DNA of 38,659 nucleotides from Myxococcota bacterium (lineage in GTDB: Bacteria; Myxococcota_A; Polyangia; Polyangiales; Sandaracinaceae). Position numbers and translations under genes: made by a program. This document shows, in pieces, positions 1-38,659 of this stretch. The stretch spans positions 1 through 38,659 of the forward strand of contig JAYZQJ010000148.1 of assembly GCA_036149055.1 (NCBI GenBank). Reading direction: 5' to 3'. Positions within the stretch are counted from its first letter, which is position 1. The number at the start of each line of letters is the position of its first letter. The notes beneath the pieces are model-generated. The model had not been told where the DNA came from and ran no database searches. It saw nothing but the letters and a program-made list of their open reading frames with translations.

Positions 1-11
1 CCGCGGCAGCG

Positions 12-223
12 GGCGGCCAGCTCGCGCGCAGCGCGAGCGCGAGCCGCAGGGGACCCAGCGCCTCGCGCTGGGGTCGGGGCCGAGCGGAGCGAGGTCCCGG
101 AGTGGGTAGGGGGGGCCCCGCGGAGCCGGTGCAGCGGTCACCGCGTAGGCTGCGGAGCAGCCGGAGTGGTGACCGTTGTGCCGGCGCAGCGGGGGGGCGG
201 GGGCGGACCCGCCCCTGCCCAAG
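12..223. repeat. Palindromic dispersed repeat (REP/MITE-like), copy A
   Basis: The reverse complement of 12-119 aligns with 27324-27440 (shared blocks ggggcccccc..actccg, ccccagcg..ggcgctggg, cctgcggctcgcgct, gctggccgcc). Both copies continue with the same hairpin-GGGGGG-hairpin-CAAG layout. Confidence 0.65.
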
Positions 224-227
224 AAAC

Positions 228-794
228 TCAGACCGTCCAGCGGATCGCGAACTCCATGTCCACGACGGGGACGCCGTGGGCGTCGCCGCTGGCCTTCGGG
301 GTGGCCTCGAGCTCGCAGGTCTTCGCGCCCGCCTTGGTGACGACCACCCGGGCGTAGGCGTCGCAGACGGTGGCGTACCAGGGGAAGATCGCGCGCGGCA
401 GCCCGCGCGAGACCCCGCGCACCTCGTTGCCTTCGGCCTTCCGGGTCTCCACCTCGGTGAAGTCCTCGTACTGGCTGACCAGCCGGGGCAGGCGCGTGGC
501 CACCGCCTCCGGCGAGGCGAACGCGAGCAGCACCTTGTAGACGCCGCCCACGTCGCGCGCCGCCTGCGCCTCGCTCCGCACCCGCACGAAGTCGAGGTAG
601 CCCTGGCTGGTGAGCCGACCGCAGGCGATCCCGGCGACGGCGAGCGGGAAGACGTCGTAGAGGCTCGCGGCCAGGAAGGGCTGCTCGAAGAACGCGCGCC
701 CCTTCGGCTCGAGCGCGCCGAGCATCGCGTCGACCCCGCCGGGCACGTGCTGGGCGACGTAGTCGAGGTGCCCGCGGAACGCCGTCCCCTTCAT
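228..794 (-). CDS. Hypothetical protein (myxobacterial-type, family uncertain)
   Basis: 188-aa ORF with GC3-rich codons and protein-like composition; overlapping + frames are Arg/Pro-rich shadows. Confidence 0.75.
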   Translation of the reverse strand: MKGTAFRGHLDYVAQHVPGGVDAMLGALEPKGRAFFEQPFLAASLYDVFPLAVAGIACGRLTSQGYLDFVRVRSEAQAARDVGGVYKVLLAFASPEAVATRLPRLVSQYEDFTEVETRKAEGNEVRGVSRGLPRAIFPWYATVCDAYARVVVTKAGAKTCELEATPKASGDAHGVPVVDMEFAIRWTV

Positions 795-892
795 GCGGAA
801 GGGCGATCTCCCGGCTCGAACGGGAGAGAGAGCAGCTCACGCGAGCCGTCGTTCACGAAGCGCAGGACCACCGAAGACCCCCGCCATTCAGC

Positions 893-1702
893 TTACACGA
901 CGCGCCGCGGGATTCCGTCGGCCGACCGAGGCGGGGTGCGGCGCCGGTAGGCCTCGTAGAGGAGCAGGCTCCCGGCGACGGCGACGTTGAGCGAATCGAG
1001 GCCGGGCTCCATCGGGATGCGGACCATGCGGTCGCAGGCCGCCCGCAGCTCCGGGCCGAGCCCGCGCCGCTCCTCCCCGAAGGCGACGGCGCAGCGCCCG
1101 GCGAAGGGCTCGCTCCGGAAGTCCCGGGCCGCCTCCGCGCTCGCGCCGACCACCGTCACGTCCCGCGCCCAGCGCCCGAAGCCGGCGAGGGTCGCGCGAT
1201 GCACCGGGAGCGTGAAGACCGCGCCCATGCTCGCCCTCACCACCCGCGGATCGAAGGGATCGACCGCGTCGCCGAGCAGCACCAGGCCGTCGACGCCGGT
1301 CGCCCGCGCGGTGCGCAGCAAGGTGCCGAGGTTGCCGGGCGAGCGCACCTTCTCGACGACCAGGAAGAGCGAGCCGTCGCGCGGCAGCCGGCGCCAGCGG
1401 GGGCGCACCACCCCGATCAGCCCGTCCGGGGAGGCGCGCGCGCTGAGCGCCGACATCTCGGCCTTCGAGAGGCGCGTGACCGGGGCGTCGAGCCCGCGCA
1501 CGAGCCGTCGCGCGGTGGCGCCGCGGCAGAGCGACGGGCACCACAGGAGGCCCTCGATCCGCAGCCGCGCCTCGAGGGCGCGCCGGACGAAGCCGACGCC
1601 GTCGGCGACCGCGAGGCCGGTGGCGTCGCGAGCGGCCCGGTCGGCGAGGAGCCGCGCGGTGAGCGCGGGCAGGGAGGTGGAGGAGAGAGGCGCCTCCGTC
1701 AT
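893..1702 (-). CDS. TrmH/SpoU-family RNA 2'-O-methyltransferase
   Basis: SPOUT motifs VRSPGNLGTLLRTA, VRASMGAVF, FGEERRGL and IPMEPGLDSLNVAVAGSLLLYE. Confidence 0.92.
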   Translation of the reverse strand: MTEAPLSSTSLPALTARLLADRAARDATGLAVADGVGFVRRALEARLRIEGLLWCPSLCRGATARRLVRGLDAPVTRLSKAEMSALSARASPDGLIGVVRPRWRRLPRDGSLFLVVEKVRSPGNLGTLLRTARATGVDGLVLLGDAVDPFDPRVVRASMGAVFTLPVHRATLAGFGRWARDVTVVGASAEAARDFRSEPFAGRCAVAFGEERRGLGPELRAACDRMVRIPMEPGLDSLNVAVAGSLLLYEAYRRRTPPRSADGIPRRVV

Positions 1703-1748
1703 CGGGACGGGAGGGCAGCCTCCGGGGTGAGAGAGGAGAGGTCGTGGT

Positions 1749-2552
1749 TCATCGGGGAGCGGTGGTGAGGAACGCCATGGCGAAGATGAGCGCGTAGGCC
1801 AGGAACGCGCCGCCGAACAGGACGACGCGGTAGATCAGGGTAGCGCCGAGCGCCCACTCGGTGCTGCAGCGGTGGGTCTCGCGGACGCCGATCGTCTCGA
1901 GGGTCAGCATCCAGAAGAGGCCGAAGAAGCCGGCCAGCGGCACGAAGCTCCAGACGTAGGGCGCGTTCGCGTACGAGACCGCGCGGAGCGTGTCCTCGAA
2001 CGAGCCTCGGGTGCGCTTGAAGACCGCGAGGAACGCGTGCGCGCAGGCGCCCGCGATGACGATGTTGAGCAGCGCGTTCGGCGGCCCGATGAGGAGCGCC
2101 AGCGGGCTCAGCCCGGCGAAGAAGCAGCCGTAGAGGCCGAGGAAGCCGCCGATCGCCTCGCCGTCCGGGATGACGACGGCCGCGACGCCGCCGCCCAGCG
2201 CCATCAGGAGGCCGGTCACCACGTACGTCAGCATCAGCCCGATGGTCGACGAGAGCACCCCGTGGGCCACCGCCGAGAAGCTGCTCGGGGCCGTCGTCGG
2301 CGTCCGGTAGAAGCGCTTCGGCTCGAGCATGGCGAGCCTCACCGTGCTCCAGTAGCTCTTCCAGTTGCCGAGCTCCTTGCGCCGCTCCCAGGGGATCGGC
2401 TCGGCCAGCCCCCCGGCGGCGCACGCGCGACAGACCTCGCGCTCCGGCAGGCTCGAGAAGACGCAGTCCGGGCAGCCGAAGGTGCCGCAGCGGCTGCAGG
2501 TGAAGGTGGCCTCGGCCTCGTGGACGCCGCAGAGGGCGCCCGGCGGGATCAG
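1749..2552 (-). CDS. YIP1-family membrane protein with N-terminal B-box-like Cys/His zinc finger (start uncertain)
   Basis: Distal part of the 553-aa ORF: CGVHEAEATFTCSRCGTFGCPDC..CRAC, IPWERR, then about five hydrophobic helices. The start is placed at a CTG overlapping the upstream TGA. Confidence 0.75.
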   Translation of the reverse strand: MIPPGALCGVHEAEATFTCSRCGTFGCPDCVFSSLPEREVCRACAAGGLAEPIPWERRKELGNWKSYWSTVRLAMLEPKRFYRTPTTAPSSFSAVAHGVLSSTIGLMLTYVVTGLLMALGGGVAAVVIPDGEAIGGFLGLYGCFFAGLSPLALLIGPPNALLNIVIAGACAHAFLAVFKRTRGSFEDTLRAVSYANAPYVWSFVPLAGFFGLFWMLTLETIGVRETHRCSTEWALGATLIYRVVLFGGAFLAYALIFAMAFLTTAPR

Positions 2553-3013
2553 AACTTCCCCGTCACCGACAGGAAGGTCATCTTGTCGTTCGTCTCGCGC
2601 AGGCGGGACGAGAGCGTCTTCACGAAGTTCCACAGAATCTCGTAGGCCAGATCCTTGTCCAGAAAGAGCAGGTCTTCCAGCGCGCTCTTCGTCAGGACCA
2701 GGAGGCGGCAGCGTTCGTGCACCCGCGCGTCCGCGCTGCGCGGGAAGTCGTCGATGAGGGACATCTCGCCGAAGGCGGCGCCGGCCCCCAGAACCGCCAG
2801 GGCCTCCTCCCCCATTCCGGAGACCTCGCGGCTGATGCGCACCTTCCCGTCGAGGATGAGGTACAGCTTGTCGCCCACCTCGCCCTCCTTGAAGATGATG
2901 TCGCCCAGCCGGTAGCTCTCCTCCGAGCAGATCGCCGCGATGCGGGCGATGCCGTCCGGGTGGATGCCCGCGAAGAGCTGGACCTTCGAGAGCGTCTCGG
3001 CGACGTCGGCCAT
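2549..3013 (-). CDS. Cyclic nucleotide-binding domain protein (Crp-like, no HTH)
   Basis: Motifs IFKEGEVGDKLYLILDGKVRI and FGEMSLIDDFPRSADA. Confidence 0.92.
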   Translation of the reverse strand: MADVAETLSKVQLFAGIHPDGIARIAAICSEESYRLGDIIFKEGEVGDKLYLILDGKVRISREVSGMGEEALAVLGAGAAFGEMSLIDDFPRSADARVHERCRLLVLTKSALEDLLFLDKDLAYEILWNFVKTLSSRLRETNDKMTFLSVTGKF

Positions 3014-3058
3014 GGCTTCGGATGGTATCGAGCCCGCGCCGACGTCGCCAGATCGCGA

Positions 3059-4012
3059 TCACGACTCGGTGAGCTCGTTCTCCGCGAGCCAGCGCTCCGC
3101 CTCGATCGCGGCCATGCAGCCGGTGCCGGCGGCGGTGACCGCCTGGCGGAAGACGTGGTCCTGGACGTCGCCGCAGGCGTACACGCCCTCGAGGTTGGTC
3201 AGGGTCGAGTCGGGCTTGGTGATCAGGTAGCCGTTGTCGTCGGTGTCGAGCCAGTCGCGGAAGACCTTCGTGCTCGGGATGTGCCCGATCGCCACGAACA
3301 TGCCGGTGCAGGGGATGACCTTCTGCTCCTGGGTCTTCGTGTTCTGGACCTCGACCCCGGTGACCTCGCCCTTCTCGACGTCGAGCACCTTGGTCACCAC
3401 GGTGTCCCACTCGAAGTGGATCTTCGGGTTCTTGAAGGCGCGCTCCTGCATGATCTTCGAGGCGCGGAGCTCGTCCCGGCGGTGGATGACCGTGACCTTC
3501 TTGCAGAGGCCGGCGAGGTAGAGGGCCTCCTCCATCGCGGTGTCGCCGCCGCCGATGACGGTGACCTCCTGGTCGCGGAAGAAGTACCCGTCGCAGGTCG
3601 CGCAGGCGCTGACGCCGCGGTTCTTGAGGGCGTGCTCGCTGTCGAGCCCGAGCCAGCGGGCCGAGGCGCCGGTCGCGATGATGATCGCGTGGCCGACGTA
3701 CTCGTCGTCGCCGACGTAGACCTTGTAGGGGCGCTCCGAGAGGTCGACCCGGTCGACGTCCGCGGTGATCAGCTCGGTGCCGAAGCGCTCCGCCTGGTCG
3801 CGGAACTTCTTCATCATGTCCGGGCCGGTGACGCCCTCGGGGAAGCCCGGGTAGTTCTCCACGTCGGTGGTGAACATGAGCTGACCGCCAGGGATCATGC
3901 CGTCCATCATCTGCCCTTCGATGCAGAGCGGCTTGAGGTTCGCGCGGGCGGCGTAGATGGCGGCGGTGAGCCCGGCGGGGCCGGAACCGATGATGATGAC
4001 GTTGCGAGGCAT
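3059..4012 (-). CDS. trxB: Thioredoxin reductase
   Basis: IIGSGPAGLTAA, GGQL..TTDVENYPGF, CATCDG active site, GGGDTAMEEA; ATG at 4012. Confidence 0.97.
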   Translation of the reverse strand: MPRNVIIIGSGPAGLTAAIYAARANLKPLCIEGQMMDGMIPGGQLMFTTDVENYPGFPEGVTGPDMMKKFRDQAERFGTELITADVDRVDLSERPYKVYVGDDEYVGHAIIIATGASARWLGLDSEHALKNRGVSACATCDGYFFRDQEVTVIGGGDTAMEEALYLAGLCKKVTVIHRRDELRASKIMQERAFKNPKIHFEWDTVVTKVLDVEKGEVTGVEVQNTKTQEQKVIPCTGMFVAIGHIPSTKVFRDWLDTDDNGYLITKPDSTLTNLEGVYACGDVQDHVFRQAVTAAGTGCMAAIEAERWLAENELTES

Positions 4013-4268
4013 GGGTCTCCGAGAGAGGAATGGGGCTCCGCCGACTTTTTGTCGAGCCCCTCGGCTCGTGGGCAAATGACCGTTCGAGCCTGGTTACGCC
4101 GGCTTTTTCGGACCCGGGCTCTAGCCCAAACGGGGGTCGGGGTGCAAATGAGATCCAGGGTGGGCTTGACGTAACGGGCTCGCTACACTGAAAATCATAG
4201 CGCTATCGCTCTTCAAGGGTCCCCACGTCGGGGGCTGAGGGGAGGGGCGACGTGTCTGGAGGGGGGCC

Positions 4269-4871
4269 TTGCTGACACAGAAGCAGTTGGAGATCGTGGA
4301 AAGACTCGTCGAGGTCGATCCGATTCGCACCTACCCGCACAGGGGAGCGGAACAGGTCGCGAATCTGATTGGGGCGAACGGTTATCGCCTGGAGCTCGAT
4401 GACGACGTGCACGAAAGTGAGCCGGCGCCAAACGGGCCGGCGGCCATCTCGTTGACGCTCGAAGGCGGGAACGAACGGCTGGGGACCCTCCACCTCTACG
4501 GGATGCTGTCCGAGGACGACAAGCAGCTCGCGAGGTGGGGTGGGCGAATCCTCGGCAAGACGTTGCGTTGCTGCCATCGACTCGACGAGCAGAACACACA
4601 GCGAACGTACGAGGACGTTCAAGCGATGCTCGCAAAGACACCGCTGACACCTCGGGAGCGCGATGTGGTCGGCCGCCTGCTATCGGGGGCGTCGACGAGG
4701 CAGATCGCAGAGAGCACGGGACTCACGGTCGCGACCGTGAACACGTACTTGAAGCGCATCTTCGCCAAGCTCGGAGTGCACAGTCGGGTGGAGCTCGTTG
4801 CTCGCGTCACCGGGACGCGGGGGGTGGTGCCGCCCGGCCCAAAAGCCAAAAGCGAGGGACCTCAGCCGTGA
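4269..4871 (+). CDS. LuxR-family HTH transcriptional regulator
   Basis: C-terminal LTPRERDVV..G.STRQIAESTGLTVATVNTYLKRIFAKLGVHSRVEL; TTG start preceded by GGAGG. Confidence 0.88.
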   Translation: MLTQKQLEIVERLVEVDPIRTYPHRGAEQVANLIGANGYRLELDDDVHESEPAPNGPAAISLTLEGGNERLGTLHLYGMLSEDDKQLARWGGRILGKTLRCCHRLDEQNTQRTYEDVQAMLAKTPLTPRERDVVGRLLSGASTRQIAESTGLTVATVNTYLKRIFAKLGVHSRVELVARVTGTRGVVPPGPKAKSEGPQP

Positions 4872-5015
4872 CGACGGCAGAGATCCCTTCGCATCACTGA
4901 AGACATCCCCATCGCGGTGACCCGACGGGGCCCGCGTCGTCGTTCGGCGAGGGTAGAGGCGAGAGCTTCCCCTCGCCGAGCGTCGTTCCGTCCGTCCCTG
5001 TGATAGGTGACGGGC

Positions 5016-5888
5016 ATGCAGAACGACTTCTTCGGGAGCGCGATCGCGACCGTGCGCGAGAACTGGTTGGCCTGGCTCACCGGGCTCGCCGTCGCCCTCT
5101 TCATCCTCTTCCTCGGCTGGCTGCTCGCCCGCCTCGCCGCGGGCGCCACCCGGCGGGCGATGCTCCGGACCCACGCGAAGTCGCTCGCGCCGATGATGTC
5201 CACCCTCGTCCGGGTGCTCGTGTTCACCACCGCGTGCGTCACCGCCCTCGACCAGGTGGGCTTCGATGTCACCACCGTGCTCGCCGGCGCGGGCGTGCTC
5301 GGCCTCGCCATCGGCTTCGGCGCGCAGACCCTGGTCAAGGACTGCATCAGCGGCTTCTTCATGGTGGTCGAGAACGTCCTCGAGGAGGGGGACTGGGTCG
5401 ACGTCGACGGCAAGTTCGGCCAGGTGACCTCGGTCGGCCTGAGACTCACCCAGCTCCGCGCCTTCGACGGAACCCTCTGGCACGTGCCCAACGGCGAGGT
5501 GAAGATCGTCGGCAACCTCAGCAAGGAGTGGGTGCGGGTGGTGGCCACCGTGGGCATCGCGTACGAGGCCGACCTCGCCAAGGGCCTGAAGGTGCTCCAG
5601 GAGATCGCGGACGACTTCCGCGAGAAGCACGCCGACCTCTGCTACGAGGGCGACCCGCCGGTGGCGCAAGGCGTCGTGAGCCTCGACGACTCGTCGGTCG
5701 CGCTCCGGCTCGTGGCCCGCGTGAAGCACGGCCAGAGCGGAGACCTCTGGCCGCTGCAGCGCGAGGTCTATCGGGCCATCAAGGAGCGCTTCGACGCCGA
5801 GGACATCGAGATCCCGTTCCCGCGGCAGGTCGTCTACCACAAAAGCGAGGCCGGCGAGGGCGTCCGCGTGATCACGGAGGCGGCGTGA
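5016..5888 (+). CDS. Small-conductance mechanosensitive channel (MscS family)
   Basis: [38 protein letters not shown] and IEIPFP motifs. Confidence 0.93.
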
Positions 5889-6379
5889 GCGACGAGCTGA
5901 CCCACCTCGACGACCAGGGCCGCGCCCGGATGGTCGACGTGAAGGAGAAGGCGATCACCGACCGCGAGGCGGTGGCCAGCGCGCGCGTCCGGATGCGGCC
6001 CGAGACGCGGGCGATGCTGCTCGGCGGCGAGACCCCCAAGGGCGACGTGCTCGCGACCGCCCGGATCGCCGGGATCCAGGCGGCGAAGCAGACGCCCTCG
6101 CTGATTCCTCTCTGCCATCACATCGCGTTGACGAGCGTCGAGGTCGCCTTCACGCCGGACGAGGACGGCGAGCGGATCCACGTCCGCGCCGTCGCCCGCG
6201 CGAAGGACCGCACCGGCGTCGAGATGGAGGCGATGACCGCGGCCAGCGTCGCGGCCCTGACCCTCTACGACATGCTCAAGGCGATCGACCGCGGCATGGA
6301 GATCGAGTCGGTCCGCCTCGAGGAGAAGCGAGGCGGCCGCTCCGGGCACTGGGTCCGAGAGGCCGGGGTCACAGGCTGA
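5885..6379 (+). CDS. moaC: Cyclic pyranopterin monophosphate synthase
   Basis: [53 protein letters not shown]; the GTG start overlaps the mscS stop. Confidence 0.95.
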
Positions 6380-7421
6380 GCCGCGCGCGGATGCTGCCCG
6401 TCCACTCGCCGATCGTCGGCCAGTAGTCGAGGTCGGCGGCGACGCCGACGACCGGCATCTGGGCGCCGAGGCGGATCCGGAAGGCCGCGTCGGGGTCGCG
6501 GTCGCCGAGCTGCCGGAAGACGACGCCCGCGCCGGCGAAGACGCCCGGGAGCAAGAGGATGAAGGGCGAGGCGGCCTCGACGACGACCGACTCCATGATC
6601 GAGTGGAAGTCCGTCTCGAACGCGGCGCTGACGAAGAGGTAGTCGGTGACGCCCAGCTCGTAGGCGGCGCCGAGCGAGAAGCGCAGCTCGTCGTCCGACG
6701 CGTCGAGGGGGCCGGCGGCGCCCGCGAGCAGCACCGGGCCGCCCGCCTGGATCGGGAGCTCGCTCCCCGGATCGGGCTCGAGGGTGAGCGAGAGGCCCAC
6801 CCGATCGACGGCTCGTCGGGCGACGCCGACCACCTCTTCACCGGCGAGACCGACCACGACCGGGCCCGCGTCCGTGGCGTCGACGTGCACCGGGCCGCGG
6901 ACCTCGACCGCCTGCCCCTCGACGAGCGCGCCGGAGACCCCGTCCCCGCGCCGCCGCACCTCGCGCGACTCGCCGAGCAGGAGGTGTCGCATCGTCATCG
7001 GCGACATCATCAGGAAGAGGGTCGGCTCCACCTCGGTGCGCAGTCGCCGGGTCGCGCTCACCCGCACCGCCACCCGCTCCCCCCGGGCCAGCTCGAGCGG
7101 CGTCGAGAGGGGCTCGCCCTCGCCGTCGACGATCCGGGGCACGTCCGGCTCCGGTCCCCACCCGGGCCCCGCGGGCTCGAAGCGATCGAGGCGGGTGGGG
7201 CCGACCGCGACCAGCGCGAAGCGAGCCTCGACGTGGCAGCTCCCGCTCGGCGCGGGGTGGCCGGAGACGTCGCAGCGCACGGTCACCGAGACGTCCTCGA
7301 GGGCCACGCGACCGTGGGCCGCGAGGGCGGTCAGCGGCACGGGAGGCGCCGGGGGCGGGGGCGCCGCGGCGGCGAGCGCGGTGCGGGGGAGGGCGAGGAG
7401 GAGGAGGGGAAGCCAGCGCAT
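6369..7421 (-). CDS. Secreted hypothetical protein, possible C-terminal beta-barrel
   Basis: Signal-peptide-like [17 protein letters not shown] and amphipathic beta-strand-like C-terminus; real part of the 1213-aa ORF. Confidence 0.65.
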
Positions 7422-7462
7422 GGGGACCCAACGTCCGCGGAGCGCCGAGCTTACACTCGGGG

Positions 7463-9016
7463 TCAGCGTCGCCGCTGGACGATGGCCTTCAGCTGCGCGA
7501 TCTCGGCCCCGCCCAGCTCTCGCAGCGCGAAGAGCGCGACCCCGTAGGCCACGAACCCGGCGGCGAGGGCGCCCAGGGCGGTGAGCGCCGTGTCGTGAGG
7601 GACGAAGCGGGCCACCGCGAAGCCCGCGGCCCCGGCGAGCAGCCCGCGCAGGGCGGAGAGCGGCGGGATGAACGCGCCGAAGGACCGCCACACCGCCGCG
7701 CCGACGAGCAGCAGCGCGAGCCCGGTGCCGATCGAGGTGCCGGTGGCGGTCGCGACCAGCGCCCCGTGGCCCTCGATGCCGGCGAGCGTGATCGCCACCC
7801 GGGTCGCCACCAGCACCACGCCGAGCGACACCACCGCGAGCACCGCCGCGACCCCGGGCCGGCCGCCGCCGGTGAGGATGGTCGCGCCGATGACGAAGAG
7901 GGCGAAGGCGACCATGCCGAAGACCAGCACCCCGAGCGCGTCGGCGCCCGCCAGGTAGGCCTCCGGGTAGGCGATGCGCAGCACCCCGGACGCCGCGCCT
8001 CCGATCGGGGTGGCGATCGCGAGCAGCACCAGGAGCGAGAAGCGCATCGCGCCGTGGATGTAGCGGCGGGCCGCCTCGTCGTCGCCGAGGCTGGTGGCCC
8101 GGCTGACGAAGGGGAAGACGATGAAGGTGACGCTGAGGATCAGCTGGTAGGGCACGAACGCGAAGGTCTGGGCCGCCCGATAGGTGCCCGCGAGCACGTC
8201 GGCGAGATCGGTGGCCGGGTCGCTCGTCATGCCCTGTGCCAGCGCGAGCTCGGTCGCGGTGCGCTTCAGCATCTGGAGGTCGATCTGGAGCATCCCGTTG
8301 AGCGAGGCCTGGTAGAGCCAGATCGGCGCCATGAACGCCAGCCATCGCTTCAGCGGCACCCCGCCTCCGCCCTTGCCGACGCCCACGACGAACAGGCCGA
8401 CGAGCAGGATCGACCCGGCGGCGAGACCGAAGCCGCTCATCGCGCCCAGGGCGCCGATGCCGAGCGCGGCCCCGCCGAGCAGCCCCGCCGTGCGCAGCAC
8501 CGAGAACGTCATGTCGAGCCGCGCCTGGTGCGAGAAGCGCCGCTGCCCGTTGAGGCTCCCGACCAGCGCCGCGTAGAGCGCGTAGGCGAAGACCACGCCC
8601 CCGGCGACCCGGATCAGCGGGGTGAGCGCGGCGTCGAGGAGCGCCTGCTCCGCGATCAGCGGCGCCGCGAGCGCGAGGCCGCCGCCGAGCAGGGTCCCGA
8701 TGAAGAGCTGGAGCTGCAGCCCCTGCCGCAGGGTCTGCGGGGCGCGCGTCTCGTCCTCGCTCACCAGCTTGCTCACCGTCTGCACGGTCGAGGCGATGAG
8801 CACGTTGTTGAGGATCGAGGCGGCGCCGAAGGCCACCGAGAAGAGGCCGAAGACCTGCTCGGAGCCGAACAGCCGGGGCAGCGCCAGCGCGACCGCGTAG
8901 GCGGTCACGATGAAGACGATCTTGCCGGCCGCGACCCAGACCAGGCCACGCCCCGCGTGTCGCGCCTCGTCGCGCGCGCTGTCCGCCTCCTGGGTCAAGG
9001 GCTGGCGGTTGTACAT
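7463..9016 (-). CDS. MOP-superfamily oligosaccharide/lipid flippase (polysaccharide biosynthesis protein)
   Basis: 517 aa with about 12-14 hydrophobic segments; GTYRAAQTFAFVPYQLILSVTFIVFPFVS is typical of Wzx/SpoVB-like flippases. Confidence 0.82.
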   Translation of the reverse strand: MYNRQPLTQEADSARDEARHAGRGLVWVAAGKIVFIVTAYAVALALPRLFGSEQVFGLFSVAFGAASILNNVLIASTVQTVSKLVSEDETRAPQTLRQGLQLQLFIGTLLGGGLALAAPLIAEQALLDAALTPLIRVAGGVVFAYALYAALVGSLNGQRRFSHQARLDMTFSVLRTAGLLGGAALGIGALGAMSGFGLAAGSILLVGLFVVGVGKGGGGVPLKRWLAFMAPIWLYQASLNGMLQIDLQMLKRTATELALAQGMTSDPATDLADVLAGTYRAAQTFAFVPYQLILSVTFIVFPFVSRATSLGDDEAARRYIHGAMRFSLLVLLAIATPIGGAASGVLRIAYPEAYLAGADALGVLVFGMVAFALFVIGATILTGGGRPGVAAVLAVVSLGVVLVATRVAITLAGIEGHGALVATATGTSIGTGLALLLVGAAVWRSFGAFIPPLSALRGLLAGAAGFAVARFVPHDTALTALGALAAGFVAYGVALFALRELGGAEIAQLKAIVQRRR

Positions 9017-9065
9017 CGACGCCGCTCACTTGACACCACCCGGCCGGGGAGGCGCCAATGCCCCC

Positions 9066-10154
9066 GTGGCTCGTGGCGACCAGCGCGACATCTTCCGTGG
9101 CCGCCTGATCCTCGCGGGCGTGCTCCTCGGCGCCGTCGTGCTCGTCGGCGGCGGCGGCTACTACGTGCTCGGCGACGGCCGCTGGAGCTTCGAGGAGATC
9201 TTCTACTTCACGGTCATCACGCTCAGCACGGTCGGCTTCGGCGAGACCCTGCCGGGCATGCACGACGTCCCCTACGCCCGCCTGTGGACGATCCTGATGA
9301 TCTTCATGGGCAGCGGGACGCTGCTCTACTTCATCTCCACCTTGACCGCCTTCATCGTCGAGGGTGACATCCAGGGCGCCATCCGGCGGAACCGCATGCA
9401 GAAGCGCATCGATCACCTCTCGGGCCACTACATCGTCTGCGGCGTCGGCAGCACCGGCATCCACTGCGTCGAGGAGCTCATCAACACCCACACCTCCTTC
9501 GTCGTGATCGATCGCGACGAGGAGCGGCTCCTGATGCTGGCCGACAAGTTCGGGCCTCAGCACTTCCTCTACGTCGTGGGCGACGCGACCGAGGACGAGG
9601 TGCTCGAGTCGGCCGGCCTCGGCCGATCGATCGGCGTCATCTCCACGCTGACCGACGACAAGGACAACCTCTACGTCACCGTCACCGCCTACCAGCACGA
9701 GCGCGCCCGGGCCGAGCGCGGCGAGTTCCGCATCGTGTCCAAGTCCATCGACCCCACCGCCCGCGGCAAGCTCCTCGCCGCCGGGGCGACCCGGGTGGTC
9801 TCGCCGTCCGAGATCGGCGGCATGCGCATGGTGAGCGAGATGGTGCGCCCGGCGGTCGTCGAGTTCCTCGACCTGATGCTGCGCGACCCCGAGAAGAACC
9901 TCCGGATCGAGGAGGTCTCGATCCCCGACGACTCCCCGTTGATCGGCGTCCGCCTCCGCGACACCGCGATCCGCGCCCGGACCCGGGTCCTCGTCATCGC
10001 GGTCAAGCACGGCGGCGAGGAGACGCGCTACACGTACAATCCGGGGCCCGACCTCGAGATCGAGAAGGGCATGATCCTCATCGTGCTCGCGGAGACGGTC
10101 GAGATGAACAAGCTCCGCGACGGGATCGCCCAGCGCAGCATCGGCAGGCTCTGA
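9066..10154 (+). CDS. Potassium channel with TrkA-N/TrkA-C (RCK) domains
   Basis: Pore motif FYFTVITLSTVGFGE, NAD-binding HYIVCGVGSTG, GDATE; start taken as GTG at 9066. Confidence 0.92.
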   Translation: MARGDQRDIFRGRLILAGVLLGAVVLVGGGGYYVLGDGRWSFEEIFYFTVITLSTVGFGETLPGMHDVPYARLWTILMIFMGSGTLLYFISTLTAFIVEGDIQGAIRRNRMQKRIDHLSGHYIVCGVGSTGIHCVEELINTHTSFVVIDRDEERLLMLADKFGPQHFLYVVGDATEDEVLESAGLGRSIGVISTLTDDKDNLYVTVTAYQHERARAERGEFRIVSKSIDPTARGKLLAAGATRVVSPSEIGGMRMVSEMVRPAVVEFLDLMLRDPEKNLRIEEVSIPDDSPLIGVRLRDTAIRARTRVLVIAVKHGGEETRYTYNPGPDLEIEKGMILIVLAETVEMNKLRDGIAQRSIGRL

Positions 10155-10276
10155 CGCCCGTGGACGGAGGGGCGGTTGACATCGTGTCAGCCATTGCCAA
10201 GTTGTGCCATGCGAACGCGGAGCCGGCCGAGCACGCGTTCGGGCAATCCACCGTTATCGTTGGCAATTCTCAGGGG

Positions 10277-10304
10277 TTGACCCCCACCTTCGGGTGATTA
10301 GATT
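10277..10304 (+). promoter_or_regulatory. Putative sigma70-type promoter for dnaK
   Basis: TTGACC-16 nt-TAGATT about 140 nt upstream of the dnaK ATG. Confidence 0.4.
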
Positions 10305-10442
10305 CGGCCGCGCCCCCCACAGGGGTGCCACATCTACGCGCGCCAGGACGGCGTCGCGGACATCACCGTCATCCCTGCGACTTGCGGCGCGGGAGCCTTC
10401 GTGAGAGAGGGCCCTGCCGAGCAACCCGAGAAGGAAGAGAAC

Positions 10443-12347
<1,905 letters not shown>

Positions 12348-12419
12348 CCTCGGCCCGGTCGAACGAGAAACGGCGCTCTCACCTCGCGGTGGGAGCGCCG
12401 TCTCCAATTCGGGCGGCCG

Positions 12420-14702
12420 TCAGAGCTCGGTGTACGGGACCCGCGTCGCCGAGAAGTTCAGGTAGAAGTACCAGCCGGACATCCCCATGTAGGTGTCCTT
12501 GTCGCCCATCATGGGGGCCGGCTCGCTGCAGCTCCCGGTGCCGCCGCGCAGCAGGCTCGAGAGCGGCTGCCCGTCGATCCCCGGCTGCCCGGTCGTGCCG
12601 GGCGGGATGATGGTCATGTCCGCCTGCATCTCCGAGAGGAAGCCCCGGATGAGGCCGTTGCGGATCTCGGTGGCCGGGGTGCCGAACCACTGACCGCCGA
12701 TCCGCGCGTCCTCGAGGGTGATCAGGATGCCGCCGAGGTCGAAGGTCACCGTGCCCGCGTTGGCCGAGTAGCAGGTGCCGCCGCTCGGGGCGCGCGGGGT
12801 CGCGGTGGAGGGAGTGTACGGACGCGCGGTCCCGGGCAGGATGCCCAGGCACTCGGCCATCCCGCCCTGGTTCATCGCGGTGCCCGGCGTGCGCGCCGCG
12901 CCCATCGGCAGCGTGCACATCGTGGAGGACATCGGCGCCGTGCAGTCCGGGAAGGCCATGTAGCTCGGGGTGCTGGTCCCGGCCGCCTGGACGAGCGGCG
13001 CGAACACGTGGGCGATCGAGAGATCGAGATCGCCGTCTCCGTCACCGTCCTGCTGCACGTTGTCCTGCAGCTGGTTGTTGATCCCCATGCCGAACGGACC
13101 GTTGGTCACGTCGGTGCAACCGAAGAAGGCGCCGATGTCCGCGAAGATGTGCGGGTCGCGGATGTCGAGGTCGGTGAAGCGGAACGCCGTCGGCTCCGCG
13201 CGGCACATCGCGTCGCAGCCGTCGCCCGCCGTGGTGTTGCCGTCGTCGCAGGTCTCCGGGGCGGTGACCACTCCGTCGCCGCACGCGGCGGGGCAGTCCG
13301 GGTCGGTCGACAGGTCGGCCCCCATCGGGCAGCACATGTCCATCGGGCCCGGGCCGACCGGCATCGCGGTGCAGCTCGCGCGGCAGGTCCCGGCGTTGGC
13401 GAGGGAGTCGGCGGTGCACACGTCCCCGTCGTCGCACGCGGTGGGGCAGGCGCCCGCGCCGCCGCTGATGCCCGTGTCGCAGGTCTCGCCCGCGCTCGCG
13501 GTGACCACCCCGTCGCCGCAGCGCGCCGGGCAGTCGTCGTCGGTGCCGATCGTCGCGCCCGAGGGGCAGCAGCCGTCACCATCGGCCGGCGCCGTGATCG
13601 GGGGGTAGCTGCAGGTGGCCGAGCAGGTGCCCGCGCCGGTCAGCGTGTCCCGCGTGCAGGCCATTCCGTCGCTGCAGCTCGTCGGGCAGGCCCCCGGCAT
13701 CCCGCTCGCGATCGCCGTGTCGCAGCTCTCGCCGCTGGAGACCACGCCGTCTCCGCAGGTCGCCGTGCAGTCGGAGTCGTCCGCGATCGTCGCCCCGGCC
13801 GGGCAGCAGCCGTCCCCGTCGACGGGCGCGGTGATGACGGTCGAGGTGCACTGCGCGTCGCAGGTGCCGGCGTTCGCGAGCATGTCGGTGGTGCAGACCA
13901 TGCCGTCGTCGCACGCCGTCGGGCACGCGCCCGGGGAGCCCGCGGCGATGGCCGTGTCGCAGCTCTCTCCGCTCGACACGACCCCGTCGCCGCAGACGAT
14001 CCCGCAGTCGGAGTCGGTCCCGATCGTCTCGCCGGGAGGGCAGCACATGTCGCCGTCGACGGCCGCGGTCACCGGGGTGAGCTCGCAGGTCGCCGCGCAC
14101 GTCCCGTCCATGCTGATGGCGTCGGTGGTGCAGAAGTCGCCGTCGTCGCAGGCCGCCGGGCAGGCCCCCGCGGAGCCCGCGGCGATCCCGGTGTCGCACG
14201 TCTCGCCGGGCTCGACGACGCCGTTGCCGCAGGTCGACGTGCAGTCGTCATCGGTGGTGGCGTCGGCGCCGGCCGGGCAGCAGCCGTCGCCGTCGGCGGG
14301 CGCGGTGATCGGGGCGCTCTCGCACTGCACCGAGCAGTCGGTGCCGCTCAGGACGTCGGAGGTGCACGCGTCGCCGTCATCGCAGCCGGTCGGGCACGCT
14401 CCCGCTTCGCCGGCGGCGATGTCGGGATCGCACAGCTCGCCGTCGTCGAGCACGCCGTTGCCGCACTCGAGCTGGCACTCGCGCGAGCAGCCGTCGCCGT
14501 TGTTGCGGTTGCCGTCGTCGCACTCCTCACCGTCGGTCTGCTCGCCGTCGCCGCAGCGGCCGGTGACGACCATGCCGTCCGTCGCCGTGGCGTCTTCGGC
14601 CGGCGACGCGTCGACGGGACCGCCGTCGACCGGATCCGACTCCCCTCCGCAGCCCACGGCCAACGCCAGCCCCAGGACCAGACTCAGAACTCGATCTCTC
14701 AT
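12420..14702 (-). CDS. Myxobacterial cysteine-rich repeat lipoprotein (DUF4215-like repeats)
   Basis: Lipobox LALAVGC; CGDG..E.CDDGN...GDGC motifs; about five tandem ~80-aa CGxGVV..GExCD..C..CDDG..CT.D..GCCP repeats. Confidence 0.88.
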   Translation of the reverse strand: MRDRVLSLVLGLALAVGCGGESDPVDGGPVDASPAEDATATDGMVVTGRCGDGEQTDGEECDDGNRNNGDGCSRECQLECGNGVLDDGELCDPDIAAGEAGACPTGCDDGDACTSDVLSGTDCSVQCESAPITAPADGDGCCPAGADATTDDDCTSTCGNGVVEPGETCDTGIAAGSAGACPAACDDGDFCTTDAISMDGTCAATCELTPVTAAVDGDMCCPPGETIGTDSDCGIVCGDGVVSSGESCDTAIAAGSPGACPTACDDGMVCTTDMLANAGTCDAQCTSTVITAPVDGDGCCPAGATIADDSDCTATCGDGVVSSGESCDTAIASGMPGACPTSCSDGMACTRDTLTGAGTCSATCSYPPITAPADGDGCCPSGATIGTDDDCPARCGDGVVTASAGETCDTGISGGAGACPTACDDGDVCTADSLANAGTCRASCTAMPVGPGPMDMCCPMGADLSTDPDCPAACGDGVVTAPETCDDGNTTAGDGCDAMCRAEPTAFRFTDLDIRDPHIFADIGAFFGCTDVTNGPFGMGINNQLQDNVQQDGDGDGDLDLSIAHVFAPLVQAAGTSTPSYMAFPDCTAPMSSTMCTLPMGAARTPGTAMNQGGMAECLGILPGTARPYTPSTATPRAPSGGTCYSANAGTVTFDLGGILITLEDARIGGQWFGTPATEIRNGLIRGFLSEMQADMTIIPPGTTGQPGIDGQPLSSLLRGGTGSCSEPAPMMGDKDTYMGMSGWYFYLNFSATRVPYTEL

Positions 14703-14852
14703 CCCCACCACCCCCGCTCGGGCCCATACTGTGCAGTCATCGTACACAGACCCGAATGGGTTGGTCCAATCGCGGGGTGCTTCCGGCTCAAGGTCCTCCT
14801 CAGTCGGCCGTTGTCCCGGGGCGTGACCCGCCAACGCTCCATCGCGCCGGGG

Positions 14853-15923
14853 ATGGGACCCTCCGCGCCGCTCCTGCCGACGTGTCGGCCGCCGGCGCTC
14901 GCGGCCAAGCGGCCTCCGGCGTCGGGCGTCCACACGGCGCCTCGGCGGAAGCGCAAGCGCGACAACACCCTGGTGCACGAGGGCGCGCGGGTCGGGGACA
15001 ACCGCTTCGAGCTGATCCGTCCGCTCGGCGACGGCGGCATGGCGAAGGTCTGGCTCGCGCGGCACCTCGGCCTGCAGCGCGAGGTGGCGCTCAAGGTGCT
15101 GCACCGGCGCGTGCACGAGCGGGACGACCTCCGGCAGCGCTTCGAGCGAGAGGCGATCGCCATCGGGCGGCTGCGGCACCCGGGCATCGTCGACGCGCTC
15201 GACTTCGGGGAGCTGTCGGACGGCCGGAAGTTCCTGGCGATGGAGTACGTCGAGGGCGAGACCCTGGACGCGATCCTGAAGCGCGAGCGACGCCTCCCCT
15301 GGGAGGTCGCGGTGCGAGTGGGCGTGCAGATCGCCGACGCGCTGGCCTGCGCGCACGAGCACGGGGTCATCCACCGCGACCTCAAGCCCGACAACCTGAT
15401 CGTGCGCGGCGGCGACCCGGCCACCGGGCCCACGCGGATCCTCGACCTCGGCCTCGCCCGGGTGGAGAACGCCGTCGCGCTCAGCGGGATCTCCGACCAC
15501 AACATGGCCATGGGGACGCCGAGCTACTCGGCGCCGGAGCAGCTCCTCGGCCAGCCGACCGACGCGCGGGCCGACGTCTACGGCGTCTGCGCCGTGCTCT
15601 ATCGCCTGATCACCGGCCAGCCGCCCTACGCGGGCGTGAGCTTCGAGGACGTCGCGGAGAAGATGCACAAGGGGGAGCTGAAGGCGCCGAAGGCGGTCTT
15701 CCCCGACGGCTCGCGCCCGCGGGCGCTCGACGCGCTCATCCTCTCGGGGCTGGCCACCCGCCCGGACCAGCGCCCGGCCTCGGCGGTGGCCTTCGGCGAC
15801 GCGCTCCGGGCCGTCAGCCAGCCTCGGAGCCGACCCGCGTGGCGGCGCTACGCGGCCGGCGCGGCGCTCGTGGGCCTGGGCATCGCGGCCGGGGTGGGCG
15901 CCGCCGTCCTGCTCGGCGGTTGA
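14853..15923 (+). CDS. Eukaryote-like Ser/Thr protein kinase with C-terminal TM helix (start uncertain)
   Basis: LGDGGMAKV, VALKVL, HRDLKPDN, DLGLA, GTPSYSAPEQ, then a hydrophobic tail. Confidence 0.9.
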   Translation: MGPSAPLLPTCRPPALAAKRPPASGVHTAPRRKRKRDNTLVHEGARVGDNRFELIRPLGDGGMAKVWLARHLGLQREVALKVLHRRVHERDDLRQRFEREAIAIGRLRHPGIVDALDFGELSDGRKFLAMEYVEGETLDAILKRERRLPWEVAVRVGVQIADALACAHEHGVIHRDLKPDNLIVRGGDPATGPTRILDLGLARVENAVALSGISDHNMAMGTPSYSAPEQLLGQPTDARADVYGVCAVLYRLITGQPPYAGVSFEDVAEKMHKGELKAPKAVFPDGSRPRALDALILSGLATRPDQRPASAVAFGDALRAVSQPRSRPAWRRYAAGAALVGLGIAAGVGAAVLLGG

Positions 15924-16055
15924 CCTTCCCCGGGGCCCCCGTTGGCCCCAGTCTCCCGCCCAGCGATCCCTACGGGCGCGCCGTGAGCAGAGACGATAGA
16001 CTCGCGGGCGGACGGCTCAGAAACGATTGAGCTTTTGGGGTCGTCCACTGGACAG

Positions 16056-18854
<2,799 letters not shown>

Positions 18855-18859
18855 GCGCC

Positions 18860-19591
18860 ATGAGCCAAGAGCGAGACGACGCGCCGACGCGCGTGCCCCC
18901 GGTCGTGTGGATGGGCGCCGTCGGCGGCGCCATCGGAGCCGCGGTGGCGATGGTGAGCATCCCGAGCGGAGGCAGCATGCTGCCCGCGCTCTTCATCGGC
19001 CTCTCGAGCGTGATGCTGCTGCTCGCGCTCGGGGCCCTGTGGCAGAGCGTGCGCACCGCCTTCGGAGGCGGCACGACCTTCGATCCCCAGGCCGACCCGC
19101 TCCTGCCCGAGCGCCAGCAGCTGCTCGAAGAGAAGGCTACGCTGCTCCGCGCGCTGAAGGACATCCAGTTCGAGCGCGAGGTCGGCAAGATCTCGCAGGA
19201 GGACTTCGACCGCCTCAACCGGGCCTACCGGCGCCGGGCGAAGGAGGTCCTCCAGGCGCTCGACCAGGACATCCACCCCTACGTGGAGCGCGCGCGCCGC
19301 ATGGTCGCCAAGGAGCTCGACGAGCAGGAGGCGGGCCCGTATCGCGACGCGCACGGAGCCCCCAAGAAGAAGCGGGCCGAGAAGAAGCCCGCGCCCGGTC
19401 TCACCTGCCCGCACTGCGGCGTCGCCAACGACGACGACGCGACCTGGTGCAAGGCGTGCGGAGAACGGGTCGCGCCCGTCGAGTGCGCGGCGTGCGGCAC
19501 CGTCAACGACCCCGACGCCAGCTTCTGCAAGAGCTGCGCGGCCCCGCTCTCGGACGAGGGCGCCGAGGCGACCGAGGAGGAGCGCGCATGA
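18860..19591 (+). CDS. Membrane protein with double zinc-ribbon C-terminus (ccm-cluster associated)
   Basis: Two N-terminal TM helices, LLRALKDIQFEREVGKISQEDF, and four CxxC motifs. Confidence 0.82.
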   Translation: MSQERDDAPTRVPPVVWMGAVGGAIGAAVAMVSIPSGGSMLPALFIGLSSVMLLLALGALWQSVRTAFGGGTTFDPQADPLLPERQQLLEEKATLLRALKDIQFEREVGKISQEDFDRLNRAYRRRAKEVLQALDQDIHPYVERARRMVAKELDEQEAGPYRDAHGAPKKKRAEKKPAPGLTCPHCGVANDDDATWCKACGERVAPVECAACGTVNDPDASFCKSCAAPLSDEGAEATEEERA

Positions 19592-21228
19592 GGCGGCTCG
19601 TCGTTCTGCTCACCGCGCTCGCGCTCTCGTCCGGCGTCGCCGCGATCGCGCGGGCCCAGGACGGGCTGCCCCCGGGGCACCCGCCCACCGGCCAAGCGCA
19701 GCCGCCCACCCCCGCGCCGCAGGGGCTCCCGCCCGGTCATCCGCCGGCGGGTCAGCCGCAGGGGCTCCCGCCCGGGCATCCGCCCGCCGGCCAGGGATTG
19801 CCCCAGGGACATCCGCCGTCGGGCCAGGGCATGCCCGCGGGACATCCGGGGGGCGGAGACCGGGCGCGCGCGGTCCAGGCGATGCGGCCGCCGTCCCTCG
19901 CCGACGCGGAGCCCAGCGAGGAGCTGCCGGCGGGCACCATCCGGGTCCGCGTCGTCGACGAGCGCGGCGACCCGGTCGCGGGCGCGGCGGTCGACGTGGG
20001 CTCGTTGGCCCAGGGCGAGCGCTCGCGCCACAACGCGGAGACGGACGGCGAGGGCGTGGCGCTCTTCGAGGACCTGCCCACCGGCTCGGGGCAGGCGTAC
20101 CGCGTCAACGTCCCGTTCAGCGGCGCGCTCTACAGCACCAACCCGTTCCAGCTCCCGACCGACCGCGGCTTCGAGGTCCGCATGACGCGGCTCCCGGTCA
20201 CCCGCGACCCGCGCTTCACCTTCTTCCAGGTGTTCCGCGTGATCGTGGAGCAGCGGGGTGAGCGCCTCCACGTGATCCACCAGGCGCAGCTGACGAACGC
20301 CGGCAACGAGACCTACGTCTTCCCCTCGGAGGGGGCGCGGGCCTCGCTGCCGGAGGACGCGACCGCGTTCCAGTTCCAGCGGGTGATCGGCGACCAGCGC
20401 ATCGAAGAGGTGCCCGACACGGACGCCTACGCCTTCCGCGGCTCCGTGCCGCCGGGCACCATCCAGCTGGCCTGGGCCTACGACCTGCCGGTCGACGGCG
20501 AGACCCTCGACATCCCGGTGGAGATCCCCTTGCGGTTCTTCACGCTGCAGGTGCTCGGCGAGGCGCTCCCCGGGCTCTCCATGGACGTCGACGGCATGCC
20601 GCCCCCGCGGCGCCTGGACCCCGAGGGCGCCGAGTGCGCGAGCAGCGCCGTCACGGAGGGCTGCGCGTGGGTGACGATGGACCGCCGCGGCCCCGAGCAG
20701 GCGCAGCTCCGCTCGATCGTCATCGAGCTGAGCGGGATCCCCGGGCGAGGCCCGACGCGCTGGATCGCCGTCTTCTTCGCCTTCGGCTTCCTCGGGCTCG
20801 GCGTCGGTTGGGCGATGGGCCGCCCGCGCAAGGATCCGCGCGCGGAGAAGCGGGCGCGGCGCCGGCGGCGCGAGGCGCTGATCGAGGAGGTCCGAGAACT
20901 CGAGGAGGAGCTGGCCGCCGGCGAGATCGGCCCCGAGTACCGCGCGAAGCGGCGCGAGGCCATCGAGCGAGAGCTGGCCGTGCTGCTCTATCGGGAGGAG
21001 CGCGACGCGGAGGCGGACGAGCAGGACGACGAGGCCCCGCCGCCCTCGCGAGCCCGGGCCGGCGCGTGGGGCGGGGCGTTCGTCGCGGGGGCGGTCATGG
21101 CCTACGGCGGCGTGAGCGGCCTCCTCCAGATCCCCTATCTCGACGGCACCGGCATGGTGCTCGCCGGGTTCGGCGTCTTCCTCGTGGTGCTGGCGATCGT
21201 GCGCTGGGCGGCCGAGCGCCGTCGCTGA
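19588..21228 (+). CDS. Secreted/membrane protein with GLPxGHPP repeats and carboxypeptidase-regulatory-like domain
   Basis: Signal peptide, five G[LM]PxGHP units, GTIRVRVVDERGDPVAGAAV, C-terminal TM helices; ATG overlaps the upstream stop. Confidence 0.78.
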   Translation: MRRLVVLLTALALSSGVAAIARAQDGLPPGHPPTGQAQPPTPAPQGLPPGHPPAGQPQGLPPGHPPAGQGLPQGHPPSGQGMPAGHPGGGDRARAVQAMRPPSLADAEPSEELPAGTIRVRVVDERGDPVAGAAVDVGSLAQGERSRHNAETDGEGVALFEDLPTGSGQAYRVNVPFSGALYSTNPFQLPTDRGFEVRMTRLPVTRDPRFTFFQVFRVIVEQRGERLHVIHQAQLTNAGNETYVFPSEGARASLPEDATAFQFQRVIGDQRIEEVPDTDAYAFRGSVPPGTIQLAWAYDLPVDGETLDIPVEIPLRFFTLQVLGEALPGLSMDVDGMPPPRRLDPEGAECASSAVTEGCAWVTMDRRGPEQAQLRSIVIELSGIPGRGPTRWIAVFFAFGFLGLGVGWAMGRPRKDPRAEKRARRRRREALIEEVRELEEELAAGEIGPEYRAKRREAIERELAVLLYREERDAEADEQDDEAPPPSRARAGAWGGAFVAGAVMAYGGVSGLLQIPYLDGTGMVLAGFGVFLVVLAIVRWAAERRR

Positions 21229-21388
21229 GCGAGGATTTCTCCTCGAAAAGCGTCAGTCGCCCTCACGCCCGTGCGTCTGCGCTCCCGTGGCGCCCGGAAC
21301 GCGTTGATCGCGCCCCGCGGGCCGTCTAGGGTGGGCGGCCCCTCGGACGAGGGGTCGTCCGGGACAGTATCGAGATTGAGAGACGACG

Positions 21389-21964
21389 ATGGCATCTGAA
21401 GGGCTCAACAAGGTCATGCTCATCGGAAACCTCGGGATGGACCCCGAGATCCGGTTCGGGCAGAGCGGCAACGCGGTGCTCCGGATGCGCCTCGCGACCA
21501 CCGAGCGGTACATGACCCGCGGCGGTGAGCGGCAGGAGCGCACCGAGTGGCACACGGTCATCTTCTTCGGCAACCGCGCCGAAGGCCTGTCCAAGGTGCT
21601 GACCAAGGGCACGACCGTCTACGTCGAGGGCCGCCTCCAGACCCGTCAGTGGGACGACAAGGACGGCAACAAGCGGTACACGACGGAGATCGTGGGCACC
21701 GGCCTGCTCTTCCTCGGCGGCGGCCGCGGCGGCGGCGGGGGCGGTGACGACTTCGGCGGCGGCGGCGGTGGCGGCGGCTACGGCGGCAGCGGCGGTGGGG
21801 GCGGCGGCTACGGCGGCGGTGGCGGTGGCGGCGGCTACGGCGGCGGCGGTGGTGGCGGCTACGGCGGCGGCGGCGGCGGCGGGAGCCGCGGCGGCGGCGG
21901 TGGGCCGACCGACGACTTCGGCGGCGGCGGCGACGACTTCGGCGACGACGACATCCCCTTCTGA
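21389..21964 (+). CDS. ssb: Single-stranded DNA-binding protein
   Basis: [32 protein letters not shown], Gly-rich linker, DDDIPF tail. Confidence 0.98.
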
Positions 21965-21967
21965 CGG

Positions 21968-22717
21968 GTGGCGGGTCCGGGGCGAGCCAAGAAGGTGCGC
22001 GCGGACGTGCTCCTCGTGGAGCGCGACCTCGTCGAGAGCCGCGCGCGCGCGCAGGCCATCATCCTCGCCGGCAAGGTCTTCTCGGGCGAGCAGCGCATCG
22101 ACAAGGCGGGACAGCGCCTGCCGGTCGACGCGCCGCTCGAGGTGCGCGGTCGCGACCACCCCTACGTGTCGCGCGGCGGAGTCAAGATGGAGGGCGCGCT
22201 CGACGCCCTCGCGCTCGACCCCGAGGGCCTGGTGGTCGCCGACTTCGGCGCCTCGACCGGCGGCTTCACCGACTGCCTCCTCCAGCGCGGCGCGGCGCGC
22301 GTCTACGCGATCGACGTCGGCTACGGACAGCTCGCGCATCGGCTCCGGGTCGACGACCGGGTGGTCGTCATGGAGCGCACGAACGCACGCCACCTCACCG
22401 AGGGCGTGCTGCCGGAGCCGGTCGACCTCGTGGTGATCGACGCGAGCTTCATCTCGATCGCCAAGCTCCTGCCCGCGGCGCGCGCCCTGCTGAAGGACGG
22501 CGGCCGCGTGCTGGGCATGGTCAAACCGCAGTTCGAGGTGGGCCGCGCCAAGCTCGAGAAGGGCGTGGTCCGCGATCCCGAGGCGCGCGAGGCGGCCATC
22601 CGGGAGGTCGCCACCGAGGCCGAGGCCATCGGCTTCACCCTGCGTGGCCGCTGCGACTCGAAGCTCGCCGGGCCCGACGGCAACCTCGAGGCGTTCCTAC
22701 TCCTCGAGCGCGTCTGA
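21968..22717 (+). CDS. tlyA: TlyA-family rRNA (cytidine-2'-O)-methyltransferase
   Basis: S4-like N-terminus, YVSRGG.K, DFGASTGGFTDCLLQRGA, DVGYGQL, KPQFE, GPDGNLE. Confidence 0.95.
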   Translation: MAGPGRAKKVRADVLLVERDLVESRARAQAIILAGKVFSGEQRIDKAGQRLPVDAPLEVRGRDHPYVSRGGVKMEGALDALALDPEGLVVADFGASTGGFTDCLLQRGAARVYAIDVGYGQLAHRLRVDDRVVVMERTNARHLTEGVLPEPVDLVVIDASFISIAKLLPAARALLKDGGRVLGMVKPQFEVGRAKLEKGVVRDPEAREAAIREVATEAEAIGFTLRGRCDSKLAGPDGNLEAFLLLERV

Positions 22718-23461
22718 GGTCTCGACCGACAGCAGATCGTCGAGGTCGTCGCGAGGCGCCTCGCCGATCGCGCTCAGCACGAGGCGATAGCGGACGCCGT
22801 CGTGAGCGAAGCGGCTCACCCGCGACCTCAGCCAGCCGTCTCCGGCGAGCGACGCGCTCACCGCGTCGGGCGTGACCGAGTCGACCCGATGGCCGGCGCG
22901 CTCGAGGCGAGCGGCGATCTCGCGGGTGACGTCGGCGCCGGTGTCGTGCGCGAGGTCGAGCGTGAGCTGCGTTCCCTCCCCCTCCCACGCCCAGACCCGA
23001 TGCGCGTCGCGCCAGCGCGCGTCGCCGGCCGCGCGAGTCTCCTCCTCGAGCGAGGGGGATCGCGTCAGGCCTCGCTCCGTGGGGTCCGAGATCGAGAAGC
23101 CGAGGGTGGGGTGCGCCAGTCGGCCGTCCTCGACGCCGAGCGCTCCGGCGGCGGCGCCGCCGAGCGGGACCGGGCCCGCGGCCTGTGAAGACCACACCAC
23201 CAGCGCGATGAAGCCCGCGGCGATCGACGCGGACAGCGCTCCGGTGATCCGAGCCGCGGTCCGCGCGCCTCGCTCACCCAGCAGCGCGGCCGAGAACGCG
23301 AGCGCGCCCGCGATCCAGGCCGCCCACATCGCGCCGCTCACGATCGAGCCGGGCGCCCAGGGGCTCGACGCGGCGACCGCCAGCGAGGTGAGCATCACCG
23401 GCGCGGCGGCGAGCGATCCCCACCCGAGGGCGCGCGCGTAGCGCATGACCCACTCGGGCAC
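22697..23461 (-). CDS. Hypothetical membrane protein
   Basis: 254-aa ORF with three N-terminal hydrophobic helices; convergent with tlyA. Confidence 0.6.
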   Translation of the reverse strand: MPEWVMRYARALGWGSLAAAPVMLTSLAVAASSPWAPGSIVSGAMWAAWIAGALAFSAALLGERGARTAARITGALSASIAAGFIALVVWSSQAAGPVPLGGAAAGALGVEDGRLAHPTLGFSISDPTERGLTRSPSLEEETRAAGDARWRDAHRVWAWEGEGTQLTLDLAHDTGADVTREIAARLERAGHRVDSVTPDAVSASLAGDGWLRSRVSRFAHDGVRYRLVLSAIGEAPRDDLDDLLSVETSDALEE

Positions 23462-23469
23462 GATCAGAG

Positions 23470-23540
23470 CTCCGGCGGCTGGATTCGAACCAACATAGAC
23501 GGATCCAAAGTCCGCAGTCCTACCATTGGACGACGCCGGA
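23470..23540 (-). tRNA. tRNA-Gln(TTG), canonical
   Basis: Acceptor TCCGGCG/CGCCGGA + G73; D arm GTCC-AATGGTA-GGAC; anticodon loop CT-TTG-GA; T loop TTCGAAT. Confidence 0.95.
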
Positions 23541-23587
23541 AACGCTGCGGAGGATAGTACACGCGCCGGTCGCGTCGAGCGGCCTCA

Positions 23588-23659
23588 TGCCTCCCGCCAG
23601 GTTCGAACTGGCTTCTCCCGGTTACGACGCGGGTGCGTTACCGATCACGCTCGAGAGGC
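23588..23659 (-). tRNA. tRNA-Thr(CGT), atypical (last array member, downstream of the Ro60 gene)
   Basis: GCCTCTC/GGGAGGC acceptor; GCGT-GATCGGTA-ACGC; anticodon loop GT-CGT-AA with a C.C mismatch at 31-39; GCCAG-TTCGAAC-CTGGC. Confidence 0.75.
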
Positions 23660-23757
23660 ACGGTCGCCGCGACCGCTCGCCAACGTCGCGAGCGGCCGCG
23701 GGGCCCGGAGCTCCGAGGAGCTCTATTTGGGTGGATGGGTGAGTGGTGGAAGAAGAT

Positions 23758-25302
23758 CTACTGGCCGCGGATGACGTCCACCCAGTGCTGCGCGCCGTCG
23801 GCGCCCTGGGCGAACGCCGCGACCACGTCGAACACCTGGTCGGAGAAGCCCCCGACGTTCAGGATGTCCGGCGAGTCCGGCGCCTGAGAGTGGCCGTACG
23901 GCTGCACGTCCACGCAGACCAGACGCGCCTTCGGGTTCCGGCTCTTCAGCTGGTTCCACTGACGCATGGTCTCCGTGGCGCCGTGACGACGTGCATCGAC
24001 CCACGACTGGTTGTCGCTGACGATCACCACCAGGTCGACCTTCCGCTGCTCCGCGTTCAGCTTCGCGAGCGGGGCCGAGACGTTGGTGCCGCCGCCTCCG
24101 ATGGAGGCGAGCTTCCGCGCGTTGGTCATCACGGTGTCCCGCGGCTCGAGCTCGACCGGCACGCAGCCGTGCTCGAAGGGGATGACCCCCGCCCGCGGGT
24201 TGTGCCGCACGAGCGCCGCCGCGAACAGCGCCGCGACGTCGACGCACTTCACCGCGCTCGTCGCGCCCTGCCGCCAGCCGGTGACCGGCGACTGCATCGA
24301 GCCGGAGACGTCCGGGCAGACGAACACGTGCCCGTCGATCCGCGGCACGTTCGCGATCGCGTGCTCCATCGCGTCGTGCAGCGCGCCCCGCACCTGCGCC
24401 GGGACCTTCGTCGCGCTGACGTAGGCCATCATGAGCTGGTACGGGAAGGCGCGCGCCTTCCGGACGAGCGACGGGTCCGAGAGCCGCGCCGCGATCCGCT
24501 CGGTCATCCCGTCCACCTCGAACACGCCGTGGCGCTGGAAGGTGTTCAGGTTCATCCGCGTCATCTGCCACGACGCGGACTCCGCGATCGCCGCCCACTC
24601 GGCCCGGCCGAGGCCGAGCGCGGTGAGCATCTGGAACGGCACGCTCGGCACCGCGTTGGACCGGTCACGCTTGTAGGCCTCGAAGGCCTTCACGAGCTCC
24701 GGCAGCGCGTCCCCGTCGTGCGCCTTGCCCAGGAGGTACCCGTAGAGCGCCCGCCGCGAGGCGGAGGCCGGCTTCGGGTGGACCATCTTGAGCACGTCGG
24801 CGAGCGACGGAGCGTTCCCGACCGAGCCCTTGAAGAGGTACTCGTCGGACCGCGAGCCGAGCCACCGGAGGATCTCCTTCTTCGGCCGCGTCCCGAGAGA
24901 CTTCCGGCCGACGGCGCCGCTCCGCATGATCTGCACGAAGGTCCGGAGCATCTTCACGTTGTCGACGACCTTCGGGAAGGCCGCCCCGAAGAGCTCGGGA
25001 TCGCGCACGGAGAGCACCGCGAGCAGGAGCGCCGGCATGTCCTTCATGTGCCCACGCTGGCGCGCGTACACCGCGCACTTGGCGAGGAACTCCGGGTCGA
25101 CCGCGAACGCGAGCTTCAGCACGACGTCGAGCTGCGTCTGCGCCGACGCGTAGAAGGTGCCGTTCAGGCAACCGGTGGCCGCGTACTGCCCGAGCGCGTG
25201 CTCCGGACCGAACGCGTAGGCCGGCCCACCCGCCTCGTTGACGAGATCCGGCTTGGGCAGGAGCTTGCCGACGAACGACGCGAACAGGTTCTTGTTTGCC
25301 AT
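23758..25302 (-). CDS. rsr: Ro60/TROVE-domain RNA-binding protein with vWA domain (Rsr)
   Basis: N-terminal NEAGGPAY..L.QYAATGCLNGTFY; MTRMNLNTFQRHG; FPYQLMMAY; MIDAS motif CPDVSGSM, GGGTN, VSDNQSW, VGGFSDQVF. ATG at 25302 follows a GGAGGTG RBS (514 aa). Confidence 0.95.
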   Translation of the reverse strand: MANKNLFASFVGKLLPKPDLVNEAGGPAYAFGPEHALGQYAATGCLNGTFYASAQTQLDVVLKLAFAVDPEFLAKCAVYARQRGHMKDMPALLLAVLSVRDPELFGAAFPKVVDNVKMLRTFVQIMRSGAVGRKSLGTRPKKEILRWLGSRSDEYLFKGSVGNAPSLADVLKMVHPKPASASRRALYGYLLGKAHDGDALPELVKAFEAYKRDRSNAVPSVPFQMLTALGLGRAEWAAIAESASWQMTRMNLNTFQRHGVFEVDGMTERIAARLSDPSLVRKARAFPYQLMMAYVSATKVPAQVRGALHDAMEHAIANVPRIDGHVFVCPDVSGSMQSPVTGWRQGATSAVKCVDVAALFAAALVRHNPRAGVIPFEHGCVPVELEPRDTVMTNARKLASIGGGGTNVSAPLAKLNAEQRKVDLVVIVSDNQSWVDARRHGATETMRQWNQLKSRNPKARLVCVDVQPYGHSQAPDSPDILNVGGFSDQVFDVVAAFAQGADGAQHWVDVIRGQ

Positions 25303-25398
25303 GATGCACCTCCGTGTGGAGTGAAAGGCGCCGCGAGGGCGCGTGATAAGTCGCGTTCGCTGGGCTCCTCCCCGAGAGGAGCCGGGGTGCGAACGCGA

Positions 25399-25469
25399 AG
25401 CGACCGGTCGGAGTCGAACCGACACTGCGGACCTGGCAAGCCCGAGTCCTACCGTTGGACCACGGTCGC
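25399..25469 (-). tRNA. tRNA-Gly(GCC)
   Basis: GCGACCG/CGGTCGC + U73; GTCC-AACGGTA-GGAC; TT-GCC-AG; GTCGG-TTCGACT-CCGAC. Confidence 0.9.
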
Positions 25470-25473
25470 GAGA

Positions 25474-25544
25474 CGCCGCGTACGGAAATCGAATCCGTCT
25501 CACTCGGGAGACAACCGAGCTGCATCCCAGATGCACAACGCGGC
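25474..25544 (-). tRNA. tRNA-Asp(GTC), atypical
   Basis: GCCGCGT/ACGCGGC + G73; TGCA-TCTGGGA-TGCA; CTCGG-TT-GTC-TC-CCGAG; ACGGA-TTCGATT-TCCGT. Confidence 0.85.
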
Positions 25545-25550
25545 AGAAGA

Positions 25551-25583
25551 TGGAGCGCATCGGAGTCGAACCGATCACGCCCT
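25551..25583 (-). ncRNA. tRNA-Ala-like minihelix or tRNA remnant (acceptor + T arm only)
   Basis: AGGGCGT-G-ATCGG-TTCGACT-CCGAT-GCGCTCC-A gives G3.U70 and A73, with no D or anticodon arm. Confidence 0.55.
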
Positions 25584-25590
25584 TCGCTGA

Positions 25591-25661
25591 AGCGATCGAC
25601 GGGAGTTGCACCCGTGTCTCCGGCATGGGAGGCCGGCGTCCTGCTGCTGGACGACGATCGC
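25591..25661 (-). tRNA. tRNA-Gly(CCC), atypical elbow
   Basis: GCGATCG/CGATCGC + U73; GTCC-AGCAGCA-GGAC; CCGGC-CT-CCC-AT-GCCGG; ACGGG-TGCAACT-CCCGT. Confidence 0.82.
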
Positions 25662-25696
25662 GAAGGCGAGCCCCTACGCGAGAGGCATTCGCGGCA

Positions 25697-25781
25697 TGGA
25701 GAGCGGAAGAGTCGAACTCCACACCCCGGAGGGTGCGCACCCGCTAGCAACGGGGCTCGATCCCGGACCGATTCACTCTCC
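25697..25781 (-). tRNA. tRNA-Ser(GCT), long variable arm
   Basis: GGAGAGT/GCTCTCC acceptor; loop TT-GCT-AG; variable stem CACCC/GGGTG; T loop TTCGACT. Confidence 0.8.
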
Positions 25782-25786
25782 TGAAG

Positions 25787-25869
25787 CGGAAGGAGGAGGT
25801 CACGCTCCCCACACCTGTCGGTGCGCACCGTTTTCGAGACGGGCTCGGCCCTCGGCCAATTCTCCTTCC
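25787..25869 (-). tRNA. tRNA-Ser(CGA), atypical T loop
   Basis: GGAAGGA/TCCTTCC + G73; loop CT-CGA-AA; variable arm CACC-GACA-GGTG; T loop AGCGTGA. Confidence 0.75.
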
Positions 25870-25878
25870 GGGAGAAGA

Positions 25879-25997
25879 GCAGCGACGAGTGGTGCGAAGA
25901 CGTGTTCCCGCGGTCCTGCCCTTGGACGACCGCCGAGGCGGGCCGGAGTCGAACCGGCATCTGCGGGGTGAGTTGTAGTCTTCGCGGCATTCGCTGC
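25879..25997 (-). ncRNA. Y RNA (YrlA-like, permuted tRNA-like domain), copy 4
   Basis: Terminal stem GCAGCGA-ATGCC-GCGAAGAC / GTCTTCGC-ACCACTCG-TCGCTGC encloses a T arm (GCCGG-TTCGACT-CCGGC), a loop-closed acceptor (CCGC-CTCG-GCGG) and then a D arm (GTCC-AAGGGCA-GGAC). Confidence 0.85.
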
Positions 25998-26035
25998 GCC
26001 ATTCGTGCGAAACGCGCTCGCTCCCTCGAGAGCGA

Positions 26036-26122
26036 CGGAAGATGGAGGTCACGCTCCCCACCCCTGGAACCAGGGGCGCGCCGGCTTCCAACCGGGCTCG
26101 GCCCTCGGCCGATTCACCTTCC
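26036..26122 (-). tRNA. tRNA-Ser(GGA), atypical T loop
   Basis: GGAAGGT/ATCTTCC + G73; loop TT-GGA-AG; variable stem CCCCTG/CAGGGG; T loop AGCGTGA; clear paralog of the Ser(CGA) gene. Confidence 0.75.
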
Positions 26123-26183
26123 AGCTCGCGCGTGGGGCGAGGGGCGACCCCGAGGCCGACCCCTCACCCGCCACGCGCCGCCC

Positions 26184-26705
26184 TCAGCTCGGGCCGGTCG
26201 TCCACCAGACCCAGTCCTTCCACGGGTCCGGCAGGCTGCGACCGACGCCCAGCTTGGGCAGCCCGGCCGGGAGCGCCTTGGGGCGCACCGGCTGGCTCAG
26301 CAGCTTCATGCCGGCCTGCTCGGGCGTCCGGTTGCCCTTTCGCCCGTTGCAGTCGCGGCACGCGCTGACGATGTTCTCCCAGGACGTGCGGCCCCCCTGA
26401 GAGCGGGGCTTCACGTGGTCGAACGTCAGCTCCCGCGCCGGCAGCTGCTCGCCGCAGTACTGGCAACGGAAGTCGTCGCGGGTGAGCACGTTCACGCGGG
26501 AGAAGCGAACCTTCGGCTCGCGGTGCTTGATCGCGCGGGTCAGCCGAACGACCGCGGGCTTCGGCAGCGCCGTGCTCACCGAGCGGATGAGCTCGTCATA
26601 GGTCTCGACGACCTCCACCTTCCCCGTGAAGGACATCAGGATGGCCTTCTGCCAGCCGACGATCCGGTGTGGCAAGTAGCCTTGGGTCAGGACCAACGTG
26701 TCCAT
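26184..26705 (-). CDS. HNH endonuclease (McrA-like, zinc-binding)
   Basis: FSRVNVLTRDDFRCQYCG..LTFDHVKPRSQGGRTSWENIVSACRDCNGRKG; ATG at 26705 (173 aa). Confidence 0.93.
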   Translation of the reverse strand: MDTLVLTQGYLPHRIVGWQKAILMSFTGKVEVVETYDELIRSVSTALPKPAVVRLTRAIKHREPKVRFSRVNVLTRDDFRCQYCGEQLPARELTFDHVKPRSQGGRTSWENIVSACRDCNGRKGNRTPEQAGMKLLSQPVRPKALPAGLPKLGVGRSLPDPWKDWVWWTTGPS

Positions 26706-26795
26706 GGGAGCACCTTCTTTCGGGGTGATGCGGGCGGAGGGAGGCGCTCGGCGCCGAACGCGACGAGCGGTGACGGAGGGGAGCGAGGGTTCTGC

Positions 26796-26870
26796 GGCGA
26801 ACGGGGAGATTCGAACTCCCACTGAGCGACTTCTGAGGCCGCTGCCTCTGCCGAGTTGGGCTACGTTCGC
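26796..26870 (-). tRNA. tRNA-Leu(CAG) with short variable loop
   Basis: GCGAACG/CGTTCGC acceptor; GCGGC-CT-CAG-AA-GTCGC; 5-nt variable loop TCAGT; GGGAG-TTCGAAT-CTCCC. Confidence 0.85.
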
Positions 26871-27057
26871 GAAACTTTCGTGGCGGGAGGTGGTCGGCTG
26901 CCCGGGGCATCCAGGCGAAGCGGGTGGAGCCTTCGCCCACCGGGCAGCCGACCGACCTTCACGCTCGAGTCCCACCGGACCGTGGCCACCCACCGGTCGC
27001 CCGCGAGGCTCGCGCTCGCGGTCGCCCCTCGTCCGAGGAGCGCGGCGTGGTCGGGGA

Positions 27058-27129
27058 CGCTCTCGCCTGGACTCGAACCAGGAACGCGGGCTTCGGAGGC
27101 CCGAGTGATCTCCGTTTCACTACGAAAGC
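27058..27129 (-). tRNA. tRNA-Arg(CCG)
   Basis: GCTTTCG/CGAGAGC + G73; GTGA-AACGGAGA-TCAC; CGGGC-CT-CCG-AA-GCCCG; CCTGG-TTCGAGT-CCAGG. Confidence 0.9.
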
Positions 27130-27199
27130 ATGTCCCCGTCGTCCGGCGGTGCGTCCAGCGCGGGGGGATGCGCCAGCGGCACGTTCGATCCGACGGAGA

Positions 27200-27271
27200 T
27201 CGGAGAGGGAGGAATCGAACCTCCGTGGTCTGGTTCCCGAAACCAGTGCGTGGCCACTACGCTACACTCCG
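27200..27271 (-). tRNA. tRNA-Pro(CGG)
   Basis: CGGAGTG/CTCTCCG + A73; GCGT-AGTGGCC-ACGC; CTGGT-TT-CGG-GA-ACCAG; GGAGG-TTCGATT-CCTCC. Confidence 0.88.
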
Positions 27272-27511
27272 CTTGCTGGAGGGCCTGAACGCAGGCCCTC
27301 CCCCCATTGGGCAAAGCGCCAATGGGGCCCCCCTCCCGACTCCGTCGGAGCTTCGCGCTTCGCGCTCGCTCCGCGTCCCCAGCGGCGGGGCGCTGGGGCC
27401 CTGCGGCTCGCGCTAGGCGCTTCGCGCCTCGCTGGCCGCCTTTCTGTTGTCGCCGACTTGGTTGTCGTGGGCCGCGCTCGGCGCTTTGCGCTTCGCTGGC
27501 CACCTTTCTGT
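27272..27511. repeat. Palindromic dispersed repeat copy B with an internal 38-bp duplication
   Basis: Inverted homolog of 12-223; 27410-27447 and 27474-27511 match at 34/38 nt. Confidence 0.65.
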
Positions 27512-27538
27512 CGTGGGGGACTCCGGGCCGGGCGGGAG

Positions 27539-27611
27539 CACCCTCGGCAGGAGTCGAACCTGCATCCTCCCGATTCGTAGTCGGGTGCTCATCCATTCGA
27601 GCTTCGAGGGT
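27539..27611 (-). tRNA. tRNA-Arg(ACG)
   Basis: ACCCTCG/CGAGGGT + G73; GCTC-GAATGGAT-GAGC; CCCGA-CT-ACG-AA-TCGGG; GCAGG-TTCGACT-CCTGC. Confidence 0.9.
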
Positions 27612-27615
27612 AGAG

Positions 27616-27684
27616 AGTGCCGAGAGGGAGTCGCGCCCTCGCTCGCCGGGTTGCAGCCAGCGACGCTCGCTCGAGCTTCGGCAC
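27616..27684 (-). tRNA. tRNA-Cys(GCA)-like, reduced D loop
   Basis: GTGCCGA/TCGGCAC + U73 (Cys discriminator); GCTC-GAGC-GAGC; loop CT-GCA-AC; GAGGG-CGCGACT-CCCTC. Confidence 0.7.
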
Positions 27685-27688
27685 GTAG

Positions 27689-27766
27689 TGGTCGACGAGG
27701 GAGCCGTGAGGAGTGCCCGGTCGGGCGTCGATTGACAGTCGATGTACTCACGGCGGCATTCGACCA
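27689..27766 (-). ncRNA. Short Y RNA without tRNA-like domain, copy 3
   Basis: TGGTCGA-ATGCC-GCCGTGAG-TACA...CTCACGGC-TCCCTCG-TCGACCA: same terminal helix motif as the other copies, with two small internal hairpins (78 nt). Confidence 0.72.
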
Positions 27767-27767
27767 G

Positions 27768-27840
27768 TGATCGAGGCGGGAGACGATCCCGCGACCTCCG
27801 GCGTGTCGGGCCGGCGCTCTGCCTGCTGAGCTACTCGATC
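27768..27840 (-). tRNA. tRNA-Val(GAC), atypical
   Basis: GATCGAG/CTCGATC + A73; GCTC-AGCAGGCA-GAGC; CCGGC-CC-GAC-AC-GCCGG (C33); GCGGG-ATCGTCT-CCCGC. Confidence 0.82.
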
Positions 27841-27864
27841 GTGTCTCCAGCGGAGACGAGAGAG

Positions 27865-27972
27865 GCAGCGACGAGGGGTGCGAAGACGCAACGCTTCTCC
27901 GCCCGCAGGATGGACGGAATCGGAGTCGAACCAATGTAAAGCAACCATGTAGTCTTCACGGGCATTCGCTGC
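27865..27972 (-). ncRNA. Y RNA with T arm and closed acceptor stem but no D arm, copy 2
   Basis: GCAGCGA-ATGCCC-GTGAAGAC-TACA..ATTGG-TTCGACT-CCGAT-TCCGTCC(loop)GGGCGGA..GTCTTCGC-ACCCCTCG-TCGCTGC. Confidence 0.8.
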
Positions 27973-27980
27973 GGAGAGGA

Positions 27981-28109
27981 GATGGCGACGAGGGGTGCGA
28001 GGACATTGCTCTAGCCACTGAGCTACGTCCCGATGACTCGAGACGGCCGGATTCGAACCGGCGACCCTTCGTGTTGCAGACGATGTAGTCCTCACGGGCA
28101 TTCGCCATC
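27981..28109 (-). ncRNA. Y RNA (YrlA-like, permuted tRNA-like domain), copy 1
   Basis: GATGGCGA-ATGCCC-GTGAGGAC-TACA..GCCGG-TTCGAAT-CCGGC-CGTCTCGA(GTCA)TCGGGACG-TA-GCTC-AGTGGCTA-GAGC..GTCCTCGC-ACCCCTCG-TCGCCATC. Confidence 0.88.
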
Positions 28110-28111
28110 AG

Positions 28112-28186
28112 GTGGACCGACGGGACTCGCACCCGCTCATGCCTGGGTCACGGCCAGGCGCCTCGACGACTTCGGCTTCGGTCCAC
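28112..28186 (-). tRNA. tRNA-His(GTG), atypical T loop
   Basis: 8-bp acceptor GTGGACCG/CGGTCCAC (G-1:C73 His determinant); CCTGG-CC-GTG-AC-CCAGG; GCGGG-TGCGAGT-CCCGT. Confidence 0.83.
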
Positions 28187-28190
28187 ACAG

Positions 28191-28261
28191 CGCCTCGAGC
28201 TGGACTCGCACCAGCACCTCCCGGATTTCACCCGGGCGCTCGACTGTCGAGCTGTCGAGGC
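28191..28261 (-). tRNA. tRNA-Phe(GAA), atypical
   Basis: GCCTCGA/TCGAGGC; GCTC-GACAGTC-GAGC; CCCGG-GT-GAA-AT-CCGGG; GCTGG-TGCGAGT-CCAGC. Confidence 0.8.
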
Positions 28262-28266
28262 AGGAG

Positions 28267-28339
28267 CGCCGCCGGAAGGATTCGAACCTTCGACCCCCCG
28301 GTTAACAGCCGGGTGCTCTACCGTTGAAGCTACGGCGGC
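28267..28339 (-). tRNA. tRNA-Asn(GTT)
   Basis: GCCGCCG/CGGCGGC + G73; GCTT-CAACGGTA-GAGC; CCCGG-CT-GTT-AA-CCGGG; GAAGG-TTCGAAT-CCTTC. Confidence 0.93.
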
Positions 28340-28384
28340 GTTCGGACCCCGGGGCGCCTGCCACGCGCCCCGGAGGAGACCTGA

Positions 28385-28413
28385 TTTTCAAGGAGCGGCC
28401 CTCGATGGAGGGC
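28385..28413 (-). promoter_or_regulatory. boxB-like hairpin followed by boxA-like antitermination sequence
   Basis: GCCCTC-CATC-GAGGGC hairpin, then GCTCCTTGAAAA, which resembles the rrn boxA consensus (GCTCTTT[A/G]A[C/A]A). Confidence 0.55.
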
Positions 28414-28415
28414 GC

Positions 28416-28486
28416 AGCCGCGCCGAGGAGTCGCACCTCGACCTCCCGGTTCAGAGCCGGACGTCCTGCTGTTGGACCAGCGCGGC
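28416..28486 (-). tRNA. tRNA-Gln(CTG), atypical
   Basis: GCCGCGC/GCGCGGC; GTCC-AACAGCA-GGAC; TCCGG-CT-CTG-AA-CCGGG; CGAGG-TGCGACT-CCTCG. Confidence 0.8.
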
Positions 28487-28490
28487 GTGA

Positions 28491-28562
28491 TGAAGCGCCA
28501 GGGAGTTGCACCCCGATCGACCGGGTAAGAACCGGCTGCTCTGGCTGTTGAGCTAGCGCTCC
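28491..28562 (-). tRNA. tRNA-Lys(CTT), atypical elbow (first array member)
   Basis: GGAGCGC/GCGCTTC + A73; GCTC-AACAGCCA-GAGC; GCCGG-TT-CTT-AC-CCGGT; CGGGG-TGCAACT-CCCTG. Confidence 0.83.
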
Positions 28563-28599
28563 AGAAACGAAAAAAGCCGTCTGCGTGCAGGCAGACGGC
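28563..28599 (-). terminator. Intrinsic terminator (attenuator 2) immediately upstream of the first tRNA
   Basis: GCCGTCTGC-CTGCAC-GCAGACGGC-TTTTTTCGTTTCT; a competing GCAGACGG strand lies at 28635-28628. Confidence 0.85.
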
Positions 28600-28624
28600 C
28601 GGAAGAAGTCGCATTGATTCGACT

Positions 28625-28819
28625 TCACCGTCTGCGATGAATCTCCTGACCGTAGGTATCTGTCTGCGAAGAGATCGGATTGAGATGGGGTTCCGGACAT
28701 CCGCTCGCCAGGCGCAGGTCACCCGTCGAGCGAGCGAACGAGGCCGCCGCGCGTGAGGGGGTCGCCGGACGCCATCGCGGCCTGATGGCCGCCAAGGGCA
28801 TGAGGGGGGTGCGCTGCAT
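28625..28819 (-). CDS. Putative leader peptide 2 (64 aa)
   Basis: Ends CGC AGA CGG TGA exactly on the antiterminator strand; codon-diverse; no visible Shine-Dalgarno. Confidence 0.5.
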   Translation of the reverse strand: MQRTPLMPLAAIRPRWRPATPSRAAASFARSTGDLRLASGCPEPHLNPISSQTDTYGQEIHRRR

Positions 28820-28886
28820 GGGAGGGGAGACGTTCGAGGGGGCGAGAAGTTCCGTCGAGCTGGGATGAAGGGAGGGGAGGGGCGCG

Positions 28887-28926
28887 AGAAACGAAAAAGG
28901 CCGCCTCGGGGAGTCCCGGGGCGGCC
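28887..28926 (-). terminator. Intrinsic terminator (attenuator 1)
   Basis: GGCCGCCCCGGG-ACTC-CCCGAGGCGGCC-TTTTTCGTTTCT; same tail as attenuator 2; a competing GGGGCG strand lies at 28958-28953. Confidence 0.85.
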
Positions 28927-28957
28927 CAAATACGCGAAAAGCGTATGGATCTCGCCC

Positions 28958-29176
28958 CTATGGGATGCGCAGTTCCTGACGAAGGAAGCTCGGGAGCTTC
29001 CCGAACGACGAGCCGCGCTCGTCCGCGCAACGCAGCGGTCCGTGACCGCCGCACTGGCTATCGATCATGTCGATGTCGATGCCGCAGAGACCGAAGGTGG
29101 TCTCCCGGCTCACACCGTACCGGTTCAGCGCTCTGGCTGACCGGTCGCCCTTCGGCGTCTGATGCGTCCACGACAT
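28958..29176 (-). CDS. Putative leader peptide 1 (72 aa, near-leaderless)
   Basis: ATG 9 nt after the -10 box; all 20 amino acids by codon 33; TAG stop overlaps the antiterminator strand. Confidence 0.62.
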   Translation of the reverse strand: MSWTHQTPKGDRSARALNRYGVSRETTFGLCGIDIDMIDSQCGGHGPLRCADERGSSFGKLPSFLRQELRIP

Positions 29177-29185
29177 GATGTGAAG

Positions 29186-29214
29186 GTCTTAACCCAGGTC
29201 CAGACCCGTGTCAA
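29186..29214 (-). promoter_or_regulatory. Putative sigma70-type promoter of the tRNA/Y RNA/Ro60 operon
   Basis: TTGACA (29214-29209)-17 nt-TAAGAC (29191-29186), preceded by a T-rich tract in otherwise very GC-rich DNA. Confidence 0.65.
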
Positions 29215-29253
29215 AGAAAAAGTGATGTCGATGACCAGAAAGTTGGTCGGACA

Positions 29254-30573
29254 TCAATCGCGGTTCTGTCGACGAAGGTGATCCAGGGCTTCGAGGAACA
29301 CTCGCGCTTTGAGCTCGGTCTCCTCGATCTCTCGCTCCGGATCGCTCGCGCTCACGAGGCCGCCGCCCGCGAAGTAGGTCGCGCTCTCTCCGGAGATCAC
29401 GGCGGTTCGGATGGCGACCGCGAGCGAGACACCGCCCGCGCGATCGACGTATCCGAGCGCGCCCGTGTAGACGCCGCGGGCGCACGGCTCCTCGGCCTCG
29501 ATGAGCTCCATCGCGCGCAGCTTCGGCGTGCCGGTGATGCTGCCCGGCGGGAAGGTGGCCTCGAGGATCGCGCGCAGATCGATCTCGGGCCGCGTCCGGC
29601 ACGCGACCGTGCTGACCAGGTGGCTCAGGCCGCGGAACGGCTCCACCCGCAACGGCGCGTGCACACGCACGCTCCCCGTCTCGGCCACGCGCGAGAGATC
29701 GTTGCGCATGAGATCCACGATCATCGCGTGCTCGGCGCGCTCCTTGTCGTCGCGGGTCAGCGTCTCCGCCTCCGCCTCGTCGTCGCGGCCGCTCCGGGCG
29801 ATGGTCCCCTTGATCGGGCTCGTCCAGAGGCTGCGACCCGCGCGGTCCCAGCGGAGGAAGCGCTCCATGGTCCGGCCGAGCACGGCGTGGTCGGGGCGCT
29901 CGAGGTACATGCCGAGCGGCACCGGGCTCGCCTCGCGCATCGCGCGCCAGAGGGCGAGGGGGCCGCCCGCGTAGGGCGCGGTCCACTGGCGCGCGAGGTT
30001 GACCTGGTAGATCTCGCCGGCCGCGATCGCGTCGAGCGCGCGCTCGATGGCGCGGCGGTGGTCGGCGCGGGGCGGCACCGACGCGGCTCCCGCCTTCGCG
30101 CGGCACGCTGGCCGGGCGGAGGCTCGCTCGACCCGCGCTCGCAGCGCCTCCGCGTCGCGGCCGAGCGCCCATCCCCGGCCGGCCTCGCGGTCCACGGCGA
30201 TCAGGCTCTCGTACCGACCGAGGCACACCACCGGCAGCGCGCCGCGGGGATGCCGCGCGGGGGCTCGCAGGCCGAGGCGGCCCGCCTCCGACCACGCGGC
30301 GTCGTACGCGATCCAGCCGATCCACCACGGGACCGCGCCGCGGTCGAGCGGAGCGCCGTCGATCGGCCCGGGCTCGCCCTCGAGCCCGTCGAAGGCGGCC
30401 CAGGGATCGTCGCCGAAGCGCGCGACGCGGGTCTCGACCGGGTCGCTCGCCAGGAACGTCCAGCGGCCCTCGGGGTGACCCGGCTCGCCGTCCAGCCAGA
30501 CCCGTCCACGCGGACCGAGCGCGTGGGCGATGGCGTCGAGCGGCGGGAGGCGCCGGAGGGGCAGGGCGCGCAC
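29254..30573 (-). CDS. Chorismate-binding enzyme, aminodeoxychorismate synthase/anthranilate synthase component I family (PabB-like)
   Basis: GEIYQVNLA, PIKGT, KERAEHAMIVDLMRNDLSRV, TFPPGSITGTPKLRAM, RGVYTGALG, AIRT, AGGGLV. Confidence 0.9.
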   Translation of the reverse strand: MRALPLRRLPPLDAIAHALGPRGRVWLDGEPGHPEGRWTFLASDPVETRVARFGDDPWAAFDGLEGEPGPIDGAPLDRGAVPWWIGWIAYDAAWSEAGRLGLRAPARHPRGALPVVCLGRYESLIAVDREAGRGWALGRDAEALRARVERASARPACRAKAGAASVPPRADHRRAIERALDAIAAGEIYQVNLARQWTAPYAGGPLALWRAMREASPVPLGMYLERPDHAVLGRTMERFLRWDRAGRSLWTSPIKGTIARSGRDDEAEAETLTRDDKERAEHAMIVDLMRNDLSRVAETGSVRVHAPLRVEPFRGLSHLVSTVACRTRPEIDLRAILEATFPPGSITGTPKLRAMELIEAEEPCARGVYTGALGYVDRAGGVSLAVAIRTAVISGESATYFAGGGLVSASDPEREIEETELKARVFLEALDHLRRQNRD

Positions 30574-30620
30574 GCGGCTCCTTTACTCGTGACCTACCTC
30601 GCAGTAAAGGCCCGAGACCC

Positions 30621-32012
30621 ATGCGCCGTGCTCTCCCCCTGCTCTTGCTCCTGGTCGGCGCCTGCGAAGGCAGCGACGGAAACGTCGGGCCCTCGATCTC
30701 GCTGATCGACGAGAGCGGCGACAACGCGGCGCGCGACGTCGCGAGCGGTCAGCTCTCCGTTCTCGTCCGCCAGGACGGGCGACTGGTCTGCGATGGCCTC
30801 GAGGCCAGGTGCGTGACCCCGATCACCAGCGGGGACTTCTCGCTGGTGTTGCCGATCACCAGCCTGCAGGCCGACACCGAGCTCCAGCTGCGGATCACCG
30901 GCGGAGACGACGCGCTCTTCGGCGCGGTGCCGGCGTTCCGTCCGTTCGGGGAGGGCATCGACGTGCTCCCGGTCCGCCCGGTGATGCAGCCCGCGCTCAC
31001 GTGCCGCGAGCTGGATCCGCCCGCGATCACCACGAGCGGCTCGCTCCGCCTCACCCGCGGCCGGCGCGACATGGCCGCGGTGCCGCGCGCCAACCTCGTC
31101 CTGCTCGCGGGCGGGCTCGAGGACGACGGGCCGTCGCGGGAGGTCGATCGCTACGACCAAGTGGTCACCGAGGCGCTCACGTCGCTCGGGCCGCTGAGCG
31201 CCGACATCGGGGCCGCGCGCGGCGCGACGCTGCGCGACGAGGGCACGTCTCTGGTCTCGCTCGTCGTCGGCGACGGCTCGAGCTGGCGGTTCGTGTCTCA
31301 GATGGGCCCGCCGCGCGTCGAGCGGGTCACCGGGTTGCACGCCGGCGCCGGGTTCGCGTCCGCGGTCGTGCGCCACGAGGGCGGCGCGGCGGTGGTGGGC
31401 GGCGACGACTCCGACGAGGTGACCTGGATGAGCCTCGACGGGGACGTGAGCGCCACGACCCGGCTGAGCGAGCCGCGCGCGTTCCCGGCCGCCGCGTTCG
31501 TCGGCGGCGAGCTGATCGTGGTGTCGGGCGGCACGGTCGAGCGGGCGCCGCGGGAGCGGGCGGGTGAGCCGGTGGCCGTCGAGGGCCTCCCCGCGGGGAC
31601 CGGCGGTGCCCTCGCGCTCAGCCCGTCGGGCGACGCGCTGCTCTACCTCGGCTTCGAGGTCGACGGCGCGCCGAGCGCGGAGACCTTCGTCCTCCGGGGC
31701 TGCCCGGAGGCCTGCGCGGCCGAGCCCGGCCCGGCGTGGGAGGAGCCCCGAGCGGGCGTCGCCTTCACCCGGACCGACGCCGGGACCCTCTGGCTGGTGG
31801 GCGGTGAAGGCAGCGCGCGGATCGATCTCGTCGTCTGGGACGGGAGCGCGCCCCGCTTCGAAGCCGGGGCCACGCTCGCCGGGCCCCGGGCGGGCGCCGC
31901 CGTCTTCGAGCAAGCCTCGGGCGTGGTCACCGTGGCCGGCGGCGAGGGCCCCGACGGTCCGTCGCGCACCTTCGAGCAGTGCACGCCCGCCGCGCTCGAT
32001 CCGTTCGGCTGA
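30621..32012 (+). CDS. Lipoprotein, probable kelch-like beta-propeller
   Basis: Lipobox LLLLVGAC; repeated hydrophobic-GG motifs (VLLAGG, AVVGG, IVVSGG, WLVGG, TVAGG). Confidence 0.75.
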   Translation: MRRALPLLLLLVGACEGSDGNVGPSISLIDESGDNAARDVASGQLSVLVRQDGRLVCDGLEARCVTPITSGDFSLVLPITSLQADTELQLRITGGDDALFGAVPAFRPFGEGIDVLPVRPVMQPALTCRELDPPAITTSGSLRLTRGRRDMAAVPRANLVLLAGGLEDDGPSREVDRYDQVVTEALTSLGPLSADIGAARGATLRDEGTSLVSLVVGDGSSWRFVSQMGPPRVERVTGLHAGAGFASAVVRHEGGAAVVGGDDSDEVTWMSLDGDVSATTRLSEPRAFPAAAFVGGELIVVSGGTVERAPRERAGEPVAVEGLPAGTGGALALSPSGDALLYLGFEVDGAPSAETFVLRGCPEACAAEPGPAWEEPRAGVAFTRTDAGTLWLVGGEGSARIDLVVWDGSAPRFEAGATLAGPRAGAAVFEQASGVVTVAGGEGPDGPSRTFEQCTPAALDPFG

Positions 32013-32088
32013 TCACCCCAAATGCGCCGGGTCCCCGGACCGTCTACAACGTGTATGCTCGCCCGACCCGCGAGCCGGCGGCGCGGCC

Positions 32089-33912
32089 ATGCTCCGAAAA
32101 GTCGAAAAGTACGAGATCGAAGAGGAGATCGGCCACGGGGGCATGGCCACGGTCTATCGTGCCCAGGACACGGTCCTCGACCGCGCGGTCGCGCTCAAGA
32201 TCTTGCACCCCCACCTCCGCTCGGCCGAGGAGGCGCGGCGTCGCTTCCAGCGCGAGGCACGGAGCGTGGCCCGGCTGCGCCACCCGCGGGTGCTCGAGAT
32301 CTACGACTTCTCCGGCGAGGGCTCGACCGAGGCCTTCATCGCCGCCGAGCTGCTGACCGGGCCGACCCTCAAGCAGTGGCGGGAGAGCCACCAGGAGGTC
32401 CCGGCGGAGATCGCGGCCTGCTTCGTCATCGAGATCGCGCGGGCTCTCGAGGCCGCGCACGAGGCGAAGATCGTGCATCGCGACGTGAAGCCCGAGAACG
32501 TGCTCCTCCACGAGGATCGCGAGCTCAAGCTGACCGACTTCGGCATCGCCGACATGGTCGACTCGCAGTCGATGACCGCCACCGGGCAGATCCTCGGGTC
32601 CCCCGGGCACATGGCCCCCGAGCAGATCGAGGGGAAGGACACCGACGAGCGCACCGACCTCTTCTCCCTCGGCACGGTGCTCTATTACCTGGCCACCGGG
32701 CGGCTCCCGTTCACCGGGCGCAACCCGCACCAGGTGCTCAAGCGCATCGTCGACGGCGAGTACGCCGACCCGCTCCGGGTGAACCCCGCGATCGGCGGCC
32801 AGCTCCGCGGCGTCATCGTCAAGGCGCTGGCGAAGGAGGCGGACGAGCGATACCAGAGCGCGGCCGAGCTCCGCGAGGCGCTCGAGGCGTTCGTGGCCGA
32901 GGCCGGCATCGAGGACCCCGAGGCGACCCTCGCCCGGTACCTCAAGGATCCGGAGGGCGAGCGGGCCACGATCGTCGCCCGGACGGTGGAGCGCCTCATC
33001 GACCACGGCGCGCGGGCCTCGGACGCCGGCGACGTGCCCACCGCGCTCGACTACTACAACCGGGTCCTCGTGCTCGACGAGGGCAACGAGCGGGTCCTCA
33101 AGCTCATCGAGCGGGTCGGCATGGACCGTCGACGCCGCCGGATCCTGATGGCCGGCGCGGCGCTGATGACCTTCGGCGCGGTGGCGAGCGGGGTCGCGTG
33201 GGCCGCCTGGCCCGAGGAGGGACAGGACCGAGACCCCGCGATCCCTCCGATCGCCATCGCCCCCGAGGACGCCGGCCAGGACGCCAGCCCAGACGCCGGC
33301 GAGGCGCTCGCGCTCGTCGAGGACGCCGGCGGCGCGGAGGACGCGGCCGTCGAGCTCGCCGAGGCGACGCCCGACGCGGGCCCCGTCGACGAGGGGACCC
33401 CGACGGCGCCCAGCCGGCGAGGGCGCGCCCCGGTGGTGTCGCGAGAGCCGCGGCTCGTGCGGCTCGCGCCCATCCCGCAGACCGTCACGATCGCCGTCGA
33501 TGACGGGCCGCCGCGGCCCTACGGCCCCGGCTTCGACAGCATCGAGCTCACCCCGGGGAGGCACACCTTCCGACTGACCCCCACCGGGGCGGGCGTCGAG
33601 ACCTGGGCCGCGACGACGGTCAGCCACGTCATCGAGCCCGGCGACGGGCCGATGTTGCTGACGCTCCGCTGTCCCTACGAGCCCGCAACCCTCTACGTGC
33701 GCACCAGCGTGCCGGCCGACGTCCAGGTCGGGAGCTACGCGCGCGGCCGGTCCAACACCTTCATCTCGGTGCCGATCGGCACCCGCACCGCCAACGTGCT
33801 CATCCGGGTCTCGTCCGACGGGCGCCGGCCCCACGAGCAGCGGGTCCCGCTCTCGGCGGGGGAACGACGCGAGATCACGGTCGACCTGCCCGAGCTCGCC
33901 GCCGCGCCATGA
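32089..33912 (+). CDS. Membrane-anchored Ser/Thr protein kinase with PEGA-like extracellular region
   Basis: IGHGGMATVY, VALKIL, HRDVKPEN, DFGIA, GSPGHMAPEQ, TM helix, beta-rich C-terminus. Confidence 0.92.
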   Translation: MLRKVEKYEIEEEIGHGGMATVYRAQDTVLDRAVALKILHPHLRSAEEARRRFQREARSVARLRHPRVLEIYDFSGEGSTEAFIAAELLTGPTLKQWRESHQEVPAEIAACFVIEIARALEAAHEAKIVHRDVKPENVLLHEDRELKLTDFGIADMVDSQSMTATGQILGSPGHMAPEQIEGKDTDERTDLFSLGTVLYYLATGRLPFTGRNPHQVLKRIVDGEYADPLRVNPAIGGQLRGVIVKALAKEADERYQSAAELREALEAFVAEAGIEDPEATLARYLKDPEGERATIVARTVERLIDHGARASDAGDVPTALDYYNRVLVLDEGNERVLKLIERVGMDRRRRRILMAGAALMTFGAVASGVAWAAWPEEGQDRDPAIPPIAIAPEDAGQDASPDAGEALALVEDAGGAEDAAVELAEATPDAGPVDEGTPTAPSRRGRAPVVSREPRLVRLAPIPQTVTIAVDDGPPRPYGPGFDSIELTPGRHTFRLTPTGAGVETWAATTVSHVIEPGDGPMLLTLRCPYEPATLYVRTSVPADVQVGSYARGRSNTFISVPIGTRTANVLIRVSSDGRRPHEQRVPLSAGERREITVDLPELAAAP

Positions 33913-34048
33913 GCCGGAAAAAGCGGGCCCGCCCCGGCCGTCCCGTGGTATGGCACGAGATATTTCGGGCGGGGACCATCCTCACCCGGGGACCGATTCG
34001 GGTCCCGATCGAATGGCTCCCCCTCCGGGGACGACTCACCGTCGGCCG

Positions 34049-34942
34049 ATGGCTCCCGTCTCGCGCATCCATGTCCTGATCCCGGCCCTGGTGGTCCTGG
34101 GGTGGACGGGCGCGGCTCACGCGACGGAGATGGACGACTTCCAGCGCGCCCAGAGCGCCTATCAGCAGAACGAGTTCGAGGAGGCGGTGCGCCTCTTCGA
34201 GGAGATGATCGTCCCCGTCCCCGCGATCCGGGACCCGCTGCTGATCCAGGAGTCGCGGAAGTACCTCGGCGCGGCCTACGTCTTCGTCGGGCGACAGGAG
34301 GAGGCGGAGCGGCAGTTCGAGGCCTTCCTCCGCGACGAGGAGGACTTCGCGACCTATCAGCTCGATCCGGCGCTCTTCCCGACCGACGTCATCTCCCTCT
34401 TCCAGTCGGTCCGGGACCGCCTGGTGGAGGAGCGGGCCCAGGAGTCCGACCGGGAGCGCGAGCTGAGGCTGCGCCGGGAGGAGCGGCGGCGGCAGGCTCT
34501 CCTGACCCTCGTGTCGCTGGCCCAGGAGAACGAGGTCAGCGTGACCCGGGACCCGACCCTGAGCTGGCTCCCCTTCGGCGCCGGCCAGTTCAACAACGGT
34601 AACGAAGGCCTGGGCTGGTTCTTCGCCGTGACCGAGGGGCTGACCCTGCTCGGCTCGGTGGCGGCGATGACCGCCTACGTGCCCCTCGAGCTCGAGCACG
34701 CGCGCGACTTCGGGGCCGGCGGCGCCAACATCCCCGATGAGCTCCGCGGCGGCCTCTACTGGGGCGCGATCGGCGGCGGGCTGGCGTTCCTCGGGCTCGC
34801 GGTCGCCGGCGTCATCGAGGCCCACCTCAGCTTCCGACCGCGCCGGACGGTCCGGGAGCCCCGCGAGATCCCGCCCGACGTGCTCCAGGAGCTCGACCTC
34901 TCGGTCGGCCCCGGGAGCGTGTCGCTCCGGCTGCGCTTCTGA
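34049..34942 (+). CDS. Secreted TPR-like protein with C-terminal hydrophobic segments
   Basis: Signal peptide ending AAHA; TPR-like FQRAQSAYQQNEFEEAVRLF and YLGAAYVFVGRQEEAERQF; LPFGAGQFNNG. Confidence 0.75.
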   Translation: MAPVSRIHVLIPALVVLGWTGAAHATEMDDFQRAQSAYQQNEFEEAVRLFEEMIVPVPAIRDPLLIQESRKYLGAAYVFVGRQEEAERQFEAFLRDEEDFATYQLDPALFPTDVISLFQSVRDRLVEERAQESDRERELRLRREERRRQALLTLVSLAQENEVSVTRDPTLSWLPFGAGQFNNGNEGLGWFFAVTEGLTLLGSVAAMTAYVPLELEHARDFGAGGANIPDELRGGLYWGAIGGGLAFLGLAVAGVIEAHLSFRPRRTVREPREIPPDVLQELDLSVGPGSVSLRLRF

Positions 34943-34978
34943 CGGACCATCGGTGATCCACAAATCACCGAATCCGAC

Positions 34979-35006
34979 TTGACAGGTCCCCGCCCCCCAG
35001 TAATCT
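34979..35006 (+). promoter_or_regulatory. Putative sigma70 promoter of the str operon
   Basis: TTGACA-16 nt-TAATCT upstream of rpsL. Confidence 0.6.
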
Positions 35007-35149
35007 TCCGCTCCCCCGTGGCCCGGGGTGCACCCACCGGTTGCGCTCTGTTGCCCGGGAAGCCGCTGTTTTCGGTCATTTCCGGAGCACGCAGGCCCAC
35101 CAGCCGAACCCGAATTCTTCTTCGCCTCCGAGCGAGGCGCCGAGACCTG

Positions 35150-35548
35150 ATGCCCACGATCAACCAGCTCGTCCGCAAGGGACGCAAGATTCAGAAGGCG
35201 AAGACCAACTCGCCGGCGCTCCAGAACTGCCCGCAGAAGCGCGGCGTCTGCGTGCGCGTGTACACGACCACGCCGAAGAAGCCGAACTCGGCGCTCCGGA
35301 AGGTCGCGCGTGTCCGCCTCTCGAACGGCATCGAGGTCACGACCTACATCCCCGGTGAGGGTCACAACCTCCAGGAGCACAGCGTGGTGCTCATCCGTGG
35401 GGGCCGCGTGAAGGACCTCCCGGGTGTCCGCTACCACGTGGTGCGCGGCGCGCTCGACGCCAGCGGCGCGGCGGGCCCCTCCAACACCAACAAGGCCAAC
35501 CGGACCCAGGGCCGCTCCAAGTACGGCGTCAAGCGCCCGAAGAGCTGA
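35150..35548 (+). CDS. rpsL: 30S ribosomal protein S12
   Basis: [41 protein letters not shown]. Confidence 0.99.
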
Positions 35549-35560
35549 GAGCCGAGGTAG

Positions 35561-36034
<474 letters not shown>

Positions 36035-36351
36035 TCCTCACGGGACCGCTTGCGCGGTCCCCCTCGGGAGGTCATACCTGGCCTCCTTCGGTCTTTTTCT
36101 TCCGGTAGGTCCGCCGCAGCAGTGGCGCGGATACCCCCGGGATGGGAGTCAGCAGAGCGACGATGAAGTCGAGGCCATAGACGAGTGTCACCAGGGGCCG
36201 CCAGAGAGCGCCCAGCCGGTCATCCCGGCGACTGAAGTGCCACTCGAGACCCTCTGCGGGAAGGGCGATCCGAGGGAGATCGCGTAAGGCCGCAGGGGGT
36301 CTTCGTGCGTCTAGCCTCCGCCACTCCGATCCAGCTCGCTGAACCAAGACC

Positions 36352-38463
<2,112 letters not shown>

Positions 38464-38508
38464 CCGAATACCGCTTCACCCAGCCACCGAAGACTGAGGG
38501 AAAGACTC

Positions 38509-38659
38509 ATGGCCAAGGAAAAGTTCGTCCGCACCAAGCCGCACGTGAACGTCGGCACGATCGGTCACATCGACCATGGCAAGACCACCCTGACCGCCGC
38601 GATCACCAAGGTGATGAGCGACAAGCACGGTGGGAACGCCATCGCGTATGCGGACATCG
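38509..38659 (+). CDS. tuf: Elongation factor Tu (5' part, truncated by window end)
   Basis: [34 protein letters not shown]. Confidence 0.97.

What the first reader, a model, noticed from the sequence alone, without database searches (positions are those of the whole stretch)
23588..29214. Attenuator-gated operon combining a backup tRNA array, four Y RNAs, an HNH nuclease and Ro60
Seen in sequence, all on the minus strand and in this order: promoter, leader 1/terminator, leader 2/terminator, Lys, Gln, boxA-like site, Asn, Phe, His, Y1, Y2, Val, Y3, Cys, Arg, Pro, Arg, Leu, HNH, Ser, Y4, Ser, Ser, Gly, Ala-minihelix, Asp, Gly, rsr, Thr. That gives 18 tRNAs for 14 amino acids, none with an encoded CCA. 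Established: Ro60 orthologs (Rsr) bind Y RNAs in Deinococcus and Salmonella; the Salmonella rsr-yrlBA-rtcBA operon responds to tRNA damage via RtcR; Anabaena PCC 7120 has a cryptic tRNA operon induced by translational stress under the repressor TrcR. Inference: these functions are merged here into one transcript controlled by ribosome-dependent attenuation rather than by a neighbouring regulator. It could act as a translation-rescue or anti-anticodon-nuclease module. I do not know of a description of this combination.
Basis: partly seen in the sequence, partly recalled or inferred. Interest (0 to 1): 0.95.

Follow-up and report, generated by a model that had tools for sequence, protein, structure and literature searches.

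The report
Terminator-gated spare-tRNA, Y RNA, Ro60 operon
A marine myxobacterium packs a second, divergent set of 18 tRNA genes, four Ro60-partner Y RNAs, a small nuclease gene and the Ro60 gene into one unit behind two terminator switches, a layout shared with relatives, soil acidobacteria and partly a myxophage.

Summary
One tRNA, Ser-CGA, is weakly supported.

Three details need correcting:
- The "Ala minihelix" is a deletion scar.
- Lack of an encoded CCA is genome-wide, not special to the array.
- Gln-UUG at 23469 is a housekeeping neighbour.

The array tRNAs are extra, divergent copies. The unit is not unique. Ten of 18 relatives' rsr loci carry 5 or more tRNAs, and 22 of 80 loci of this Ro60 subfamily do, mostly Polyangia and acidobacterial Pyrinomonadaceae. 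Myxococcus phage Mx1 has tRNAs, the same HNH (48% identity) and Ro60 (49%).

A conserved promoter is followed by a leader ORF whose stop codon abuts a terminator/antiterminator switch, a second such switch, and an rrn-type boxA. Switches with the stop codon in this position precede the arrays in 11 Polyangia and 15 acidobacterial loci. RNA-library contigs cover the island but not the upstream gene, stop near the predicted start and bridge both terminators.

Single-operon gating is well supported. Ribosome dependence (about 0.55) and the stress-rescue function are inferred. I rate this a new variant of known kinds: L-type tRNA arrays with HNH, and Ro60/Y RNA modules.

The parts
29186..29214 (-). 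Sigma-70-like promoter: -35 TTGACA (29214-29209), 17-nt spacer, -10 TAAGAC (29191-29186). The predicted start is about 29178-29180, which makes ORF1 nearly leaderless.
   Evidence: Both hexamers are invariant between G000 and G001 while the spacer differs. RNA contigs of 4 runs from 2 studies stop at 29127, 29162, 29167 and 29169, with depth 0-1.4 upstream (a weak hint, because these are contigs). The generic scan did not call it, because the -10 box ends in C.
28958..29176 (-). Leader ORF1, 72 codons, ending Pro-TAG. The G of the stop codon begins the antiterminator strand.
   Evidence: The frame is open in G000 (72 aa) and G001 (86 aa), with the same start and stop contexts and GC3 of 0.82 and 0.78. 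An ORF of 50-118 codons ends at the equivalent stop in 10 of 11 Polyangia loci; the last codon is Pro in 7 of 11. It has no Pfam, NCBIfam or PHROG family.
28889..28958 (-). Switch T1: strand X GGGGCG (28958-28953), middle hairpin (28946-28930), terminator 5' arm (28926-28915), 3' arm (28911-28899), U-tract (28898-28889).
   Evidence: This stretch is conserved between G000 and G001. RNA truncated before the 3' arm folds with X paired to the 5' arm in 10 of 11 loci, and shuffles of X rarely reach that energy. X pairs better with its own locus's partner than with swapped partners: -14.8 against -13.3 kcal/mol, reached by 207 of 10000 permutations. The X18 RNA contig 28901-29169 ends at the foot of this stem.
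28625..28819 (-). Leader ORF2, 64 codons, ending HRRR-TGA. Its last codons are the upstream copy GCAGACGG (28635-28628).
   Evidence: The frame is open in G000 (64 aa), G001 (69 aa) and G018, with the same C-terminus and stop position. The coding signal is weak, with GC3 of 0.73 and 0.65, so translation is uncertain.
28565..28635 (-). Switch T2: upstream copy (28635-28628), hairpin (28626-28605), terminator 5' arm GCCGTCTGC (28599-28591), 3' arm GCAGACGGC (28584-28576), U-tract (28575-28565).
   Evidence: The generic scan calls this terminator. The block is nearly identical between G000 and G001. G018 carries the same A-to-G change in both copies. The antiterminator is the minimum-energy fold of the truncated RNA in G000, G001 and G018; shuffled controls reach it in 25, 2 and 4 of 300.
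28489..28563 (-). tRNA-Lys (CTT), with T-loop TGCAACT (G55).
28416..28486 (-). tRNA-Gln (CTG), with a G55 T-loop.
28383..28393 (-). boxA-like site CCTTGAAAATC, followed by a hairpin.
   Evidence: The motif C[CT]TTGAAAA[TC]C occurs once in the 9.9-Mb assembly, at this place. In relative G015 the motif TTGAAAACCGAAG lies in the array, and TTGAAAACCGAAT lies about 210 nt upstream of 16S rRNA. A related motif, matching TTGA[CTA]AA[CT][CT]GAA, stands in the leaders of 15 acidobacterial arrays.
28266..28339 (-). tRNA-Asn (GTT).
   Evidence: It is 91% identical to the G001 array copy. G001 has a canonical Asn tRNA elsewhere.
28190..28261 (-). tRNA-Phe (GAA), with a G55 T-loop.
28112..28185 (-). tRNA-His (GTG).
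   Evidence: Rfam 38.9 bits; ARAGORN at the 85% threshold.
27979..28108 (-). Y RNA 1 (YrlA type).
   Evidence: Rfam YrlA 52.6 bits, E 5.2e-10; alignment and structure.
27862..27972 (-). Y RNA 2 (YrlA type, with a degenerate D-arm).
   Evidence: Rfam YrlA 29.4 bits, E 0.0027.
27767..27840 (-). tRNA-Val (GAC), with T-loop ATCGTCT.
27686..27766 (-). Y RNA 3: a short form consisting of the Ro-binding stem, without a full tRNA-like domain.
   Evidence: Lineage model R1, 34.9 bits, E 6.8e-6; this RNA was not in the training set.
27615..27684 (-). tRNA-Cys (GCA), with T-loop CGCGACT.
   Evidence: Found by ARAGORN only at the 85% threshold; sequence read.
27538..27611 (-). tRNA-Arg (ACG).
27272..27440 (-). 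Inserted copy of a dispersed repeat of about 170 nt. It is not part of the module.
   Evidence: 205 BLAST hits across the G000 assembly. RNA contigs break here and continue in different ways.
27200..27271 (-). tRNA-Pro (CGG).
27055..27130 (-). tRNA-Arg (CCG).
26796..26870 (-). tRNA with anticodon CAG (Leu), 75 nt, without the long variable arm.
   Evidence: It is homologous to short Leu tRNAs of G001, G018 and phage Mx1.
26184..26705 (-). HNH endonuclease gene, 173 aa.
   Evidence: Pfam HNH_5 and HNH. Best PHROG match is 16726, E 2.7e-34. It is 48% identical over its full length to the Mx1 HNH. Homologues lie in 10 of 18 relatives' loci and in 21 of 80 wider loci.
26034..26123 (-). tRNA-Ser (GGA), with an odd T-arm.
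   Evidence: ARAGORN at the 85% threshold.
25876..25997 (-). Y RNA 4 (YrlA type).
   Evidence: Rfam YrlA 57.6 bits, E 1.9e-11.
25788..25865 (-). tRNA-Ser (CGA), the weakest call of the 18.
   Evidence: Found by ARAGORN only at the 70% threshold.
25697..25781 (-). tRNA-Ser (GCT).
   Evidence: ARAGORN at the 85% threshold. Rfam reports a tRNA-Sec-type match of 31 bits at this place.
25591..25661 (-). tRNA-Gly (CCC), with a G55 T-loop.
25546..25590 (-). Deletion scar: the 5' start of a Y RNA fused to the 3' part of tRNA-Ala(TGC).
   Evidence: Alignment to G001, which keeps both genes intact.
25472..25545 (-). tRNA-Asp (GTC).
   Evidence: Found by ARAGORN only; not reported by Rfam.
25399..25469 (-). 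tRNA-Gly (GCC).
23758..25302 (-). rsr, a Ro60 orthologue of 514 aa with a GGAGG ribosome-binding site.
   Evidence: Pfam vWA_Ro60 and TROVE. PDB 2nvo (D. radiodurans Rsr) at E 3.5e-23 over residues 18-500. The DxSxS motif of the metal site is invariant in 10 relatives.
23587..23660 (-). tRNA-Thr (CGT), a divergent copy that is the last gene of the module.
   Evidence: 43.9 bits. A canonical Thr-CGT lies on contig C282 at 72.7 bits.
23469..23540 (-). Housekeeping tRNA-Gln (TTG), bordering the island.
   Evidence: It is 99% identical in G001 and G004 and 90% in G003 and G019. In G004, G003 and G019 it lies away from rsr. An RNA contig runs from the island through it to 23399.

Best explanation
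The island is a chromosomal L-type (supernumerary) tRNA array fused to a Ro60/Y RNA module and read as one minus-strand operon.

Transcription most likely starts at about 29178-29180 from a conserved TTGACA/TAAGAC promoter. It then meets two intrinsic terminators in series, T1 and T2. Each can be disabled by an upstream strand that mimics the terminator's 3' arm, and in each case that strand begins at, or lies within, the last codons of a leader ORF. In this window's geometry, a ribosome that reaches the stop codon covers the mimic strand, so the terminator forms. A ribosome held up earlier in the 64-72-codon ORF leaves the mimic strand free, so RNA polymerase reads on. An rrn-type boxA then probably makes elongation through about 5 kb of structured, mostly untranslated RNA processive.

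The precursor is probably cut by tRNA-processing enzymes into 18 divergent, host-codon-matched tRNAs and four Y RNAs. Many spacers are only 0-6 nt long. The HNH and Rsr proteins are translated from the same RNA.

The inferred role is as follows. When translation falters, whether from tRNA damage or depletion, starvation or ribosome inhibitors, the cell supplies a spare tRNA set. At the same time it builds Ro60-Y RNA particles that, as in Deinococcus and Salmonella, direct exonucleases to damaged structured RNA.

Shown here: the anatomy, its conservation, extra-copy status (directly only for Asn, via G001's canonical copy), the alternative RNA folds, and RNA-library contigs covering the island.
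Inferred: ribosome dependence (about 0.55), the sign of the regulation, processing by RNase P and RNase Z, and the physiological role (about 0.35).
For: Anatomy. Spacers of 0-6 nt separate 11 of 24 neighbouring genes.

Extra copies:
- Array tRNAs score 39-68 bits, while most other tRNAs of the genome score 60-77.
- G001 has a canonical Asn tRNA outside the array.
- Anticodons match G/C-ending codons in a genome of 71% GC.

Conservation:
- G000 and G001 are syntenic with the same flanking genes.
- 10 of 18 relatives' rsr loci hold 5 or more tRNAs.
- 10 of those 18 hold the HNH gene.
- Y RNAs are found in 14 of 18.
- 22 of 80 loci of this Ro60 subfamily hold 5 or more same-strand tRNAs, and 19 of those also hold the HNH gene.

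Leaders:
- The promoter, both ORFs and both switches are conserved.
- The T1 antiterminator forms in 10 of 11 loci.
- The partner-swap test for T1 is reached by 207 of 10000 permutations.
- The T2 antiterminator forms in 3 of 3 genomes.
- In 15 of 15 acidobacterial arrays an ORF of 64-95 codons ends 3-4 nt before the first switch strand. The stop codon type varies (TAG, TGA or TAA) but its position is fixed.
- Only 46-154 nt separate T1 from the first tRNA in L028, L033, L031 and L022 (with coordinates). That leaves little room for another promoter.

boxA.

RNA:
- The island is covered at a mean word depth of 28-266 in two metatranscriptomes, while the upstream gene has 0-1.4.
- A 1760-nt contig spans 27403-29162, across T1 and T2.
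- A 2805-nt contig spans 23399-26203.
- In the other study a contig covering 28901-29169 (depth 14.1) ends at T1, and downstream pieces have depth 0.4-7.
Against: - All RNA evidence comes from assembled contigs. Contigs cannot show true ends, strand or level, and a contig across two genes does not prove one transcript.
- ORF2 has a weak coding signal and I saw no Shine-Dalgarno sequence before it. The peptides are poorly conserved, and long open frames are common at 71% GC.
- In the acidobacterial leaders the stop codon sits before a strand whose masking would favour readthrough. That is the opposite sign to the window's geometry, so the ribosome model is not uniform across lineages.
- No run of regulatory codons was seen.
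- Internal promoters cannot be excluded.
- In the two metatranscriptomes, contig depth is similar on both sides of T2. The terminators may therefore be leaky, or open in those samples.
- Charging and use of the array tRNAs is untested. Several have unusual elbows, and Leu-CAG carries C73 in this assembly.
Confidence: 0.55

Rival explanations
1. The island is a phage-derived, largely selfish L-array. On this reading a module like that of Myxococcus phage Mx1 (tRNAs, HNH homing endonuclease, Ro60) landed beside tRNA-Gln(UUG). It persists through HNH-driven spread or neutrality, and the upstream terminators merely keep a costly foreign tRNA set silent. It gives the host no dedicated stress function.
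For: - Mx1 carries a Ro60 gene (48.6% identity), the HNH gene (48%), about 17-20 tRNAs, and the same unusual 74-75-nt Leu tRNAs next to the HNH gene.
- Rsr matches phage family PHROG 850 (139.5 bits) better than the NCBIfam Rsr equivalog (82 bits against a cut-off of 900).
- The content of the array turns over: G001 has extra Ala, Glu, Leu and Val tRNAs and a fifth Y RNA, whereas G000 has a deletion scar and a repeat insertion.
- The island abuts a housekeeping tRNA gene.
- The literature regards L-arrays as horizontally spread and mostly cryptic, with HNH as a mobilising element (PMC8421152, passages read).
Against: - On a tree of 96 Rsr sequences the rows cluster by phylum: 6 label changes against a shuffled mean of 32.6. 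The window nests inside Sandaracinaceae with conserved synteny. This speaks for long residence.
- The anticodons fit the host's GC-rich codon usage, not the 55.5% GC of Mx1 (PMC10720576).
- Rsr and HNH are intact across genera.
- The elaborate leader with boxA is conserved in two phyla.
- The island is strongly represented in RNA libraries.
- No integrase or other phage gene lies in the 38.7-kb window.
Confidence: 0.2
2. The leader switches are real but sense something other than the ribosome. The signal could be a small ligand, an uncharged or damaged tRNA, or a protein. On this reading the leader ORFs are either chance open frames or small genes in their own right.
For: - The leader peptides are poorly conserved and lack obvious regulatory codon runs.
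- ORF2 has a weak coding signal.
- The predicted sign of ribosome control differs between the Polyangia and the acidobacterial designs.
- The switch strands are nearly invariant in 15 acidobacterial leaders, as would be expected for a binding site.
Against: - The stop codon is fixed in position relative to the switch in 26 loci, while the stop codon type and the peptide sequence vary.
- ORF1 has coding-like GC3 and a nearly leaderless start at the conserved promoter.
- No Rfam riboswitch or leader family matches this region. The best match is RcsR1, at 25.4 bits against a gathering score of 60.
Confidence: 0.15
3. The island is an ordinary, constitutively expressed housekeeping tRNA operon. 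On this reading T1 and T2 are simply the terminators of small upstream genes.
For: - Within this incomplete assembly (96% complete), Asn-GTT and Arg-ACG are found only in the array.
- The island is well represented in RNA libraries.
Against: - The same-genus genome G001 has a canonical Asn tRNA elsewhere, 99% identical to that of another genus.
- Array tRNAs are divergent, and some have non-canonical elbows that appear in 0 of 41 tRNAs elsewhere in the genome.
- Array content varies from 0 to 25 tRNAs among relatives.
- T2 ends 2 nt (U-tract 28575-28565) before tRNA-Lys at 28563, and RNA contigs bridge both terminators.
- Antiterminator folds are conserved.
Confidence: 0.1

Closest known systems
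[quoted passage not shown] PCC 7120 trn operon (Santamaria-Gomez et al. 2021, PMC8421152) and Mycobacterium tRNA array units (Morgado and Vicente 2018, PMC5966550); passages read
   Same: Both are dense, same-strand, supernumerary tRNA genes that add isodecoder redundancy rather than new anticodons. Both have an HNH gene embedded in or next to the array. The Anabaena array is induced by translational stress, and the leader design here suggests the same. The Anabaena paper also notes a link to RNA repair genes (rtcB).
   Different: This array carries Ro60 and four interleaved Y RNAs. Control appears to be exerted in cis, by terminator/antiterminator leaders and boxA. In Anabaena the TrcR repressor acts through DNA repeats instead. 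This array is chromosomal and syntenic within a genus. The word TROVE does not occur in the main text of either paper.
Bacterial Ro60 (Rsr) with YrlA/YrlB Y RNAs (Chen et al. 2014, PMC4201824, passages read); the Salmonella rsr-yrlBA-rtcBA operon (PMC7790460, search listing and abstract only)
   Same: A Ro60 orthologue sits with several Y RNAs on the same strand. The Y RNAs have a Ro-binding stem and a tRNA-like domain.
   Different: There is no rtcB, rtcA or RtcR gene and no sigma-54 promoter. The Y RNAs lie among real tRNA genes. The protein is a divergent subfamily, scoring 82 bits against the NCBIfam Rsr cut-off of 900. Chen et al. discarded candidates that overlapped tandem tRNA genes and found few YrlA RNAs in delta-proteobacteria.
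Myxococcus phage Mx1 tRNA/TROVE region (GenBank OR576727.2; genome announcement PMC10720576, passages read)
   Same: Mx1 has a Ro60-like gene (48.6% identity) and the same HNH gene (48%). Its tRNA array includes short 74-75-nt Leu tRNAs next to the HNH gene.
   Different: In Mx1 the genes are spread over about 16 kb among phage ORFs. No Y RNA was detected there with Rfam or with the lineage model. I did not look for the leader or boxA in Mx1. Its GC content is 55.5%. The announcement mentions only the 22 tRNAs.
Archaeal tRNA gene clusters with a TROVE-domain gene (Morgado and Vicente 2019, PMC6333295, passages read)
   Same: A TROVE protein gene lies inside 20 of 29 tRNA gene clusters, with HNH genes in the neighbourhood.
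   Different: These are archaea, mostly haloarchaea. The passages I read describe no Y RNAs and no leader.
Ribosome-mediated transcription attenuators (trp/his type; leader-ORF control of antibiotic-resistance genes), recalled from general knowledge
   Same: All have a leader ORF, an intrinsic terminator, and a competing antiterminator whose availability depends on where the ribosome sits.
   Different: The leader ORFs here are long (50-118 codons) and show no obvious run of regulatory codons. The stop codon, rather than internal codons, is aligned with the switch. The output is RNA genes plus an RNA-surveillance protein.

Membership tests
Ro60 / Rsr (TROVE family) | TROVE/HEAT-repeat ring plus a vWA domain with a DxSxS metal site; full-length similarity to solved Ro60 proteins | tested here: met
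   Pfam vWA_Ro60 (E 8e-20) and TROVE (E 6e-7). PDB 2nvo at E 3.5e-23 over residues 18-500; also matches phage phiLo, human and Xenopus Ro60. D331, S333, S335, T406 and D430 are invariant in 10 relatives.
Ro60 / Rsr (TROVE family) | Meets the NCBIfam equivalog NF041674 (RNA-bind_Rsr) | tested here: not met
   It scores 82.3 bits against a cut-off of 900. The protein is a divergent subfamily and matches PHROG 850 better.
YrlA-type Y RNA (Rfam RF02553) | Reaches the Rfam gathering score of 69 bits | tested here: not met
   The window copies score 57.6, 52.6 and 29.4 bits, although the E-values go down to 1.9e-11. Homologues in G008 (74.3 bits) and G001 (70.6 bits) pass.
YrlA-type Y RNA (Rfam RF02553) | A 5'/3' stem with the conserved Ro-binding helix, plus a tRNA-like domain, encoded next to rsr | tested here: met
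   Alignment of 8 copies with a consensus structure in which 17 of 26 pairs show compensatory changes. All copies lie on the rsr strand within 3 kb of it. They are not tRNA dimers, because the conserved stem is not tRNA sequence.
L-type tRNA array (Santamaria-Gomez et al. 2021) | A long run of closely spaced, same-strand tRNA genes that are supernumerary to the housekeeping set | tested here: met
   18 tRNAs in 5 kb. Duplicates of isoacceptors exist elsewhere in the genome. G001 has a canonical Asn outside the array.
L-type tRNA array (Santamaria-Gomez et al. 2021) | Sprinkled phylogenetic distribution that indicates horizontal spread | tested here: inconclusive
   Arrays lie next to this Ro60 subfamily in Myxococcota, Acidobacteriota and one betaproteobacterium, and are absent from most Pseudomonadota loci. 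However, the Rsr tree clusters by phylum, and the position of Mx1 is unresolved.
Salmonella-type rsr-yrlBA-rtcBA RNA repair operon | rtcB/rtcA genes in the operon, with an RtcR activator and a sigma-54 promoter | tested here: not met
   None of the 26 window ORFs scanned has an RtcB, RtcA or sigma-54-activator domain. No TGGCA-N6-TTGC motif occurs in 23301-29500.
Ribosome-mediated transcription attenuator | A leader ORF, an intrinsic terminator and a mutually exclusive antiterminator positioned relative to the ORF | tested here: met
Ribosome-mediated transcription attenuator | Readthrough depends on translation of the leader | not testable with these tools
   This needs reporter fusions, toeprinting or Term-seq. 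The RNA contigs show only that both a T1-ended form and readthrough forms exist.
rrn-type boxA antitermination site | The same motif is present in the rRNA operon leader of the lineage | tested here: met
   In G015 the motif occurs twice in 8 Mb: in the array, and about 210 nt upstream of 16S rRNA on the same strand. The rRNA leader of G000 itself was not found in the assembly.
Anabaena trn operon (TrcR-controlled) | An adjacent repressor gene and its operator repeats | tested here: not met
   The neighbours are a chorismate-binding enzyme gene and a hypothetical gene. No DNA-binding regulator domain was found among the ORFs scanned. I did not search for a TrcR homologue elsewhere in the genome.

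The most novel reading that the evidence does not exclude
The most novel reading is a self-contained 'translation emergency' operon, conserved in Polyangia and in acidobacterial Pyrinomonadaceae. It would sense ribosome progress on a long leader ORF through stop-codon-aligned terminator switches. It would then use rrn-type antitermination to co-express two things: Ro60-Y RNA surveillance particles, and a structurally remodelled spare tRNA set. The remodelling includes G55 elbows that lack the D-loop GG, an A54/U58 swap, and tRNA-Leu without the long arm. On this reading the remodelled tRNAs escape tRNA-targeting nucleases (phage-triggered anticodon nucleases or competitor toxins) while the Ro60 particles clear the damaged housekeeping tRNAs. 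Phages such as Mx1 would carry a version of the module as counter-defence.
Probability: 0.2. Interest if true: 0.85.

Novelty: new variant of a known kind. Interest (0 to 1): 0.66.

Why it matters
Two lines of work have run mostly apart: supernumerary tRNA arrays, and bacterial Ro60/Y RNA. Here they are physically one unit with a shared and apparently cis-acting control region, conserved across two phyla.

If the leaders do read ribosome progress, they would give a simple and testable route from faltering translation to two coupled responses: spare tRNAs, and RNA surveillance. That would give bacterial Ro60 a clearer physiological context.

The divergent tRNA elbows and the short tRNA-Leu also offer natural test cases for tRNA recognition and for resistance to tRNA-cleaving toxins.

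Standard annotation misses much of this. Four of the 18 tRNAs fall below default thresholds, as do all four Y RNAs.

Tried and rejected
Scans that gave nothing useful:
- The generic promoter/terminator scan found 0 promoters and 3 terminator-like sites against 2.4 expected. It caught T2 but not T1, so it is not useful as evidence.
- Rfam found no known leader or riboswitch in 28565-29180. The best match was RcsR1 at 25.4 bits against a gathering score of 60.
- No sigma-54 motif was found.
- Y RNAs were not detected in the 19.6-kb Mx1 region with Rfam (E up to 0.01) or with the lineage model. The only match was partial, E 0.0085, and lay on a tRNA.
- Y RNAs were not detected at E up to 0.01 in 4 of 18 relatives' loci: L024, L025, L032 and L037.

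Structure tests that did not work:
- A MAFFT alignment of 9 T1 elements was not in register for the helices, so I made no formal pair count. I used folding and a partner-swap test instead. My first version of the swap test was confounded by the middle hairpin, so I repeated it with narrower windows.
- The automatic truncation point failed for L023, and for several loci.
- The acidobacterial switch strands are nearly invariant, so covariation could not be tested there.

Readings rejected:
- 'No encoded CCA' as a special trait: it is genome-wide.
- The 'Ala minihelix' as a designed element: it is a deletion scar.
- Gln-UUG as part of the array: it is a housekeeping gene.

Unresolved:
- The Rsr tree does not place Mx1. 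It sits on a long branch with support of 19, so the direction of transfer between phage and host is open.

Literature searches:
- 'tRNA array' with 'Ro60' returned 0 papers.
- 'tRNA array' with 'Myxococc' returned 1 irrelevant paper.
- 'phage Mx1' with 'tRNA' returned 0 papers.
- 'tRNA array', 'attenuat' and 'terminator' returned only CRISPR-guide arrays among the 12 listed.
- The search was badly chosen and uninformative.
- Two Ro60 reviews (PMC10870794, PMC6047535) are not held. I did not open the supplements of Chen et al. 2014. Any of these may mention tRNA genes near rsr.

RNA evidence set aside:
- Stretches without RNA-contig cover, and the low-depth pieces of runs X17 and X18, are not used as evidence of absence.

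Tools not used:
- I did not use structure prediction, complex prediction or the large protein-homology searches.

Full report
**What is there**

The window is contig C148 of a 9.9-Mb draft genome with 71% GC. Record titles of close relatives name the family Sandaracinaceae, in Myxococcota. The flanking genes are ordinary chromosomal genes: SSB, an FtsJ-like methyltransferase, a chorismate-binding enzyme, dnaK, and rpsL/rpsG/fusA. No integrase or phage gene is present.

The tRNA evidence is as follows:
- ARAGORN at default settings finds 13 of the 18 claimed tRNAs, plus Gln-UUG at 23469.
- Rfam at its gathering score finds 12 of the claimed genes plus Gln-UUG. With laxer filters it adds His at 38.9 bits.
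- ARAGORN at 85% thresholds adds Cys, Ser-GGA, Ser-GCT and His, at the cost of 7 spurious calls.
- Ser-CGA appears only at 70% thresholds.

The Y RNA evidence is as follows:
- Three YrlA matches fall below the Rfam gathering score but have E-values down to 1.9e-11.
- Homologues in two relatives pass the gathering score.
- Eight copies align with a shared Ro-binding stem, T-arm, acceptor-like hairpin and D-arm. Seventeen of 26 predicted pairs show compensatory changes.
- A model built from these eight detects the short Y3, which was not in the training set, at E 6.8e-6.
- These are not the tRNA-dimer artefacts that Chen et al. warn of (PMC4201824), because the conserved stem is not tRNA sequence.

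Rsr is a full-length Ro60 homologue with the metal-site motif conserved, and the HNH gene is intact.

- The "Ala minihelix" is the scar of a deletion. That deletion removed most of a fifth Y RNA and of a tRNA-Ala, both of which are still intact in the same-genus genome G001.
- Absence of an encoded CCA holds for 0 of 14 window tRNAs, but equally for 0 of 38 tRNAs elsewhere in the genome.
- Gln-UUG at 23469 is a housekeeping gene. It is 99% identical in other genera, where it lies away from rsr.
- The spacer 27272-27440 is a copy of a dispersed repeat with 205 BLAST hits in the genome.

**Are the array tRNAs spare copies?**

Array tRNAs score 39-68 bits, whereas most other tRNAs of the genome score 60-77. 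Most array anticodons also occur elsewhere in the genome.

Asn-GTT and Arg-ACG are found only in the array in this 96%-complete assembly. However, G001 has a canonical tRNA-Asn elsewhere that is 99% identical to that of another genus. The gap in G000 is therefore probably an assembly gap.

The anticodons read G/C-ending codons and so fit the host.

Several array tRNAs are structurally unusual:
- Four (Lys, Gln-CTG, Phe and Gly-CCC), plus His and Cys by my reading of the sequence, have G instead of U at T-loop position 55. By my reading they also lack the D-loop GG. The G55 T-loop is seen in 0 of 41 tRNAs elsewhere in the genome.
- Val has a T-loop reading ATCGTCT.
- The CAG (Leu) tRNA is 75 nt long and lacks the long variable arm.

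**Distribution**

- Rsr is found in 21 of 41 related genomes, and in 16 of 24 of the same family.
- Of 18 relatives' loci, 10 hold 5 or more tRNAs (up to 25), 6 hold 1-4 and 2 hold none. Some of these loci are cut by contig ends.
- The HNH homologue is in 10 of the 18.
- Y RNAs are in 14 of the 18 at E up to 0.01.
- G000 and G001 are syntenic with the same flanking genes.

A wider scan returned 80 loci of this Ro60 subfamily at 52-75% identity. Of these, 22 have 5 or more same-strand tRNAs, 21 have the HNH gene, and 19 have both. The array-bearing loci are other Polyangia, acidobacterial Pyrinomonadaceae/Blastocatellia (24-33 tRNAs in most loci with enough flank; L060 has 12, with the HNH gene between Cys and Phe) and one betaproteobacterium. 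Most alpha- and beta-proteobacterial loci have none.

The lineage model finds 239 Y RNAs in these 80 loci, all on the rsr strand. Outside Sandaracinaceae they mostly stand in tandem downstream of rsr. Interleaving with the tRNAs is therefore the local arrangement.

On a FastTree tree of 96 Rsr sequences the phyla form compact groups, and the window nests in Sandaracinaceae.

Myxococcus phage Mx1 has a Ro60-like gene (48.6% identity), the same HNH gene (48%), and a tRNA array that includes homologous short Leu tRNAs next to the HNH gene. No Y RNA was detected there, and its place on the tree is unresolved.

**The control region**

Between G000 and G001 the hexamers TTGACA and TAAGAC are invariant while the 17-nt spacer between them differs. 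ORF1 starts 9 nt after the -10 box. Its frame is open in both genomes (72 and 86 codons) and has coding-like GC3.

Its stop codon runs directly into a strand that can pair with the 5' arm of a strong terminator, T1. In 10 of 11 Polyangia loci, RNA cut before the 3' arm folds into this antiterminator, and shuffles of the strand rarely reach its energy. The strand also pairs better with its own locus's terminator arm than with swapped ones, a result reached by 207 of 10000 permutations.

ORFs of 50-118 codons end at this stop in 10 of 11 loci, and Pro is the last codon in 7 of 11.

A second switch, T2, is present in G000, G001 and G018. It has the same logic, with the mimic strand formed by the last codons of ORF2. 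ORF2's coding signal is weak.

Fifteen of 15 acidobacterial arrays have a four-strand switch. It is preceded, 3-4 nt upstream, by the stop codon of a 64-95-codon ORF; the stop type varies but the position is fixed. It is followed by boxA and a second terminator. In that design a ribosome sitting on the stop codon would favour readthrough, which is the opposite sign to the window's geometry. The direction of control therefore cannot be read from sequence alone.

The boxA-like motif occurs once in the whole G000 assembly. In relative G015 it occurs in the array and about 210 nt upstream of 16S rRNA.

**RNA evidence (contigs only)**

In two seawater metatranscriptome runs from one study, contigs cover 23399-29162 at a mean word depth of 28-266, while the upstream gene (29175-30500) has 0-1.4. 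This argues against DNA carry-over.

Contigs from four runs in two studies stop at 29127-29169, close to the predicted start at about 29178-29180. The tool text rates such a pattern as a weak hint.

One contig spans 27403-29162, across both terminators. Another spans 23399-26203, from the Ser genes through rsr, Thr and Gln-UUG.

In the second study a contig covering 28901-29169 (depth 14.1) ends at the foot of T1, and downstream pieces have depth 0.4-7. This would fit partial termination there.

Contigs cannot prove ends, strand, level or a single transcript.

**Comparison with what is known**

- HNH genes beside L-type tRNA arrays, and induction of the Anabaena array by translational stress, are published (PMC8421152, PMC5966550; passages read).
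- TROVE genes in 20 of 29 archaeal tRNA clusters are published (PMC6333295; passages read).
- Y RNAs next to Ro60 in bacteria and phages are published (PMC4201824; passages read).
- Earlier notes of this scan report tRNA arrays with Y RNAs and Ro60-like genes in other genomes and phages. I did not check those notes.
- I found no paper that joins 'tRNA array' with 'Ro60'. Among the 12 listed hits, none describes a terminator switch in front of a natural tRNA array. Two Ro60 reviews and the supplements of Chen et al. could not be consulted or were not opened.

**Verdict**

The single, terminator-gated operon is well supported by comparative data and weakly by RNA data. Ribosome dependence is plausible, at about 0.55. 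The rescue or anti-nuclease function is inference.

This is a new variant that joins two known kinds. Its most original element is the conserved leader with a stop-codon-aligned switch and boxA.

Noticed in passing
window 26796-26870 (-); L021 10032-10290; L036 2325-2400; L049 4700-4774, 15036-15109, 15937-16010: tRNAs with Leu anticodons that are only 73-76 nt long and lack the long variable arm. They share the D-arm GCCCAAT..GGCAGAGGC between chromosomal arrays and phage Mx1. The window copy has C at the discriminator position (26796), but RNA contigs of three runs read A there, as does G001.
   Followed up: partly
window tRNAs Lys 28489, Gln 28416, Phe 28190, His 28112, Gly-CCC 25591, Cys 27615: The T-loops read TGCRA or CGCGA (G at position 55), and by my reading the D-loops lack the usual GG. 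G55 T-loops were counted in 4 of 14 window tRNAs, 13 of 138 in relatives' loci, 7 of 46 in other Polyangia, 2 of 413 acidobacterial array tRNAs, 0 of 26 in Mx1 and 0 of 41 elsewhere in G000.
   Followed up: partly
window 27767-27840 (-): tRNA-Val has the T-loop ATCGTCT, which looks like a swap of the usual T54-A58 pair. The same 5-mer, ATCGT, occurs in 4 tRNAs of relatives' loci and in 1 of Albitalea.
   Followed up: no
G000 contig C208 24813-24883 (L044 1490-1560): A 71-nt tRNA closely resembling a second Asn-GTT tRNA of G001 (C27) but reading anticodon GTA (Tyr) in G000. This could be an anticodon change or a sequencing error.
   Followed up: partly
window 27272-27440: A dispersed repeat of about 170 nt with 205 BLAST hits across the G000 assembly, inserted between Arg-ACG and Pro. 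G001 has three copies in its array region.
   Followed up: partly
L057, L058, L060, L061, L064, L069, L070, L073, L075, L076, L080, L082, L084, L088, L097 (leaders upstream of the first array tRNA): The acidobacterial arrays share a near-invariant four-strand switch, boxA and a second terminator. Their leader peptides (64-95 aa) mostly end in an Arg-rich motif such as DRRQLQN. ORF2 of the window ends in HRRR.
   Followed up: partly
L022 6532-6594, L023 6187-6250, L026 6209-6295, L027 10534-10623, L031 10613-10677, L035 2409-2474, L038 7863-7950: A short Y-RNA-like stem lies just downstream of rsr in several relatives. The window has tRNA-Thr at that place instead.
   Followed up: no
L063, L068, L070: Contigs titled Mycobacterium sp., Heliomicrobium sp. 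and Clostridia carry Rsr genes that nest inside Inquilinus or acidobacterial clades. L070 also has the acidobacterial leader. These are probably mislabelled or mis-binned contigs rather than transfers.
   Followed up: no
L077 1019-3800: Albitalea terrae has 18 same-strand tRNAs about 4-7 kb upstream of rsr, preceded by a terminator. No HNH homologue was detected. Whether this array belongs with rsr is unclear.
   Followed up: no

Follow-up and report, generated by a model that had tools for sequence, protein, structure and literature searches.

The locus described here raises the question whether tRNA genes lacking both G18 of the D-loop and U55 of the T-loop encode functional tRNAs, and whether such changes reflect selection or decay. 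G18 and U55 are among the most conserved tRNA bases, according to the accessible portions of PMC10424219 and PMC7912444. In the window, by which we mean the whole analyzed stretch of 38,659 nucleotides, 18 co-oriented tRNA genes for 13 amino acids form an array on the (-) strand, as established with a pairing-based cloverleaf parser and by hand parsing. They are accompanied by an HNH gene, three YrlA-like RNAs, a Ro60 gene and two attenuator-like leaders (Table 1).

Positions 18, 54, 55 and 58 were left unscored by the parser, which was used with a cutoff of 26 (bimodal scores); it is biased towards intact stems and misses the window's tRNA-Cys, which was parsed by hand. Array genes scored 27-31, and no score above 25 was obtained on either strand of the ∼31 kb of flanking window. 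Of the 18 array genes, eight carry G55 but lack G18: the D-loop has AG in seven of them, and tRNA-His has CG at positions 18-19. The other ten retain G18 and U55; there is no exception to this split, which would arise exactly by chance with a probability of 1/C(18,8), or ∼2e-5. The sequence-only reading had listed Lys, Gln, Phe, Gly-CCC, His and Cys as having G55 without the D-loop GG, and Asn, Arg-ACG, Arg-CCG, Pro, Leu, Asp, Gly-GCC, Ser-GCT, Val and Thr as keeping GG and U55. The parser returned all ten keepers and, together with the hand parse, the first list as well; it likewise bore out A54 together with U58 in Val (ATCGTCT) and in Ser-GGA and Ser-CGA (AGCGTGA). Beyond these claims, Ser-GGA and Ser-CGA are themselves A18/G55, Cys has C54, and each of the three Ser genes has the 8/4 architecture, with an 8-bp acceptor, a 4-bp T-stem, a long D-stem, a long variable arm and a Ser anticodon. 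Thr, Asp and Gly-GCC fall outside 25591..28562, the interval that the reading gave.

The D-loop/T-loop combinations are AACAGCCA/TGCAACT in Lys-CTT, AACAGCA/TGCGACT in Gln-CTG, GACAGTC/TGCGAGT in Phe and AGCAGCA/TGCAACT in Gly-CCC; the T-loop is TGCGAGT in His and CGCGACT in Cys, which has the 4-nt D-loop GAGC. G19, C56, R57, G53-C61 and the 7-nt T-loop are conserved in all parsed window genes but Asp (A53-U61). U-G-N-R-A closed by a Watson-Crick pair, the G-clamp motif, is found in Lys, Gln, Phe, His and Gly-CCC, while Cys has C54 and Ser-GGA and Ser-CGA have A54/U58.

Table 1. Features of the array region (A, ARAGORN; R, Rfam; P, parser).
Feature	Position	Strand	Character	Evidence
Promoter-like TTGACA-17 nt-TAAGAC	29186..29214	-	upstream of leader 1	by eye
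Leader ORF 1	28958..29176	-	72 aa, ends LRIP	sequence; similar ORF and hairpin at L031, L033
GC hairpin and U-run	~28889-28926	-	after leader ORF 1	sequence
Leader ORF 2	28625..28819	-	64 aa, ends EIHRRR	HRRR end conserved at L031, L033
Intrinsic-terminator-like hairpin	28575..28600	-	directly before first tRNA	sequence scan
tRNA-Lys(CTT)	28491..28562	-	A18·G55	A, R, P
tRNA-Gln(CTG)	28416..28486	-	A18·G55	A, R, P
tRNA-Asn(GTT)	28267..28339	-	G18·U55	A, R, P
tRNA-Phe(GAA)	28191..28261	-	A18·G55, C8/G14, G32, G73	A, R, P
tRNA-His(GTG)	28112..28185	-	C18/G55, G-1, C73, C33	R (38.9 bits), P; not A
YrlA-like RNA 1	27979..28108	-	GG and UUCGA retained	RF02553, 52.6 bits (gathering 69)
YrlA-like RNA 2	27862..27972	-		RF02553, 29.4 bits, below gathering
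tRNA-Val(GAC)	27768..27840	-	G18·U55, A54·U58, C33	A, R, P
tRNA-Cys(GCA)	27616..27684	-	miniature D-arm (loop GAGC), C54, G55	hand parse
tRNA-Arg(ACG)	27539..27611	-	G18·U55	A, R, P
tRNA-Pro(CGG)	27200..27271	-	G18·U55	A, R, P
tRNA-Arg(CCG)	27058..27129	-	G18·U55	A, R, P
tRNA-Leu(CAG)	26796..26870	-	G18·U55, variable loop 5 nt	A, R, P
HNH endonuclease gene	26184..26705	-	173 aa	PF14279, PF01844
(8/4) tRNA-Ser(GGA)	26036..26122	-	A18·G55, A54·U58	P
YrlA-like RNA 3	25876..25997	-		RF02553, 57.6 bits, below gathering
(8/4) tRNA-Ser(CGA)	25787..25869	-	A18·G55, A54·U58	P
(8/4) tRNA-Ser(GCT)	25697..25781	-	G18·U55	R as tRNA-Sec (31 bits), P
tRNA-Gly(CCC)	25591..25661	-	A18·G55	A, R, P
tRNA-Asp(GTC)	25474..25544	-	G18·U55	A, P
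tRNA-Gly(GCC)	25399..25469	-	G18·U55	A, R, P
Ro60/TROVE (Rsr-like) gene	23758..25302	-	514 aa	PF05731, PF25045
tRNA-Thr(CGT)	23588..23659	-	G18·U55, final array gene	A, R, P
tRNA-Gln(TTG)	23470..23540	-	canonical	tRNA search of assembly

The array is supernumerary, as 36 canonical tRNA genes, all with U55, are present elsewhere in the genome. Canonical copies exist there for Lys-CTT, Gln-CTG, Phe, His, Cys and Gly-CCC (six of the eight window G55 genes), and no other Ser, Asn or Arg-ACG gene was found elsewhere in the draft assembly, for which the window copies may not be spare. tRNA-Gln(TTG) is the sole Gln-UUG gene found in the assembly and therefore probably has a housekeeping role. The YrlA-like RNAs adjoin Ro60 and span the full RF02553 model (1-114; E 2e-11 to 3e-3); none of the three reaches the gathering score of 69 bits, while copies at loci L031, L032 and L039 pass it. 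RtcB is absent among the window ORFs scanned. Degenerate fragments lie within the array region at 25546-25591. Discriminator bases vary, with G73 in two 8/4 Ser genes and in Phe, A73 in Ser-GCT, U73 in Gln, Cys and Gly, and C73 in His.

Standard annotation had been expected to miss such genes, which holds for some of them only: ARAGORN recovers 14 of the 19 tRNA genes of the region and four of the eight G55 genes, missing His, Cys and the three 8/4 Ser genes, and Rfam at gathering recovers 13 of 19. tRNA-Cys is overlooked by ARAGORN, Rfam and the parser alike. ARAGORN with lowered thresholds gave mostly noise in GC-rich DNA, and the pairing-based parser was used instead.

The final codons of leader ORF 2 duplicate the terminator's 3' arm and could thus act as an antiterminator. 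A sigma-70 consensus scan called no promoter, the candidate at 29186..29214 included; RNA contigs of two runs from one study end at 29161-29162, a weak hint for this promoter-like sequence. RNA-library contigs (four runs, two studies) span array and flanks alike and are hence uninformative on level, ends, processing and charging, and none of the variants listed from these libraries falls at position 18, 54, 55 or 58. Judged from its sequence, the window array is probably spare and stress-induced.

Mutual information on a wider alignment revealed strong covariation of positions 18 and 55, in line with the paired changes claimed by the sequence-only reading. The comparison set comprised 345 array tRNAs from 40 Ro60-anchored loci of relatives, picked regardless of 18/55. 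AGG loops allow more than one assignment of position 18, which a first rule could not settle in 69 of 364 cases; the final rule used D-loop spacing only, with GG preferred and 19 tRNAs with D-arms <14 nt excluded. G55 is present in 49 of the 345 tRNAs. A18/G55 occurs in 43, G18/U55 in 286 and other combinations in 10, with only 6 in the cross-classes (four G18/G55, two A18/U55). These six rows seem mis-registered by eye and were counted as exceptions anyway. After APC correction, 18-55 ranks 21st of 2346 pairs, amid stem pairs, and each position is the sole strong partner of the other. Both A18/G55 and G18/U55 are present in 13 of 18 amino-acid families. A tree gives 32 and 33 changes, and 19 independent pairs are on average concordant in 16.9 cases and discordant in none.

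Stem mismatches amount to 0.28 in G55 and 0.36 in U55 genes, the parser demanding good stems in both. Most arrays hold both elbow states side by side, and G55 clusters by array beyond a within-amino-acid shuffle (p=0.004; 15 arrays, 262 tRNAs, near-duplicates dropped by eye). Arrays are also variable at 8/14, 33 and 73. Duplication of all G55 genes from one ancestor was ruled out for the relatives' arrays; in Verrucomicrobia the nearest outside U55 gene is cognate in 30 of 62 cases only, making this rejection less firm there. Each G55 gene of the window has its own isoacceptor as nearest U55 relative.

A18·G55 occurs across many bacteria, archaea and phages and is enriched in phages and Ro60/YrlA/HNH arrays. 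Scans of collections required an AGCTCA...AGAGC D-arm, so that their counts apply among the matches listed and are not frequencies. Among the phage matches listed, A18 was found in 63 of 67 with G55 and, reciprocally, G55 in 56 and U55 in nine of 65 with A18; among the GTDB matches listed, 59 of 62 with G55 had A18. A phylum-wide pattern scan of 301 genomes gave 13 matches, about half of them not tRNAs, and the tRNA-like ones had G55 in 6/6. Some Verrucomicrobia arrays are nearly wholly converted (14/14 and 21/23 G55 among the matches listed), and their genes differ at ≥17 positions, indicating that they are no recent in-array duplicates (shared ancestry of the arrays left aside). In an Elusimicrobia draft genome carrying a TruB-family gene, the only Thr-GGT gene found is A18·G55. 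The sole tRNA-Phe of a single-contig Pelagibacter genome (32 tRNA hits) is A18·G55, which indicates that this elbow can translate. The recurrence of the paired change in bacteria, archaea and phages points to a second working version of the tRNA elbow.

The supposed flip of U54-A58 to A54-U58 proved to be one case among several: 54/58 does covary, but among A·U, G·G, C·A and A·A, in most cases accompanied by purine 60. Purine 54 tracks purine 60 (A·U with A60 in 30/39, G·G in 23/26). Pairs other than U54·A58 are found in 9/46 G55 and 6/272 U55 tRNAs, and G55 tRNAs are richer in A57 and A60 as well. In the available text of PMC2615604, C:A, A:A, G:G and C:C are listed as variants of U:A, which also occur here, and A54·U58 is not listed.

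Independence of TruB and TrmA had also been suggested, for which the evidence is divided. By hand tally, TruB is found in 0/20 SAR11 genomes with G55 Phe versus 19/33 with U55 Phe, a signal that might reduce to about two lineage events, the genomes being incomplete; U55 Phe is still present in 14 SAR11 genomes that gave no TruB match. On the other side, the host genome has TruB and TrmFO, not TrmA, and a TruB-family gene is present in 19/24 other carrier genomes. Lack of TruB in the host is thereby ruled out, both for the window's genome and as a general requirement.

We consider it probable (about 0.7) that the window genes are functional tRNAs of a supernumerary Ro60/YrlA/HNH array in which G18·U55 was swapped gene by gene for A18·G55 within the same L-fold; that they share the fold and function, taken alone, appears highly likely from their sequences. 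The 18/55 covariation and the sole tRNA-Phe of Pelagibacter support the earlier claim that the changes are compensatory and selected rather than decay. The alternative tertiary fold that it put forward needs correction, the better reading being the usual elbow assembled from the other known T-loop submotif, the G-clamp/GNR turn. G55 would clamp the loop phosphate and hold an intercalated A18 through a sheared-type contact resembling that of a GNRA fold; position 18 is the candidate intercalating partner suggested by covariation. Single mutants (A18 or G55 alone) would be purged, and G55, which cannot become pseudouridine, would let the elbow fold without TruB and leave 54·58 under less constraint (A·U, G·G, C·A or A·A, usually with purine 60). 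Arrays might be transcribed in a burst upon ribosome stalling in the two leader ORFs. That the swap is favored where modification is absent or limiting, as in TruB-less genomes, phages and burst-transcribed arrays, has slightly less than an even chance. Rather below even odds, and tentative, is the wider proposal of a second elbow that needs no modification (A18·G55, plus a sub-code at 54/58/60) and is under positive selection, to which whole stress-inducible Ro60/YrlA arrays and phage sets convert in parallel, so that new tRNAs work without TruB/TrmFO or dodge a surveillance factor reading the elbow during a block of translation, and which TruB-less SAR11 use for an essential tRNA. Against the main reading, tRNA-His has C18, nine of the 65 phage A18 matches listed keep U55, A54·U58 is not a listed T-loop variant, and C33 (His, Val), G73 (Phe) and U73 (Gln) could impair decoding.

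The two elbows might instead be equivalent in fold and function and drift to and fro under relaxed selection in redundant arrays, phages and reduced genomes. Adjoining states in most arrays, the low share of G55 in the relatives' arrays, variability at 8/14, 33 and 73 and the retention of TruB by most carriers fit such drift, but clustering of G55 by array and the nearly converted Verrucomicrobia arrays, free of recent duplicates (shared array ancestry aside), leave it somewhat unlikely. Array-level clustering would equally suit a swap that hides tRNAs from a nuclease, toxin or defense protein reading the GG/UUC elbow, keeping a resistant reserve during stress or phage conflict, as would enrichment in phages and Ro60/YrlA/HNH arrays, the UUCGA loop kept by the operon's YrlA-like RNAs, as decoys might, and, in the part of PMC8421152 available, toxin RNases co-induced with the Anabaena array. 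Since SAR11 also has A18·G55 in housekeeping genes that are the only copy, 10/18 window genes are unconverted and no elbow-reading nuclease was identified, we regard such evasion as unlikely. Characterized tRNA nucleases mostly cut the anticodon loop or the 3' end, which counts against it too.

Selection on shape rather than decoding, the odd genes being tRNA mimics (decoys or Ro60-associated RNAs), is improbable. Co-transcription with Ro60 and YrlA-like RNAs, C33, odd discriminators, the miniature D-arm, canonical copies for 6/8 genes and the existence of some irregular tRNAs that are charged yet unused (PMC5389517, accessible text) speak for mimicry; the anticodons are nevertheless retained, as are many of the bases that define identity (His G-1/C73, Cys U73, Gly U73), each window G55 gene is nearest to its own isoacceptor, and 23/26 Anabaena array tRNAs are charged (PMC8421152, in part). 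We likewise doubt strongly that A18/G55 (and A54/U58) impose a non-isosteric tertiary arrangement: A57, A60 and non-U·A 54/58 accompany G55, purine 54 tracks purine 60 and A·U is no listed UA_handle variant, but G19, C56, R57, G53-C61 and loop length persist, 18 and 55 have no other strong partner, and a tRNA-Phe without a second copy has to be accepted by the ribosome, EF-Tu and RNase P. Pseudogene decay or chance is hardly credible; redundancy, the 5/19 genes missed by ARAGORN and the degenerate fragments would agree with it, against stems equally intact in G55 and U55 genes (good stems being demanded by the parser), the near absence of single-change intermediates and the sole tRNA-Phe, decay in general being already refuted.

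In what seems a spare tRNA set, two bases traditionally regarded as invariant throughout tRNA have changed jointly. A natural double change with dozens of recurrences, one in a sole tRNA-Phe, makes it testable whether pseudouridine 55 is kept for the fold or for its enzymes. A18·G55 and G18·U55 tRNAs are ready natural pairs for truB-null tests, and A18·G55 offers a modification-independent scaffold for tRNA engineering as well as a correction for tRNA finders, which under-call such arrays.

No description of a natural A18·G55 tRNA pair was found in the literature searched, which included few subscription papers or figures. The accessible text of PMC2615604 describes T-loops as a UA_handle plus a UNR turn/U-clamp or GNR turn/G-clamp; as in its G-clamp, G after the U·A pair would clamp a phosphate and bond the intercalated base, whereas tRNA figures in that text as the U-clamp case, with no mention of natural G55 plus A18. 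Like L-arrays and the Anabaena trn operon (PMC8421152, in part), the window has supernumerary tRNAs, an HNH gene, an RNA-repair neighborhood and housekeeping copies elsewhere, but two leader-ORF attenuators are apparent instead of promoter direct repeats, and the array encloses Ro60 and YrlA-like RNAs; the main text of that paper does not contain 'G18', 'T-loop' or 'TROVE'. The three Ser genes share the 8/4 fold, long D-stem and long variable arm of (8/4) tRNA-Ser/allo-tRNA (PMC5389517, in part), whose supplement text, figures aside, does not contain G55, A18, A54 or U58; unlike them, the window 8/4 genes toggle the elbow as 7/5 genes do. Ro60 adjoins YrlA-like RNAs as in Rsr-YrlA loci (RF02553), but here three sub-gathering copies lie inside a tRNA array. 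Functional non-standard elbows were reportedly obtained by in vivo selection from randomized D/T-loop libraries in the Steinberg suppressor tRNAs (Zagryadskaya 2003, 2004; Doyon 2004); in these synthetic libraries, unlike the natural window genes, the identity of purine 18 is said to be tied to base 55, and A18·G55 may already be included. tRNA-Pyl (PMC1851642, accessible text) likewise functions with G55 and no G18G19, but has its own synthetase and also loses G19/C56 (A56), whereas here G19-C56 is retained and tRNAs for most amino acids show the change.

The tRNA elbow in which G18·U55 is replaced by A18·G55 is a real, widespread and repeatedly evolved variant. The host, whose genome has about 70% GC and 9.9 Mb, is probably a myxobacterium. 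In the window, the array occupies 28562 to 23588 of the minus strand and comprises 18 tRNA genes together with an HNH gene, a Ro60/TROVE gene and three YrlA-like RNAs, none of which reaches the gathering score of 69 (57.6, 52.6 and 29.4 bits); a canonical Gln-UUG gene follows. Eight tRNA genes of the array carry G55 without G18 and ten keep G18 and U55. The loops quoted in the sequence-only reading were all found; A54 occurs together with U58 in Val and in two Ser genes, and all three Ser genes form 8/4 folds (8-bp acceptor, 4-bp T-stem). The Cys gene was parsed by hand. Outside the window, all 36 convincing tRNA genes found have D-loop GG and U55. ARAGORN called 14 of 19 genes and four of the eight with G55, so standard tools overlook some genes; the expectation that annotation would miss them holds chiefly for 8/4 and small-D-arm genes, but not for those still recovered.

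Features of the window and, in the last row, of the genome G000 outside it
Feature	Position	Strand	Observation
Leader region	28575-29214
tRNA-Lys, Gln-CTG, Gly-CCC, Ser-GGA, Ser-CGA		minus	A18, G55
tRNA-Phe	28191-28261	minus	A18, G55; C8/G14
tRNA-His	28112-28185	minus	C18, G55; C33 for U33
tRNA-Val	27768-27840	minus	C33 for U33
tRNA-Cys	27616-27684	minus	G55; D-loop of four bases, AG within
tRNA-Leu	26796-26870	minus	5-nt variable loop, long arm absent
HNH gene	26184-26705	minus
Ro60/TROVE gene	23758-25302	minus
Small elements	27690-27765, 25662-25695, 25546-25591		two like the Ro-binding end of YrlA-like RNAs without tRNA module, one lone T-arm hairpin
GC-rich palindromic repeats	27290-27510, 26900-27030		between tRNA genes; loose ends in reads
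ORF matched by Pfam NAD-GH	10254-12407	minus	overlapped by plus-strand ORF of 648 aa
Atypical tRNA-Trp and tRNA-Tyr	C74:42605-42811, C208:24813-24883		outside the array

The loose read ends at the palindromic repeats suggest a dispersed repeat family, and the NAD-GH ORF is presumably the familiar shadow ORF antisense to a chaperone gene. C33 recurs in 50 of 318 array tRNAs of ordinary 7/5 fold in relatives. The short variable loop of tRNA-Leu is shared by loci L031, L033, L039, L040, L049, L051, L066, L067 and L070 (16/31 tRNA-Leu in relatives' arrays; 27/29 in GTDB loci).

Two short ORFs in tandem precede the array, one with LRIP and the other with EIHRRR as its last residues. Behind each lies a GC hairpin with a U-run, and the 3' arm of the terminator reappears in the final codons of the second ORF; the two-leader arrangement also occurs in the related loci L031 and L033. 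These leaders may act by translation-coupled attenuation, which would entail induction on ribosome stalling, and the pair is a candidate double ribosome-stalling attenuator of a tRNA array. Part of the window is present in nine runs on record as RNA. Contigs from four RNA runs cover the array (one 27403-29162, another 23399-26203), with the flanks covered as well, so that they give no measure of level, processing or charging; the Leu discriminator, C73 in the window, is A in all four.

A Ro60 search of 201 genomes gave matches in 56, and 40 of the 61 listed loci were used; with the window they supply 364 distinct tRNAs, selected without regard to elbow state. Position 18 was assigned by D-loop spacing only, 19 tRNAs with a D-arm below 14 nt being set aside. 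The 18/55 states are G18/U55 (286), A18/G55 (43), G18/G55 (4), G18/C55 (4), other/U55 (4), A18/U55 (2) and C18/G55 (2), and 13 of 18 amino-acid families contain both elbow states. On a FastTree tree built with both positions masked, position 55 changes 32 times and position 18 changes 33 times; among 19 independent pairs on supported branches of this tree, noisy given the short sequences, a mean of 16.9 are concordant and none discordant (sign test, median p = 1.5e-5). The nearest U55 neighbour of each window G55 gene is its own isoacceptor. By APC-corrected mutual information, 18-55 ranks 21st of 2346 column pairs, which places it amid the Watson-Crick stem pairs; of the tertiary pairs, only 15-48 ranks higher. 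With 54-58 at rank 33, the covariation proposed for both pairs is borne out.

Positions 8 and 14 covary as well in the array homologues (U/A 187, A/A 22, G/G 20, C/G 18, U/U 17; rank 24). Miniature D-arm genes (<14 nt) for Cys, Met, Arg, Trp and Gly, in the window and in L047, L053, L055, L060 and L067, still toggle between GG/U55 and AG/G55.

At 54·58, the Ro60-anchored set (n = 364) has U·A 335, A·U 12, A·A 8, G·G 4 and others 5, with U58 in 12 of 20 tRNAs having A54 and in 1 of 344 having any other base there. Over all 860 tRNAs the counts are U·A 748, A·U 39, G·G 26, C·A 23, A·A 9, U·U 6, C·C 5 and others 4. The flip from U54-A58 to A54-U58 is thus real, but only one of a family of pairs. 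Non-U·A pairs occur in 9/46 tRNAs on a G55 background versus 6/272 on U55, and A57 in 15/46 versus 12/272; a purine at 60 mostly accompanies purine 54.

On phage contigs (80 of at least 122-123 loci in each scan), A18 was found in 63 of 67 distinct matches with G55 fixed, and G55 in 56 of 65 with A18 fixed; the GTDB scan gave A18 in 59/62 among the G55 matches listed. Carriers include Pelagibacteraceae, Streptomyces, Verrucomicrobia, Elusimicrobia, Patescibacteria, cyanobacteria, Micrarchaeota and others. Streptomyces loci (L317, L320, L325, L340, L346) hold an extra A18·G55 tRNA-Gly(UCC), in up to four tandem copies, with the canonical copy elsewhere. Verrucomicrobia arrays reach 14/14, 21/23 and 19/21 G55; both of those with ORFs listed have, by eye, Ro60-like and HNH-like ORFs, and of the eight scanned, some have YrlA-like or GOLLD-like RNAs (GOLLD-like in L350 and L394). 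The almost wholly G55 arrays L318, L334, L343, L350, L353, L373, L389, L391 and L394 are rich in G·G, C·A and A·U pairs at 54/58. Among Pelagibacteraceae Phe genes examined, AG accompanies G55 in 8/8 and GG accompanies U55 in 13/13. The only tRNA-Phe match in G201, a Pelagibacter genome of one contig with 32 tRNA hits, is an A18·G55 gene, and this is the strongest sign of the elbow working in translation. The tRNA-His adjoining the Phe gene in L332, L355, L357 and L358 toggles to A18·G55 too, with A54·U58 or G54·G58.

Since G55 cannot be pseudouridylated, the elbow is TruB-independent by construction, and we give modification independence a probability of roughly 45% as the driver of the swap. 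A hand tally of 61 Pelagibacteraceae genomes, which are incomplete and, as kin, not independent, finds TruB in 0/20 with G55 Phe and 19/33 with U55 Phe (eight lack a Phe match). This favours the modification independence put forward earlier; against it, the window's host has TruB and TrmFO, with TrmA not found in its genome, and 19 of 24 other carriers of G55 genes have a TruB-family gene. U55 Phe is kept in 14 Pelagibacteraceae genomes without a TruB match. Drift, a swap without selective driver, is rather unlikely: G55 is clustered by array (p = 0.004; 15 arrays, with 12 near-duplicate loci and loci of fewer than six tRNAs dropped), and some arrays are converted nearly completely. Evasion of a nuclease seems more doubtful still than drift, and modification independence stays our tentative preference.

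According to the available text of PMC2615604, the T-loop combines a U·A trans pair with a UNR or GNR turn, and a clamp base bonds the intercalated nucleotide, usually as a G-clamp and more rarely as a U-clamp, e.g. in tRNA-Phe. On the simplest reading, these tRNAs would have shifted to the commoner G-clamp, with the intercalating partner changed from G to A and G19-C56 retained; the A18·G55 contact may adopt sheared G·A geometry. The A18·G55 elbow is most likely the standard fold, and the alternative tertiary fold once proposed is unlikely. That text records C:A, A:A, G:A, C:C and G:G as variants of the U·A pair; the A54·U58 of the window genes is absent from them. The three Ser genes share the kind of fold described for 8/4 tRNA-Ser in the accessible portion of PMC5389517.

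Precedents exist for the array type, the 8/4 Ser fold, YrlA/Ro60 and the G-clamp. The literature searched described no natural A18·G55 elbow, though one may be shown in figures or supplements. The pair may reportedly have turned up in Steinberg's selection papers on synthetic libraries. Reviews treat G18 and U55 as conserved, in the portions available (PMC7912444, PMC10424219), and tRNA-Pyl, as far as the available part of PMC1851642 describes it, is an exception of another kind, unlike the A18·G55 genes.

Follow-up and report, generated by a model that had tools for sequence, protein, structure and literature searches.

The closest described counterpart of the leader reported here is the whiB7/wblC attenuator of Actinobacteria, which has a long, residue-rich upstream open reading frame (uORF) of variable length and sequence, according to the available portions of the reports (PMC10274678, PMC11550727, 10.1101/2025.10.10.681568). 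Full translation of this uORF favors a Rho-independent terminator and stalling favors an antiterminator, making it a general translation-stress sensor; as described, a single such module controls a transcription-factor gene that is subject to positive feedback (PMC10274678). The attenuators of ARE-ABCF genes (vmlR, lmo0919/vgaL, msrD, lmrC, are5sc, and tiaA) also combine a uORF with a terminator/antiterminator pair and respond to ribosome-targeting antibiotics; as described, their uORFs encode 3-9 aa, stalling at the start codon is the inducing event, and one switch precedes a resistance gene (PMC12421871). Classical trp/his/leu attenuators are described as following the 1-2-3-4 helix logic, in which the ribosome position decides, with short leaders rich in one amino acid and a single module (PMC10274678). 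Two independent decisions between termination and read-through, with a steeper or AND-like output, are described for tandem 'pseudo-cooperative' riboswitches and for T-box + ppGpp tandems, whose sensors are aptamers or T-boxes (PMC9481103).

Long tRNA arrays occur in many phyla, and the one published control found in the available text is a cyanobacterial promoter/repressor system (PMC8421152, PMC10272220). The cryptic trn L-array of Anabaena PCC 7120 is described as a long, non-housekeeping array with a link to HNH and RNA repair, and for such arrays in Anabaena, induction by chloramphenicol and an association with HNH and rtcB genes have been described (PMC8421152). Its described control consists of promoter-covering repeats and a DNA-binding repressor (TrcR, PMC10272220). 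The available text of PMC8421152 does not contain the string 'attenuat', nor does that of PMC9481103 contain the words 'uORF' or 'leader peptide'. Within the portions of the literature covered by our searches, no description was found of the present element, of tandem uORF attenuators, or of a Shine-Dalgarno (SD) sequence before a leader stop codon.

The window analyzed in this study is the whole 38,659-nt stretch (about 70% GC) from a Myxococcota genome of 9.9 Mb, the gene content of which likewise points to a myxobacterium. The leader is located on the minus strand between a chorismate-binding gene and a tRNA array (from 28563), and its features are as follows.

29254, minus strand: end of the chorismate-binding (pabB/trpE-like) gene upstream of the leader, PF00425
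29186..29214, minus strand: predicted sigma70-type promoter TTGACA-17-TAAGAC, directly after the pabB/trpE-like gene
28958..29176, minus strand: uORF1, 72 aa with all 20 amino acids, ending Ile-Pro-TAG, near-leaderless start
28974..28977, minus strand: SD-like AGGA ahead of the uORF1 stop, weak in the host genome (-4.3 kcal/mol), GGAGG in many relatives
28930..28964, minus strand: predicted antiterminator-1 5' strand around the stop (CCCA-TAG-GGGCG) with the enclosed hairpin 28946-28930, from folding and lineage arm covariation
28887..28926, minus strand: intrinsic terminator 1 with a U-rich tail, -23.7 kcal/mol, conserved core in the alignment
28820..28886, minus strand: C-rich, G-poor spacer, 57% C and 13% G, 33-115 nt in relatives
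28625..28819, minus strand: uORF2, 64 aa, ending His-Arg-Arg-Arg-TGA, the finding under study
28643..28647, minus strand: SD-like AGGAG, 6 nt ahead of CGC-AGA in uORF2
28605..28635, minus strand: predicted antiterminator-2 5' strand GCAGACGG (28635-28628) with the enclosed hairpin 28626-28605
28563..28600, minus strand: intrinsic terminator 2, with covariation, its tail adjoining tRNA-Lys
28385..28393, minus strand: boxA-like motif CCTTGAAAA after tRNA-Gln

We consider it likely that the element ending at the tRNA array is the second of two uORF-type transcription attenuators placed under one promoter (29214), and the tRNA/RNA-repair block behind both switches is probably on only during trouble in protein synthesis. 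The promoter at 29214 (TTGACA-17-TAAGAC) was not picked up by a consensus promoter scan. The uORF1 and uORF2 peptides had no Pfam match, and an Rfam scan of the leader for riboswitch, T-box, or leader families gave no match at gathering score.

The likeness to whiB7/wblC is one of mechanism, and no sequence homology is claimed. As in whiB7-type leaders, the uORF end overlaps the antiterminator (9 of 10 module-2 leaders and 21 module-1 leaders) and an intrinsic terminator with covariation lies upstream of the controlled genes. However, tRNAs, HNH, and Ro60 are found downstream instead of a whiB7/wblC gene, and the myxobacterial leader has two modules in series, directly before tRNAs, Y RNAs, and RNA-repair genes. 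In addition, the available text of the whiB7/wblC descriptions makes no mention of an SD-like motif before the stop (PMC10274678, PMC11550727, 10.1101/2025.10.10.681568). Compared with tandem riboswitches, the sensors here would be translated ORFs, and compared with the Anabaena array, control in the host would be exerted by leader attenuators. What is new here is that two modules stand in tandem and that an SD-like motif lies just before the uORF stop.

The block downstream of the leader, along the whole of which co-transcription is expected, contains the following features.

23469..28562, minus strand: tRNA array, Y-RNA-like RNAs, HNH gene, and Ro60/TROVE gene
28108-27979, 27972-27862, and 25997-25876, minus strand: three YrlA-like (Y RNA) copies, RF02553 E 3.5e-10, 1.8e-3, and 1.3e-11, all below the RF02553 gathering score of 69 bits
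26184..26705, minus strand: HNH nuclease gene within the array, PF14279 and PF01844
23758..25302, minus strand: Ro60/TROVE gene, PF25045 and PF05731

ARAGORN called 14 tRNA genes within 5.1 kb, and there are further, weaker candidates such as His and Cys; together with the HNH gene and Ro60, this makes the block an array of the L-array type. The array includes tRNA-Arg(ACG) and tRNA-Arg(CCG), and second copies of Lys-CTT, Gln-CTG, Phe-GAA, Val-GAC, and Leu-CAG are present elsewhere in the genome. The YrlA-like RNAs, a divergent set of myxobacterial Y RNAs, are interspersed among the tRNAs upstream of Ro60. At about 27764 on the minus strand lies one more, shorter repeat with YrlA-like ends. 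Weak tRNA-like matches at 25697-25782 (minus strand; tRNA-Sec model, 31 of 47 bits) and further sub-threshold matches at 28038-28096 and 27911-28030 (minus strand) suggest additional degenerate tRNAs in the array. In genome G010, an ORF interrupts the array after tRNA-Gln (L003:1909 onward), and we take this ORF to resemble a transposase. An EF-G family gene (36352-38463, plus strand) was also found 7 kb from the leader on the opposite strand.

The preliminary description of this DNA had presented uORF2 as a leader that uses all six arginine codons. The ORF itself is as described, i.e., 64 aa at 28819-28625 on the minus strand with 18 residue types, no Lys or Val, 10 Arg residues covering all six codons, and a CGC-AGA-CGG-TGA end. 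Nevertheless, the use of six Arg codons is at chance level (P=0.13, dinucleotide shuffles) and occurs in two of nine orthologous ORFs, and the 18 residue types are unremarkable (P=0.18), with no excess residue diversity over the nine ORFs combined (P=0.30). A sensor of arginine or tRNA-Arg would fit the six codons and the terminal RRR, the 10 Arg in 64 residues, the two final codons, which are Arg in 10 of 10 genomes with AGA or AGG always penultimate, and the two tRNA-Arg genes of the array. However, AGA and CGG in uORF2 are confined to codons 63-64 on the antiterminator strand; stalling there would cover the antiterminator and favor termination over read-through, leaving the emphasis on Arg unsupported. 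The sole conserved Arg run sits on this strand, RRR is also spelled by the terminator-complementary sequence, and uORF2 of G022 has one Arg outside the terminal run. An Arg-specific sensor is therefore highly improbable, and we return to the reading of uORF2 as part of a second attenuator.

The structural features named in the preliminary description were likewise all found in the sequence. The strand GCAGACGG at 28635-28628 is indeed complementary to CCGTCTGC at 28598-28591 in the terminator 5' arm, the enclosed hairpin GAAGTCG (28626)/CGACTTC (28611) is present, and the terminator-2 tail abuts tRNA-Lys, which begins at 28563/28562. The tail TTTTTCGTTTCT, reported as identical in both terminators, is present at 28898 and 28574, and this 12-nt sequence occurs in the 9.9-Mb genome only at these two terminators; nevertheless, no other class of terminator tail is as common in the host genome as the one formed by the first 9 nt of TTTTTCGTTTCT (7 of 50 script-called terminators), and in the sister genome G001 the two tails differ. 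Likewise, GTCAGGA is found in both leaders (28980 and 28650) but is not kept in orthologues, in which the conserved part is the AGGA/GGAG core, and with 975 copies genome-wide it was rejected as a meaningful shared 7-mer. The two modules have the same architecture in layout, although their sequence types differ (TAG-GCGG vs RRR-TGA). The arrangement in series has good comparative backing in the retention of both modules in 10 genomes and in the two-module leaders of two other families.

DNA and pattern searches recovered this leader, following the same upstream gene, from 10 members of the family, including the host. Nine of these 10 orthologous leaders had an ATG ORF in frame to the antiterminator TGA, compared with the 2.5 that shuffling of the spacer would yield (P about 2e-5, which overstates the case in that the genomes are related). 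In the tenth genome (G014), an ATG ORF in the same frame has its stop 5 codons earlier. The uORF2s encode 13-87 aa of unrelated sequence, and the DNA identity between close pairs is 50-60%. Terminator 2 was 99% paired with 3 compensatory pairs, which none of 500 shuffles reached. For antiterminator 2, 93.8% of cells were paired over the 10 genomes, with no compensatory pair and with one pair mismatched in 3 of 10 genomes; pair counts for the module-2 middle hairpin are unreliable, as alignment gaps shift the register. A model of this module (R2) matched 6 training genomes and one other (G083) among 151 genomes, the latter being a single module-1-type leader, and a pattern scan of contigs returned at least 119 loci, among them one with the terminator, identical in sequence to a known locus. 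The motif TTCAAAC recurs in the module-2 middle-hairpin loop or just ahead of the first tRNA in several genera (L006:1484-1513, L010, L011, L050, L072, and L083).

These data bear on the possibility that module 1 is the sole translation sensor and module 2 a leaky, unregulated terminator or processing boundary, with its ORF a by-product of a GC-rich, stop-poor spacer. Such a view gains from the chance of 13-33% (shuffles) that a single genome would have such an in-frame ORF, from the lack of an SD and of excess residue diversity in uORF2, from the antiterminator 2 without a compensatory pair, and from the many relatives that carry module 1 alone. It is nonetheless unlikely given the frame conservation in nine of 10 genomes and the constant place of the stop within the strand complementary to the terminator arm, and the second modules of families f18 and f31 also have an ATG ORF ending at the switch. 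A second translation-dependent attenuator thus remains the preferred reading.

When the RNA was truncated ahead of the terminator 3' arm, folding placed the 5' arm in the hold of the stop-region strand, with medians of 0.81 for module 2 and 0.87 for module 1. Masking of the stop region lowered this hold to 0.32 and 0.11, respectively, the module-1 rows G005 and G034 of this test being mislocated by the script. The module-2 hold exceeded shuffles in 7 of 10 genomes (five or fewer of 100 shuffles). In module 1, shuffled upstream RNA also bound the GC-rich arm (median 0.67 vs 0.84 observed), and one of 21 leaders exceeded nearly all shuffles. Lineage arm covariation is better evidence than shuffles for the module-1 antiterminator, as GA-CCGCC terminator arms went together with GCGG-TC antiterminators at 5 of 6 such loci. 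For full-length RNA with the ribosome absent, every one of the 10 module-2 rows gave a terminator probability of about 1.0, as did most module-1 rows. Since the terminator wins at equilibrium, read-through would need kinetic trapping of the earlier helix, and this is the main weakness of the model.

The equilibrium result could also be met by a helper factor, i.e., a trans-acting RNA-binding antiterminator or NusG paralogue that sets the switches, or the terminated leaders might serve mainly as small RNAs, the ORFs being secondary in either case. RcsR1 is an attenuator-derived small RNA, and module 1 weakly resembles the Rfam family RcsR1 (E 0.038, 25.4 of 60 bits). Against this, the region upstream of the last codons is not conserved, whereas the frame, the stop position, and the SD-like motif are, and we regard a leading role of such factors or small RNAs as very unlikely compared with ribosome-governed attenuation.

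Module 1 was characterized with 21 seed leaders, which came from 19 genomes. Some were identified through DNA similarity, others because they adjoin Ro60 or tRNA arrays, or in a scan of the host genome for the promoter-ORF-terminator order; G026, missed by the promoter filter, was left out of the seed statistics. In all of the seed leaders, a TTGAC-TA promoter is followed by a start close by, and a uORF, a hairpin, and a terminator of the GGCCGCC type are present. The TTGAC-17/19-TA pattern, which doubled as a filter for finding seed leaders, was followed by a downstream ATG/GTG in all 21, at a distance of 8-13 nt in 18. Their uORF1s encode 22-116 aa of unrelated sequence; all 20 residues occur in 11 of 21, and residue diversity exceeds shuffles at P<0.05 in 11 of 21, in line with the residue-rich whiB7 uORF (PMC10274678). 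With a model of module 1 (R1), matches were obtained in 32 of 151 genomes at the level of the order, in 8 of 151 at that of the class, and in 4 of 151 at that of the phylum, under strict filters that lose weak matches, so that non-matching genomes are not to be counted as absences. Examination of 29 R1 matches gave 22 leaders, 2 unclear cases, and 5 ordinary gene-end terminators; the matches in G271 and G387 were rejected as ordinary terminators. Six of seven new class-level matches were leaders. Among the 22 leaders, 14 precede tRNA genes, 4 precede Hen1-Pnkp, kinase-Thg1, HNH, or HIT genes, and the remaining 4 have unclear targets. The Hen1/Pnkp/Thg1 neighbors tie the leader family to RNA repair. 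Single modules were seen before Hen1 + Pnkp and before AAA_33 kinase + Thg1 (L249 in G026, L247 in G004, and L263 in G037), with kinase and Thg1 fused in G037, where the leader is doubtful. One of the seed leaders is a second copy in the host genome, with a single module.

G000:C74:43031-42605, minus strand: locus L061, with TTGACA-17-TAAGAC, ATG at +9, a 22-aa uORF, and a terminator

This copy precedes an extra tRNA-Tyr, a tRNA-Trp, and a VanW-like gene; tRNA-Tyr and tRNA-Trp were not called by ARAGORN in the main array.

Many relatives carry module 1 alone, and two-module leaders ahead of tRNA genes were also identified in G148, G114, G122, and G160 (family f18) and in G188 (family f31). In these tandems, an ATG ORF ends at each switch and the second modules are of the TAG type, in contrast to the RRR-TGA module of the host. 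In total, 15 tandem loci were found in 15 genomes of three families. The sister genera of the f18/f31 tandems have one module, and these results suggest that the tandem may have been gained repeatedly. In several tandems, the U tract of the first terminator is very weak, as it also is in some single modules, and the second terminator is U-richer (L004, L007, L258, L254, and L259); the two gates may differ in leakiness. Genus g7 had no attenuator at L009, L014, L015 (before tRNA-Tyr), L076, L077, or L081 (Y-RNA-like/Ro60), and R1 matched none of its 7 genomes. Its arrays and Ro60 loci are directly preceded by CGTCAGG, followed after about 16 nt by another conserved patch, possibly an alternative sigma promoter or a repressor site exerting another control on the same regulon.

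An SD-like motif before the uORF stop was enriched in module 1. An anti-SD duplex of -6 kcal/mol or lower, 5-19 nt before the stop, was found in 13 of 21 seed uORF1s (-9 or lower in 10 of 21), compared with 8% at -6 kcal/mol or lower among 1289 windows taken elsewhere in these ORFs, and with 16% (-6 or lower) and 5.4% (-9 or lower) of gene ends (n=4221). The 16S 3' end carries the canonical anti-SD in three relatives. A purine motif was present in 42 of 52 ORFs, most often 7-8 nt ahead of the stop. Because model R1 spanned that region, the leaders it retrieved are biased in favor of the motif. In G148, G114, and G122, the first modules were identified by adjacency, and each had a value of -9.5. 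The GGAG/GGAGG sequences of the 52 ORFs were in the Glu frame in 20, the Gly frame in 12, and the third frame in 3, and a peptide motif with Glu near the end was rejected because the motif is spread over all three frames. The stop was TAG in 47 of 52 ORFs, compared with 713 of 4221 genes. The motif is weaker in module 2 (-6 kcal/mol or lower in 3 of 9 ORFs within the tested window), although by inspection four genomes have GGAG or GAGGTG 6 nt ahead of the module-2 Arg run. The second codon of this run is AGA or AGG, which are rare in the host genome, AGA being its rarest Arg codon (0.43 per 1000). The spacing would put the last sense codons in the P site, and in this way the pre-stop SD-like motif may keep the ribosome parked on the switch, over the antiterminator.

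The preliminary description had added the caveat that no SD precedes 28819. This is correct (duplex +0.1 kcal/mol), although it is a weak objection, as 155 of 405 likely gene starts in the host genome (38%) are without an SD, with an average of 42% C. The spacer at 28820..28886 is probably an open, SD-less loading site for uORF2. The same description offered a Rho-loading site as the alternative use of the spacer, in which case module 2 would act mainly by Rho-dependent termination when uORF2 is untranslated, and the two modules would have opposite signs, giving a band-pass rather than an AND-like response. The composition of the spacer (C exceeds G in 8 of 9 leaders) and the position of the boxA-like motif only after the leader accord with Rho. 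However, the spacer is just 33-45 nt in G017, G022, and G018, A-rich bases lie just ahead of the second ATG in three f18 tandems, C-rich SD-less starts are common in the host genome, and a covarying intrinsic terminator is present. Rho loading is thus the less likely use of the spacer, and a mainly Rho-dependent module 2 is quite unlikely next to a second uORF attenuator.

The CCTTGAAAA motif, which we take to be a boxA, lies 800 nt or less past terminator 1 in 13 of 21 leaders, compared with 24 sites genome-wide. Four rRNA spacers from three relatives were also found to contain it, with a single occurrence per spacer. A conserved downstream TTGA(A/C)AA was rejected as a promoter, as it has no -10 by inspection and matches the rRNA-spacer motif. 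A promoter bypassing the terminators had been proposed as a check on the model; the pattern TTG(A/C)(C/A)-17/19-TA was absent from terminator 1 to the first tRNA in 10 of 10 leaders.

Expression data came from four of 15 listed RNA-library runs, as contigs only. Contigs from two studies start at 29162-29169, near the predicted start, which is a weak hint. Contig X2 (27900-29162) spans both terminators and fits either read-through or library DNA. The X6 piece ends at 28901 and the X5 piece at 28573 (ends that come from one sample), and both lack cover over much of 28170-28570; the break in X1 at 28570 reflects a branch from which a contig continues, and the promoter is uncovered in all four runs. 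We did not count the X5, X6, and X1 ends as evidence of termination, because they come from one sample or a branch and holes in cover prove nothing.

According to the proposed mechanism, the polymerase would start at about 29180 and a ribosome would translate uORF1. The last codons and the stop overlap the antiterminator strand, so that a ribosome reaching the uORF1 stop would mask this strand; terminator 1 would then form and transcription would end. If the ribosome stalls early or fails to load, owing to ribosome-targeting drugs, shortage of any charged tRNA, or damage to tRNA or rRNA, the antiterminator would fold first and allow read-through. The same test would be repeated at uORF2, loaded without an SD from the C-rich spacer, so that the spare tRNAs, Y RNAs, HNH, and Ro60 would be transcribed only once both modules had been passed. 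The SD-like motif, with start-codon-like spacing but placed before the last sense codons, together with slow ends (Pro/Thr-UAG in module 1 and the rare AGA in module 2), probably holds the ribosome until the terminator wins. The boxA would then shield the untranslated array from Rho. With two modules, the response would be multiplicative, with a tighter off-state and a steeper rise. An AND-like or noise-suppressing gate, as the preliminary description had put it, is a reasonable inference from two attenuators in series, and tandem riboswitches supply an analogy in the available text (PMC9481103).

More tentatively, and with rather less confidence than in the tandem itself, we propose that myxobacteria run a translation/RNA-repair regulon, comprising spare tRNA arrays, Y RNA/Ro60, Hen1-Pnkp, and Thg1, by modular uORF attenuators in which a pre-stop SD parks the ribosome and one or two modules are stacked, the stacking having more than one origin. 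If true, this would be a new attenuator design principle, together with a series of one- and two-module leaders bearing on noise suppression; close relatives with one vs two modules form a natural series for testing whether stacking sharpens the response, as has been argued for tandem riboswitches (PMC9481103). For attenuation, the ribosome must remain at the switch until the polymerase has transcribed the terminator, and the SD-like motif is an easily mutated candidate for setting this dwell time. The modules could also be used as broad reporters of translation inhibition. For the organisms themselves, the myxobacterial leaders would represent a second, RNA-only solution for the control of tRNA arrays, and the proposed mechanism predicts when the arrays, Y RNA/Ro60, and RNA-repair genes of myxobacteria would be expressed.

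What the first reader, a model, noticed from the sequence alone, without database searches (positions are those of the whole stretch)
28887..29176. Leader peptide sampling all 20 amino acids in 33 codons, coupled to a terminator/antiterminator
Seen: MSWTHQTPKGDRSARALNRYGVSRETTFGLCGI contains every amino acid by residue 33. The whole ORF uses all four Gly codons, four Arg codons (CGG, AGA, CGT, CGC), three Ser and three Leu codons, including codons rare in this GC-rich DNA. The ATG sits 9 nt from the -10 box. The stop TAG overlaps GGGGCG (28958-28953), which can pair with CGCCCC (28923-28918) in the terminator 5' arm around an inner TACGC-TTTTC-GCGTA hairpin. Established: amino-acid attenuators use runs of one codon type to sense one charged tRNA. 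Inference: this is the opposite design, a pan-codon sensor. A ribosome reaching the stop masks the antiterminator and transcription terminates, whereas loss of any tRNA or any ribosome stall would allow readthrough into the tRNA array.
Basis: partly seen in the sequence, partly recalled or inferred. Interest (0 to 1): 0.92.

Follow-up and report, generated by a model that had tools for sequence, protein, structure and literature searches.

The report
Two-ORF attenuator leader before tRNA operon
The small reading frame is real and conserved as a frame, and it seems to be the first of two translated leader frames, each tied to a terminator switch in front of a tRNA and RNA-repair gene cluster; its use of all 20 amino acids looks like an accident.

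Summary
All features are on the minus strand. The "pan-codon" reading is not supported. All 20 amino acids within 33 residues occurs only in this lineage. Relatives reach 20 at residue 77-81 or never, and three have frames of only 27-31 codons. The frames' own base composition explains the diversity.

The attenuator idea survives and grows. In 10 Sandaracinaceae species (6 genera) the same ~620-nt leader follows pabB:
- a TTGACA-17-TAnnAC promoter;
- a start codon 8-10 nt after the -10 box;
- an open frame (ORF1) of 27-117 codons, poorly conserved as a peptide;
- a stop 29-36 nt before a near-invariant terminator hairpin (T1).

In nascent-RNA folds the stop-flanking bases pair with the terminator's 5' arm in 10/10 species, above shuffles. 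A second frame (ORF2) ends at an invariant TGA that abuts a second antiterminator/terminator switch (T2). T2 touches tRNA-Lys.

The operon holds about 15 tRNAs, YrlA-like RNAs, an HNH endonuclease and Rsr/Ro60.

Best reading (about 0.5): tandem attenuators that sense translation capacity. Translation and regulation themselves are untested.

The parts
29215..29224 (-). T-rich tract (CACTTTTTCT) directly upstream of the -35 box
   Evidence: Conserved as C(A/G)(C/T)TTTT(T/C)(C/T/G)(T/G)T before TTGACA in 11 of 11 sequences. The pattern of a T-rich tract plus TTTGACA occurs once in the 9.9-Mb genome.
29186..29214 (-). Promoter-like site TTGACA-17 nt-TAAGAC
   Evidence: TTGACA is invariant. The -10 box is TAnnAC-like in 8 of the 10 species (TACATC in G022, TATGAA in G008). 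The tool's sigma-70 scan does not call it because it requires T at the last -10 position. Contigs from RNA libraries begin at 29127-29169, just inside the ORF.
28958..29176 (-). ORF1: 72 codons plus TAG, starting 9 nt after the -10 box (leaderless or nearly so)
   Evidence: The frame is kept open up to 29-36 nt before the hairpin in 10 of 10 species (per-species shuffle P 0.023-0.16). GC3 is the highest codon position in 10 of 10. dN/dS is 0.30 in the G018/L041 pair, but the two closest pairs together show 6 nonsynonymous and 1 synonymous change. No Pfam hit. The 5.8-billion-protein search found one cluster, at 97% identity. AF2 pLDDT is 42.
28948..28965 (-). 5' strand of the putative antiterminator of T1; it contains the TAG and GGGGCG
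   Evidence: In the nascent-RNA MFE it pairs with 13 of 13 bases of the terminator's 5' arm, at positions -5..+12 from the stop. Shuffle P is 0.01 and 0.007. The same geometry holds in 10 of 10 species.
28930..28946 (-). Small inner hairpin ATACGC-TTTTC-GCGTAT
   Evidence: A hairpin of different sequence is predicted at this place in 10 of the 11 sequences folded, 9 of 10 species (not G018). The two G018/L041 differences in it read as pair-preserving (A-U to G-U, G-U to A-U; read by eye).
28889..28927 (-). Terminator T1: hairpin GGGCCGCCCCGGG-ACTC-CCCGAGGCGGCC plus TTTTTCGTTT
   Evidence: RNAalifold keeps it, and 7 of 11 predicted pairs are identical in 11 of 11 sequences. The hairpin with a T-run is unique in the genome. 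At least 4 T directly follow the stem in 7 of 10 species, 3 T in G014 and none in G005 and G018.
28802..28881 (-). C-rich, G-poor stretch of the spacer (C 45/80, G 10/80 on the transcribed strand)
   Evidence: This skew is reached by 3.4e-5 of all 80-nt windows of the genome, in 50 regions. The spacer is C>G in all 11 sequences (C/G 1.16-2.11).
28625..28819 (-). ORF2: 64 codons plus TGA, with no Shine-Dalgarno-like bases before the ATG
   Evidence: The first ATG after T1 is in frame with the invariant TGA in 11 of 11 sequences. That frame is open in 10 of 11, against 4 of 11 for each other frame. The gaps in the window/G001 alignment are 6, 15 and 6 nt. There is no clear GC3 periodicity. dN/dS is 0.68.
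28591..28635 (-). Antiterminator of T2: strand 1 GCAGACGG (28635-28628), inner hairpin P2 (28626-28605), strand 2 CCGTCTGC (28598-28591). The ORF2 stop TGA (28627-28625) follows strand 1 directly.
   Evidence: This is the MFE of the nascent RNA in 12 of 12 sequences. 94.8% of cells are paired, with no compensatory change. The TGA is invariant in 12 of 12.
28564..28600 (-). Terminator T2: GGCCGTCTGC-CTGCAC-GCAGACGGCT plus TTTTTTCGTTTC, ending 1 nt before tRNA-Lys
   Evidence: Called by the terminator scan. 99.1% of cells are paired and 2 pairs show compensatory changes. It is the MFE of the full RNA. The covariance model finds one copy per carrier genome.
23469..28563 (-). Downstream operon. 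14 tRNAs by ARAGORN plus one more at 28112-28185. YrlA-like RNAs at 27979-28108, 27862-27972 and 25876-25997. HNH endonuclease 26187-26795. Rsr/Ro60 23761-25395. Ends with tRNA-Thr and tRNA-Gln(ttg).

Best explanation
The 72-codon frame (ORF1) is a genuine leader reading frame, leaderless or nearly so. It is the first part of a conserved ~620-nt leader that a strong promoter drives into an operon of tRNAs, YrlA-like RNAs, an HNH endonuclease and Rsr/Ro60.

The leader holds two modules of the same design.

Module 1: the ORF1 stop codon lies inside the 5' strand of a helix. In the nascent RNA this helix ties up the 5' arm of intrinsic terminator T1, around a small inner hairpin.

Module 2: a second frame (ORF2) ends at an invariant TGA directly after strand 1 of a three-strand switch. 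Strand 1 pairing with strand 2 forms an antiterminator around hairpin P2. Strand 2 pairing with strand 3, followed by a U-tract, forms terminator T2. T2 ends 1 nt before tRNA-Lys.

Inferred logic: a ribosome that reaches each stop codon in step with RNA polymerase covers the antiterminator's 5' strand, so the terminator forms and transcription stops. If translation lags for any reason (few ribosomes, uncharged or damaged tRNAs, inhibitors), the antiterminators form first and polymerase reads into the tRNA/Y-RNA/Rsr genes.

The leader therefore senses general translation capacity rather than one amino acid, and it needs no particular codon content. The 20-amino-acids-in-33-codons feature is a lineage-specific accident.

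Shown in silico: the conserved anatomy, the retained ORFs, the alternative folds, and cover by contigs from RNA libraries. Inferred only: translation of either ORF, the sign of regulation, and that T1 and T2 terminate in vivo.
For: Conserved anatomy in 10 species of 6 Sandaracinaceae genera plus 3 metagenome contigs.

ORF1: the start codon is 8-10 nt after the -10 box in 10/10 species; G014's is the second in-frame ATG. The stop is 29-36 nt before T1 in 10/10. Frame-retention P is 0.023-0.16 per species, and GC3 is the highest position in 10/10.

T1 antiterminator: the nascent-RNA MFE pairs 5-13 of 13 arm bases with positions -8..+12 around the stop in 10/10 species. Shuffle P is 0.00-0.18 by MFE and 0.007-0.205 by partition function, with Fisher over 6 genera 2.4e-6.

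ORF2: the first ATG after T1 is in frame with the invariant TGA in 11/11 sequences. The frame is open in 10/11, against 4/11 and 4/11 for the other frames. Indels between the window and G001 are 6, 15 and 6 nt.

T2 switch: the antiterminator is the nascent MFE in 12/12 sequences, and the terminator is the MFE of the full RNA. The terminator helix is 99.1% paired with 2 compensatory pairs. No room is left for a promoter between T2 and tRNA-Lys.

Both terminators carry the tail TTTTTCGTTTC, which occurs only 3 times in 9.9 Mb; the third follows the gene upstream of dnaB, read by eye as rplI.

Contigs from RNA libraries cover ORF1 in 4 runs of 3 studies. In 2 runs of one study a single contig spans ORF1, T1, the spacer and T2: 28570-29127 and 28552-29161.

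The cargo fits a translation or RNA-damage response: Rsr/Ro60 and HNH, YrlA-like RNAs.
Against: Nothing shows translation of either ORF. Contigs cannot show RNA ends, strand or a single transcript.

ORF1 shows coding-type periodicity, and dN/dS is 0.30 in one pair. That also fits an ordinary small protein, and a stop codon about 30 nt before a terminator is common for ordinary genes (recalled).

In a raw duplex test, the stop window pairs with the terminator arm no better than 11-92% of other 15-nt windows of the ORF.

RNAalifold recovers only the big hairpin.

The T2 antiterminator has no compensatory change, and 5 cells are unpaired in G022, G008 and G002.

T1 lacks a U-tract in G005 and G018.

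ORF2 has no Shine-Dalgarno-like bases and no clear GC3 periodicity. In G014 its frame stops 18 nt early.

The invariant TGA could instead be conserved as part of P2.

The C-rich spacer could be a Rho loading site, which would give the opposite sign of regulation.

Only 6 genera of one family carry the leader, so the sample is small and related.
Confidence: 0.5

Rival explanations
1. ORF1 is an ordinary, fast-evolving small protein gene with its own promoter and its own terminator (T1). Its product acts in trans or has an unknown role. The complementarity between the stop flank and the terminator arm is incidental. The tRNA operon is expressed by leaky readthrough, or from an unrecognised promoter in the spacer, and only T2 (if anything) is regulatory.
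For: GC3 > GC1 > GC2 in 8 of 10 species, and GC3 is highest in 10/10. dN/dS is 0.30 for G018/L041. N-terminal M-x-W-T/V-x-Q/H and C-terminal hF(G/A)G motifs are weakly conserved. Gene callers predicted the ORF in other assemblies (one cluster with 6 members). The raw duplex test is not exceptional. In 2 runs of 2 studies the contig covers only ORF1 (28954-29167 and 28956-29169). A TCAATC-like block about 45 nt before strand 1 is conserved and could belong to a promoter (read).
Against: The peptide is not alignable even within the genus, while the flanks are 69-84% identical. The two closest pairs show 6 nonsynonymous and 1 synonymous change. Length ranges from 27 to 117 codons. There is no fold (pLDDT 42), no family and no relatives beyond 97% identity. 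Rare codons make up 10-21%, against 4.1% in proxy genes. The stop-flank/arm pairing exceeds shuffles. No sigma-70-like site was found in 23000-30000.
Confidence: 0.25
2. One reading: ORF1 is built as a pan-codon sensor. It samples all 20 amino acids and many synonymous and rare codons, so that loss of any one charged tRNA stalls the ribosome and opens the antiterminator.
For: All 20 amino acids by residue 33 is rare (71 of 2,191,789 proteome windows; 157 of 200,000 own-composition shuffles). 4 of 5 long homologues first examined hold all 20, against 2-6% of equally long windows of real proteins. Rare codons are enriched, 10-21% against 4.1%.
Against: G001 lacks W and Y. The others reach 20 only at residues 77-81. 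The g8 ORFs are 27-31 codons long. Codon-position shuffles of each long ORF give all 20 in 10-41% of cases, and distinct codons are not above the shuffles (P 0.11-0.84). So the diversity follows from base composition (GC1/2/3 about .65/.57/.82 against .74/.51/.95 in proxy genes). About 1.7 such windows per 38.6 kb are expected at the proteome rate.
Confidence: 0.05
3. The leader acts as RNA only, or through Rho. Neither ORF is translated, or ORF2 translation merely shields a C-rich Rho loading site. The hairpins serve processing, stability or protein binding. On the Rho version, loss of translation would then shut the operon off, not switch it on.
For: The spacer is among the about 50 most C>G-skewed regions of the genome, and it is C>G in 11/11 sequences. 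The T1 hairpin is almost invariant in sequence, more than a terminator needs. ORF2 lacks a Shine-Dalgarno-like site and clear periodicity.
Against: Both ORFs are retained in frame far beyond shuffles. The start codon sits at a fixed distance from the -10 box. No Rfam family matches, even at E up to 10. Rho action was not testable here.
Confidence: 0.12

Closest known systems
Leader-peptide (ribosome-mediated) transcription attenuators of amino-acid operons: trpL, hisL, pheL, leuL, thrL, ilvL (recalled; pheL abstract seen in the listing, PMC3082878; S. meliloti trpL abstract in the listing, 10.1101/606483)
   Same: A leader ORF whose stop lies at or within a strand of an antiterminator. Mutually exclusive antiterminator and terminator hairpins. 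An intrinsic terminator before the structural genes. A ribosome that reaches the stop favours termination.
   Different: No run of codons for one amino acid. The ORFs are long and variable (27-117 and 13-87 codons) rather than 14-30. ORF1 is leaderless. Two modules stand in tandem. The controlled genes are tRNAs, Y-like RNAs, HNH and Rsr, not biosynthetic enzymes.
Leader ORFs that sense ribosome inhibition in general or by antibiotics: ermC, cat, bmrB-bmrCD, vmlR, msrD, toiL-topAI (recalled; msrD and yxjB/tylosin abstracts seen in the listing, PMC10314930 and PMC6851288)
   Same: Slowing of a ribosome on a leader ORF opens an antiterminator. The signal is the state of translation, not a metabolite.
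   Different: Those leaders use specific short arrest peptides and control resistance genes. Here no arrest motif was identified, the peptides are unconserved, and the target is the tRNA supply itself.
Anabaena sp. PCC 7120 L-array (trn operon), a cryptic tRNA operon induced by translational stress (PMC8421152; abstract and passages read)
   Same: An accessory, horizontally spread tRNA gene array whose expression responds to impaired translation. It is co-regulated with RNA-repair functions (rtcB there, Rsr/YrlA-like here).
   Different: [quoted passage not shown] The words leader, attenuat- and terminator do not occur in that paper's main text.
Rsr (Ro60)-YrlA modules, e.g. the Salmonella rsr-yrlBA-rtcBA operon (PMC4201824, passages read; PMC7790460, abstract in the listing)
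   Same: A TROVE/vWA Ro60 orthologue encoded beside tRNA-like Y RNAs, linked to tRNA damage.
   Different: The Salmonella operon is switched on by the RtcR activator, per the abstract. Here the module sits inside a tRNA operon behind a two-ORF leader. The YrlA matches are below Rfam's gathering score.
pyrBI and pyrE attenuators of E. coli (recalled, no paper read)
   Same: They sense how closely the ribosome follows RNA polymerase, not one codon type. In pyrE the sensing frame is a long upstream ORF.
   Different: There a close ribosome prevents the terminator hairpin (opposite sign), and the signal is UTP-dependent pausing.

Membership tests
Leader-peptide transcription attenuator | A translated short ORF in the leader | tested here: inconclusive
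   ORF1 and ORF2 are retained as frames beyond shuffles. Translation itself cannot be shown with these tools.
Leader-peptide transcription attenuator | An intrinsic terminator between the leader ORF and the controlled genes | tested here: met
   T1 at 28927-28889 and T2 at 28600-28564: GC hairpins with U-tracts. The T1 U-tract is degenerate in G005 and G018.
Leader-peptide transcription attenuator | An antiterminator that competes for the terminator's 5' arm | tested here: met
   It is the nascent-RNA MFE in 10/10 species for T1 and 12/12 sequences for T2, and is above shuffles for T1. No compensatory changes were seen. The raw duplex test for T1 is not exceptional.
Leader-peptide transcription attenuator | The ribosome's position on the ORF decides the fold (the stop codon or regulatory codons overlap a strand) | tested here: met
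   This is geometry only. The ORF1 stop lies inside the 5' strand (-8..+12) in 10/10 species. The ORF2 TGA follows strand 1 directly in 9/10 species and lies 18 nt earlier in G014. The size of the ribosome footprint is recalled.
Leader-peptide transcription attenuator | A run of codons for the sensed amino acid | tested here: not met
   No codon run is present, and composition is explained by base content. So this is not a classic amino-acid attenuator.
T-box or other described riboswitch/leader RNA | A match to an Rfam model | tested here: not met
   No non-tRNA family at gathering score. The best weak match in 28480-29260 is RcsR1, 25.4 bits against a cut-off of 60.
tRNA array unit (at least 20 tRNA genes at 2 or more per kb; definition from the abstract of PMC4758250, listing) | At least 20 tRNA genes at a density of 2 or more per kb | tested here: not met
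   14 tRNAs by ARAGORN plus 1 by Rfam in 5.1 kb, about 2.9 per kb. The density is met; the number is not.
Rsr/Ro60-Y RNA module | A TROVE-domain Ro60 orthologue with a YrlA-type RNA nearby | tested here: inconclusive
   vWA_Ro60 at 9e-20 and TROVE at 7e-07, both above their cut-offs. The YrlA matches score 57.6, 52.6 and 29.4 bits, all below the gathering score of 69.

The most novel reading that the evidence does not exclude
A tandem pair of leader ORFs works as a codon-agnostic 'translation health' gauge. Whenever ribosomes fall behind RNA polymerase for any reason (tRNA cleavage by toxins, starvation, ribosome inhibitors), both antiterminators form and the cell switches on a back-up set of tRNAs together with Y-RNA/Rsr RNA quality control. 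This would be the first ribosome-mediated attenuator known to control tRNA genes. It would be an independent solution to the problem that the Anabaena L-array solves with a promoter repressor.
Probability: 0.3. Interest if true: 0.85.

Novelty: new variant of a known kind. Interest (0 to 1): 0.68.

Why it matters
tRNA genes are usually treated as being under promoter control only (growth rate, stringent response). A leader in which translation itself gates tRNA transcription would be a direct feedback loop from decoding capacity to tRNA supply.

It would also link accessory tRNA arrays to Rsr/Y-RNA quality control in one stress-induced operon. That would give a testable explanation of how such 'cryptic' arrays are kept silent and then switched on.

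The design needs no conserved peptide. It is a reminder that leader ORFs can go unnoticed when one looks for codon runs or conserved peptides.

Searches of the held library found no paper combining 'tRNA array' with 'leader peptide' or 'tRNA gene cluster' with 'Myxococc'. The two papers combining tRNA operon, attenuation, leader peptide and terminator are on other subjects. Subscription journals are not covered.

Tried and rejected
1. Protein homology of ORF1. No match below E 0.007 in 60 relatives, no Pfam hit, one 97%-identical cluster among 5.8 billion proteins, and a single-sequence AF2 model with pLDDT 42. No family could be assigned.

2. Amino-acid diversity as a designed feature. Rejected after codon-position shuffles and after seeing the short g8 ORFs.

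3. Raw duplex test of the stop window against the terminator arm. It was not exceptional. Both results are reported.

4. RNAalifold on the region from the stop to the T-run. Only the big hairpin was recovered, because the small hairpin and the stop flank are out of register in the alignment.

5. Widening the sample. The BLAST search, the pattern scans of genome and metagenome contigs and the covariance model on 151 genomes of the order found no carriers beyond the 10 species and 5 metagenome contigs. Two of those contigs lack the upstream part.

6. RNA-library contigs. pabB (29218-30576) has no cover in X1, X5 and X9 and little in X3. X5 and X9 contigs (two studies) stop at 28954 and 28956, at the ORF1 stop and not at the T1 U-tract. 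No DNA run was laid, so this is at most a faint hint and remains unexplained. Contig breaks at 28570-28575 coincide with a T-run length variant (table 4), so they say nothing about RNA ends.

7. A promoter in the spacer. The scan found none. A conserved TCAATC block was seen by eye only.

8. The search of earlier findings returned nothing.

9. Supplementary files of the papers cited were not opened.
Full report
CHECK OF THE OBSERVATION.
- The ORF at 29176..28958 encodes the 72-residue peptide quoted.
- Residue 33 completes the set of 20 amino acids.
- The Gly, Arg, Ser and Leu codon sets are as listed.
- TTGACA-17-TAAGAC ends 9 nt before the ATG.
- The TAG overlaps GGGGCG (28958-28953), which is complementary to CGCCCC (28923-28918) in the 5' arm of a GC-rich hairpin followed by TTTTTCGTTT.
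- ATACGC-TTTTC-GCGTAT lies in between.

IS ALL 20 IN 33 RESIDUES MORE THAN CHANCE? It is rare:
- 71 of 2,191,789 windows in 4,996 proxy genes of this genome, and 1 of 4,996 N-termini;
- 157 of 200,000 codon-position shuffles of the ORF itself;
- 3 of 53,364 stop-free six-frame windows of the 38.6-kb window, all three being this ORF.

At the proteome rate, however, about 1.7 such windows are expected in a window this size. And the feature does not recur in relatives.

WHAT THE SURROUNDINGS ARE. Upstream lies a chorismate-binding enzyme gene (pabB-like, Pfam 5e-79). Downstream lie 14 tRNA genes and a 15th at 28112-28185.

The tRNA block also holds:
- a Ro60/Rsr orthologue (vWA_Ro60 9e-20, TROVE 7e-07; 23761-25395);
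- an HNH endonuclease (26187-26795);
- three YrlA-like matches below Rfam's cut-off (57.6, 52.6 and 29.4 bits against 69).

Record titles place the relatives in the Sandaracinaceae. The genome has 78 tRNA calls. The block holds the only detected copies of tRNA-Asn(GTT), tRNA-Arg(ACG) and tRNA-Gln(TTG), in an assembly that is 96% complete.

COMPARATIVE ANATOMY. Of 29 family loci that hold the pabB orthologue:
- 10 species of 6 genera carry the leader (G000, G001, G005, G010, G018, G017, G022, G008, G014, G002);
- 12 have tRNA-Gln(ttg) within about 70-215 nt of pabB; one of these, G023, is an unpublished genome and contributes only that one row;
- 6 have no tRNA within 1.5 kb;
- 1 is cut by a contig end.

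tRNA-Gln(ttg) is the last gene of the window's block. So the leader plus block is a presence/absence unit between pabB and that tRNA.

Three metagenome contigs are close variants of the window, of G001 and of G018.

All carriers share this order: T-rich tract, TTGACA, 17 nt, a -10 box (TAnnAC-like in most), start codon 8-10 nt later, an open frame, the stop, a small hairpin, a nearly invariant GGCCGCC...GGCGGCC hairpin, a C-rich spacer, a three-strand element, and then the first tRNA. In genus g8 the tRNAs are mostly gone and the HNH gene follows.

IS ORF1 REAL? The peptide is not conserved:
- no protein match in 60 relatives;
- the DNA search skips the ORF body even within the genus, while the flanks match at 84% and 69%;
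- only one 97%-identical cluster in a 5.8-billion-protein search;
- length varies from 27 to 117 codons.

Yet the frame is kept open to within 29-36 nt of the hairpin in 10/10 species (per-species shuffle P 0.023-0.16). GC3 is the highest codon position in 10/10.

Selection on the peptide is weak and uneven. dN/dS is 0.30 for G018/L041. The window/L044 and G001/L043 pairs together show 6 nonsynonymous and 1 synonymous change.

Rare codons make up 10-21% of the ORFs, against 4.1% in proxy genes. That proxy set was chosen for high GC3, so the contrast is overstated.

A single-sequence AF2 model has pLDDT 42.

THE PAN-CODON IDEA. G001 lacks Trp and Tyr. G005, G018 and G010 reach 20 kinds at residues 77, 80 and 81. 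The g8 ORFs have 27-31 codons.

Against real proteins, 4 of the 5 long ORFs first examined holding all 20 kinds looked striking, since only 2-6% of equal-length protein windows do. But shuffling each ORF's bases within codon positions gives all 20 in 10-41% of cases. Distinct-codon counts are not above the shuffles (P 0.11-0.84).

The diversity is therefore a by-product of a less GC-biased composition, and is not a maintained design.

THE ANTITERMINATOR AT T1. A raw duplex test did not single out the stop window: 11-92% of other 15-nt ORF windows pair with the arm as well. RNAalifold kept only the big hairpin.

Folding the nascent RNA, cut before the 3' arm, gave a different answer. It pairs the 5' arm with positions -8..+12 around the stop, around the small hairpin, in 10/10 species. 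This holds even where the sequence at the stop differs (TAGGGGCG, TAGGGTG, GGGTGA, TAGCGG, AGGTAGG, TAACCCAG).

Shuffling the 24 nt around the stop lowers this pairing:
- MFE test: P 0.00-0.18;
- partition-function test: 5.3-12.5 expected paired arm bases against shuffle means of 0.4-6.9, P 0.007-0.205, Fisher over one species per genus 2.4e-6.

The related species are not fully independent.

A SECOND MODULE. Directly before tRNA-Lys lies a conserved element of about 76 nt. It matched at 76-90% identity in five other species of four genera by BLAST. More diverged copies in G014, G002, G022 and G008 were found through synteny.

GCAGACGG occurs twice (28635-28628 and 28584-28577), flanking CCGTCTGC (28598-28591). 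A covarying hairpin, P2, lies between the first copy and the middle strand. TTTTTTCGTTTC follows the second copy and ends 1 nt before the tRNA.
- The terminator helix is 99.1% paired, with two compensatory pairs.
- The alternative helix is 94.8% paired without compensatory support.
- The nascent RNA folds into the antiterminator in 12/12 sequences, and the full RNA into the terminator.
- A covariance model finds one copy per carrier and none in the other genomes among the 151 searched.

The TGA directly after strand 1 is invariant. The first ATG after T1 is in frame with it in 11/11 sequences. That frame is open in 10/11, against 4/11 for each other frame. In G014 it stops 18 nt earlier. The window/G001 alignment has gaps of 6, 15 and 6 nt.

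This ORF2 (28819..28625 in the window) has no Shine-Dalgarno-like bases and no clear periodicity. Its dN/dS is 0.68.

OTHER FEATURES OF THE LEADER. The spacer is C-rich and G-poor on the transcribed strand in all 11 sequences (C/G 1.16-2.11). The window's best 80 nt (28802-28881, C 45, G 10) lies in the top 3.4e-5 of the genome.

The tail TTTTTCGTTTC occurs three times in 9.9 Mb: after T1, after T2, and after the gene upstream of dnaB, which I read by eye as rplI.

RNA EVIDENCE. Contigs of four RNA libraries from three studies cover ORF1. In two runs of one study a single contig spans ORF1, T1, the spacer and T2. Contigs cannot show ends, strand, level or a single transcript.

HOW IT MOST LIKELY WORKS (inference). 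Each module places a stop codon in or next to the 5' strand of an antiterminator. A terminating ribosome covers roughly 15 nt on either side of its A site (recalled). It would keep that strand single, the terminator would form, and transcription would stop.

If ribosomes lag or fail to start, the antiterminators form first and polymerase runs on into the tRNA, YrlA-like, HNH and Rsr genes.

The signal is how well translation keeps up with transcription, so the peptide sequences are free to drift, as observed.

Two modules in series would sharpen the response, as tandem T-box leaders and riboswitches do (recalled).

Open points: the sign of regulation, any role of Rho at the C-rich spacer, and whether the ORF1 peptide also acts in trans.

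COMPARISON WITH WHAT IS KNOWN. The logic is that of leader-peptide attenuators, but the codon run that defines them is absent. It resembles the leaders that sense ribosome inhibition in front of resistance genes. The biological parallel is the Anabaena tRNA L-array, which is induced by translational stress through promoter repeats (PMC8421152, passages read). Another parallel is the Rsr/YrlA operons tied to tRNA damage (PMC4201824, passages read; PMC7790460, abstract only).

My library searches found no description of a leader-ORF attenuator before tRNA genes. Subscription journals are not covered.

VERDICT. The pan-codon design is not supported. A translation-coupled attenuator is supported by comparison, and it is doubled. 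It is a new variant of a known kind and is worth experimental testing. Confidence in the mechanism is about 0.5.

Noticed in passing
window 23761-25395 (-): A Ro60/Rsr orthologue (vWA_Ro60 9e-20, TROVE 7e-07) lies inside the tRNA block, between tRNA-Gly(gcc) and tRNA-Thr(cgt).
   Followed up: partly
window 27979-28108, 27862-27972, 25876-25997 (-): Three YrlA (Y RNA-like) matches below Rfam's gathering score (52.6, 29.4 and 57.6 bits against 69). They explain the tRNA-like T-arm repeats that ARAGORN did not call.
   Followed up: partly
window 26187-26795 (-); also L035 about 900-1095 (-) in G017: An HNH endonuclease gene sits inside the block (HNH_5 4e-17). In genus g8 a similar ORF follows the leader where the tRNAs are missing.
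   Followed up: partly
window 28112-28185 and 25697-25782 (-): A further tRNA (38.9 bits, above the cut-off) that was missed by ARAGORN and by the first Rfam pass, and a tRNA-Sec-like match below the cut-off (31 bits against 47).
   Followed up: no
window 23469-29254; loci L045-L073: The leader plus block (about 5.7 kb) lies between pabB and tRNA-Gln(ttg). In 12 of 29 family loci pabB is followed directly by that tRNA, and presence differs within genus g4 (G014 has the block, G004 does not). It looks like an accessory insertion or a repeatedly lost block. One of the 12 rows is the unpublished G023.
   Followed up: partly
window 27255-27405: This bin has the highest contig depth of the laid stretch in RNA libraries (264 in X1, 34 in X3, 18.6 in X5), with several loose ends at 27271-27414. 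It lies beside 50-nt and 19-nt direct repeats at 27345-27522. Possibly an abundant small RNA or a repeat shared with other organisms.
   Followed up: no
window 28569: A length variant of the T-run of terminator T2 (one extra base in part of run X1). It coincides with the contig breaks there.
   Followed up: no
window 28954-28956: Contigs of two RNA libraries from two studies (X5, X9) both end here, at the ORF1 stop codon and about 60 nt before the T1 U-tract. Unexplained; no DNA run was laid for comparison.
   Followed up: no
L047 (G005), just after the T1 hairpin: G005 has three tandem copies of a unit of about 19 nt (GGCCTCGCGTCGTTGTGG-like) where the T1 U-tract lies in other species.
   Followed up: no
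window 28640-28700 and the homologous places: Two small conserved islands lie inside the spacer: ACGTC 10-15 nt before the ORF2 ATG, and a TCAATC-like block about 45 nt before strand 1. The second encodes x-N-Q/P/H in ORF2. Their function is unknown, and a promoter there is not excluded (read).
   Followed up: no
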